Of a stretch of DNA of 64,000 bases, positions 1 through 64,000 are shown in pieces. The DNA comes from Octopus vulgaris (taxonomy: Eukaryota), in contig OX597815.1 of NCBI GenBank assembly GCA_951406725.2, forward strand, positions 93,062,001 to 93,126,000. Direction: 5' to 3'. Under the pieces are notes generated by a model. That model saw only the letters and a list, made by a program, of their open reading frames with translations, did not search any database and was not told where the DNA came from. A program made the position numbers and the translations under genes. Every line of letters starts with the position of its first letter. The first letter of the stretch is position 1.

Positions 1-1171
1 TCAACACACCCTTGTATATATATATATATATAAACAAGAATATTATTGACAGTATTGACAGTCACTTTGAAGTTTCAGCCAGCTAAACCATCTGACTTTG
101 AACTCACTGCCAATAATATTCTTATTTAAGAATGATAAATTTGCACTCTACAAAAATATACAGAAACCTGTCAGTTTAATGCAAAACTGTTTTTACTATT
201 ACTGAACATAAAAACAAACAATATATATATCATTTGAAACAGTTTGATCTGTAGGAGGTTTTCTATGTTGTTTAGCTGCGAGTGTGCAGATTTATGATCA
301 AAACAGTCTATCTCTGACCATATAATCTTATTTTCTGATATGTACATTTAAGATTGTATTATTCAATGTGTCCTTCCTTTCTAAGATGGTTAGGTACGAT
401 TTGATTGAGATTTGACTGCTATTTCTTGTGGGGTGAGGGATCACACAAACTTCCTTTTATTATTTGGTGCTATATGTGCCTATTAGCATCTCATGCTAAC
501 ATCTCTATGGGATTGTATCATTAGGTGTCAGACAGTTCGTAATTAACCAATATTTATATAGAACAGTGCTACAAAATTCTCTACTAGTTAATAACATCAC
601 AGTACAAGACTTTCTTAATTGGAGCTGCTGCTCATAAGAACTGGAGCTCTTGTATATCAATAGGCTTGGTTCCTACAGCTGGATACCCTTCCTATTTTGC
701 CAACCACTTTACAAGATGTACTGGGTGCAGTCTGACTTGTTTGTAGAAACAGCTACACAGTGAAGAAACTTCACAGTAACAGGCCACTAAATCAGACAAT
801 TAACAGGCTACTAGATCAGATTAAATAAACTGCACACACACACACACTAGAATACTTGTTGCACTCTTTTTGTTTTTCTTTTTATTACCAGTAGTAGCCA
901 TAGAATAGTACCAAAAATTGGGTATTTCACTTTAAACCAATCCAACATTTTTTTTTTTCAATTATTTTACTGTACACATTTACTTTTAAAAATTTCATTT
1001 ATTTATATTTTAATTATTATCAACCATCAGCAATAACTAACAGCAATAACAGTTGCTGAGCAAAGAGAGATCAGATACACACTCATTATTAGAAGGTAGA
1101 GATGTAATAGGCAAAAATACCAGCTTCATGTAGCCCTCAAAATCCAGGTGAAATACTCTTAATATGATAAA

Positions 1172-1392
1172 CCCTTTAGCATTTAAACCGGCCATATCCG
1201 GCCAAAAGTATTCTGCCTGTTTTATGTTCAAACTGGCCAGATCTGGTCTCTCACACCAGCCCTACAATATCGTTTTAGAAATTAACAGCTACCTCATCGA
1301 AATCTCATAGCTACAAGATAATGCATGATTAGTTCAAAACAATGTGGATGAAAATGCATTAATTTTGGCAGAATAATGCGAACACTAAAGGG
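1172..1392. mobile_element. piggyBac-type MITE
   Basis: Termini CCCTTTAG...CTAAAGGG, flanked by TAAA and TTAA. CpGs retained. A related copy lies at 33229-33342. Confidence 0.75.
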
Positions 1393-1683
1393 TTAAAATA
1401 GTGGTAGTACTCTTTATATACAGGATACAAAATCCAACTCCTACTAGAGGCAAGAGAGTGGGTAGTAGAAATATGAATTTGACTTAAGCAAGTGATAATG
1501 ATACAAGTATATACTATTTTTCGTATTTCTTCTTATTCAAATAATATTATTAACAGTGATTTAACTCTGAAAATGTTTAAGAACTTGAATTTATCAATAA
1601 TACTAAACTAATTAATCATTACAACAAAGCAACACTTATCTACACTAATTTCACCAACAATATTGATTCCCGAGCCAATGAGA

Positions 1684-1886
1684 GAACTTCTGTGTGGTTG
1701 TTCCACCTACTAGAAATAGCAACCAAATCTTCAAATACACCATATTGTCTAAAAAAGAACACAGAGTTGGATAATGTAGTCCTAGGTTCCTTGTTTAAAC
1801 AAAAATGCTCATATGGTCATAGTTAGGATGATTTGATAATAGGTCGTCTGTGCAATCAGAGTTGACCTGAGGATACTAAACAACAC
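1684..1886 (+). repeat. Old dispersed repeat family E (copies near 260-460, 5278-5450, 5810-5966, 15190-15360, 18560-18715, 38968-39140, 50290-50480, 51405-51600, 57555-57765, 59850-60000)
   Basis: Recurrent ctagaaatagcagccaaatct...ggataatgtagtcct...gatggtca...ttgatcataggtc...gacctg..ctaaacaac in both orientations. Confidence 0.7.
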
Positions 1887-2429
1887 CCGGTTTCCACTCT
1901 TATTTCTTATAGTTGTACTTATGGTACTGAACTGATAATTATAATCTTCTCCAAATTTGTGACGGACACATAACTATGTGAAGTACACTTACATATTCAA
2001 TTACAACTGTGACTGACAAGGCAATATTGCTCACATATCTTGGACAGAATAGCTGCTACACAACTATAAAAGAGGAAGAAGAGGGATACAAATGTCCTTT
2101 GCAGGCTCTTTCAAACTGGTCAGATTAATGCATTAACTGGACTGCTTTGAACAATAAAAAACCCACCTAACAGCAATACAAGTCTTAACACACTATACTC
2201 CATTAACTCTCAGATTTTTGACAGTATATTGCTTTGTCTCTTGTATTACTAGTAAAACAGTTATAGCTCTCAATTTTCATGTCCCTTTCTTCTTGTCCCC
2301 ATTTCATAAATGCATCCTCTCTTTCTGCTTTTTTGAAAACAGACGTCAATCTAAACAAGACAGTAGGTACTCCAAAGGTTAAGAACTCCGATCTTCTCCC
2401 AAACTTGTCTCAACACAATGAATACTTAA

Positions 2430-3470
2430 TTTAGTAATGTGAAGTATTACTTAGTACTCAGTAATGTGATAAATAAATACATTATCTCAATAATGTGAAA
2501 AACAGCAAGATTATTTCAATATATGAAAAATATGTAGTTTATCTCAATGTGTGGAATATCTTAGTAATGTGAAGAATGTGTACATTAAGTAAATAATGTG
2601 TTGATTGCCTTAGTGATGTGAAGAATGTACTGATTCTTTCACTGAAAATGTGCAGATTATTTCAATAATATATAGAATGTTTAAATTATCTCAAATCATA
2701 TCAAAACCATGTATGTTATCCTAATTATATGAAGTATGTGCAGATTATCTCAGTATTGGCAATAATGAGTAGATTACCTAAAAAAGCAAAGAACATACAA
2801 ACTACGTCAATGTGTAATATGTAAGATTAATTTGTTAATGTGAAAAAAATGTATAGATTACAATAGTAGAGTGAAGAATGTGCAGGTTGTCTCTCAAACC
2901 ATGTAGAATGTGTAATTTATTGTGAAAAATGTGAAGATTAAGTAGATTAGCTCAGTAATGTGAAAATTGTCTAAAATTGTTCAAAAATGCATATAACCTG
3001 TAGATTATCTTAGTAATCTGAATAATGTTTATGATATTTTGGTAATGTGAAGAATATGTTGATTATTTCAGTAATATGAAGAGTGTATTGATTACCTCAG
3101 GTATATAAAGAATGCATACCTTATCTCTAAAAATGTGTAGATTTTCTCAAAAATATGATCAATGTGTAGTTGCTCCAAAGAATGTGAAGTTTATCTAAAT
3201 AATATGAAAGAAATGTGTTGATTTCTTCAATACTAGACAGTTCAAATGAAGTAAATAATGTGTAGATTAATCTCAGTAATATGAAGAGTGTGTAGGTTAT
3301 CCCAATAATGTGAAGGCATTTCAAAAATGAGTAGAAAGTGTGGATTACCTAAAAACGTGTGAAGAATATATAGATTGAGTCAGTAATATAAACAGTATGT
3401 AGTTTATTTCAAGAATGTGCAGATTATCTCAGTAATGTGTAGAAAGTGCAAATTGTATCAATAATGTGTT
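2430..3470. repeat. Degenerate minisatellite, about 29-bp unit AGATTATCTCAGTAATGTGAAGAATGTGT
   Basis: The unit recurs head-to-tail over about 1 kb. Confidence 0.85.
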
Positions 3471-5973
3471 ATGCAATTATAAAAAACAAAAAAAAGAAAA
3501 GATCTTTGAAAAGTTTTTTTAATAACTCTTAAGAGTAATCATATGTTATGATTGACTGGCTGACAGTATGATGCTATGTAGGTCAGTTACCATACTTGCT
3601 GGTTCATGTGATACACATTTTCCTGAAAAATAAAAATAAAACTCCACCAAATCTCCCTTCTTCTTATAGCAAAAATGTGAGCTTCTAGAATGGACTTTAA
3701 CAGCTGGATCTAATTCTCACTAGAATCCCTGTCTTGTATTAAGAACATACACTTAAAATTCATGTATAATATAATCTGGTGTTATAACTGCTATAATTTG
3801 GTGAATGTTGATGGTTACTAGTAAGACGTTTACCAGGGTTTATACTAACACTGGTAACAGAATACTATTTGCTTGGTTTGGTACGTACTGAATTGATATT
3901 GATAACTCTCATACCATTGTAGGTAGGCAGAAGTATGACCAAAGCTAGATGCCACTTGAGCTGTTAGTTTAGTTTTGCAGCTGACAGTACCACTCTATGA
4001 CACTTCACAATGTTGACTAACAAGAGCAGACAGACTTGCACAATTAGTTACAAACTGTAAGTTGTTGAATATGCTAAACAACAAGGCTATTGAGTTGCTG
4101 AGTAACAGTATGGACTGTTATTGCTGGAAGATGGAGGAGGAGGATTTGCGAATGGGAAAAACAGGAAGAAGCATTTAAGAAAACAGGAATGAAAAAACAA
4201 ACTTTTTCATAGAAAAGCAGAATTTCCATAACTGGAAGACACTATAAAACTATAGATAGACAATCACAAAGTATGGAGTATACAGTCTCAATGAAGACAA
4301 TGATGGGTAAAGCAAGGAGATTGGTAGGAAAGGGAATATAGTAGCAAATGAGTTTGCTGGCTTGCCTAAACATAAGAATAATGACCAAGATTACAAAGAA
4401 GAAACCTGAAGAGTATGAAGAAAAATTACTTTATAATGTCAGGAAGGAAACAAATTATGAACTAAGGGAAATGAGCAACAAATAGTGGTGCAAAAACAGT
4501 GACTGGAAACAGTATAGTCATAATATCTAAGTGCTTTGTTGAAAAAACCTTAAATTAAAAGCAAGTAGTTATCCATTGTGGTCACAGTTACTGGATGTCC
4601 TGCCAACAAACCATTCAGAATAGAAGAGGATTATTAATGAGAAATCATCACAAGCAACACTGAGTATAATTAATTGATAACAGATTTTAAAAAAGGCCTG
4701 TGGCCTTAACAATGAAAACAGGACTTAATAATAGCACTATGAAGAGCTGCAGTAGTGACATTGGCATAGATAACAGAAGTGATTAATGTGTTAATAAATG
4801 AAGTCTTCAACTATCTGTTTCTCAAAAGAAAAATAAATCTCACATTAAGAATTAGTTATAAAGTAGAGTTGTAAGGAAACTTTGTTTTGTTGAAACCTTC
4901 TCTCATAGATAAACTCTCCTTTGAATATAATAAGGTCTTGAATGCACCATTAATTTCCACAGTATATGGGAGACCAGTGAGTTGCACAAGCAGTCAGAAC
5001 TAGGCAATACCTTTAAAACAGGTGGTTAAAATTTAAACAAGCTCAATATATAGTTTGTAGTGAGCATGGCCAGCAGCAGTGTACTAAATGTTGTTAACAA
5101 TCAGCTATTTTGTTTGTAATTAGATATTTTTTAGAAAATAAATTTTTGATATGTTCATAAATTATTAACCCCCCCCAAAAAAAAATATACTTTACTAATA
5201 AAAAGGTGCATCTTATTACCTACAGATGGAAATATGGCATAGTATGGAATATGTAAAATAATGTATGTTTGTATGACATTGTTTAGCCCTAAGTTAGTAC
5301 TGATTAAGCAGACCTATGATCAAAACAGCAACCATCTTGTCTTTTTGTATACTATGAATTACATTATCCAATGTAACTTTCTTTATTTGAGACAGCATAG
5401 TGAAAACTGAGGGAGATTTGATAGCAAACTCTAGCAAACTGAGCAAGTTGCCTTATGTGTATGGTGAGGAAATGCGAGTTCTAATAATTCAAGCAATAAC
5501 ACCGACATTCTTCATGTATAAATAATAGTGTACATGCACAGACCTTATGCCACTAGTACCACTACCATTCCTTTAAATTGTAGTACCTCGATACTTCAGT
5601 GCCTATGAGCTACTGCATCTCCACATTTTCATACTTTATCTTTCTGTGGCATGTAAAAGTTAACAAATTTCAAGAGGAAAAAAGTCAGGAAAGAGGAAGC
5701 GAGAAGTACTGGTTGAGTGGAGTTTCTACTTTCAGATGGTCTCATATCTACACTTGATAGAGAGTAACTTTATATCAGGAACTGAACTGCTATTGTTGTT
5801 GTTGCTGCTGCTGTTGTTTAACCCTAGGTGTATCCTGATCAAGCTGATCAGGATAAGGTATTCTGGGTGTGATCGTCCTATCTTTTTAGATGTATCCAGC
5901 TAGGATGACATTAATTAATATGTCAGCCCTTTGAAGATGGTCATGATTTGAGGGAGATTTGGCTGCTATAATG

Positions 5974-5976
<3 letters not shown>

Positions 5977-6036
<60 letters not shown>
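5977..6036. repeat. (GA)n microsatellite (another at 57418-57486)
   Basis: Directly visible. Confidence 0.95.
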
Positions 6037-6039
<3 letters not shown>

Positions 6040-7049
6040 TTGAGAGTGAAGAGTAGCAATCTGAATAATCAGTGAAGATATTTCTGGTTATGTGGTGTTG
6101 CAGAAGAGAATGGGGATGCTTTAGGAAACTTGAACTAAAATGAGTGAATGGAGTCAAATAGGAGAGAGGTGTGCAGTAATGCAAACAAGTTGTGCAGCTG
6201 AGCTGGCTGCAGCTAGAGTAAATAAATATATATGATAGACAATTGTCAAAAGAGACTCTGTTGAGATGTTTGACTCAGATACTATTTTACTGACCTGTTA
6301 GCTAATCAAGTAACCAACAAAAGCACAGTGAAAATACCTATATTAGGATGACAATAAGGTCTGTGGAATTAATTATTGCTTCCTTGTGAAACAGGCTTAA
6401 GTTTAACTGATGTGTGAACAGGAGGTTTCAATGGTCATGCCTTTCTACAAGTTGTATAAATGAAATTAAAAAAAAAATACATCAAACCTTACAGCTGTCT
6501 CTCAATGAAACTTAATTTTATCATGATTGTTAGAATTAACAATTAATTAGAAAGACATTTTAACATAAAAATTTGCAATCTTTAATTTAACAGGTATCTT
6601 CCTTCTCTTCCAACTGGGTAACCATGTATCTTTCCAATGGCAAGACATGTTCCTGTCCCCTTATCATGCTTTAATATCTCATTACCTGGCATAAAGCCAC
6701 CTTTCTCAATACTACTCCCCACTCTTCAGTTGAGGTGTTTTGTCTTGCAAGTTACTTTAGTAACCTGGTTAGTGCCAGTACCACATAAAAAAATACCCAT
6801 TGCACTCTGTGAAGTGGTTGGTAAGACATTGGAGCTTGGCTCAGTCCTCTGGTTTGTCAGTCCCTGTCTCTACTGAACCATTTAACCCATATCAGTATGG
6901 AAAGCAAACTTCAAATGATGATAGTGATGATGATGGAGAAAGTAGATGTAAAATGATAATCATGAGACACATACATTATGATCATGAGACACACAAATAT
7001 CCTCCATCTAGAAGTGTTACTTTCCTGAAATCCTTGCTGTAATGTAGTA

Positions 7050-8320
7050 TTTCACAATGTAAACCCTATTTTGCCAATTGGCTTCTGTGTAACATGAAAG
7101 TAATGAGAAAATGCATACAGCATCACAGAACTCCATGTTAATGCAAGATCTTCATGAACTCAGTACTTCCACTTTCATTGGTTGAAATTTTTGGGGTGAA
7201 GGATGGAGTTAGCTAATCAAATTAACATTCCTGTTGATCTGAGATCTTACACAGTAGAATGGTCAAGTGTTGATATCTGCTCCATGAAGATCTCTTAAGT
7301 GAGGATATAGAAAAGCTGGGATCCCTTGCATTATCTGGTATTAACTTGGGATGGCAAAAGTAGAAATTTTGGTACTATGTTGAAGCATCCAGTTCAAGGT
7401 TTTGCAAAGCTTTCAATTCCAATAAATCATAATTCATTATAGGTCTCAAGTTATAAATAGATTCCAACTCTGGGATTGCAATTGCTCCTGATCCAGAGAA
7501 AGTACATGTTACAACACACTTGTGTTCAGTAGATTTTGACCATACTAACATAAATTGTTGATATTTTGGTATGACAGGCACAACTAAAAAAAAAATTGTT
7601 CTTCAAATAACTGAACTTATTATAAACAGTAATGACTAGAACACAAATCCCTGTAGCACCCCACTTGATGTTTTTTTGAAAGGATACTGCTCAATTCAAT
7701 AACTTGTCTTCTGTCTCACAAAAGGTCAAACAACTTCTCATAGTTTTCTAGATATGTCAAAACCATGTACTGTTCTGTGGTAAAATATATCATTCCTATA
7801 ATTGACTTTATGAAAAGACTTCACAATGTCCAGATATACCATATCTATGTTTGACTGATCAGCCTGCTGCTTCAGTTCACAGGAGTAAAACATGTGATGA
7901 GGTTTCTACGTAGATGGAAATTATGCTATGTATTACTTAGTAAGTAATTTTTTTCTCAGAGCATAATCAGTTTTTGTCTCTTATATGTTGAAGAACTCAT
8001 CTGGTTCAATATATTTGCAAATGTATCAGTGGAACAGTTTGTAAATATTTTTGTTCATCTATTGTTGCACTTACCTTTGATAGGTCTACTATAAATAGGT
8101 CACTACAACAATGTCCGTTTGTAATGTACTGAAACTGTATTTTTATTTTTTGAAATCTGTAGAAAGCTTTAGAGTTGGTAATGATATTTTCTATACACCA
8201 AATTTTCTTTACTGATCCTTTATTTTTGCTAAGAGCATTTCATATATAATTTCTACAAGTGACAGCCTTAAGTTAATTTTATTACTGTCAGTAGGTAACA
8301 TCTATTTTAGCAATTTGAGA
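7050..8320 (-). mobile_element. Decayed CR1/L2-like LINE RT fragment
   Basis: Minus-strand remnants DMVYLDIVKSFHKV and TSSGVLQGFVF*SLLFII. Homologous to 11170-12380. Confidence 0.65.
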
Positions 8321-9232
8321 CTAATCTCATGAGTGTGTGGGTGTGGGTGTGTATAGTGCACCATGCAACTGAGAACAAAACAAAACACAAAGTAAAACAG
8401 ACACCAAATATAAAGAATAACATACTCCCAGAAAAATGGCACACATTACTCAACTGGAAGCATCAAAGAAACAAGTTATTCCACAAAAGTGCTCTCAATT
8501 ACAATGGTAGTCACAATTCAGCCACAGGATAAACTATATATTGGGATCAGATGCCTCCTGCCCATGTCACTAATGATGCATGAGGCAGCTTTAATGAGTC
8601 CTTAACATATTTGCAAGAGAGAAAACAGCCAACCTGATGTTGTTTGACACATATTCTAATATGAAGGTTAGCTGCCAGCTTGGAATAAAATTGGTAAAAT
8701 AAATGCAGTAGGACTACGGCAACTATGGACCATTAATGTGAAGTTTACAAATACAGTATTTAAAAGATATGTTTAGCTTTATGCCCATTATTATTGTAAT
8801 CAGAGAATATACTAGTGTATTTGGATTCTTGAGAAAAAAATGCAACTTCATAATTCCTATACTACACTTGATTATCATATCTGAAACATAAGTACGTAAG
8901 ACATTCTTCTGATAGGGTGAATGATTGCATAAATGATAATTTTAAAGAAAACAACAGCATTTTTTTAATGTGTTTTCTTTTCAACTTTGTCAAAAGTAAA
9001 CAGAATAGACGATTAGACATAAAGTTTTGTGCTGTCAACTGTACTTGTCAGCAAACTGAGAAGGAACATCACCATTTCCTAATGAGCATATATGAGTACA
9101 GCTGAACACAGCTACATTTAACTGCCCAAATCTTCAGGAATAATTATGTAATACTGTTTATTTTACATATGACACACACACACACACACTTGTAGAAAGC
9201 AGACATAAAATTATCTATACATATTATCAATG

Positions 9233-9552
9233 TGTCTGTGTGGTAAGATGCTTGCTTCACAACTACATGGTTCCTGGTTCAGTCCCACTGAAATGGCACA
9301 TTGGATAAGCGTTTTCTACTATAGCTCCAGGCTGACCAAAGCCTTGCGAATGGATTTGGTAAATGGAAAACAAAAGATGCCTGTTGTGTGTGTGTGATTG
9401 TGTTTGTCTGCCAACTACCTCTTGACAATCAGAGTTGATTTCTTTGTGTCTCTATAATTTTGATAGAGTAGGAACTAGATTTTTAAATAAAATGATAGTG
9501 GGGTTGATTTGTTTGATTAAAATCCTTCAAGGTGATGCTCCAGCATGGCTGT
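9233..9552 (+). mobile_element. Degenerate family A SINE (other fragments near 14190-14345 +, 25190-25330 -, 27755-27835 -, 30495-30570 -)
   Basis: Colinear similarity to 24399-24808. Confidence 0.75.
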
Positions 9553-9749
9553 ATATCAATGTAAGACATATTTTATGTGTGTGTGTATGTGAGAGAGAGA
9601 GCATATATTTGTGTACAGTTAGATGTATAGCCACTATTGTTAATTTTAGAGTTTCATGTAGATTTTTATCATCCAATTTGTGTCCAGTATAGTGCTTATG
9701 TTACTACTATACTTAGTATTACTAGTTAATATATACAGACCAAAAGTAG

Positions 9750-10011
9750 GAGAAATTATGACAAACACGATTTTATAACAATTCTTCCTTATGCACATTT
9801 CACCAATATTACTGCTAGGAATGACACCATTAGATGTTCCAAGTGCAATTGGATGCTTAACCACAACAGGTCATCAGGGGAACCTGATGATCCATTGTGG
9901 TTAAGCACTCAATTGAACATGGAAGATTCAATACACTCATTCCAAACAGCAACATTTGTGAAAAGTGCACAGGGAACAATTGATATAAAATTGTGTCTGT
10001 CATAATTTCTC
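9750..10011. repeat. Diverged 262-bp palindrome
   Basis: gagaaattatgacaaacacgattttata... mirrors ...tataaaattgtgtctgtcataatttctc. Centre TCATCAGG-GGAA-CCTGATGA. Confidence 0.9.
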
Positions 10012-10243
10012 ATTATAATTCTTTAGTTTTAATTGTTATTGTTGAGTGCTTCTTACAATGCTGGTCAGTTTTTTTTGTGTAATCACATGTGTGTATGTGT
10101 GTGTGCATGTACACACGCATGAATTTTAGGTTTGTCAAAATATGTTTGTGAAATATTTTAACTACTAACTCATTGTAGTTACTGTGGAGAAAAATTCTCT
10201 CTAATAGTAAAAAAAAAGGTGTAAAAACACCATTTTTGTCCAG

Positions 10244-10259
10244 TGCTGCCACCTGCTGG
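10244..10259 (-). promoter_or_regulatory. CTCF-like binding motif CCAGCAGGTGGCAGCA
   Basis: Close match to the bilaterian CTCF core consensus in otherwise AT-rich unique sequence. Confidence 0.5.
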
Positions 10260-11045
10260 ATTCCCAGACATCAACACAACTAGCTTCTTAACTATTACCA
10301 ATGGGAAATACCAAAGAGAGGCAACTCTGGACAGACATAGTTAAAGCCATGGCTTTAACTAAAATACAGTCAACAACATTGACTGACTTGTGCCAGCAGA
10401 CCGCTAAGAATGTGAAAATTACAGTAATATCAGCACAAAGCAGTGTTTAGGCATAAATATATAAACACACACACACACAAATGTACTAGAAGGAAATTTC
10501 AAGGAAAAGTGTAGCATCAGTATGTACAAGTGGGAATTGTTGGTAAATAACAATCAAAAGTGAAAAGGACTCATCTATGCTGGGGCTCAATATTATGACA
10601 CAATATGGATCAAATATCTCAACAATAAATGAGAGTAAAAGACAGTATGAAGTGATGAATACAACATCTATTCTTCCATAAAAAAAAAAGACAAATGTAT
10701 GATCTGAAACCAGACTTGTGGATCACACATTAGTCTACATAGCCACATATAGGTCCACAGAAGTTAAACCTGGTGGATAATCATCATTAGCACACATACA
10801 CATGCAGAGATACATACACACATGCAAACATATATGTGCATACATGCAAATATATATATATATATATATATACACAGACCAATATATACATACATAAACC
10901 ATAAAAACGTACAAGCACATATATAAATGTATACACACACCATATATGTACATATGCTACACAACTGAAAAACTTGACAAAAACAGACCCTTGAACATAC
11001 AAAGACAAAAAATACACAGAACACTCAACTTAAAAGCACGCAAAT

Positions 11046-11098
<53 letters not shown>

Positions 11099-11169
11099 AC
11101 ATACACACATATATATATTATAAAATAATGATAATAATAATAATAATAATAATAACATACATACAATGA

Positions 11170-12380
11170 CATATATATATCAATATAGTTTGTAAGACGG
11201 GGTATTCTAATATGTGTCTGAGACCTATTACAAACAGTAATTGTTCTAAGACAGCTTCCAGGGGTATACTGATGAAAATTGTTACAGTTATTTAAAGGGT
11301 ATCTTTGATCACAATTTAACTTTTGTTCTGTAAAGAGAAATACAAGAACACTCATAATTTTCCAGTTATACTTTGACCATGGACCTTGTGATACATTATC
11401 CCAAAGGCCACTATAGCATATTTGCTGCTGATTGGTTAGCTGTTTCAATAACCAGTTGTGGCGATAGATTCTACCTGGATAAAAACTTTGATAGTAAGTC
11501 ACTTAGCTAGTAATTTTCTTCTAATGTAAGTAGATTTTCTCTAATAATTTACTGTATCAACTTACTGATTATAGTTCTCTCTGGGAGATAAGGACTATAC
11601 TTTTTAGCACCTGGTCTGCTTTCTTCCATATGACAGGACAAACAGGATTCAGTAATATGATGAGTGGCACCAAAGAAGAACATCTTTATGAAATGATAGC
11701 CCAAATAGCTTGCATATGACTTCCAATGAAGTTTTCAAAAATGAATTATGAAGTTGTTTGGTTAGTCTTTCTGCATGGGTTTAAAAGAACTGTTAGGAAA
11801 CTATCAGACACTATTCTTGAGCAAAAGTACAGTTTATCTAAATGCATATTATATTAATGTAATTGATGAGTACTAACTCCTTATGCTGAGTTGCAATTTT
11901 GAAAACTTTTGAGTCATCTATTAGTATATGTACCAGCAATGTTGTGAAGACAATGCTGACTTGTTTATTCATTATTTCCTTTGCCATTTGAGGCTCTACA
12001 TTAAATATACAACTTCCTTCAGAGAATGGTCCTATTTTATAATGTACTGAAACTGTTTTTTTGAAACTCTCAAGACTTTAGGGTTGGTTTCTTTAAGGTT
12101 TCTATGGCCCAGTGCTCCCTTGGTACTATTTTTTTTTTGTAGAAGAATGTTCTTTTGTTCTCAATTTTCACAAGGAATATTAAGTTATTTCTTCATTTTA
12201 GTAATTTAAGATCATCTTTATCCATCTCACAAGAATGTTTCTATCCCTAGAAAGGATATTTGTATAATCTTAGTCTTCCTTTCTGTAACATGTTTAATAC
12301 ATATGGCTTACATCATTGCTTCAGTTTCATGACATTTTGCATGGAGAAAATTTGGGGCTAGTTTTAATTTGGATATCTCT
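11170..12380 (-). mobile_element. Decayed CR1/L2-like LINE fragment
   Basis: YQSFYPGR (QxGFxxGRS) remnant. Shares taatgtactgaaactgt...ctttag.gttggt with the 8120 region. Confidence 0.6.
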
Positions 12381-12800
12381 TTGTTAATTGTCTTTTTTTT
12401 TTTTTGAAAATGTTGGGTAGACAGAAATGACATGTTCTTTGCGAGATGCTAAGCCACAAAAAAAGTACTCAATACAAAAAGTATAAAAGAGAAAAGAAAA
12501 AAGATTATATAATTAAATAGACGCTGAAATTTCATAAGTTTGAGTTTCGTCTTTTGCTTCCTCAGGTAGTAGTGATTTGATTAAATAACTACTGCCTGAT
12601 AAGCTGAAACTTGGACATATGTTAATGAAGATTCAGCTTTTAAAATTTTATATCACACTATACTTTGTATCAAGTACATTTCTTTTCATGTTCTGGCATT
12701 CTTAAAGACCTGAATACATAAATATATAAGCACATTTCTACATACAGACACACCGGAAATTAACTCAGTTACTTGTATGTTTTACTTAGATATATTCATT

Positions 12801-13133
12801 GAAGGCACATGACTCAGTGGTTAGAGCATCGAGCTTGCGATTGTGAGTTTGTGATTTGAATCCCATACTGGGCTGCATGTTGTGTTCTTGAGTAAGACAC
12901 TTTATTTCACGTTGCTCCAGTTCATTCAGCTGTAGAAATGAGTTGCGACGTCACAGGTGCCAAGCTGTATCGGCCTTTCCATTTCCCTTGGATAACACTG
13001 GTGGCGTGGAGAGGGGAGGCCTGTATGTATGGGCGACTGCTGGTCTTCCATAAACAACCTTGCCTGGACTTGTGCCTGGGAGGGTAACTTTCTAGGTGCA
13101 ATCCCATGGTCAGTTATAACCGAAGGGGGTCTC
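12801..13133 (+). mobile_element. tRNA-derived CORE-like SINE (family B); older copy near 18284-18525
   Basis: A box TGACTCAGTGG, B-box-like GATTTGAATCC, central TTGAGTAAGACACTT...CAGCTGTAGAAATGAG. Confidence 0.75.
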
Positions 13134-13539
13134 AGCATATCAGTTGCTGTAATATAATTGTCAATTTCAACACAGGATAACAATTTATAGCTGCTACAAA
13201 TGTTCTAGTTTCTTATCAAGCATTGTGTACCTCAGACTACATTTCCCAATGTGCCCCTCTCACTTTTCAAAATTGTTGTTACATGTATTCTATACATTTG
13301 AGGGCAACACAAGACCAGAATCCAAACATTGTGTCCTTGAGTATGTTCTACACACTTGGGGATGATGCAAGGACAGAATCAAAACATTCTGTTATTGTGT
13401 TCTTTACATCTGAGTTTATAATCAAAATTCACCATGCCTCTCTCCATTATATGTAATTAACATCAGAAAAAGTGAACACCTGCAGTAGAGCAATCAGTGC
13501 AGCTTCCACATTGGTGGCACATTTGTGCAACATCTATTT

Positions 13540-14030
13540 TACCATTTCAGTCATGCAATATCTATTATACGTACACTAACATACACCACAGCCTATCTCA
13601 CTTGTACAACTTCTAAGCAACATATTTCACCTGTACAACACTTACACAAAATACGATACTTTACCTGTACATACAATATCTCACCAGCACAACAACTACA
13701 TAATACCTGCTACATCACCTGTACAACACTTATACAATACCTGCTATCTCACCTGTACAAAATATCTTAACATTTCTACCAAATATTTCAGAATTTTCCT
13801 TGTTTGGCAAGTGACTTGATTTAAGATAATATTGGAAGTGAAACAATTACATTGGTAATTAAACAATTTAAACAATGGCAACAGCTGTTTCTGGCAGCCT
13901 AGATATTTGCCATCAACCAATGGTAACAGCTCTTACCGACAGCTTCTAGTCTAGACAATTATCTACCAACCAATGATAACAATCATTTTAGTCAGCCTGC
14001 AGCCTAAATATTTCCCATAAACTAATGAAA
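13540..14030. repeat. Two adjacent degenerate minisatellites (atctcacctgtacaac... and caatggtaacagct...gcagcctaga...)
   Basis: Visible periodic motifs at 13540-13770 and 13870-14030. Confidence 0.65.
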
Positions 14031-14809
14031 ATAGTAGTATATATTTTTAGTTCCCAAACATCTGACATTATTTCCATAAGTTTTCATTTTGTTTTGTTTG
14101 ATAAACAACTACATCATAGCAGTCATGATAACTATGAAAAAAGCACACACTGTTATATGTATTTTAATTATATTTTGTAACACTACAAGGTGCTGCCATA
14201 TGGTTAAAAGCTTGTTTTGCAACCACATAGTCTCAGGTTCAGTCTGACTGTGCAAGAGTCTTCTACTATAAGCCTTGGGCCAACTGATTTCTTTGTGTAG
14301 AATTTATGGATGGAAACTGTATGGAATCCTGCCAAGTATGTGTGATGTTATCATTTCTACTTCTTTGTACAAGACCATCTGAACCACAAATGGCATCATT
14401 ATACTCATATTTCTGCAGCTCTGAAGTCTTGAAATTTAGTGGACTAAAAAAACAACAGCAACCCTCCCCCATTTCAAAGAATAGGTGCGGGTTGGCAAGA
14501 GGTAGAACATCCAGCTGTAAAATACTGCCTCATATAAGTATCTGTCCAACATATACCAGCATATAAAAACTAACATAAAGCAAACTATTAAGTATTGAAA
14601 TCTTCCATTATATTTCTCTGTATAATCTTCCATTATATTTCATGTATTAAATCATGGTTGTATTCCTCAACAGCTAAAACAAATCAACATGACAGCCCTT
14701 CTACACTAACTTCACATACAATACTAGGACAAAGGAACAATGAAATAACCTCTGAGTAGAAACTTGACCAACCAGATCTTCCTCCTATCACACACTACTG
14801 TCTTAAAAA

Positions 14810-15110
14810 CTATAGGACTAAAATATGCTAGTACTAAAAACCAAGTACTAAAACATATTAGATAAACTATTTACTAAAATGAATTAGTTAAAAATATATT
14901 AAAACATGCTATATAAAATGATACTAAAGTGTATTTGTTAATCATGTGGTACTAAAGCATACTACCTAAAGCTATGATGCGAAAACATACTTACTAAACT
15001 AGGGTACTAGACCTAGCTACTTAAAACTAAGGTACTAAAGCATGCTAATTAAACTATGATACTAAAACATACTAGTTAAAACTCTGGCACAAAAATTGCT
15101 TATCAAAAAT
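14810..15110. repeat. Degenerate minisatellite (gtactaaa.catg..a.ttaaactat, about 27 bp)
   Basis: Periodic ACTAAA motif. Confidence 0.65.
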
Positions 15111-16351
15111 CTAAAAGAATTTTGCTGGAAGTAAAGTTAATAAAGTTTAGAGGAAAAGTAAATGAACTAATATATTGAAGTTGATTAGTTTCAGGTAAAG
15201 CATGACTAACAGAGCTATGATCAAAAGCATTCTGGTTATGACCAACCTGTCATTTTCTTAATGATTGAATACCTTGAAGTACATTGTTTTTGTTAAGGTA
15301 TATATAAGGATGTTGAGTAGCTATTTCTGATAAATTTAGCAACAATATTAGAAACTCTTTTGATGCAGCCAATAACGAATGTGTATGACACTTCTAATTA
15401 CAATGTTGCAATAATGCCTGCTTAATAAGTGAAGGGGCAGCTGGGTTCAAACCAAGATGTCATATGATTTTAGTCTCTTCATGTGTTAAGTGTAAACTTT
15501 TTTCAACTGAGAGAGTACCAAAAATATTTGATTGAGATGCTAAGATCTGGAGTCTGTCTGAGATTAACAACATTCATCTGGGATTAACAACCCCACCCCC
15601 ATCTGACTTGACCTCATGAATAGATTTACATCTCATGCCTTAAAAAAGACTTAAAAAAAGTTATCGACAATTTTTATGAGCATGATCACTAAACTAAAGA
15701 CTAAGACTTTGAACGAGCTTGTATCACATTTATCACAATAACAAGTTTTCCTTTAACTTAATTTAGAACTCTCATACAATATTTTGTTGCTTTTCTTGTG
15801 CCTCCTGAATACAAAGGAAGATATTGCATATGTGAGGTATCAACTGATTTCCAGTAAATGAAATAATGAAAATATGGTTATAAAAGTATAAAGAATTCTA
15901 AAGTGCCAACTAAGTTCTTTTCTTATTGTTTTTTTTTTTGTCGCTGTACAGCTTATGGCTATTTTTATCTCACATCTTGTCTCATTTTTCATTTCATTAT
16001 CTCCTGTCTTGTTATCACTACTCTGCCTTCAAAACAAACACATACTTGGCAACAAAAACTCTAGGTTGTTATGTAACATTATCTCATTTCCTTCTCTGTC
16101 AATAGTCTCAAGACAATAAGGGAATAAAAAAAATATTTAACATAGGTGCAAAGCATGGAATTTTGGAGAGGAGGTTACTTGATACAATTAACCCCAAAAC
16201 TTGAAGGAAAGTTTATTTCATCAATCCTAGAGGGATGAAAAATAATGCAGAATTGAAATCAAAATGCAAAGAGCCAAGATGAATACCACAAGGCATTTTT
16301 TCTGATACTGTAATGATTCTAACAATCCACTGCTAATAATAATAATAAAAA

Positions 16352-16386
<35 letters not shown>

Positions 16387-16391
16387 TAATA

Positions 16392-16432
<41 letters not shown>

Positions 16433-19400
16433 CGTGATAATGATTTCCGATCAAGGTACAAGGTTAGTAATTTTTAGAGGAGGGGTTTAGCTAATTGTGT
16501 TGCCCCTGATATTTTATTTTATAAGACTATGAAAAGTAAAGCTGACTGCTGTGGGATTTGAATTCAAAATGCAAAGAACCATAGGTATATAGTTTCTCTG
16601 ATGCTCTAGCAATTCTGCTAGCCTACTACTCTTGCAATAATAATAATAACAGTGTGACATGTTACAAAAAGTTTGTCTTGAAGGTTACAAAGAAATCAAA
16701 TGAAAGAAAAAGAAAAGGTATACACAGTAGACAAATGTGTGATAGAGCCTCAGATAGGAAGATCACCAATCTAGGTACTACACAGACTCAAGACTAACCC
16801 TGATCACGAAGGGTAAGGGCTCTAATCAGTAAGAAGATGGGTCTAAGTGAAACCAAGAGTGACAAGAACAGGCTAAATCAGTGAAGAGGATTACAACATC
16901 AAGTGTTATTTTCGTGATATAAATTACAAGAGAGAGAAGAGCTGAGGAAATGTGGGGCTCCATATTAATTGTTATATAAAAATACCACACAGCCTAACTA
17001 CTGCAGCAAAAGAATTGTAAGTATTTACAGTGTGTTAGTTATCAGTAATACTATTGAGTGCTCTGGCCATATTATCACAGCTCGGGACCTCTATGATTGT
17101 ATCCTGGGGGTTGGGTAGACAAAAAATAAACAGGTGGGCACAAAGTCAGAGATGAAGTAATGATATCAAGGGCTGGACAGGAAGGGCTGTAGAAGAGAAT
17201 TTAGCTGCAATATATGACTGCAGTGTGAGATGAGGAATACTGGTTGAGCCTGAGGCCCCCAGAGCCCATAGCTATGCAGACGGGATATTTATTCATTCAA
17301 TACCATTAAATAATTCAAACTGTTAGAAATCAATAACACTAGCTATTGAAAAACCAATAAAGTTAGCTAATTGCAACTAATTTTACTAGTTAATCTCAAC
17401 CATTAACATTATCCACTAACAAAATTACATGTCAAATTATAAGCAACCAATTTGCTAGCAACTAGAAATACTATTGCAGATGCTAACTTATTAGTAACCA
17501 ATTTAACTAGCTATGAGTAAGATGATTGAATATGTCAAGAAACAACTAACCAGTAGAGTAAGCTATTAGCAACACTATTAGGTAAGGTAAACTACAAGTA
17601 ATATTAACTATAGTCAATTTCTGATCAATGATAACTGTGTGTGAGCAAACCTGCTGGCAATATGTATGATAATAATGTGTGAGAGTATGGTTAGTAGCCA
17701 TGTATGTGGATGATGACTATGTGCGCTTATGAATGACAACCATAAGTCTGTGAATGTGTAGAATGTGACCAAATGTGTGAATATGATGGTAACCACATGT
17801 GTGTGTGTGTTTGTGTATGAATAAAAAAAGCTCACTGTTATTTTCTTCCTATAAAAATCTCTGCAGAAGATATACTTTTACATTTTGGCAATATAGACTG
17901 ATAGGTTCTGAATTCACTATTTGCTGCAGAAATGTAAGATGAACTGAAGGTAAGGACTATGGCAGCATTCAACAACTTAAACAAGGAGACCATCCAGAAG
18001 AGATGCAAGAGATTCTGAAGTTGTCTGGAGGCCGTGGTTGAAGCCAATGGTGATTTTATAGAATAAATTTACTCTTTAGAATTTCTAGATATTTTTATGT
18101 AACTTTGGCAAATATATCTGTTAAAATGAGATGTCAGTGTTATTTTCATCTTTACATAACTTAAACAATATCCATGACACTGCACCCCCTCATACCTCAC
18201 TACTGATTCAAAACCTGGTAAATAATGGCAGCTTCTTTGATAAATCTTTAAGATTTATGTCTTTGGTTACCACTGTTTTTTGTGGAGATGCATGGCTTTG
18301 TGGTTAGGGTGCTACACTTATGAACACAAGATCATGGTTTCAATATCCAAACTGGGCAGTGGATTGCACTCTTGAGCAAAGCACCTCATTTCATCCAGTT
18401 GTAAATGAGTAAGTTTGTGACCGACTGGTATCCTGTTCAAGGCAAATGTTGTGATCCTTTATATGCCATAGAATCCAGGTAACTTGCCCTACAGCTCTTA
18501 GGACTGAAAACAGTACTTGACATTTTTTTACCACTGTTTCTCACCTAAAGTAATCCAATTTACTAAAGGTAGCTGCTAAATCTCCCTCAAATCACATCCT
18601 ACTGCCTTAGAAAAGGACACGTTAGACAATGCAGTCCTTGGTTCCCTACACAGAGGGAAAAGACAGGATGGTCACAACTTGAATGCATCTCCTCAATGAA
18701 AGTTGACCTGGGCAAGATGATATAAGAAAAAGCTCAACATATTGAACCACATTGAACAAATTCCCTTAGTGTTCAACCTCTTAGAAATAGTAGGCAAATA
18801 TCTCTCAAATTAAACCCTGATATTAATTTAAGAAAAGGTAAAATAAGATAATGCCATCCTAGATATACCCTTAATAAGAGAGGATTGTTACAGATGTGAT
18901 GTCTTTGATTATAGGTGTGATCAGTCAGTATTAATTGGAAACTAAGCAACAACAACAACAAACAAAACAGATCTCCTGAAGTATTTCTTAATATTAATTC
19001 TAGGCATTTTTTTTTAGTTATATGTATAAGTGCTTTGAAGGTAAGAGTAGATGTATGAATAGTAGCTGTGTATGTGGATAGTGACCATGTGTATGAATAT
19101 GAATGGTAGCCACAAGTGTTTGTTTGAAGAGTTGAGAACCATATGTGATTATGGATGGTAACCATGTGTGTATGTGTGCACACACTTGTGGATGGTGATC
19201 ATATGTAGCTAAATGGGTGTATATGTGCAGATGGTAACCATATGTCTGTGTATGGATAGTAGCAACATGTCAATCTAATGCTCTGCCACAAGAAGATATT
19301 CACATGTATGCTTCGACTATAGCTACATGTTTAACATGTTGTTTGCATCAAGATAATACCCACATGTGTGTGAGCAGAAGATAACCATGTGTTAACATAT

Positions 19401-20561
19401 GCATTCCACCTAAAAATAGAAACACTTAACAAAAGAACATTTCATTATAATAACATTGTTCTTAGGGGCCATTGAAGAACAATCTAGACTAAAACTATCT
19501 GAAGTACCTTACACAGCATCTAATATAGCTATCTCCTCGTTCAACTACCTCCTCTCTCTATCTCTATCTGCTCATTCAGATGAGATGAAGAAAACAAAAG
19601 ACAACACAAACTGTAGATATTTCTTATACATTTAATCATATCTCATTTAGTTTTCACAGCTGACAAACGTATGATGATGATAATGACACTGAAGATGACA
19701 ACAATGATGATGATAATGATGATAATGATGATGATAATAATGAAAAACTGGTACTTAGGCAATAATAGATTGACAGCCAGCAAAAATAAGCATTCTCAGA
19801 GATCGGTTATTGCAGTAGACAGATACAGGTAAATATTGTACTTTGAGAACTTTCAGCATGTCTTTTTCATTTACATGAAGCAGCCAGCATATTAATTCAG
19901 TTTGGAATAAACCATTCCCATAGTTAGGAAGATCTCATTTCTTTTAGTTCTTTTATCTCAAGAGAAGAAATTGTGATGGAAGGGAGGGATAAACAGTAAC
20001 TCACGACTGGATATTTCAATAAAATTCTTAGTTTGGTTTACTTCACTATTTATTTTACACACACACATATATGCATTAATATATTTTTAGCCAAAGTATC
20101 TCAATGATGCAGGCATATACATAAACACGACTAGACTATAACTAAGGAGAGTTATTGCAATTCAGTTTCTTGGTGAAGAATGCAGACCGGAAGTGGGCAC
20201 CCATTTATCAATTCATTCTAGAAGTTGTATATTCAATATTGGTTTACAATGAATTGGTTTCATATAATCGACTGTTGAAAGACAAACAATTATATAAAAA
20301 GGTGTCTGTTAATAATATAGCATAATAGCATACATGTACCAACAGATTATACACAATATATATATATATATTTTTCATATACAAATACACACATGTAATC
20401 TCTCTCTCTCTCTCTTTATATTTATATATATATACATCATTAATTAAATACATTCTGTGAGAATATTATACACTGAATTTCTAATAAGTGCTCTTTGTGT
20501 AAAGTGTCAAAAATATTAATACTATAAAGTATTTAGACATTTAATATGAGTGATTATATAT

Positions 20562-20775
20562 ACTGTATTTTGAAATAATAGCATGAAATTTAATATAAAA
20601 AAAATTTCTGATGAAGATATGTGTGTCTTAAATAGTATTGTATTAAAAATATATGTAAATATGTCATATTTCATATATTTACATATGTCTTTAATACAGT
20701 ACTATTTTAGACACATATATCGTCATCAGAAATTTTTTTGATATTAAATTTCATGCTATTATTTCAAAATACAGT
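20562..20775. repeat. About 214-bp palindrome
   Basis: actgtattttgaaataatagcatgaaatttaatat... mirrors ...atattaaatttcatgctattatttcaaaatacagt. Confidence 0.9.
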
Positions 20776-20894
20776 TATATATATATATATATATATATAT
20801 ATGAATTGTATACAGACATATATGCATGTAGACATATATCTATGTCTACATGCATATAATGTTTATATACATTCTATACGTGCAACACACGTAC

Positions 20895-20937
<43 letters not shown>

Positions 20938-20940
<3 letters not shown>

Positions 20941-21136
20941 ATCCAAAAAAACACAACAACGTGAGGACGTGGAACAAATATAGTATTATTGGATGCTCAG
21001 GAAAGAAGGGAAGAAGGAGGGTTTAACGTTTCGAGCGGAGCTCTTCGTTGGAAACATAGGAGAAGGAAAGATCCCGAGAAGGGAAAACAGAGGGAAAAAA
21101 ATCACCAACGGTACACACGAGGTCACATTTTGAAAG

Positions 21137-21138
<2 letters not shown>
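20938..21138 (-). mobile_element. Penelope-like terminal repeat fragment inserted in (TA)n, with a degenerate minimal hammerhead
   Basis: CpG-rich 200-bp unit between TA runs. Minus strand reads GTTTC-CAACGA-A-GAGCTCCGCTC-GAAACGTTAAAC. Confidence 0.55.
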
Positions 21139-21182
<44 letters not shown>

Positions 21183-21769
21183 TACATATAAACAAACTGT
21201 GCATACACTACATGTACACAATAGATATATAAATATAATACATATATGAACACTATGTACACACTATTCACATGTATATGAAAACAACATATTATACATT
21301 GTCCTTTTGTTCTCTTTTCTAAAAATCAGTACTTCATTCACCAACATATTGTGTTGATTTTGGTACAAGGCCACAAATTTGGCAAAGGGTATATTCAGTT
21401 ATACTGACCCCCAACTCTTGACAGAGTTTATCGATCTCAAAACGACAAAAGGTAACACTGATTTTGTCAGGATTAATACAGGACATAAAGAGCTGTAACT
21501 AAATACAGAATGGCATTTTGTCCAACACTAACAATATTTTGTAATTCAACAAATACCATATTACCAATAAAAATCTATGAACCATATTAAGATTTTCCTT
21601 TATTCTGTCATTCTTAGATAAAATAGACAGAAAGTAAACAGGCAATATAGACTCTTTGTATGATGTATGTGTTAAAACTAACATTGTTTTTTTCTAGCAG
21701 GAAAATAATATCTGCTCTTCAACTGAACCAATATATAGCTGGGTAAATATAAAAAGTAAATAATAATTT

Positions 21770-22870
21770 ATTAAACATACTTGGTGCTACAGGTTTCAGC
21801 GATCAGAGTTTATGTATTCTGGGTAATGCAGCAAATTATTTTCATTAGCACCAATAATGTAGTTGGGATAATAAAAATAGTTTTTAGTCTTCAGTTAAGT
21901 TTATATTTGCTGCAACAACACAAATAAATATGTGAGAAGCACTTCTTATTGTAGGGAGTTTACCAGCAGGTGTTGATGGTGTAAAACAAGTGCTTCAGGT
22001 AGATGGAACTTGTCAGCCAGGAAGGCAGTGCATTTAAGGCAAACTCTGATTGAGTGGGTGCTGACCAAAACTCCTAGTCAAGCTGACAAAAGCAGTTACG
22101 TACAATCCAGGGATTGTGTGTCACCAACACCTACTTTTAGAATAAAGCCCAGCACAGTGTGTCTTGGAGATATTTCTGCTCTAAATATTGGTACAAGCTA
22201 GACCTGACACTTAAAAAAATTCCACCACCTGAGAAATGAGATTATGACTCAATCCTTTCAGCACAAATTATCCTCACTTCCCTGTTATTTGTTGTAAGAT
22301 TAAACTGCAGCCAAAGAATCACACTACATCAAGCCTCTGGGCAAGCACTATATTGATGCCAGTAAGACAAGACACCTAGACAAAGTAGAGTTCCTTAAGT
22401 CACTGGAAGATGCTCTGTTTGCAAACCCACAGAAGGAAATGCTCAGCTGAAATGGAATTCACTTTGGGACACTATCCACACATCTGTATTCAAGAAGTAC
22501 TGCACTTTGGGGAGAAATGGATGAGATACAGAACTTGAAGTGACCTCGAGTAAGCTCAGTTGTCATTGAGGCCAAGTGCACTGCGTTACATAAACATAAA
22601 CACTACACCACCCTGGTAACTGTTGCAAGCATTAAGAACAGCAAGAAGCAAAGGATCAAAAAACATCTAGGTGCTGTGAAAATGACTATTGGCTATGACT
22701 TTGCAAGAGTGTTCAGTAATCATTTAACATCCATGGAGTGTAGAAAGAGATTAAGAAAGCCATTGACACAAGCAAGAATGAAGCAGCTGAAAACCAAAAT
22801 AATCTGGATGACCCTTCTAACAGCATTATTAAGGTTTCCTAGAAGAGTCTTCACAGTTTAATGTTGTTTC
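21770..22870 (+). mobile_element. Probable decayed retroelement remnant, unclassified
   Basis: Coding-like composition with broken frames and no splice-compatible link to the gene. Confidence 0.3.
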
Positions 22871-23749
22871 TGTTAAGATTGACAAAAAGCAACAGAATGA
22901 ATACAAGGGAGCATGATTGTAGAGGATGAAAGAAAATGGAGAGGATGGTGAGGGTAAAAGTGATTGTAGCAAGAGGAAAGAAAGCATTGACAGTGGTAAT
23001 GGGAGAGATATAGTAATGGTAATTGCATGTTAACTAGTAAGAGTGATGGATATCAGTAAGAGGTGACCTGAGAGAATAAGACCTGAGCAGAACATGAGGA
23101 GAGAATAGAAAGGGTGTATCAAAAACCTATACATCATCACTCATGCATTGTGATTGGAGGGGAGGAGTAATTGAGAGACAGATAATGGTAAAGGTGGTTG
23201 AGTGTGCATAGATTTTATATTATCCCTAATTCCAAGGGTGGCATCATACAGTGAATAGGAGTGACAGAAAGTTGAGTGGATATAGAATAGGCAGCAAAGG
23301 CAGCAGATGGAGAATTGCAGAGTTCAAAATGGGTGAAAGGCTCATATGTAGATATACATTATACATTCCAATCTCCATCCCTTCCCTCATTTTAACATAA
23401 ATTTTTCCATGCCTGCACAGATGGTTGAATTTTCTCCAGTACCATATGTCACTGATCATCATGGTTACTTGTCATCTACTTTGGGAAGTGCAATATCTTA
23501 AGATCAACCTTCACCACTTCAACCTATATTCCCTGTTCTATAGGTTTCAAGCACTTCGAGCATTTGGCACATCATTATACTACAATCTTCCATTCATTTC
23601 ACATGGCTGAACTAGTGCAGGTTTCTCTCTTGCACACTACATCTGATTCCTCTTATATCTAATTTTCTTTCAGCCCATTTGTAGCCCATTGTTCAAGCAC
23701 ATCACATGCTCACTTTATTTCTTTCTAGTCTTCATAAATCCTTTGCATG

Positions 23750-24290
23750 AAAAACCAATGTTCCATTATTATAGGTAAAAGTTTTGTGAACTTTTTCTAG
23801 TGAGTTTTTACTCAGGTTACCATACTTTTGGAACATCTGTCTTTACTGCTAATTAAGTCACCTAAGTAACAGAAGCTATTAATTACTTTAAGAGAGCCTT
23901 CCAAACATTTATGAGAATCAATTTCTTATGAGTTCTTAATGCTTATTGCTGAAGACTGAGCTTTGGTAGAACCCTTGCTAATAATATCTTTGTACTAAGT
24001 TTGTATAACCAACACAATCCATTCATCTATACTTAGATTTCTTAACAACAACAAAATTACAGACATACAACTCTATCACAGGCCTTCCCCAAATTTAAAA
24101 ATACTAGGTACATCAGCTTTTTCAATGTTAAGTACTTCTGCAGATCTCTCCCCAGGAATAGGGGATTAGTAGTACCTCTTCCTGGCAGAAAGCCAATCTG
24201 CATCTGATCTAGGCTAATTCTATTTCTAATCAGTTGTGCTATAACTAATTCAGAAGTTCCAGTTATTAAAAGAGTTATCAATAAACACAC
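23750..24290 (-). mobile_element. Decayed RTE LINE fragment
   Basis: ORF track peptide ISLDQMQIGFLPGRGTTNPLF...LVFLNLGKACDRV is an RT motif. FCYLGDLISS remnant also present. Confidence 0.75.
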
Positions 24291-24398
24291 ACACTGATAA
24301 CTTTTTAGTAACTAAACTTCTGAATGAGTTATAGAGCAATTGATAAGGAAAAAAAATTAACTTAGATGAGATGCAGATGTTTTATATATATATATATA

Positions 24399-25067
<669 letters not shown>

Positions 25068-25324
25068 CAACTTGATTATTTCAGCAAGTGGCTAAATTAG
25101 TTCTTAATGCAACACCTGTTTTTCTCTTTTTAACTGATGTGACAAATACATTAACACACACACACACACACCTGGTGAGCATCTGCAAGGCTTCCATCTC
25201 CAAAATTCCACTTAGAAAGTTTTAGTTAACCTGAAGCTCTAAAAGAAGGCACATATTTTAGGCATCACAGAGTGGGATGGAACCGAAAACCTGCAAAGCA
25301 AACTTCTTAATCACAATACCTCAC

Positions 25325-25573
25325 CTGCACTTGACACACATAAAAATGTTCAGCAAAACTGTGAGGCTATTTTACAAGAATGGAGGAAGGACAGATGCTC
25401 TTGGAGTTTGTGATACAAATCATCATCATCATCATCATCATCATCGTTAAACGATGATGATGATGATGATGATGATGATTTGTATCACAAACTCCAAGAG
25501 CATCTGTCCTTCCTCCATTCTTGTAAAATAACCTCACAGTTTAGCTGAACATTTTTATGTGTGTCAGGTGCAG
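25325..25573. repeat. Near-perfect 249-bp palindrome
   Basis: 124-bp arms symmetric around 25449, 3 mismatches, no indels. Confidence 0.95.
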
Positions 25574-25869
25574 ATTAACTTCAGAAACCAACTAGTCACC
25601 TGATCACTTACCAAATAGAAGAATATGCTAGCTGGCTTAATTTTATAATCCTTGTGAAACCAATATAGAGAGAAATAATCAACAACCTCAGGATAAGTGC
25701 TAGATGAACTCTGAGACACCTGGACAATCTAAAGAAGGAAGACATGGAAGCTGAAAGATCTTCTGGCCAGACATACATTCAAAGACATTAGTTGATGCAT
25801 ATGATGAGAAGAAGGTAAAACAGAGACTTATAACATAGAGGACAAGTCAGAATTTCTACAAGACAAACT

Positions 25870-26770
25870 GCTGTGAACCTCAGAGCAGCTCAGTGAATGG
25901 AGCAAGGTCTTGCCAAATGGAAGGACATGATAGGGAAATACTAGAATCATAAAAGTCAAAAGGCAGGTCTGGAGAGATTAGAGAAAATCAAAGCATGAAA
26001 CAGAATAAGATAGCTAAAAGAAGACTACATGTTTGCTGGAGTTCTCTCAGTAAGAAAACCAGTGTTGTGAGCTGGATTGTAAACAAGTGTGTCAGTGTGA
26101 ATCATGACATTATTGAGGGGAAATGTGTACAGAATGATAGCAGTGCACTTGCCTGTACTGGTGCTTAGAATAAAGAGACATGCAAGGGTCATGAGAGATC
26201 ACTGAATGAGAATGCATGATAAGAGAGTCTACCCTGAGTACTGAAAATATTCAGTAAAGTAGGATATGCATAAGTCACCTTCATAAATCACATAATTCAG
26301 GGGAATGTCATACTCAGTGACTGAAATAGTAATATCATTATTGATTGTTAGAGCAAAGAAGGTACTCTTAAAAGAAGAAACAAATTAGACAGGCATCAAA
26401 TTGATGGGCCAAGTTATGACAGCAACAGAAAGAGCTACAGCACAACCAGCCAGGAAGAGAATTAGTTTAGAGATACAGTTTGAATTTATCTATCCTAGGA
26501 AGGGGTTCAACTGATGCCTTCTTATTAATGAGATAACTAAAAAAGAAATACTTAGATAAGAATAAGTCACTCTAGCTAGCATTCACTGGCTTCGAGAAAG
26601 CCTTTAACACATGCAAGCCTTGTATGATGATGACCATGATCTCACAGGTGCATCTGTTGAAAAATTAGAGAAATTCTGAACCTAGAGACAAAATCTGGAA
26701 TCAAGAGGTCTCAAAAGTAAACTTAGCAAAAACAGAAGTTTACCTCTTTTAGCAATAAAAGCATTCTCTT
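25870..26770 (+). mobile_element. Decayed RTE LINE fragment
   Basis: Remnants GIKLMGQVM, PRKG.TDAF, LAFTGFEKAF and ESRGL, homologous to 43660-45570. Confidence 0.65.
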
Positions 26771-27874
26771 TACACAAAAAGCAGATTGGGTTGTATGATG
26801 TTTGTGGATGAAATGCAATGTTGCATGGTAGTAAAACAAGAGCAAGATATGTCAAGGATGTACTACCATGCAGCACTGCAATTAACACACAAACATCACA
26901 TAAACTGCTTTTCACTCAGAGAAAAATGCCCTTTGTTGCCAGCAGACACAATGGCTCCCTAAACTTTTTTCCAGCCTGTTCTTACTCTTGATGCTCTATT
27001 TGCCAGACACTTCCCCAATCCTAATTAGATTACCTACATAGCAGTGACTGTCTATTACTTCTAGGGAACTACCTGGATATTTGAGAGAATGTATTTCCAG
27101 GGTATTCTCAGTGATTATTGCTACCATGTATGCACTTGCTATGTGAAAAGTCTACCCTCCTTATTAATCTGCCTGTGATTCCAGTGCCTCTTATGCATCC
27201 ACTGTTTACACTAAATTTCAATTACTTTTCTGCATACTGGACATAGCTTTCCCCTTGATTATAGCGGGGTTATGTCTTTTTCCCTACTTATTAAACTTTA
27301 ATCTTTCATTACTAAGCATTAAGGCCCTTCAATTTCAGATTGTGCTTACATGAATGGAATTTCTTCTCCAATTCTACAGATGCTACTGAAGAAGTCATCA
27401 GCATAGGAGTTCCTACAGGCAGTCAGTCTAGTCTTAAACTCCTCTGTAAAGAGTTGTAATCTTCTTTCTTTTACTAATTTCAACCTTAAGACTGTGATCA
27501 TAATGTGGATTTGCCTTCAACAGTTTCAGTCAATAGCTCTTGGTATGAAGAAAAGTAAGCTGACTTGGTTATAAGTAAACATCATTATATATTGTTTTTC
27601 AACATACTGATTCTACTATCCCTTACATCATCATCTTTTTATGTCTACTTTTTTGTGCTCACATGGGTTAGATGAAATTTGTTGAATCAAAATTTTCCAT
27701 TTTTTACATGGAAGATTGCACTTATCAAGACATGAGCAGATACACACACACACACACATGATGGGCTTCTTTCAGTTTCTGTCTACCAATTTCATTCATA
27801 GGGCTTTAGTTATAATAGAAGACATTTGCCCATACTCGTGTGTATGAGTGTTTTGTGTATATATGTGTGTGCAT

Positions 27875-29975
27875 GCGACTAGGAACCTAGTATGATGTTG
27901 CTAACCAGATGTCTTGCATGTAAAGTTAAGTGTGATGTTATCAACATAAATAGTTCTGTTGATAGGAGTGGCTCAAACCATGCCTTTGCTTTCAACTGAT
28001 TGACCATTTCCTTGATGTCTCATTGATTGTTACTCTGTTTGTGAACTTAGTCTTGCAGCTTCCGAAAGTATAAATACCACTTAATTTTGGCAAACAAAAT
28101 ATAAGTCCCTTTGTTCACTCATCTCTTTTGTCTTTGTCTCAACATTATTTTTTGATGCTTACTGAATAGATGTTTGTACTTGTTTTATTAGTAACATATT
28201 TTTTAAAGCATTTGTTCTTCACAAAAATAAAATGTTTGAACGTTTTCTGTCTGCATCATATATTTTTTCAGCCACAAAATACAACACAATCATATTTAAT
28301 TGGCAGTGAATCATTTCCAACAATGCTAGAAAAATGGAGTTTAAAAATCTACACTGACCAAAAACCCCTGGTTTATGTCAATTTGTCAAAACTGGATCAG
28401 CAGTCTTCCAGAGAAGTGAGATACATAGATTACTTGTTTCTGTTTCTATCAAACATCAGACATATTTGGGCAGACAGTATTGCAGCTGACATATCTTTCG
28501 CAACTGGAAATGATAGTTCCACACATGGTTTCAAATATTGATTTCAAATATATCACAGTTGATCAGGAAGGTAAGAAGTAGCTTCAATCACTGTTAGGTC
28601 ACACTTTCTCTCTCACTTTCGAGGTAGTATTTCTCCCTAAGGGTGATAGTTATATATCTGGTGTGACACATCAACCTGATCCCCTTGTCCATTTGTTCAT
28701 AAAGGCCACTGACAAACTGGTTTTTGGCATTCCGTGCAATCTATTGCATTCAGGAATTAATTACCTCAAAATGTACATAGCCTGGAATTAATCATGATGC
28801 ATGTATCTGGACATGGAACTACTGGAGATGCCAAATCAAAGTTATCCAACATGTGAAATCATTTCTTGGTACATTTTCCACACCAGACACTAGGCTTCAT
28901 CATTGGATTGGACCCTTTCCCTTTCAGGGATTTGCCTCTATTTGCTGATGTATATGAATCACTATACATGATGACCAAAGGCTATACCTATCACAGATGT
29001 TACAACAGAGACAGTAGCAAGAAAATTGCTTTGATTTGGTGCTTCTATTATTATACACAGCTGAGACAGCTTCAATCCACTCTTTTTTTTGCACTGACCA
29101 ACCTATAATGATACCAACATATGCACAACAGCCTATCACCCTCAGGCTCATGGAATGGTTGAGGAGTTCCATCATCAATTGAACTCTAAACATTGCTGTA
29201 AGCTGGTCCCTGTGGTTCTACTCAGCATATGTGAAATGATAAAGGCTGACTTAGGTTGTACCACTGCAAAACTGGTTTATAGAACTAAACTTAGATTACC
29301 TGAACAGTTGGTCACACTAATGCAGGAATTAAACCACAAGATTTGACTATGTGTGTTGGCCAATTGAGATATGACAGACATCTCCTCAATGAGTCTATAC
29401 CATCAACAGTTTTGATGGTCTTGAAAGAATACAAAAAATGAACTCATGTTTTTGTACAAGATTCATTCAGAAAAGCACTTTAGCCATGATATCTGGAGTT
29501 GCATAATGTTGTTCATCGCACACCCAAATATTATGTCTTACTTATCAAAGATCAGTATCAGACAATTAGTACTAACTGCCTCAAAGTTGCATTCCTTGAT
29601 GAAGAATCTGTTTCTATATCCCTTCTTGTTCAAGGGGTTGCTGATATTGAAAGACCAGGCAGAACTCTTCTTGCATTTCAATATGAACCATAATGGACCA
29701 CAAGACAAGACTACCATGTAAATTGGCCCAAATGTTTGTTGTACAACATAACTGATATTTGGAAATAAAGAAACTTGATCAGTATGTATGCCTACATTTT
29801 TCTTTTTTATCACCTCTCGGATTCTACAACACATCAATTCCTAGGAAGCCCCTTATGTAGCGAATGAGTACACCTTCTATGAAGTTGTTGGCAAGATGTC
29901 ATCTACATAAAGTATACTGTGATTATGTCATTGACCTGACTTAAACTTTTGTTTATAAGAGTGACTCAAAGCTGA
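27875..29975 (+). mobile_element. Decayed, internally deleted Gypsy LTR retrotransposon
   Basis: RNase H remnant IYTDQKPLVY...REVRYIDYL...IRHI..AAD and integrase remnants GMVEEFHHQL and DLGCTTAKLVY..LRLP. Similar LTR-like segments at about 27880-27980 and 29856-29972. Confidence 0.75.
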
Positions 29976-32900
29976 TATATATATATATATATATATACTT
30001 AAAAAGTAAAGGTGGAAACAGCATGAAAATAAGCTTAAAGACCTTTCCACACTTGCCACATCAAGTGACCTTTACAAAATACTACCAGTCCCAATGTACA
30101 TGTCCACCCTTAGCATTTTATGGTCCACTGTTGTAAAGGCAATCAATCAACTTATGGGTTAAAATATAAATAAAACATACACATTATATATATATATCGC
30201 ATACACATACATGTGTATATTATATTGGTTCATTTGTTTTACATTCTTGAATGGGTTAGATCAATATATAATTGGAGGCACTGTTTTATAGCTGGATGCT
30301 CTTCCTGATGCTGATCTTTATCTGTTTGTTTTTTAAAAATTTTTTCAAGTAAGGGATCACATATTGTATACAGCTTTGAAGGCATGAAGTTCCTGGATGA
30401 TTTGTTGATAGGGAAAATTGACAATACCACAAGCTTCACTTTCATACAAACAATTACAGAAGTAAATAAATGCACAGACATATGCATACACACACAATAG
30501 CCTTCTTTCAGTTTCCATGAACCAAATCTACTTCCAAGGCTTTGATTGGTCTGGAGTTATAGTTGAAGAGGCTGACCAGAACCAGTTTGCTTATTATCCA
30601 TCTTTCATCTTAATGCTGTCCTCTCCACTTACATTTTACATTGATCACCCTCCTGAGGCACTAAATTATATCCCCTCCATCACTATACATCTCTTCTTCA
30701 CCACATTTCCTATGTCTGTCTCACACAATTTACACAACCAGATGTCATCTCTCTCATTCATCCCCTGTCTAGCATATTATTATTATTATTATTACTACTA
30801 TTACTATTATTGCCATTATTCTGTTGCTCTTCGATCCACTTTTTCCATTTCATATGTTTTATTGGTCACTCCTTAGCCTACCCAATTTCTACAGATGTAA
30901 CCTACTCCTCCCTCTTCTTTACCTATCATCCTTCAATATTTGTTCTTCATTATATTCACCCTCTTCTGCCAAGGTCAACTTTACCTTTCATCTTTTCGGG
31001 GTCAATAAATTAAGAACCAGTTGCGTACTGGGGTCGATCTAATTGACATTGGCTGGCCCCCTCCTCAAAAATTTCAGGCTTTGTGCCTAGAGTAGAAAAG
31101 TAGAAAAGATTATTTTCATCCTCTCTTTCCTAAACTGTAACCATTTCTCACTCTCAACAATTACACACCCACACTTCCATTTCTCCTGTCTTCACACATG
31201 TCTCCCCTTGCATCTTGAAGGTCCACTCTCACACTTCATTGCCACTATTTTTATCTTTCTCCAGCTCCACTCCAGACACTCACCCTTTCTGCTATAATGT
31301 GAGTAGCTTCTCTGCAGCAAGAAGCCCATACTGTTCTGGTCCCCTTCACCCACACTTAAAACTCCTCATCCAACAGCATAAACCCATGTCCCTCTCTACT
31401 GTTATCTTACTCAGTCAAAGGGGATCTTAGTCTTGCAGGCTGCATACTGACCTCACTAGTGCTGGTGCTATAAAAAAAAAGCACCCAGTACACTGTAAAA
31501 TAGTTGGCATTAAAAAAGGCATCCAACCATAAAAAAACCATGCCAAAGCAGACATTGGAACATCATGCAGTCTTCAGACCTGTTAGACATTAGATGATAA
31601 TGATGATGATGATGAGCCAAAGATGAGCAATGCCGATAGTTAGGTATCTAAATATGTATGATTCAGCAAGATGAGTGCTAAAGTTGGTGATATTGATAAG
31701 ATGGTGAAAATTGCAATATTCTGATCATGTGTTAGGGCCCAGAACATTTATACCTACATCTTTTTTGTGTGTGTGTGTGTGTGGGGGTGGGGGTGGTGGA
31801 TAGAAGGAAAATAAATTTGTGGATGATAAAACAAAAACAGGGAGAGGATATCAAGGACTGGACAGAGAGGTTCCTAGCAAAGAGCACATCTGCAGCAAAA
31901 GACTGTAGTGTGTGGTGAGGACTAGCAGCTGTGAATAAGCCATGTCCTGCTAAATCCTTAGCCACGATGATGGGAATATTCAGTCAAGTCATATGCACAC
32001 ACACACACCATTTAGAAAATTTATATTTTTGTTTTTATTGTTGTTATTTTTATTTATTTCTAATGTAGGTGCAAGACCAACAATTTTGAGTGGAAAGGTT
32101 GTTGATTACATCTTTCCCAGTATTGACTGGCGTTTTTTCACTGACCCAGATGGGGGATGAGATGCAAAGTTGACATAAGAACATAAATTGTGGGAATAAA
32201 CACCACAAGGTATTTTACTTGATGCTTTAATGATTCTGTAAAACTCTCGACATATTTGTACCTGCTCTTTATATTCTTAGTTTAATTTCCACCAGATTCA
32301 ACTTTGTTTTTCACCACTCCAGTATCAATCAAATAAAATACCAGTCATGTACCATGATTGATTTAATTAACTAATACCCCAACCACCAAATTTCTGGCTT
32401 TGAACTTTTGTCAGCAAGAATTATTATCATTATTAGTATTATGATATAATAATGTTATGTAGTAGCAATGACAAATTTAAAAGACTTAGGAAAATTATCT
32501 TCACATTAAAATAATTTATAATAGTTTATACTTCCATATTAATATCATTTGATGAAAACCCTCAGCTTATTTTGTTGCATATGATGGAAAGTGTCAGCTA
32601 CCCACAGCCAGCAGACTAAGGTGACACTTGTTTACTTATGCTTCAAGAACCCTGTGGAGAACTCTTGCAGTTCCAAGCAAAGGTGATTTTTATAAGTTTC
32701 TATCTTTACTTTTGTACCAATCTTTTTGAGCCATTATTATTATTATTATTATTATCATTATTATTATTATTTGATAATAAATCTCTAAATAAAACAAAAT
32801 ATTCAGATAAAATATGGTTAAATATTTCTTTTAATACAACTTACTTAAATGTGTTTAGTATAACAAAAATAAAAATAAAGAAAAACTGCAGTGTGCCACA

Positions 32901-33228
32901 TGTTAGCCGAAAATGTTTTACTGTGTTACATACATCTCATCTTCAAGTACCCATTGTATCACATGTTATCCCTACCAAATATTCAATGTGCCACATGTTA
33001 GTTTTGACTAACTGCTTGTTGTGTTACTTAATAAACTTCTTTGAGTGTACCATCAGTTAACTTCTGCTCAATGTTCAGTGCATAGCATATCACCTCAAAT
33101 ATCCAGTGAGCTACATATTACCCGGAGTGTTTAATGTGCTGATTATAAACCCCCAAGTGTTTAATGTTTACCTAGTTATCTCAAATGCTTAAAAAATGTC
33201 TAAAAACGTAAAGAGAATACATGCTTAA

Positions 33229-33342
33229 CACTTTAGTACTGAAACCAGCCATGTTCAGCTGAAATATTCTAATTGTCATTCTAAATATAAACAATTACAT
33301 CATCAAAATCTCAAAGTTACAAGATAATGCATGATTAAAGAG
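33229..33342. mobile_element. Internally deleted copy of the piggyBac-type MITE
   Basis: TTAA on both sides. Shares aaatctca.ag.tacaagataatgcatgatt with the 1172-1392 element. Confidence 0.65.
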
Positions 33343-33359
33343 TTAAGATAGCTGCTGTA

Positions 33360-34690
33360 GTAATAAGTGACCATATTAACAGATACTCCACAGACACTAT
33401 TTACATTTTACAGACACCATATGCTGTAACTTGCAAAAGTCATCATGTTTCATGACTTACACTACAGATAGTCATGTTCAATGACCTACTTACTCTATAA
33501 TCACCATGCAACGTTATGTACTAATTTCTTCAATTTCCATATTCCACAACCCAGTTACATTACAGTCACTATGATGTAACCAATTACCATCATACTTTGG
33601 CTTACATTATAGACACCATTTATGTTCTAGTAATATAACCATTTTGTTCAGCAATCCACCAATACTACATATATACAGTATATACACCATATATACCATG
33701 TTTTGTCACCTACTTATACAGTCACCATGTTCTATATTTTGTTAACACTGTACTTACTATTTAAAATTCAGTGACTTAATTACAGTATACTTATCATGCT
33801 GTAAAACTTATACTACAGTCACTGTTTTGTGACCTATTTACATTATAAACACCATGTTCTGTGGCCTACTTATGCAATAGTGAACATGTTCTGTGGCTCT
33901 CAACTGGGGACCATATAAGATTTTTGTGGGTCCATACAACTAAATAAATGGGGGATCTACAAGAGTATTCTAAGGGCCCCTAAAAATTTTTTGTTTTAGA
34001 TGTATGTATTGCAAGAAACAGCTAAGTTTCTTTAACATTTTACATAGTTCAGTCTACACAAATTAATGTGTGATAAACAAAATAAGAACTTTGAAAACTG
34101 TTTCTATAAAACTAGTTTTTAAATATCAAATGGCTATGGGAGCCCACCAGAATAAAATAGTAATCAAAGGGATCCATAAATAAAAAATGGTTGAAAATCC
34201 CTGATTTACACAGTCACTGTTGTTTTGTGATCTGCTTACATCGTAGTCACTATGTTCTGTGAACTACTTTACTATAATAACCATGTTCAGTGACCTATTT
34301 ACATTGTAGGTTGCTGTTTTGTGACCTATTTGTGCTAGTCACCATGTCCTGTGACCTACTTATGCTGTAATCAGCACATTCTGTGATCTACTTATAGTAT
34401 AGTCTCCATAGTGTGACCTACTTATGCTGTATTCACCATGTTCTGTGATCTACTTTTGGTATAGTCCTCATGTTGTGATCTATTTATGCTATAGCAACCA
34501 TCTTTTATGACCTACTTATGTTGTAGTCACCATGTTCTGTGATCTACATATGTATAGTTTCCATGTTCTGTGACCTATTTATGCTATGGTTTCCATGTTC
34601 TGTGATCTATTTGTACTGTAGTCACCATGTTTAGTCTACTTACACTATAATCATCTTGTTTTGTGATCTAATTAAACTATAGCCACTATT
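33360..34690. repeat. Minisatellite, about 32-bp unit GTCACCATGTTCTGTGACCTACTTATGCTATA
   Basis: Head-to-tail units, more homogeneous to the right of the MITE insertion. Confidence 0.85.
33891..34203. mobile_element. hAT-like MITE inserted in a minisatellite
   Basis: Degenerate termini CTGTGGCTCTCAAC...GTTGAAAATCCCTG (CAGGGGTTCTCAAC type) interrupt the 32-bp array. Confidence 0.55.
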
Positions 34691-34899
34691 TCAGAGGCTT
34701 AGTGACAGAGTCATCATTTCAAAGAATTATCTAGTCTTACAAAAGTTAGTATTTAAATAGTATTTCAGTTAACTAGTGATATTAAAATCACTAATTCATT
34801 TATCTAGTAATACTACAACCACTATTTCAAATAATACACAATTTAAAATAATATAATGCTTCTTTTCTCCTGTTGTTTTAATGTAAAATTAACTTCAAA

Positions 34900-34979
34900 A
34901 CAATACAAAAAAAAACAAAAAAACTGCATAGGTAGAAATGATGACGCTTTTGATTAATATAACAAAAACAAGTTTTATT
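34900..34979 (-). terminator. Putative polyadenylation site of the Trio-like gene
   Basis: AATAAA at 34974-34979 on the minus strand, followed downstream by a U/GU-rich tract (TTTTTTTGTTTTTTTTTGTATTG). It marks the end of a long repeat-poor U-rich region. Confidence 0.5.
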
Positions 34980-35457
34980 CGGAAATCTTTGACACTACTA
35001 AATGTTTATATTTACAGCTTCTGGACTGTTTAGTCCATGTTTAATTGACAGGCTCATGGAAATACAACATACTGAGGGAAAGGGGAAAAAAAAATACATA
35101 TAAGGGATAATAATAATAATGATGATAATAATAGTAACATTAATAACAACAACAACAAAGGTTTGTTTTTAATGTACAAAGAAATATAAATTAGGCGAAG
35201 GAACTATTGAATGAGAATTACAAATGACACAAGTCTATGAACATAAAACTGATCTTGTAAACTGATTTATTTTATTTTCTCTTGCTAGCAGCTCAATGCA
35301 ATCAGCATTTGTATGCAACTGATACAATTTATACATGTCTATTATCCAGGTTTTTTGTCTGATCAAAACAGACCTAAACTAACTCTTGATCACTTTCAGA
35401 CAAACAGCATCATTAAAAAATAATTCTTTTTTTTTTTTTAAAAAAAACAACTTTACA

Positions 35458-35493
<36 letters not shown>

Positions 35494-37569
35494 CATTATT
35501 ACTTTTTACATAAAAAAAAATTAAGAACAAAACGTTTGGTGTTAATCTGATACCAAAGTATTGGTATCAAATATTGCTTAGTCAAGATCATAGGTATTTA
35601 ACACCTCATGAGAAATAACACCAGTGGTTACAGGCTTCTGATACTAATTTTCTTTGATGTTATACAGGAAACAGAAACTTTTTTATTTGCTTTAAGTCAT
35701 ATAGGAACAGAATTTTTAGAGTTTGATATATATATAAGGTGGGTTTTTTTTTTTATTATTTTTATTTCGGGATAGTTGGTTTTTTCCTTGTCGCATAGCC
35801 AAAAGTTATAAAATAATTTCAGCCATTCCCTAAATATTGAGGATAAGAAATGTAAAACAGCTAGATCTGTACACAATAATCAGTGGAAAAAGAAAAAGAA
35901 AAACAAAGCAATAAATGCTCATTCACCTAAACAAAATGCTGCACTAGTGTTAGGGTGGGTGGATAGAAGGGAAGATGGATGATTAACAATGCATACCTAT
36001 TCCCTGTTGTTTTATAACATTATAAATTCTCAAGATACAAAATATGTTACTTAAATCTATCAGAATATATTTACTAGTAAAGAAAGAATAATAAGAGATA
36101 GAATGAATAATACTGATACTATTAATAATAAGGAAAGGTTGAAGAAAGAATGAAGATGACTATTATACCTTAATTTAAATATACCAATAAGGTCCAGAAG
36201 AGGACTGGTTGAAGGAACTTCACTGCCAGACTTCAGATCTATTGCTTTCTTTTACTTAACACACAAATGTAATTAATACTTGCTGTAGTTTTTAAAATGA
36301 CTTCTTTTAAGAAAATATAAGTTTGAAATAAAGAGTAGTTCATTATTCTCATTTCATTTTTTATTTATGTAAATAGATTGTCTGTCACTCACATATTTAC
36401 ACTTAATCATTGCTGGCAGTAAAGTCATCTCAACTAGAGTCTGCATACCAAACAGTCTAACTGGATCCAAGGACAAAGCCATTTCTATTTGAACTAACAT
36501 ATTATGCTACCAATAATACGATGGATGGTTAAGTTACATGATATCACTGATGGCCATAAGTTCAGGCCTCTGTTTGAACCAAATGTAATATCTGATGATG
36601 ATGATAATGATGGTGATGGTAATAAAAGTAATAATAATTTCTTACACTTGCAGAACATCACAAATATGTAGGAGAGTGGTAAAGTCAGTTATGTACCTGC
36701 CACTCATTTTATAACATTAACAATGATGAAGATGATAATGAACTTTCTTGCCAACCAAGCATGTTTAGCATGAAGATATGAAATCCCTCAAAATATATAT
36801 TTTATTACATATATTTTTTTTACTAGAACTCATGCAATTAACACCAACAATGCACACAGTAATGGACAAATGTTTGTTTTCTCAAGATATAAAGAATACA
36901 ACAACAACATCTAGCGACAATAAGGCGGAGTACAAGAGGGACAAAACAAGTAAGTTTAAATGTTTTCTGACACTACAGAGCTGTATTAAATGCTCCCACA
37001 TTATAAAGGTAATCAACATCAACACTGAAAACAACTATACCCAAATTTAAACTGCACAGAACATAGAACAGCTGATCAAAAAGCACAAACATTTAGCCAT
37101 CTGAAGGATAACATTGAATCACACAGTAACGAAAGACGTTGGCTGATGAAGTTAGAAATTGAAGCTGTAAATGTTATGTGTTACAATTTATTTAGTAATG
37201 CTGTAAATAGAGGAAATGATGGTAATGACGCTTGTAGTAATAATATTACTTGTAATATTAATGTTACCAATGAGCATAAGGATCATAACAATAAGTCATA
37301 AATAGGGTATCATTTTTCAGCAGTGGTAGGAATCCACCATGTGTCCATCATCCTATTTTTAATTGGTACAACTGAAATGATACACAACCACTTCTGTAAA
37401 GATATTGACAGATTATCTCTAAGAATAAATACATGGACATTCCAGAATATAGCAATACTATGGTCTGAATACACAGTATTTGTTGACCATAACCATTTTA
37501 CATGCAGGTTGTCCAAAATGAACTTAGGGAAACTATTCAGGTCTTCATCAAGCCATTATTTATACAGAT

Positions 37570-38560
37570 AAAATAATAATAATCCTTTCTACTATATGCA
37601 CAAGGCCTGAAATTGGGAGGGAGGGGGATAGCAAATTACATTGACCTAAGCGCTTGACTGGTACTTATTTTATCAACCCCAAAAGATGAAAAGCAAAGTT
37701 GGCTTCAGCAGAATTTGAACTCAGAACATAATGCCGGAAGAAATGCTGCTATGTATTTAGTCCAATATGCTAATGATCCTGTAGGCTCACTACTTAAATA
37801 ATAATAATAATCCTTTCTACTATAGGCACAAGGCCTGAAATTTGGGGGAGGGGACTCAACTGCTACTTATTGACGCCGAAAGGATGAAAGGCAAAACTGA
37901 CCTTGGCAGAATTCAAACTCTTTGGCAACATTTGAACTCAGAATGTAAAGCTGAAGTAATAATGGTTTCTGATTTAGGCAGAAGGGGTCAGTCGATACCA
38001 TTAACTCCAGTACTTGACAGATAATTTATTTTATCTGGAGTGAAAAGGAGATGAACTCAGAATATAGAGCAATGCAACACTCTTATGATTCTGGCAATCC
38101 ACTGCCTTCATAACTGTTTCTGATTTAAGGCTAGGAATTTTGAGGAAAGACCCCTCAAAATTCCTAGCTTTGTGCCTAAATACATGTATACATGTGTATG
38201 TATATGCAAAGGAGGTTAGTTGATTGATACCATTGCAACTCCCAAAGGACGAAAGGCAAAACTGACCCTAGAAGAATTTAAGCTCACAGTGCAAAGAGCA
38301 GGAAGAACAACAGCAAGGCATTTTGCTTTATACTAACAATCCTGGCAAATCCATTGCATCAGGTCAGTAATTTTAGGAAGTGGAGGTGAGTCAATTAAAT
38401 CAAACTCAGAGATGAAAGACAAATTTGAACTTAGTGGAATTTGATCCAATAATAACAACTGCTCCTAACATAAGTATCAAGGTTATAAATTTGGGGAAAG
38501 CCAATTACCCCTGTCCAAGTATATGATGTTCAAATGATTCTGCTAACATACTGCTCCCAA
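37570..38560 (-). mobile_element. Tandem cluster of family C tRNA-derived SINEs (about 5-6 partial copies)
   Basis: Repeated gcacaaggcctgaaatt...gaaaggatgaaaggcaaa...tttgaactcagaa units separated by (TAA)n. Confidence 0.8.
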
Positions 38561-39864
38561 TAATAATAATAAAGACAAATGATATCATATGGGAGAGGTC
38601 TTGGTTACAAGATCTTGACCTGTTCTGGCTGCAAATATCATGAAAGCTACAGCTATTATCCAGTGTGTTAAATAATTTATCCTAGCAATCAAATTACTAA
38701 TGTCTGCTGAAAATTCCTTCTGCTGTCCCATATCCTGTCATGTTTCTGAAACTCATAACCCATATGTTATCCATTCAGAAGACGAAAGTGACTACTCAAT
38801 TGTGAACCAATTATTATACAAGAATGAAAGAGAGAGGAACTTCTCATGTTTTCTGTATTGTCTCTAATTAGCAATATCTTTAATTTTTAAGTGACCCTAT
38901 AGCAAATTAAAAACAGTTTATTTTCCTTTCCTTTATATTTGTATAGACACATTGTCACTCACCTGTTAACGTTGTTTAGCCCCAGGTTAAAGACACTCCA
39001 GCTTTGGCAATCCTATCTTTTTGTTTATCTAGGACTACATTGTTTAATGTATCATGTGGTTTAAGATGGTAAGGTGTGATGTGAGAGACTTAGGTTATTA
39101 CTTCTAGAAGCTAAGCAACCTTGTAGAGGTTCCCTTGTTGGCTTGTGTCACTCATCTGTTGAACAGACAGGTAGCACTGAGCTGAATAACAGGCAAGTAG
39201 GATTGAATTGAATAACGACAGGCATTGTTACTTCACTGCTCCGAAAACATCATTTAACATTGATGAAATACAACAAAGAAAATCAAAAACAACTGACGAA
39301 ATGTTGAAGGGTACCTGTATAGGTAAACTTATTTTAATTTTATTGCTCTTTGTGTAATATAAGTAATATTTGCAATTGTTCACACTAAGTGTTGATCAGT
39401 CACCACATGTAAACACATTAACGAAGAACAAGTCAAATAACCACTTGACAGATTCAGCCCAAAACAGAAAAAAAAGAAAAACCCATCACAATCAATATAA
39501 ATGAAAACCCGTATCATTCAACCCAATGTTAAAGGGAGAATGCGTACTTTGAATTTGATGCATAAAAAGTACAAAAAAATAGATTGTGCAAAATTCTGCA
39601 ATCCAGAAACAAATAAGCCTGTACCCAATAAAAATGACAATCTAAATAAAGGCCAGACTTTACTCCTCAAATCCCCAAATAAAACAGAAATAGCATAAAT
39701 GGACATAAGAGGTATATATTTCCATACCACATACATATTTCACAGCTGTACACTATTTCAAAGTCAAGACTACCATAACATACATATATAATATCTGGAG
39801 AAAAATAAACTTGCTCTAAAAGTAACTTTGATCCCAAAAGACTAATTTAAAGAAAATACATCTT

Positions 39865-39865
<1 letters not shown>

Positions 39866-39904
<39 letters not shown>

Positions 39905-39905
39905 C

Positions 39906-39947
<42 letters not shown>

Positions 39948-40090
39948 CATATATAATATATATATACATATATATATACATATACATATATATACATATA
40001 TATATACATAATATATATACATATATAATATATATATACATATATAATATATATATACATATATATATATATATACATATATACAGATAT
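39866..40090. repeat. Compound (TA)/(CA) microsatellite in the putative 3' UTR
   Basis: Directly visible. Confidence 0.9.
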
Positions 40091-43000
40091 AATCAGACAC
40101 AAAAATAGAATACTTAAAAAAAAAGAAAGAATACATAATGAAACTACAAACAGTGAGCAAAAGACAAATGCTGAAACTAAAAACATAAAAGCCATATACA
40201 TTGAGAACATAAAATAAACAAAGATAGACCTAACATAGACAAAACAAACAAAAGAAACAACAAAACAAAATCGAACACCATAATACCTACACAAAATAGT
40301 GGTCAACAAAAGCTAGGTCTAAACTAATATGGAAAATTAGCACAGCCCCTAGGAGAATGAAATTATAGTTATATGCTGTAAATTTTGATATTTGTTGGTG
40401 TGGGTGGTTGGTGTGGGTGGTTCTGATATTCAGCTGGAACTTTCTGGAAACACAAACATATGGAGGGGAGGGGTATCAAAAGACTACTTTGAAAGAGGTT
40501 GTGAAACAAAGTTGATAAAAGAAAAAAAAAAAAATTAAGACATTCCAGCACCGGAAGTGACCAAATTGCTCGCCCTAAACTGGGCATGCTGTCACTGCTT
40601 GCCCTAATTCACTAGGTTCTCTCCTTTAATGTTTCATTTACTATTTCATTAGAAGAACACAGTTTTCTTCATCTGGAAATGCTTGCATATTATAAAAATT
40701 GAAGTATGCAGTCAAAATCAATATCATCATGATCATCATCATCATTACAGTTGTTCATCCCTAATATACGTCACATTAATTAGTCACTCAGAACGATATA
40801 TTTAACATCTAAAAGATATATAACTGCAATAACTAAAAGATCTATTGATAGTATAATGAAGACAGGGGTTCTACGACTTCCATTTCACCTAGTGAAATGA
40901 AACAAAGAAATGACCATTTCTTAAAAATATAAAACAGTATGTGTGTGTATATCTATATGTATCTCTCTGTATGTGTATGTGTGTATATATAAAATACACA
41001 CACTGGAAATAATTATTTTACGATAATATAATATATTATCTTCTTAAAGAAACTGGGTTGTAAACATGCTATTATTATTGCTGTTTGTTGTTGCAACATA
41101 CCAAAATATAAGAAGTATCTTTTATGAGAAAGATATTTATTTCCGCAATCAAAATATGTCAGGTCATCTAGCTTTGATTCAGGAATGTTAAAAAGATCTA
41201 GCTAAGAGGATAATGAGAAAATATATCTGTTGCTACTACTTTCTTACTGTATGCTATAATGCTGTGTGTGTGCATAGTAATTTATTTCTAAAGAATGAAG
41301 ATATCAAAAAGAAAGCAAGAAACAAAAGATGTCCTTCCCCACTCCCACTCCACATAGACCACTTTAGACAAATCACTAAATGTCTAACTGCTAAACAAAC
41401 AATTGTAGTAATACTAAATGTATACGCTGACATTTCTGTAGACACAGCATTGTACTAACACATTCCGAGGTTGCGAGAACAAAGCAATGCATATAATAAA
41501 GTGTGCATCAATAGATTCTTCTAGCAGATGCAACCTAAAATCTAGAAATAGAATCATTAGAAGACCTAATATCTCATGGCATCTTTGGTGTTTAGGTTTC
41601 AGAGGATAACACCATAAAAAATATTACAATTATTGCTATGTGTGAGTGTGTGTGTGCCTGAGAGAGAGAGGGAGAGAGAGAGTGGGGGGTGAGAGTATTA
41701 ACTATTATCAAGGGATTGTACAGGAAAATCAAAAGTTACACAGTGAAATAGTTTACAAACATCGAAGAGAAACATTTCATAAATAGTAGTATATATATAT
41801 ATATACACTTGTGTGTGTACATATATATATACACACACACACATATATATATATATGTATATATATATAAAATATATATGTATATATTCAAGTTTTTGAA
41901 CCCAGATGTTAACAAAAAAGGAAAAGGGGGTGGGGTGAAGACAAAAATAAAGGAGAAATTGCTAGATGTATTTTCACATGTATGCCGATTCAATTAAAGA
42001 TAAATTGTTAAAGACAGGATTAATTTCCAATATTGCGCTCATTGCTTAGAGAATTTTTATCTTCAGAACAGAGATCATATTTACAAAAAAAAGCCTCCCA
42101 AAATTTGGTGACCTTTCATAGAATAAGTATAAATAATGAAGTTTGTGTTGATGACATTTTTGTTTTCTTTTTGGCTTAAGTATTTTTCAAAAAAGATTTT
42201 CTTTGTCCAAAAGAAGAAAATAAAAAAAATAATAAAATAAAAAAAAACTGCATATAGAAGATTAAAAAAGAATGCTGTTACTATTAAAACATTCAGGAAT
42301 ACGAGTTAACAAAAGTCTTAGTTAAAATGAATGTTTGTTTTATTAGATGACTAGATTTCACTGAAATAATAGTAGCTGAAATGAATAGTTTAACATTAGA
42401 CAGATGTAAATGAAATAAATATACAAGTTTTGAGCTTTTGATTTTTAAAAGAGATGATCAAGAACAGAAAAAAAAATTACTAACTTTTCTTTTTAAAAAT
42501 AAATTTAAATAGATAAAAAAAAATTAGTTGCCAAAAAAGAAAAAAAAACAAATTAATGGAAAAATAAAATTTAAAGATGAAGAGAACCAGCTCTAATTGA
42601 GCAAATTTTCAAAGGAAATTCATCTGTTTTTGTTGTTGTTTTTTTTATATATAATTCAAACAAATAGAAGATTCCAGAGCAATGTTAATTTAGTTTCAAT
42701 GATATTTTGCAACTAAATTTTAATATTTTCTTGAAAATTTTCCAAGAAACAAGGATTTTTCTTATAATAATATTTTTCTGTAGTTTGATTTGAGTAAGAG
42801 GCAGGTAGAACTAAAGCCAATCCTGGATGTAGTAATATTGCCTTGGACACCACCATCATTGCTGTTGCCGTTGTCATCATCATCAGTAGTAGCAGTGAAA
42901 GTGTCAACATAAACAAAACAGAAGAGATAACAGAACAACTACCAAAAGTCATCAGTGTGACCAGCTCCAAGAGAACTTACTGGAGGGAAGTAGTTAAACT

Positions 43001-43392
43001 GCTGCAGTATTAACTCCATAACCCAACTGACTTTGGACAATGCACATATGTAGTTCGTGCCAGTTGAGACTAAAGTTAGTCATTCAGGATTAAAACTATG
43101 TGAAGTTGATGAAATCCTGATGGTTTTCTTCGCTTTGTGTATATGTAAATATGTATGCATGTGAGTGTGTGTGTGTGTGTATGTGTATGCATGCATGTGT
43201 TTTTTTAATCAAGTTTCTTTTTGTTATTTCTTTCTTTCTTTCGTTTTTAAAGGAAGAATAACAACTGTAGCCTGGTCTATCCAAAATTATAGGCAAAGTA
43301 GATAAATTGGCCTGTAATCCAAGAGATAGCTACAGTCTGGTGAGGTATGGCTACTGTATGAACTGTGTTACACATCCGGAAAGGCAAAGTAC

Positions 43393-43442
43393 TTACAGCT
43401 CTTTTGTCCGTTCTTTCTGATAGGCAATTGGTGATTGAAGAG
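43393..43442 (-). CDS. trio: Trio-like RhoGEF exon K (ALQSPIAYQKERTKEL*), Galpha-q-binding extension; stop codon overlaps a GTAAGT donor
   Basis: ttgttacag acceptor, phase 1 compatible with exon J. ALQSPIxYQ matches the p63RhoGEF/Trio PH extension. Sequence ends CT|GTAAGT, which reads CTG TAA if unspliced. Confidence 0.92.
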
Positions 43443-43659
43443 CTGTAACAACAATAATAACAAGAATTTAATGATTTTTCTCATTACAAACACAGCAGAA
43501 ACAAAACAAGACAAACACTGTTGAATTAGTAAGAACAATGTTAATGATATTGCCAGAAAGTACTTAATTTGAGCTGTATCCAGTTGATATGAATTTGAAA
43601 CAAGTTTACTTGAGACTTAAACCAAATGATCAGCAATATTTTTTGAAAATAACTGGAGC

Positions 43660-45570
43660 CAAGTAAGACCTACTGAGGGACCAGCTATTGATGTTGATAA
43701 CTATACAGTCAAAAGAATAATTAAGCATATGAAGGCAGGAAAAACAGCAGGACCATCAATGATAGCTACTGAGAGGCTAAAATACTCAGCTAAGTAAGAA
43801 ATGCACTTATCATTCACATAGCCAATGAGGTAATAGATGGAGGTATCATACTCAATGACTGGCATAGTAGCATCAATATCAACTGCTAGAAAGGCACTGG
43901 AGATGCTCTAGAAAGAAAGCGCAGAAGCATCAATCTGATGGACTACATTGCAACAGTAAGAGAAAGAGTTATAACATAATTAATTAGGAAGAGTATTAGC
44001 TTAACCAATGCCATCTTCAATACAAGGCCACCACAGGGATTTTTTTCAGTTAAGAAGAATAAGTCACAGTAGCTAGCATTTGTTGGTTAAGAGAAACCTC
44101 TTAACAGGATACCACATTTTATAGTCTAGTAGTTGCAAAAAAATAAAACCAAAAGAAAAACTAGCTTTAGATGAATGGCTTATGAGTACCATGCACGCTG
44201 CATATAGAGATGTTGTGAATAAGGTGACAGTCAGCATTAAGATCAGGGAGAAATTTAGTGTGTAGGTGTCATATAAAAAGCATCCAGCTGTAAAAACCAT
44301 ACCAAAACAGGCCTTTCTGGTGCTGGTGTCATGTAAAAAGCACTCAGTTCACTCTGTAAGATAGTTGGTGATAGGAAAAGTATCATGCTGTAAAAACCAT
44401 GCTAAAACAGACAGTAAAGCCTGGTGCAGTCTTCTGGTTTGCCAGCTCCTGTCAAACCATCCAACCCATGCCAGCATGGAAAATGGATGTTAAATGCTGA
44501 TGATGATGATGTACATATCTATCAAGGCTCGGTTTTCAACAGTTTCCTATTTATTATAATTCTTTAAACTATAAAGGAAGAATGTAAAATCAGTTGTTTG
44601 TAGGAAGTCCTGTCTACTGGTGAGCTAAAGATGATTCTGTCAATGAATTAAAGAAGAAATTCTAACTGTGGAAATCAAACCTATGACAAAGAGGTCTCTA
44701 AGTAATCATAGCAAAGACAGATGTTTTAGCTAGTAGAATAGAAGACAGAACTCTACTGCCAATAGAGTGTGGTTATTTTCAATAAGCAGAAAAGGTAGAT
44801 AGGTACTCTTTTACTAAATGTATATTATGGATGTGCAAGAGATGCAGTGAGATCACAGGTAGATTGGCAGAGGAGAAACAATTCATATGTAGCAGATGCA
44901 TAAGAGTAGTTAGTTGTAAGAACAACCATGAAATGAACTCCTTCAAATGCTTAGAACACACTCTGGAAGTTGTTGATTGTTTTTGTTACCTAGGTGACCA
45001 AATTAGCAGTGGAGAGGGTGTTCCAAAACATAGTAGCCAAAGTAAGAATAGAGTAGAAAAAGTACAAAGAATTATTGCTTCAGCTGGCAACAAAGGGATT
45101 TGCTTAGCAACAGGTAAACTTGTATGATACTCATGATTGATGTGCAATGTCAAATGAGAGTGAAATGTGTACTGAATGCAGAGGATGTGCAAATGCTGGA
45201 AAGAAATGAAGCAAGCATGCTTCACTGGATGTATAAATATTAGTGTGCAAAAACAACAGAGTACAAATGAACTAAGAGAAACTTTGGGCATGAGAGGAAT
45301 AAAATGTCATGTGCAAGAAAGGAAAATGTGCAGGTGCAGGCATGTGATGTATATGGAAGGTAACAGTTGGGTAAAGAAATGCCAAACAATTTAAATGGAA
45401 GAATCTCATGGAAGAGGAAGGATGAGAAAGACAAAGGGAAGTGTAGTGAAAGGTGAACCTCAAAAATGAGATGATAAAGGATCACAACAAATTATGCAAA
45501 ACTGTGTTATAGAAGACCCATCTAACCCTTGCAAGTGAAGAAAAGTAGAAGTGATGATCATGATGATAGA
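43660..45570 (+). mobile_element. Decayed RTE-clade LINE (RT and 3' end), interrupted by a family D SINE
   Basis: Remnant peptides MKAGKTAGPS, NDWHSSI.INC*KGTGDALER and FCYLGDQISSG. Tail CCCTTGCAAG...(TGA)n. Many stops and frameshifts. Confidence 0.8.
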
Positions 45571-47033
45571 TACACACAAAAAAAGCTGATCAAAGATTAT
45601 ACATGATATAATCAAGCTAATATGGACAGAAAAAGGTGACCAGTTTATTTAAGTAATTATCATAGCCTCATGGTAACAATAAAAAATTATACATAGATCT
45701 AGTAGGATATCATTATATTTAAATGCCACTTTAACATTTATGACAAAAACTAAACAAAATCCCATAAAAGAAATTATTTGCAGATTTATTTTAAAATAAT
45801 TTTGGCATTATAATTTCCAGAGAAAGAACTTATGTGTGCAACAACAGGTGCATTGGGATTTCAACCCAGCTGGACCTGATGAGTGCCTTGTGCTGTTAGT
45901 CCAAGCTTTTTTCTAGAGGCTAACTATCCCTAGATTGAAGTCATGTTTTCTCTTTCACTGGGAATTAGAACTCCAAAATTGTTTTAGAGCATGTCTAGAA
46001 ACATATTCTTAAACAGAGACAATATATAACTCATACAATAGTTACATCGGCCTAAAAATAATAAGCAAAAATAAATTGAAGGACACCAACCAACACAAGA
46101 CAAACACTACTCTCTACTGATTTATGGAAATACTAGAGATTAGTTGAAAATAAAACTATGACACAATTACATCATCTGTGTCAATGAACAAAAGTGAACA
46201 AAACTACACAAATAAGAGTGAACAATGTTAAGTAAACAAGTGAACAATATCAAGAAAACAGTAGTTGTCATGTCATTCTTAAACATAAAGTAAGTCTATT
46301 GTTTTTCCCAATAGCAATTTTCAGAAAGACTTCAAATTTCTTACATTGACACAAGGCCTTACAGTTATAAGGGATGAAATATTCATGCCTTTCCCAATAT
46401 TATAATTAATATATTGAAGGGAAATGGCAACAACTAAGAATCAAATTTGCTGAGGACTCTCAGCAAAGTTCTTTTAAAATTTTTTTCATAGAATAAGACA
46501 TTTTAAAGGTAGGAAAATAAAAAGAAAATTACAAAAAGAGACTTGCTCAAATGAGCCAAATAAAATGAACTTCCTCAGTAAAATACAGCAATAGTATGAA
46601 GTCAAAAAGAAAAAAAAAAAAAAGCAAGGCACATCTCTTTGGGGTTTCAAAATCTCTATTTTGTTCAGTACTTAGCAACTTTAATCTATTTAGAACATAA
46701 AAAAAAACAGAACACAATAAAAAAATCCAACATAAGGGAAAACTCCTGGAAATTCCATTCTCTAATAGAGGTACAGAAACATACAATACGTGTGCAAAAT
46801 AAGACAATTATTGCAACCTTTGTAACACTTGACTTCATCATACAAGACTGGACACAAATATTTATGACCTCTAACTAGAGTCAAACAATACAATTTGGTT
46901 TCAAATAAAATTGTGCAATATCCACAAAATAAAAGGTGCTTGTTCTGATATCAAAATAGGGAAGGTGTGTGACAAATGTTCACATGTGGACATTGGGCAG
47001 TGCTTTTATTACCCAGATTAGTTATTTGAACGG

Positions 47034-47089
47034 TCAGCCGGATGGTGTGAGTTTGATGTTGGCACCAGAGTGAGAGACCATGACTTGTT
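47034..47089 (-). CDS. Candidate alternative last exon after exon J (EQVMVSHSGANIKLTPSG*)
   Basis: Strong acceptor ctctctttcttcag, open in phase 1 to TGA, GC-richer than flanks, AATAAA at 47005-47010 downstream. Confidence 0.5.
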
Positions 47090-48109
47090 CTGAAGAAAGA
47101 GAGTCTATAAAAAATAAACTGACCCAGCTATGTACTTCAATAATTTTGATTTTATGAAGGATATAAAAATAATAATAATAAAAAATATGGCTTATGTACA
47201 CATAAGAGATGAATATCACCAATTGCAGTCCAAATAATCATCAGAAAATATTTGATAATGCCAACCATATTTCAATGAACTTGGAAGAAGCACACACACG
47301 CACACACACACACACACATACACATGCACAATGTTTGCTATAATGTATATGATGTAGGAAATTAAAATAATTTGAATAATTCAAAATTTGAATATTTTAT
47401 AAACAATAAGAGAGCAGTCTTCAGAGTTAATGGCTTTTTGCTGCTAAAAAGATTTTTTTCAATGAATAGATCCATCGAATCTTACTAAAGATAAATTATT
47501 GAAACATTGAACACGAAATATAGAAAAATGAGATATGAGGTTCTTTCAGTAAAATTTTGATATTTATAGTACTAATAATAGTTTCAAATTCTAGCACAAG
47601 GCCAGCAATTTCGGGGTAGGAGCTAAGTCAATTACAACAACCCCAGTTGTTGTAATACTTATTTTACTGATCCCCCCAACTTCACCCCAATAGGATGAAA
47701 GGCAAAGTTGACCTGGCTAAATTTGAACTCTGTGTGTAGAGACAAACAAAATGCCATGAAGTATTTTGCCTTGTGTGCTAATGATTCTGTTAGCTCACTG
47801 CCTTTATAGTACTAATATTAGTATATGTTACTTCAATATGGAACACATCCAAATATAGAATTTACTAACTTAATCTTGAATGTTAATTAATTTCTTTACA
47901 ACATGTAAAGAAATTAGGCAACAGAATAAAAAATATATATAACAAAAAGCACAATGTGGATGATACATATACTCTCCTGTGTTCATTTATCTATCAGCAT
48001 AAATTTGATATGCTTACAGGAAGTAACCAATATCTATGGGAAGTTAGATTATTGTTGGGGATAAATACAAGTCTGAAAGTTGTAAATCAGCAAACTGTAT
48101 GATACATAC

Positions 48110-48287
48110 CTCGTAGGAAATCGCCCTGCATATCTAATATAGAACGGATTTGAGCAATCCACTCATCTCTGATTTCTTCTGTAGGTGCTTGAATAATATA
48201 TTTCATATTACTATCAGGTGTTCTATCGATAAGAATAAATTTTAAATCATCTCCTTCTGCATTTTCATTCATAGACATTTTATTAAC
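48110..48287 (-). CDS. trio: Trio-like RhoGEF exon J, PH2 C-terminal half (VNKMSMNEN...EWIAQIRSILDMQGDFLR)
   Basis: tttccag acceptor, GTATGT donor, 178 nt (phase 0 to 1). PH terminal helix with conserved Trp. Confidence 0.95.
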
Positions 48288-50546
48288 CTGGAAATACATA
48301 AAATAATTTGGATAAATTATTACTGTAAATAACATAACAATCATCTCTAACATAAGCACAAGGTCAGAAATGTGAGAGGAGGGGTTAGTGTTTAAAGTGA
48401 CCTCAGTACTTGACTGATACTTTATTTTAGTGATTCCTGAAGGATGAAAAACAAAATCGAAGGTACACGGTTATGGATTTCAAGGACGGCTATGGTTGAT
48501 TATATCAAGCTTAATACTTGACTGATAAATATTTTAATGACCCTGAAAGTTAAAAGGCAAAACTGACTTTGGTATGGTTTGAATTCAGAATGTAAATACA
48601 TCAAACTAAATACTGCTCTGTTGATTCTGATAACCTACCCACTGTAAATAGGAATTTCTTTATGATTGAGCTAAAAGTAACAAAATAAGGGGACAGTACA
48701 GGGATGGATTATAAAATTAGTTGGGTTTATACTGGGACTATATGAAATGAAGTGGTGGTATACACAGTATACAAAATATAGCAATGTCCCATTAGGAAGA
48801 CAGCCACTTGAGAATCAATCAAAGACTTCCACAAATCCAAGATTACTTTGACTACAAAAGGAAAATGCTCTTTCTTGTTGGCCTGTGCTTGCCGTTCTCA
48901 CCTATCTTTCAAGAAATTTACTACAGGGTAGCACTTTCCACTCAAAGTGCAATTTAAAAACATCAATTAGCTGAAGAGGAAAGCATTTGTTTTCACAATT
49001 TACTGTAATGTCCACCAAACAAAGGAAAACTTGCTGACCAAATGAAGACTAAATGTTGGTTGATAGCCAGCTCTGCCCAACAACATGACAACAGCTGTTT
49101 GACATAAATGAATGTAATGTCCCAAACAACTTGTTTTGTTTGGTGGCAAAAGGACAGTGGTTTGAGAGATATTGCTGCACACTAGCTTCATAGTGTAAAA
49201 TAGATGAGATACATTTCCCTCTGGCTAAAGTGTTAAACTATCACAGCTAACCTGATTGCTATCCCTACCAACAGTTAAGGTGGACTGAAGGAAGTGTTCT
49301 GTTTAGAAACAGTGGAGCACCAGTAGGTAGTTCAATATTTTATCTGCCCAACCATTGCTATCAATAATGATTCATGGGAAATTATTGTATTATTACTTTA
49401 GCCAGTCTGAGTGTGCATGTGCGTGCAAGTGTTAGTAAACAAAAATCATCACTAACATATAGATGCTTTCATGTGGCAAACTGGTCACCACAATTTCATA
49501 ACCATAGAAATATTCAAAGAAATGCAACCACAGTATTACAGAAAATAATACAGTCATGTGTACAAAAAATGAGTGACTAATTGTCTTCAGTAAAACCACC
49601 ACATACATTACACTGAGAGGAAACTAATGTACTTCAGTCATACTGATAGGTATGTGACACAGCAAATAGAAAGCCAGGAATGACTAATCTACAATAATAC
49701 AACCACACGTGTAACATAGTAATAGAAAATAAAGAGTAACTAATCAACTCTAAGAGTATAACTATTGAATGAGTGTATAATCAGTTGGATGGATGGGTGC
49801 ATAATTATCAAATGGATATATAACTATTATAGATACTAAGTTTTCTGCAAAAAGAGTTAAATGTGCTGTCTCTGTTAGCTCATTTACCCAGTTTGTTAGT
49901 CATACATAGTGTTTATTAATTTCTCTATTTGTTAATTACACCAGATGTGCACCAAACAAATGGTGCCATGTTCCCTACTTTAAAATGTCACACTTCAAGT
50001 ACCATCTCAGTTAATGTCAGATGAAAAGAGCAGCTTTGTAAATTTTACATGTTGTTGGTGCTTTGTGTGTGTGTCTAAGAGTGAGAGAAGGGGGGAAGGA
50101 GGGAGACAGAGAGAGGGGGAAGGAGCAGTAAGGAGAGCGAAAGAAACAGTTGGAAAAGAGAGAGAGCAGAGACTAGTTATATGATTAGGAACTAAGGTCT
50201 TAATCACCACAATGATACACAGATATAGTTCTGTCATGTAAACATTAGCTATGATAAAGAGTGGCTGTTACTTCTAGTTAAATATCTGGAATATAGTCAT
50301 TTCTTGATCTGCTAGAAGTAGCAGTTAAATCTCCCTTAAATTGTATCCTACTGCCTTAAAAAAAGAGACACATTGGTTAATGTAGTTCCAGATAAACTGT
50401 CAGATTAATGGATGGGATGGTCATGGTTGGAATACCTTTAGTCATAGATCTGTTTGATCAATGCCGAACTTGGACTTCAACAAATGTTAAAAAAAGTAAA
50501 AGAAAGGGTGACAACACAGGTAGAATAATAACTGATATAACCTTAC

Positions 50547-50708
50547 CGTTACACTGTTTTTATAAATATAATTGGCATCAGAAAAACTGCCCCTTTTCTT
50601 GTCCTCAATCACTTCACTAAAAATTATGATCTGTTCAAAAAGAAACACTCGTCTTTCTCTAAATTTGGAGTGACTACCTTCTGTGACTTCACCAACCAGC
50701 AGGGTTTC
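50547..50708 (-). CDS. trio: Trio-like RhoGEF exon I, PH2 (ETLLVGEVTEGSHSKFRERRVFLFEQIIIFSEVIEDKKRGSFSDANYIYKNSVT)
   Basis: ttcacag acceptor, GTAAGG donor, 162 nt. ERRVFLFEQxxIFSE and YIYKNS motifs. Confidence 0.96.
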
Positions 50709-51888
50709 CTGTGAACAGACAAATAGAACAAACTTAAGTAATACTGAACAAAGGTAGTCATCTATTTAATCAGTAAAGAAATGGAAAGATAAGTGAATTA
50801 ATGAACAAATGTATGAATTAATAAGGAAATTATGTAAAGTTAACACGGTCCAGTCAAGAAATAATTTAAGACATGATGACCAATAATATCTGAACTTTTG
50901 AGGTGAGTCTGTCAAGCTATATATTCTCTGGTTGAAACATAATGAATTAGTTGCATTGCAAATAATGAAATTAGTACTAAGGAGAATATCCAAGGTATGA
51001 ACAATGGAATGTGAATAATCTACTGCTTTGGATTTGAAAGAATTCAGTTCCAAATTCTGTGAGGATTTTCAAAAGCAACAAGCACTTGAAGAAGGTCAAA
51101 GGTGACAACAGCTGAAAGGTTGTGACTATTACAACCAAGTTGAGGACACTAGTCCAAATATATCAGTGTATGATAAGAGCAAAGAAAATGGATATACTCA
51201 AAATCAGTTTATAACATTATTTCGTGAAAGAAGTTTAAGAAATAAATTATAAATATATTTAAAAAGTTAACTAGCTGTGACAATGTAATTAGATAATCAT
51301 TGATACATAAAATGTAAGGGAACATAATTTGTTGTCTACTCCATTTTGCAAAGTCATTATATCATTTTGATGCTCACTACTATTTATTAACAAGTCAACA
51401 ACAGTGCCTTTGTGTAGTTGCTCAACCTGCTAGAAACAGCAGCCAAATCCACCCCACATCCTCATAATTTTCCATATTAAAAATAGGAAATGCTGAATAA
51501 TGTAATTTTTGGTGCATTGTGCCTGGGGAAAAGATGGGATGGTCACTGTTTGGGGTGTTTTTGATCAAATTCAGCTTTAACAGTGGTAAAATGGGATGAA
51601 CAATAACTATTTATCAACAGGACAAACCACTTCAACTAACTGTAAATGAACACCATGAAGAGATACAGTTCCCTTTTTATTAGTAATTTGCTGTTTGCAA
51701 TACTCAGATCAAAAACTTCCTCTGCAGAAATTCTTCAATGAAGTAACAATTTATCCAGAGGAAGAAATCACTTTGAATGAATGCTACAAAATTGGCAATA
51801 ATCTGCAGTAAATTCTAACATCTGGCAACAAAAGAAATGGACAAAGAATAAAGAAAGGAACAGAAAAGTGAGAAAAAAAAACACTCAC

Positions 51889-51924
51889 CTGAAGTAATAA
51901 CTTTCCTTGTGCAGTTAATTTACC
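51889..51924 (-). CDS. trio: Trio-like RhoGEF exon H, 36-nt mini-exon at PH2 start (GKLTAQGKLLLQ)
   Basis: atacag acceptor, GTGAGT donor, in frame. GKxxAQGKLLxQ motif. Confidence 0.93.
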
Positions 51925-52491
51925 CTGTATCAAAGACAAGAGCATAGTATATTTAGGTTTATTAATTATGCCTAACTATCTCAAACTATCACATCATCTC
52001 ATTAACAACAGTTTACTGATTTTTTTTTTACTGTTTTATAAACATTTTAATAGGTTGCTATAGCTAATTTGATGGAACAATTGTTTTAAATGCTAGATGG
52101 ATGCTATTTCTACTGATAGTCAAATGAGAAGTAAGAGAAGAACCTGATCTATTTTATGTAAGCAAACTGGAGCAAACAGACTTAGAGAGTGTCTTGATAG
52201 GGATGCATTAAATTGATAGCAATAAGATTTGAAATTATGACCAGGTGTCAGTAGTTCAGCACCACAACATTTCATCAACTGTGCCTTTACTGATGGGAGA
52301 AAAAATTCCTATGAAAGCTTTCTTACTTTCCATCATCCACGAATTTATAGAAAGAATTAATATGAAATAATTAGGAGGAGAATAAAGAAATCTTTCAGGT
52401 TTTGAGATAAATTCCACTCCTGTGAAAAGTTGCTTCAATCATTGGAAAGATAAAAACAGTAAATATTAAAGTGATGAAGACAGAAACTTAC

Positions 52492-52620
52492 ATCAAACCC
52501 TTGTAGGCGGCCAACCTGCATCATATCATTTGCAGCTTTTGGTACAACACACATCACAGTCACAGCCTTCTGTATGTCAGCAGTATCCAAACCAGCTTTC
52601 TGAGTATGTGTTAAAATATC
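52492..52620 (-). CDS. trio: Trio-like RhoGEF exon G, DH alpha6 (DILTHTQKAGLDTADIQKAVTVMCVVPKAANDMMQVGRLQGFD)
   Basis: tttccaacag acceptor, GTAAGT donor, 129 nt. VMCxVPKxxNDMMxVGRLQGF motif. Confidence 0.97.
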
Positions 52621-52953
52621 CTGTTGGAAAGAAATTTTGTAGAATAATTTTACATTCAATGAAGATTCCCCACAAAACAAGACAGAGTTATCTTTACCAG
52701 ATTCCCGAAAAAGAATTTAAAAAATGAAGCCAGTTATCAATGATTAAAACTGGATAAAGGTTCTAGAAAATCTAGTTATATCAATATGTTATCTTGTTTA
52801 ACATAGTCCCTTTAATTGAATCACTTTTCTCCATTAACTTAACACAATAAACAAATTAGACAATATTATATCTTCTATCAAAAATTTGTGAAATATTTAA
52901 CAGATCTTTACAGATTATAAAACAATGAAATTCAGAAGATATTTTCAACAAAC

Positions 52954-53046
52954 CTTTAATAAAAGCTGATATTTCATAATTCTTTGAACAGGTTTGATAA
53001 GCAGGTCTTGAAGCTGAAGTCGATGACCTAATTTTTGTCTGATGTC
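52954..53046 (-). CDS. trio: Trio-like RhoGEF exon F ([31 protein letters not shown])
   Basis: ctttag acceptor, GTTTGT donor, 93 nt. [16 protein letters not shown] is the DH conserved region 3. Confidence 0.97.
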
Positions 53047-53680
53047 CTAAAAGTATTGAAAAGAATTGGTCAATTATCACAAAAATAGAAATTAGTCAAA
53101 CTGGAAAATTCAGTTTATAAATAGAAAATTATTATTTCTAGACCTTTGAACAAGAGACATTCAGTAACAGTACTCTAGAGTAAAGATTTGTGCATCGTAT
53201 AGCCAGCTGGAGATGATTTTCCTGGGACTAAATAACAGTAACAATCATCTGGCAAATAATCTTTACTCAGTTTATTAAGTTACACAAAATTCATCTTCAC
53301 TATTAAAACCCTTTTTAGTACAGGATAACTGATACTGCCTTTGTTTCTATGATACAAACTCTTGTTTTAATGCAATAAAATTTAAGAGAATATTTAATAC
53401 TTTTTGCTCATCTTCCTTCTTTACACTGTTTTTATATCTTACTTTCATATACAGTCACACAGATACACACTCTCTTTCCTCAAAACACACTGTCGTGGCA
53501 AAGTGCTATCTATGATCAATAATTATTTTATGTACAGAAGTGGACAAAATGATTTCCCCCTTTCCTGCCTTCTTCTCCACCAAATTATAATCACAGTTAA
53601 CAAATAATCTTAATGTCAATAATAATAATATGTTGTTACTATAATAATATAATAAAGTGAAAATATGAAAAAATTTTTAC

Positions 53681-53770
53681 CTCAAAAAATGAATCTATAT
53701 ATTCTGCAACTAAAAAATCAGATTTTGGTTTGTTTTCACAATATTTTACATACATATACAACCGTCTTTC
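53681..53770 (-). CDS. trio: Trio-like RhoGEF exon E ([30 protein letters not shown])
   Basis: tttcag acceptor, GTAAAA donor, 90 nt. ERRLxMYxxYCxNKPKS DH2 motif. Confidence 0.96.
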
Positions 53771-54161
53771 CTGAAATATAAAATAAGAATTTATAGATAT
53801 AGTCTGAAAGAATTGCTTTAAAATTATTAAAAATTTTAATATTTCAAGCCTTGATTTTGTAGGTTAAAATAAACTTAAGAATATACAGACCGATGACAAA
53901 ACATTGTATATTATATAGATCAAATGATGCACTATATACAATATTTAGATCGAAAGACATACTATATAATATGTTTTGGTGTCAATCTGTTGAAAACAGT
54001 TGCTTGGAAAAACAATTATTTGAACTGATAATTGCTTGAATCAATAATTAATTTAATTATAGCAAATATTTGAAATACGGAAAATAAGTTCTAGGAAAAA
54101 AAGTTTTAGCGTCACATTTTATTTACATATTTTTACAGTCTCTTCACAGCCTTTATTATAT

Positions 54162-54572
54162 TCATCATCATCATTGTTTAACGTCCGCTTTCCATGCTAG
54201 CATGGGTTGGATGATTTGACTGAGGACTTGATCTGACAGGGTTTCTACAGCTGGATGCCCTTCCTAACACCAACCACTCTGAGAGTGTAGTGGTTGCTTT
54301 TACATGCCACTAGCACGAGGGCCAGTCAGGCGGTACTGGCAACAGCCACGCTCAAATGGTGTTTTTTACATGCTACCTGCACAGGAGCCAGTCCAGCGGC
54401 ACTGGCAACGACCTCGCTCGAATGTTTTTTCATGTGCCACCGGCACAAGAGCCAGTAAGGTGACGCTGGTAACGATCAAGCTCGAACGGTGCTTTTTACG
54501 TACCACTGGCATGGAAGTCAGTTAGCCTCTCTGGCAATGATCACGCTCGGATGGTGCTCTTAGCACTCCACT
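54162..54572 (-). mobile_element. RTE-tailed SINE-like element (family D) with internal tandem units
   Basis: 3' end CCCATGCTAGCATGGAAAGCGGACGTTAAACAATGATGATGA and about four internal repeats of roughly 55-60 bp. Confidence 0.75.
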
Positions 54573-54849
54573 AAACCAACTATTGTTGGCTTAAAATCTA
54601 TGGTAACTGAATTAATATATAAACATGATGATGATTTTTACTGTACACAGAAATTAGTAGGACTATTGGGGATTTGCTGTTGCTGTGCTTGAGAAAACAC
54701 ATCCATCTCAATGCAAATGAGATCCTACAGCATTGTTTATCTCTATATACTTACTGGGCCCCCCTCCTGTACCCCTTCAAGTCTTTCCTCACCTCTCATC
54801 TTCCCAACACTCATCCCTCCGCTCTTCTAGCTATGGCACAATTCAGGTG

Positions 54850-55650
54850 TATATGTATCACATGAGAGCAGAATCCGCACATCACTCAACAATAATAAAA
54901 TTGGCAGAAATAGATTATGTAAGAGAAATATTACATGGCTTAAATCTGTTTTGGAATTAATGCAGTTTTGGATATTTCTGGAATCTTAAGGCTTTGGAAG
55001 GTTAAACATCAATCATCCCTCACCATATCATGGTTCACCTATCACCCACTTGGTACATCGGGATTTCTCTGGCTAATATATGTAAATTTATTTTGCGGAC
55101 TCCTCAGTATATCTGGATTTCTCCAGCCGATTCTTGTGTTGCTCCAGCTCTACCACAAGTGATTCCATATAAAATGTTCTCACCACCTTAATAGTTCCAG
55201 CTTAAAAATTTTTCTTGAATAGCTAATTTTTTAAATTCTTTAACTAATAATTTTATTTAATTTCAGATCTAATTCATCTAATAATATCAAACCATAATTC
55301 TAGTGGTAGCCTTACAACTGTATTCTGTACTGTTATTCTAATTAGTTGTTTTCATCCTTTTAAATCTTATCTGTTCTGATTTTCTCTTTATATTTTTCCT
55401 CCTCCTATTAATGGTACTTCCTAGAATATATTAGTAAACTCTCACCTCTTTCAACTTCTCCATCATATTTTCTTAGTCTACTTATCTCTCCACTAGTATA
55501 CATGCATAGAATAAATTTTTAGTTCCCTAAATATGGCAGTTTACAATAGCTCCAATGAATGGGGACTAAGATGATACTTTGTCTTCATAGTTGCTCCATT
55601 TGGGTGTCTTCCTGATAGTGTGATAACTTACTATTTAATTCATTACTATG
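54850..55650 (-). mobile_element. Possible decayed Penelope-like element fragment
   Basis: Weak remnants resembling the PLE RT C-terminus (LSPHS...TAIFR) and linker (CGRAG). Heavily degraded. Confidence 0.35.
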
Positions 55651-57249
55651 ATCTTATAAGTACCTTGTTTTCCCATATTTGTTTAACCAATATCAGCTAC
55701 ATATGTTACACCAAGACTGACAGAGACGGTTGGTGGAAAATTTCATTTAATATTATATGGGTTTACATAACTCTTTTCATTTGTATAATCTAATGTGTTC
55801 ATTGATGTAAAATTTCCACTAAATAGCAAAACAACTGTAACTGATTAATAACTGCATTACTCTCATCTGCATTCTTCTAGAAATATCAAACAATATACAC
55901 CAGATATAGAGATACAACTAAAACACTTGATACAATATAAAATCGTAATTAAACAGTTCATTCAATACTTCTTGGTTTAGTAAAGTGTTCCAGTTTATTA
56001 GACTCTTCTTACCTACTAAAGTGATCACGTATCTTGTGAAATGAATACAGCAGTATATAATAATGCTTACTATGTAATGTTGACATGTATGAATGTATAC
56101 CTCCGCAGGTACAAATTAAAATAAACTCAAAGCATGTTAATCTTGAAACAAATTAGAATAACCTTGAAGCAAACTAAAATTACCACTGAGCAAATTAAAC
56201 AGCAGATAATGAGATAAAACAACAGATGTCTATATCTTAAATTGTTAGGTCTTATGCTGTTTTGTTTCAAGCTTGAATTCATTTCATCATTTGACTTAGG
56301 TTTACAATGCTGTGTTTATTTACAGATGCTGAAAGCCAGTCTCAGAGCAAGATAGCTTATCTCAAGTTACAAGTACTGTGTCAAACAGGGAAGCAAGTAG
56401 GTGTGGGGCGTACAAGAAGTTTGTACTTGAAACTTGTATGCATGTACTGTCTGCCACTGAATGAGAAGACTAGGACTCTATTGCTATTGTACATGGTTTT
56501 TAAGAAGACAATAGCATATAGTTGGGTAAGCAGAGACTGTGTACCACATTTGTATTGCAGAGCTGTCCATAACAAAGTCCAGAAGATTGAACATGAAAAT
56601 ACTGAGTCACTTGAGCGATTTAAATGAATGCCAACAATTAGCATTTACATTCAATATAAGGACTGACTGCATCCCAACAAACTATACAGTAAGACATATT
56701 GACTGAAGAATGATTTCATTGTAACAGTTGTATTTGTGATAACAGTAGCTGTGTTATGTATTTCCAAAATAGATTATTCTCATGAAAGTTTAAAATTGAA
56801 CTGTAATTTATTACTCATTAGATAAAGGCATCAAAGTGGGGTGCCATTTTAATTTACTTCAAGCTTATTTTAATTTACTTTGAGCTTAATTAAACTTGCT
56901 TTAAGTGTATTTAATTTGTACTTGGAAAAGTGTAATACAATAATATCCAGTATTGTTTACTATGTACTGTTAATAAATAGTAACCTTTCATGATGCACTG
57001 TTGGTAGATATTAGAATAGTGTATAGTATTATTAACTTGTCTACTGTAACTAGTAACTAGCACAGTAGTATAATGGTATACAGTAACATTTACTTCTGTA
57101 CTGTTGGTAGAAACTAGCACAATAGTATAAAGTTTACTGAAACACTGTTGATAGGTAACTAGAAAAAGTATCTTTCAAATATAGATAACTTATTACCATA
57201 TTAATTACTAGTAACTGTGAATTAGTAACAAAGAGTTAAAGATACTCAC

Positions 57250-57319
57250 ATATCTTACAAACACAGATCCTAGCTTATCAGGTTCTTCTATACATTTTTC
57301 TAATTCAGGTTGAAATATT
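57250..57319 (-). CDS. trio: Trio-like RhoGEF exon D (EIFQPELEKCIEEPDKLGSVFVRY)
   Basis: ttcttttcag acceptor, GTGAGT donor, 70 nt, phase compatible. ELEKCxxxPxxLGxxF motif. Confidence 0.95.
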
Positions 57320-57415
57320 CTGAAAAGAAAAATATATAGATAAAAAAATAACACAATGGATAAACAATATAAAAAAGAAGACTGATGAAACTAATGAAAG
57401 AAAGCAGAGGAGGGG

Positions 57416-57486
<71 letters not shown>

Positions 57487-58577
57487 TCTGTGTTTATATT
57501 GACATATGCCAGCTCAATAAAGTTCACAAGCAGGAATATTTATTGTGTTGCAAGGATCTGAAAATTGCATGTTGTTATTTAGCCACAGGTAAGCTTTGAT
57601 CATGCAGAAATATAATGAAGGATATTCCAAATGTTGACCATTCTGTCTTTTTCCTAAGCACACATTATCCATTGTGTTCTCGTTTTTCTAAGATAATAAA
57701 GTGTGACCTGAGGATTTGCCTGCTATTTCTAGTAGGTCAAGCAGCTCCACAGAGACTCCACCTTACTGAGAGTTCTATTGTTTCAGTTAGTGACGCTTTG
57801 CTATTTTCCAGAGAAGAGATCTGCTACAAAAGTTAGAATTCTACTTCACCTCATCTTACACTACTTGACATTTTAATCACTTTATTAACATTAATTTTGC
57901 ATGTGAATATTTGGTGGCATCTGGATTATCCAACCCCTATCCTGGTGCATTAACAACAATGTATGTGTGTGTGTGTCAGTGTGTATATATATATATAAAA
58001 GAGAGAGAGAGAGATGTGGCTATCAAACAACTCCCTTCTCCAAAATAGTACTGTGGCAGTCAAATACAGTCAACCCACTCTATGAAGGGTAGCCATGGCA
58101 TATGTGCAGGGGAGGTGGGTGCTGGCAAATAAACCGGGTAATAGTTGTTGACACACTTGCAGCAGCAATATGATATGTAATAATTATTTCCAAAGAATAA
58201 ATTAGCAAGCAATTTAGAGTTTGCTCATATGAATGAGTTATATGAGTTGGAGTATCATTACTTACATAACTAACTGCAAATTTCAACACTCCATAAATTA
58301 CTATACTCTGGTGCAGTACTGAGTACATTTCATTTGTAAATTCACACACACTTGTAAGTATGTGTGAGAATGTACTTGCAAGTGTATGGATGTGAATGAG
58401 TGTGGGTATGAATTTGAGAGTGATTAAGTGAATGTAAGTGTGTGTGTGTGTGTATGAGAGAGAATATGTGTGGATGTGTGTGTGTATCAATCTATGAATG
58501 TGTGAGTGTGCATATGTGAACGTTTGTGTAGTTAAACATCAGTTTGAGAGAGGATCTAAAGATAACATGATACTTAC

Positions 58578-58681
58578 TCTCGATGCCAATCATATATCTG
58601 ATGAATATTACCAAATATTATCTTATCTTTTCCTTCCATGCCGTCTCTCAATGGATTCTCTTTTAGGTAGCCCATGTAGCC
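58578..58681 (-). CDS. trio: Trio-like RhoGEF exon C ([34 protein letters not shown])
   Basis: AG and GTAAGT boundaries, 104 nt. [17 protein letters not shown] is characteristic of Trio/Kalirin/p63RhoGEF DH2. Confidence 0.96.
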
Positions 58682-59000
58682 CTGAATACAACAGAAATTT
58701 ATTACATAAAACTGCCATATTGGAATACAAACATGATGATGATGACGATAAGGATAATGATAGCAATAGAGATGAAATAATATGCAATGAAAGTATGTTC
58801 AGAAAATCTGACAAACTGAATAGTTTACAACAAAAGATAAACAATATAGGATAAGTCACAAACCAAATGACAGAGTTCCTATGTAAGTCATTGATACCAT
58901 ATAAAGTTGCAGCTAGACCTTCCCCAACAAACTATTTGACTAGCTAACCGAAAACCTGTAAGCACCAAGGCCATTTTCAATAATTTACCAATATATATAT

Positions 59001-59183
59001 GTCACCACACTCATGCCAGTAACACATAAAAAGCACCCAGCATACTCTGTAAAGTGGTTGGCGTTAGGAAGGACATCTAGCCATAGAAACCATGCCAAAA
59101 CAGACAACTGGAGCTTGGACAGCTCTCCAGCTCCTTTCAAACCATCCAATCCATGCCAGCATGGAAAACATGTTAAACGATAA

Positions 59184-59188
<5 letters not shown>
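59001..59188 (+). mobile_element. Family D 3' fragment (others near 6600-6935, 14420-14580, 31100-31615, 44268-44510)
   Basis: AAAAGCACCCAG...GTGGTTGGCGTTAGGAAGG...CCATGCCAGCATGGAAAA..GTTAAACGATAATGAT. Confidence 0.75.
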
Positions 59189-59222
<34 letters not shown>

Positions 59223-59252
59223 CACACACACATATGTAACTGACAGTACACA

Positions 59253-59293
<41 letters not shown>

Positions 59294-59714
59294 TGTGTGT
59301 GCATGTGTGTGTTTATATATAAACTGGATCAGTTACAATGATGAGGGTTCAATTGTTGGATCAATTATATTACATGTATATCAACAGCCCTACTGCTTTG
59401 GCTATTCACTTACATGTCAATACAATGACTTGCATCAGGATTTACCTGGTGCTCAACAACAACCTTAAGGCCAGACATAGTGATATAACAATGACAAATT
59501 TTCCAATACCTATAGTTGCTTTACCCAGATGTATATCTACCAGAATGTTCTACAGTAAAAAATGTGCATCTATTTAATACAGGATGTTAACTAATTGTAT
59601 ATAGTTACCATCTCAAATGACAGTTATACACACATACAATCTCTCTATGTACATGTAGAGTTCACTTGATATTAAAGTTGACAGATAGAGTCTCAATATT
59701 TAATATCAACTTAC

Positions 59715-59781
59715 CTCAATAATAAGACCAAGGTCTTTAACATAGTCCCTCTCAGTTTCAACCAACTCTTTTATCACATAA
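59715..59781 (-). CDS. trio: Trio-like RhoGEF exon B, DH2 start (YVIKELVETERDYVKDLGLIIE)
   Basis: tttcag acceptor, GTAAGT donor, 67 nt. Contains the ELxxTExxYV DH signature. Confidence 0.95.
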
Positions 59782-61697
59782 CTGAAAAGAGAAACAAGTA
59801 TTGTTACTGAAGGCTATATCAATGATGATGATGATGATGATGATGATAAGTGAACAGCAGTTAAATCTTTCTCAAATCACACATACTATTTGTCTTCAAA
59901 GAAAAAGAAATGGAATGTGAAAGTAGGTAGAATGTAAACTGAGACAATAGACTGGGCGGTTATGGCAAGAAAGCCTTTGACCATAGGTCTACTCAGCCAA
60001 CATTCCACATGTCACAAGTTTATTGTAACATAATATATGGACACACATTGCTGGAAATAAAACCAAAAGATGGAGTTGGGTCCAGACTTACAAACCAGAA
60101 CAAACTGAAGGTTTTTGAAGGTGGTGATGGTTGCAGTGATGTTTGTGATGGATGTGGTGTTTTTTTTTATGATAATGATGTGGTGATTCTGGTTGATGAT
60201 AATGGTGGTTTTAGTGGTAGTGAGGGTGGTGGTTAAGCTGATAAATTTTATTAGAAACAACAGAAATTGCTTATACTTAACTATGTGTTGATGTGGAACT
60301 AAATAATTAATCTGAGAACGGTATTCAAATCCAGTTCAAACCTAACACAGTTATCAATAGCCTTACAGCTTTGGCTATCCACTTACATGTCCAGTTATGG
60401 CTTCATTTCTTCTGATGAGCTAAAGAGGAGTTAAGAAGTAGAGAGATGAAATATACGACTTGGATTAATACAGCATGATATCACTAAGTATCAACAACAG
60501 CAGTGCCACTGACTGTTTCAAATGTCTTTACTTTTTATTTTTAATGATTTATTCTTGAAGAAGGAGCTTTGCTCATGACATTCGCAGGCCCTTCAAGAAC
60601 AAGGAGACTGAATTTGTTGATGTTCCTCTTGAACAGCCCCCAGTTTACAATTGTAAGAGAAACATGAAGAAGAAGAGAATTCCAAAGGGGCTGATGTGTT
60701 GCAGTAGAAGACAAGAAAAAATAGTTAATGTGAGGCTTGAGAAGATCATGGATAAAATACAAGTCAGCTCTAAAGAGATATAATTATAAAAAAAAACATT
60801 TTATATATAAGTCTGGAGAGAAGGCAATGTTTGGGCTTCTGGGACTGTGAGTATATGGATTGAAGGTGGAAGGGAAGATATCCTCAAATCAGAGACCTGG
60901 CCCAAGTGCTTGCAACAGAGTGGACACTGGAAAAGCCAGTGGTGGTAATAATCCAGATGACAGATTAAAAGTCTATCAGCCAAATAGGCCATAGTGGAAT
61001 TAACAACTTAGAACACAGGATTGGAGCAAATACTGTAAACCATCTAGCCGAGTACATTTTTTATCAAGCCTGAGAGAATGAAAAACAAAATTGACCTTAG
61101 TGGGATTTGACAAATATTGTTAGGTATTTTGTCCAATAACTCTACCAATTCACCCTTGATAAAGCAAAGTAATACCATGTCAGGGAGATAGATGGTGAAG
61201 AGTGTTGGTACATTACTGCATACCAATTAGTTGGGTGGCTCTCTTTGGATGTGGCCTTGTTGGCATGTTTTCATTTATTACCAGTATCTTTCTGACAAAT
61301 GGATAAAGCATCTCTGTTTTCACAAATTTGAAACATAAACACAACTAGTTTGCTACACAAACACAGGTTTATAGCAAAAATATATAATCCAGTCTTGTGT
61401 TAAAGATATAAACACAATCTGATGTATCAACTGTTGAGATGTTTATGTAAATTATATTAGATATCATAAAGCAATAATTTGAGATTAAAAAATGTTATAT
61501 GTCCCTTGACAAGAACTGGAAATATATATATCTATTGCTCAGTAAATTATAGATACATGGGTCGAGACCTGGCAGTGGGCCTTTGTCTCTTTATTTCAGA
61601 TTGTTGTTTAAAATGTCTATATATCAAACAATACCATATTAGGGAATATTTGTGCAGATCAAAACTAAAGGAAAGCTTTCTTACTGACAGGACTTAC

Positions 61698-61912
61698 TTT
61701 CTTTTAAGAATATATTTTTCTTTATTTGCTACATCTCCGCTGCTGCTGCTGCCTCCTCCTCCTCCACCACCACTCGAACCCTTTGTCTGCTCTTCTGTTG
61801 TTTCTGCTTGATCTCCACTTCCAGCAGTTGTGCTAGTTGTAGTATTAGTAGTAGTGGTACTAGCTTGAGTTAATGATGAAGAAGCTGATGTTGAACCAGG
61901 CTCAGTTTGTTC
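61698..61912 (-). CDS. trio: Trio/Kalirin-like RhoGEF exon A: S/T/G-rich linker before DH2 (EQTEPGSTSASSS...GGGGGGGSSSSGDVANKEKYILKR)
   Basis: Acceptor ttttatag, donor GTAAGT, 215 nt open frame (phase 0 to 2). It joins the next exon to give KRNYVIKELVETE, the DH helix 1 start. Confidence 0.85.
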
Positions 61913-62377
61913 CTATAAAAAAGTGAAAAGAAAATTGATAAAAGTGAAAATGATAAAATAAACTTTGCTGGAAGTAAATGATACTAAGAAAAGGTCCGTT
62001 TTCTTAAATGCTATCAAAATAACCCTGAGTAAATCTCAACAGTATATTACATGGGTAATGACTAAGTCTTGTTAATCAACAATACATCAGAGTAAAGGGC
62101 TCATACACCAGATATTCTGAAATTATTGTGATAAGGATTTCAAAGATAGGCACAAGATGAAAAAATTTGTAGAAAGGGAGATTTCCCATTTAGAGTGATC
62201 CTAAAACTGGTATGTTTTTGATCTGGAAAGAAAGAAAACGTCAGTCATAATGACTTGAACTCAGAACATAAAGAGCTATACAACTAAATAAAACAAAGTA
62301 TTTTGTCTGGTGCTACCTTGATTCTCAAGCCTAATACACTACCAATGATGGTGATGATGATGATGATAATAATAATA

Positions 62378-62596
62378 ATCTTTTCTACTACAGGCACATG
62401 GCCTGAAATTTTTTTTTGGGGGGATGGGGTGGTCAATTACACTGACTCTATTGCTCAACTAGTACTTATTTTATTGACCCCAAAAGGATGAAAGGCAAAG
62501 TTAATCTTGGCAGAACCTGAACTCAGAAGGTAGAGACAGACAAAATGTTTCAGAGTATTTTGCCTGATGTGTTAACGATTCTGCAATCTTGCTGCC

Positions 62597-62598
<2 letters not shown>
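62378..62598 (-). mobile_element. Family C SINE, near full length (others near 16440-16635, 21355-21540, 32060-32250, 47578-47805, 48350-48640, 61040-61160, 62140-62340; opposite strand 30965-31110)
   Basis: On the minus strand: A-box GGCAAGATTGCAGAATCGTTAA, B-box GAGTTCAGGTTC, central CTTTGCCTTTCATCCTTTTGGGGTCAATAAAATAAGTAC. Confidence 0.8.
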
Positions 62599-62633
<35 letters not shown>

Positions 62634-62989
62634 TGATGATGATGATGATGATGCCCAGCATAAGCACATGATCCTTAAAGAGTAGAGGCGTTAAATGATA
62701 AAAATAGAACAAAAACATTCATAAAAGAAGATCTAATGGCTGATATGCCTCTCTTTCAATTTTGCAGTCTATGCAACGAAATAAAAATTATGCTCAGAAT
62801 GAAAACAAGGATAATATAGTGTATAGAGAACAGACATATTTAAAATATATATATTTTAAATAGAAACAAACTAGCAGGAGAAAAACAAAACAACATTGCT
62901 TGAAGTTAATGTGTAAGTCTTAAATCACTGAACATCGATTAGTTCAATAGTGAAAACAAATAAAATGTTACACACACGCACACACAATA

Positions 62990-63500
62990 CTGGGTAACTG
63001 TTACAGATCAAAGAGCAAACAACTGAAGTATTATAAATCACAGCAATAAGCAATATATAAACTGTGCAGTGACATTGTAAATTGAACAGTAACACCACAA
63101 ATTGTGCAATAATGGAATTAAACTGATCGGTAACATCACAAATGGTGCAGTAAAATTGTAAACTGTGCTGGAACATCATTAACTGTGCAGTAAACATAAA
63201 ATATGCAGTTTTATCATAACCTGTGTAGCAGGAACTGTAAACTGTGCAGTAATAAAGACAACTAGAAAAGCAGATTTCCTGGTAGATTTTAAGTTACCAA
63301 TAAAGACAATGTGTACTTTAATGGTGTCTAACATTTGTGGTTTTTTTTACTATAATTTAGTCTATTGACAGTTTATATTTAAGATCTAGAATTAATTTAG
63401 TCTACTGGTAACTAGCAGTCTACATTTATTGGTCACTAAAAGTTCACATCTTAGACTTATAGTTAATTTAAGTCTGCTGGTCATCAACAGTCTAGTACAA
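62990..63500. repeat. Degenerate minisatellites (aaactgtgcagtaacat; tagtctactggtcact)
   Basis: Periodic motifs at about 63040-63250 and 63330-63500. Confidence 0.6.
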
Positions 63501-63705
63501 AAAGCACATATGAAAATGGCATAATATTCTCTTATTTGTTAAACAGCTCTTTTAAATAACTGAGTCCTGGAGACAAAGTCAGTTTATCAGCTGACTACTA
63601 AACTTATCATGTCAAGCATTATGCTCTTAGTTATATATATAACAATAGCAACATTAATGAAGATTCCTGATCTCTGAACAGTCACCCATGTGATGAGGCA
63701 GTCCT

Positions 63706-63756
63706 TCACACGAAAGGATGGTTCATTCCTGTGACAGTATAGTCTTCAGCTGGAGA
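63706..63756 (-). CDS. Candidate alternative last exon upstream of GEF2 (SPAEDYTVTGMNHPFV*)
   Basis: tacag acceptor, open in phase 0 (same phase as exon A), non-repetitive GC-richer island. The acceptor tract is weak. Confidence 0.35.
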   Translation of the reverse strand, partial: SPAEDYTVTGMNHPFV

Positions 63757-64000
63757 CTGTACATGTGATGATAAAGTCCACATATAAGAATATTAAATAT
63801 GAGTATTGACAAAATCAGTCATAACTTCTGAAGGATTTAACAGGATTTCTCATATTTTTCATATCTTCTTATTTAAGAGAGTTATGTTTGATCTAAATCT
63901 ATTAACACTCATATGTGTTAATACTATATAACTATATTATTTTTCATCATTATATAGATTTAGATGCTGTGTCCCAGGCCAAGTAAATCCACACTACACT

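What the first reader, a model, noticed from the sequence alone, without database searches (positions are those of the whole stretch)
43393..48287. Possible splice switch that adds or removes the Galpha-q-binding motif of Trio GEF2
Seen: the exon J/K junction splits the motif DFLR|ALQSPIAYQK. Inside that intron, 47034-47089 has a strong acceptor, is open in the correct phase (DFLR-EQVMVSHSGANIKLTPSG*) and has AATAAA just after the stop. Known: the FLxALxSPIxYQ extension of the PH domain is the Galpha-q docking site in p63RhoGEF, Trio GEF2 and UNC-73. Inference: alternative last-exon choice would give a RhoA GEF with intact DH-PH but uncoupled from Gq.
Basis: partly seen in the sequence, partly recalled or inferred. 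Interest (0 to 1): 0.72.

Follow-up and report, generated by a model that had tools for sequence, protein, structure and literature searches.

The report
Stop-codon cassette exon in octopus Trio
In the octopus gene for Trio, a protein that relays G-protein signals to the cytoskeleton, a small optional exon with a stop codon is spliced in in some samples of two species, and it would swap the tail that Gq docks on for a short unrelated one, likely giving a Trio that no longer answers to Gq.

Summary
Assembled sequencing contigs join exon J (48110) to 47089 in 1 of 4 runs, and join 47013 onward to exon K (43442) in 3 of 4 runs, from two species labels. It is a 77-nt cassette exon with an in-frame TGA. 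The AATAAA is part of its splice donor (TGG|GTAATAAA). It was not seen in three raw RNA runs that show J-K skipping. Inclusion would replace ALQSPIAYQKERTKEL with EQVMVSHSGANIKLTPSG*, losing the equivalent of p63RhoGEF L475, which Gq binding needs. The stop lies 21 nt before the X/K junction. It should escape decay when K is the last exon (a form expressed here), and is a likely decay trigger in long kinase-bearing transcripts. Limits: no protein evidence; peptide in 0 of 475 retrieved proteins; inclusion level and tissue unknown; no cephalopod outside Octopus tested. The intron splitting the motif is old and widespread, so the split alone says nothing. Verdict: a new, unannotated splice variant of a known kind; Gq uncoupling is inferred.

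The parts
50547..50708 (-). Exon I, first half of the GEF2 PH domain
   Evidence: tblastn to cephalopod Trio 80-84% identity; I-J joint in 4 of 4 runs
48110..48287 (-). Exon J, second half of PH2, ends ...QGDFLR plus the first base of the split codon (phase 1)
   Evidence: 59/59 residues identical to O. sinensis and O. bimaculoides 'kalirin'; joints
47013..47089 (-). Exon X: 77-nt cassette exon encoding (E)QVMVSHSGANIKLTPSG then TGA (47036-47034), plus 21 nt after the stop
   Evidence: J-X junction contig in X3 (depth 37.4); X-K junction contigs in X1, X3, X7 (checked); single copy in the genome
47005..47015 (-).
46638..47012 (-). Intron stretch just downstream of X with low divergence between species labels A and B; possible splicing-control element
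   Evidence: at most 3 substitutions in 405 nt against 40 in the next 1038 nt; border chosen after seeing the data
43397..43442 (-). Exon K (46 nt as internal exon): (A)LQSPIAYQKERTKEL, the main part of the Gq-docking extension; becomes 3' UTR when X is included
   Evidence: J-K joint in 4 of 4 runs
42330..43396 (-). Terminal extension of exon K: unused donor gives the TKEL* stop (TAA 43395-43393) and a ~1 kb 3' UTR, candidate AATAAA at 42344
   Evidence: X1 contig 42431-43148 at depth 62; raw-read cover in X21-23 falls off below ~42400; signal; the 3' end itself was not mapped

Best explanation
Exon X is a 77-nt stop-containing cassette exon spliced between exons J and K of octopus Trio in some samples; it likely yields, in transcripts that end at exon K, a stable Trio whose RhoA-GEF unit is predicted to stay autoinhibited and to lose Gq activation, and it would likely mark long kinase-bearing transcripts for decay. 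Shown: both junctions exist; skipping exists; K-terminal transcripts are expressed; the frame ends in EQVMVSHSGANIKLTPSG*. Inferred: mRNA stability by the 50-55 nt junction rule (recalled; stop 21 nt before X/K, 67 nt before K/L). Also inferred: translation, and loss of Gq binding because the L475, P478 and I479 equivalents become Q, V and S while F471/L472 remain. The product would be a Gq-off form with low basal RhoA activity, not an activated one like PH-less Tgat.
For: J-X contig in X3, X-K contigs in X1, X3, X7 from 3 studies and 2 species labels. Fork depths add up (37.4 in; 23.5 + 9.8 out) and exceed the intronic contigs of 5-10 in the same run. Sample variation: X1 J-K 103.2 against X-K 3.4; X21-23 have 10, 13 and 8 J-K reads and zero depth over 46764-47160. 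Stop, post-stop bases and X/K junction are identical in species B (record 13, 0 differences in 30 nt), and the downstream intron is less diverged than its flank (p 0.0007-0.014 for four of five borders). K-terminal UTR is expressed. p63RhoGEF L475A abolishes Gq interaction (PMC3722567 passages), and its primer places L475 at the L of ALQSP; 2RGN aligns to the motif. The autoinhibited human GEF2 crystal chain 6D8Z ends 2 residues after ILENQ, before the extension, so DH-PH folds and is autoinhibited without it.
Against: No peptide or protein evidence; 0 of 475 retrieved proteins carry the tail. All 15 visible of 27 members of the octopod cluster are canonical. The runs with X are contigs whose RNA status is a guess by the tool (they do carry exon-exon joints). 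Contigs do not link X to the K-terminal UTR in one molecule and give no inclusion ratio. The donor is weak (+5 T). One of five borders gave no significant conservation (p 0.13). NMD rules in molluscs were not established (listing only).
Confidence: 0.5

Rival explanations
1. X is a regulated poison exon: its job is to lower Trio mRNA (all forms, or the long kinase form) through nonsense-mediated decay, and the 18-residue tail is incidental.
For: 77 nt is not a multiple of 3; in-frame stop; stop 67 nt upstream of the K/L junction with many more junctions downstream. The conserved part is intron rather than shown coding sequence. The tail matches no protein.
Against: X-K contigs are at depth 23-34, several times the intron background. 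When K is terminal the stop is 21 nt from the last junction and the 3' UTR is only about 70 nt longer than normal (1120 against 1049 nt), so neither common NMD model (recalled) predicts decay.
Confidence: 0.25
2. X is a neutral cryptic exon of the Octopus lineage, included at a low rate in some tissues with no selected function.
For: Acceptor-plus-frame patterns like it are common by chance. Weak donor. Absent from visible RefSeq isoforms. No counterpart in any other animal among 475 proteins. Total Trio level in X3 and X7 is unknown, so inclusion could be a few percent.
Against: Same exon end used in two species labels that differ by about 3.9% in flanking intron; reduced divergence next to the donor; strong differences between samples; single-copy sequence, so no detectable repeat origin.
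Confidence: 0.15
3. One reading: X is mainly an alternative last exon polyadenylated at the AATAAA at 47010 or further downstream.
For: A minority of contigs run through the donor (X3 9.8, X7 9.2). The X7 run-on contig is long enough to reach about 44520, near an AATAAA at 44555. Contigs cannot show RNA ends, so cleavage near 46990 is not excluded.
Against: The larger onward path is splicing to K in both runs. Run-on contigs pass 47010 without ending. X1 shows patchy intron cover up to exon K at depth 2-10, as for unspliced precursor. The X7 contig's end also coincides with a high-copy repeat.
Confidence: 0.1

Closest known systems
Trio/Kalirin/UNC-73 dual RhoGEF family, GEF2 (TrioC) unit
   Same: DH2-PH2 exons, the FLxALQSPIxYQ extension, and downstream SH3-Ig-FN3-kinase exons on the same contig
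   Different: An isoform that keeps all of PH2 but drops the extension was not found in the papers searched or in 475 retrieved proteins
3'-end isoforms of Trio and Kalirin (Trio A/B/D, Trio8/Solo, Kalirin-7/-8/-9)
   Same: Alternative 3' processing that truncates the protein (PMC3547891, PMC11630257 passages). The TKEL* form here resembles Kalirin-9/Trio9 in ending after GEF2
   Different: As described in those passages they cut at whole-domain borders; X cuts inside the Gq-docking element and does so with a stop-containing cassette
Tgat (TRIO splice variant in adult T-cell leukaemia)
   Same: Splice-made alternative C-terminus on GEF2
   Different: Tgat has only the DH domain (PMC3547891 passage) and is transforming; the X form keeps the inhibitory PH2 and is predicted to be off rather than on
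p63RhoGEF versus GEFT (ARHGEF25 splice variants)
   Same: Splice forms that differ in how well they couple to Gq (PMC3722567 passages)
   Different: GEFT keeps the full Gq surface and differs in membrane targeting at the N-terminus; here the docking site itself is removed
Poison (PTC) cassette exons coupled to NMD (recalled class)
   Same: Frame-shifting, stop-containing optional exon with a conserved flanking intron
   Different: It sits 21 nt before what is often the last junction, so it may escape decay and code a short tail

Membership tests
Trio/Kalirin family | RhoA-type DH-PH (GEF2) unit homologous to TrioC/p63RhoGEF | tested here: met
   exon-by-exon tblastn to cephalopod Trio; gastropod homologue P0003 matches 6D8Z at E 4e-124 and 2RGN at 5e-116
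Trio/Kalirin family | C-terminal SH3, Ig, FN3 and kinase exons in the same gene | tested here: met
   G000:C2:93050514 down to 93006567, same strand, beyond the window start; K-L phase fits
Trio/Kalirin family | N-terminal Sec14, spectrin repeats and GEF1 | not tested
   not searched in G000; present in P0132, whose exon J is identical
Gq-activated RhoGEF (canonical J-K form) | FLxALxSPIxYQ extension after PH2 | tested here: met
Gq-activated RhoGEF (J-X form) | FLxALxSPIxYQ extension after PH2 | tested here: not met
   reads FLREQVMVSHSG
Gq-activated RhoGEF (either form) | Measured Gq binding and stimulation of RhoA exchange | not testable with these tools
   needs pull-down and exchange assay
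Cassette exon | Both inclusion junctions and the skipping junction exist | tested here: met
Alternative last exon | Transcript ends downstream of the exon without a further splice | tested here: inconclusive
   main path splices to K; minor run-on of unknown end; contigs show no ends
Poison exon | Stop more than 50-55 nt upstream of the last junction | tested here: inconclusive
   67 nt to K/L in long forms (met), 21 nt when K is terminal (not met); which partner X uses is unknown
Poison exon | Transcript rises when NMD is blocked | not testable with these tools
   no such data could be selected

The most novel reading that the evidence does not exclude
Octopuses have evolved a cell-type-specific splice switch that unplugs Trio from Gq. 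One 77-nt exon makes a stable Gq-deaf Trio from short transcripts and destroys the long kinase-bearing transcripts, so that Gq signalling in those cells goes to PLC-beta rather than Rho.
Probability: 0.3. Interest if true: 0.72.

Novelty: new variant of a known kind. Interest (0 to 1): 0.52.

Why it matters
Gq signals through two effector arms, PLC-beta and Trio/p63RhoGEF-RhoA, which appear to compete for Gq (PMC3722567 passages). Known isoforms change that balance by localisation or by deleting whole domains. A natural isoform that removes only the docking element would be a clean off-switch for one arm, set by splicing. It would also remove Gq-driven membrane recruitment, which is proposed to drive Rac1 activation by GEF1 (PMC9372627 passage). 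The exon is missing from the gene models seen, and it gives a directly testable pair of proteins. If it is only a poison or cryptic exon, it is an annotation fix.

Tried and rejected
Poly(A) at the AATAAA at 47010 as the main fate: rejected, it lies in the donor and the main path splices to K. The motif-splitting intron as evidence of a switch: rejected, the intron position is widespread. Repeat origin of X: one match in the genome (that search skips common words). A-to-I read-through of the TGA: no T>C at 47034 in the contigs laid, and the frame stops again 4 codons later. Upstream in-frame acceptor at 47104: the junction contig uses 47089. The run search listed no holder on record as RNA (14 holders guessed as RNA), which is no evidence either way. 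X8 (species label C) covered only 46425-46905, so it is uninformative. In one search only 15 of 90 joints were shown, so a J-X joint in X1 could be hidden there; re-laid X1 and found none. My first tally script had a faulty pattern and was redone; only its Fisher test is used. No squid or cuttlefish genome or RNA could be searched for X. Williams 2007, Rojas 2007, Steven 2005 and Bandekar 2019 are not held, so the C-termini of UNC-73 D1/D2/E and the published deletion data were not checked. No structure or complex prediction was run: the J-X protein is not available as a stored sequence, and the canonical pair is a solved structure. Earlier-findings look-ups gave only two sea-urchin notes on 5' start exons, which do not bear on this.

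Full report
Gene. The window's minus strand holds the GEF2 half of an Octopus Trio/Kalirin gene. tblastn of cephalopod and gastropod homologues maps the DH2-PH2 exons from about 61900 down to 43397. Exon J is 59/59 identical to O. sinensis and O. bimaculoides 'kalirin'. The next exon (STPDFG...) and the SH3, Ig, FN3 and kinase exons lie beyond the window start, at G000:C2:93050514 down to 93006567; intron K-L is about 55 kb.

Observation. Exon J ends DFLR+G, exon K begins at 43442, and 47089 has a good acceptor that reads EQVMVSHSGANIKLTPSG* in frame with J, with AATAAA at 47010. On sequence alone this is weak. The same combination appeared in 11-23% of 300 shuffled introns and about 0.4 times per intron length elsewhere in the window. 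The split of the Gq motif is not special either: of 84 new representatives found with exon J, 62 read Gly directly after FLx, as expected for genomic read-through into a phase-1 intron; 13 were canonical and 9 unclassified. Ten bivalve fragments do the same.

Expression. A run search with 46500-47100 listed 24 runs, 20 of them holding the stretch, under six organism labels; none of the holders is on record as RNA. I laid 7 distinct runs in two calls. (raw RNA reads X21-23, about 6% of each run, and contig run X1) shows the J-K joint in 4 of 4 (10, 13 and 8 reads; depth 103.2) and zero raw-read depth over 46764-47160. It also shows cover running on from K for about 1 kb (X1 contig 42431-43148, depth 62); only 15 of 90 joints were displayed. 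(contigs X1, X3, X7, X8 on 45600-47280) is decisive. X3 has a 107-nt contig at depth 37.4 whose loose end is the 3' end of exon J, joined exactly at 47089. X1 (3.4), X3 (23.5) and X7 (33.6, a second species label) have contigs whose loose end before 47013 is the 5' end of exon K. Both loose ends match the window letter for letter. X8 does not reach the exon. Smaller run-on contigs (9.8 in X3, 9.2 in X7) cross the donor and continue far past the AATAAA. X1 has patchy intron cover up to K, which fits unspliced precursor, though a minor last-exon use is not excluded. The inclusion ratio in X3 and X7 and the tissues are unknown.

Conservation. In species label B, 47013-47042 (stop, post-stop bases, junction) has no difference. 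There are at most 3 substitutions in 46638-47042 against 40 in 45600-46637 (Fisher p 0.0009 with a border chosen after the fact). With five other borders p was 0.014, 0.0007, 0.004, 0.012 and 0.13. All 15 visible of 27 members of the octopod cluster are canonical long forms. No non-Octopus cephalopod DNA could be searched.

Mechanism. With X included the frame ends after 18 new residues and K becomes UTR. The stop is 21 nt before the X/K junction and 67 nt before K/L. K is often terminal: its unused donor gives TKEL*, its UTR is expressed, and 62 of the first 341 retrieved proteins end shortly after the motif. By the junction rule for NMD (recalled; not established for molluscs, listing only), J-X-K-terminal mRNA escapes decay and J-X-K-L mRNA does not. 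For the protein, the extension is required for Gq interaction and L475A abolishes it (PMC3722567 passages; PMC3547891 passage). The primer in that paper reads D-F-L-N-A-[475]-Q-S-P-I-E, so L475 is encoded in exon K; in X the equivalents of A474, L475, P478 and I479 become E, Q, V and S. PH2 inhibits DH2 (22-fold in PMC12309612, with a construct whose exact end I did not see). The autoinhibited crystal chain 6D8Z stops two residues after ILENQ, before the extension. The X form is therefore predicted to fold, stay at basal RhoA activity and ignore Gq, which stimulates TrioC about 2.5-fold in vitro (PMC9372627 passages). Junctions and frame are shown; stability, translation and loss of Gq coupling are inferred.

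Known context. Trio and Kalirin have many 3' isoforms, Tgat keeps only DH2, and GEFT differs from p63RhoGEF at the N-terminus (passages). Eight searches listed no paper on a natural isoform that keeps PH2 but lacks the extension, nor on octopus Trio splicing; I read listings for most and passages of seven papers, no supplements. The four primary papers (Williams 2007, Rojas 2007, Steven 2005, Bandekar 2019) were not held, so UNC-73 isoform C-termini remain unchecked and could supply a precedent.

Verdict. A real, unannotated, sample-variable cassette exon shared by two species labels. Best reading: a Gq-uncoupling tail switch with a side effect on long transcripts (0.5). Rivals: poison exon (0.25), neutral cryptic exon (0.15), alternative last exon (0.1). 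New variant of a known kind; interest 0.52.

Noticed in passing
window 43396-42330 (-): Exon K doubles as a last exon: ignoring its donor GTAAGT gives TKEL* and a ~1 kb UTR. Short forms ending just after the Gq motif are common across protostomes (62 of 341 proteins), a Trio9/Kalirin-9-like form not among the 15 octopod isoforms seen.
   Followed up: partly
proteins P0147, P0280, P0282, P0286, P0154, P0150: Oyster, pearl-oyster and scallop Trio have a degenerate Gq-docking motif (FFTIAITNPTKM, FIDSLTKPQQH, IFGDRLANPTAY) while mussel and clam keep ALQSPI; these bivalves may have altered Gq coupling.
   Followed up: no
window 47013-47280, run X1: A contig at depth 3.4 has X spliced to K while the J-X intron is still present, suggesting the downstream intron can be removed first.
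   Followed up: no
window 44344-44511, 47573-47810, 48400-48580: High-copy transcribed repeat fragments inside the introns draw thousands of unrelated reads; not identified.
   Followed up: no
window 47104: A second AG 15 nt upstream of the used acceptor is in the same frame and would add DSLSS; not seen used.
   Followed up: partly
window 43396 to G000:C2:93050514: The K-L intron is about 55 kb and no coding exon was found by tblastn in window 1-43390; this long intron may favour ending at K.
   Followed up: partly
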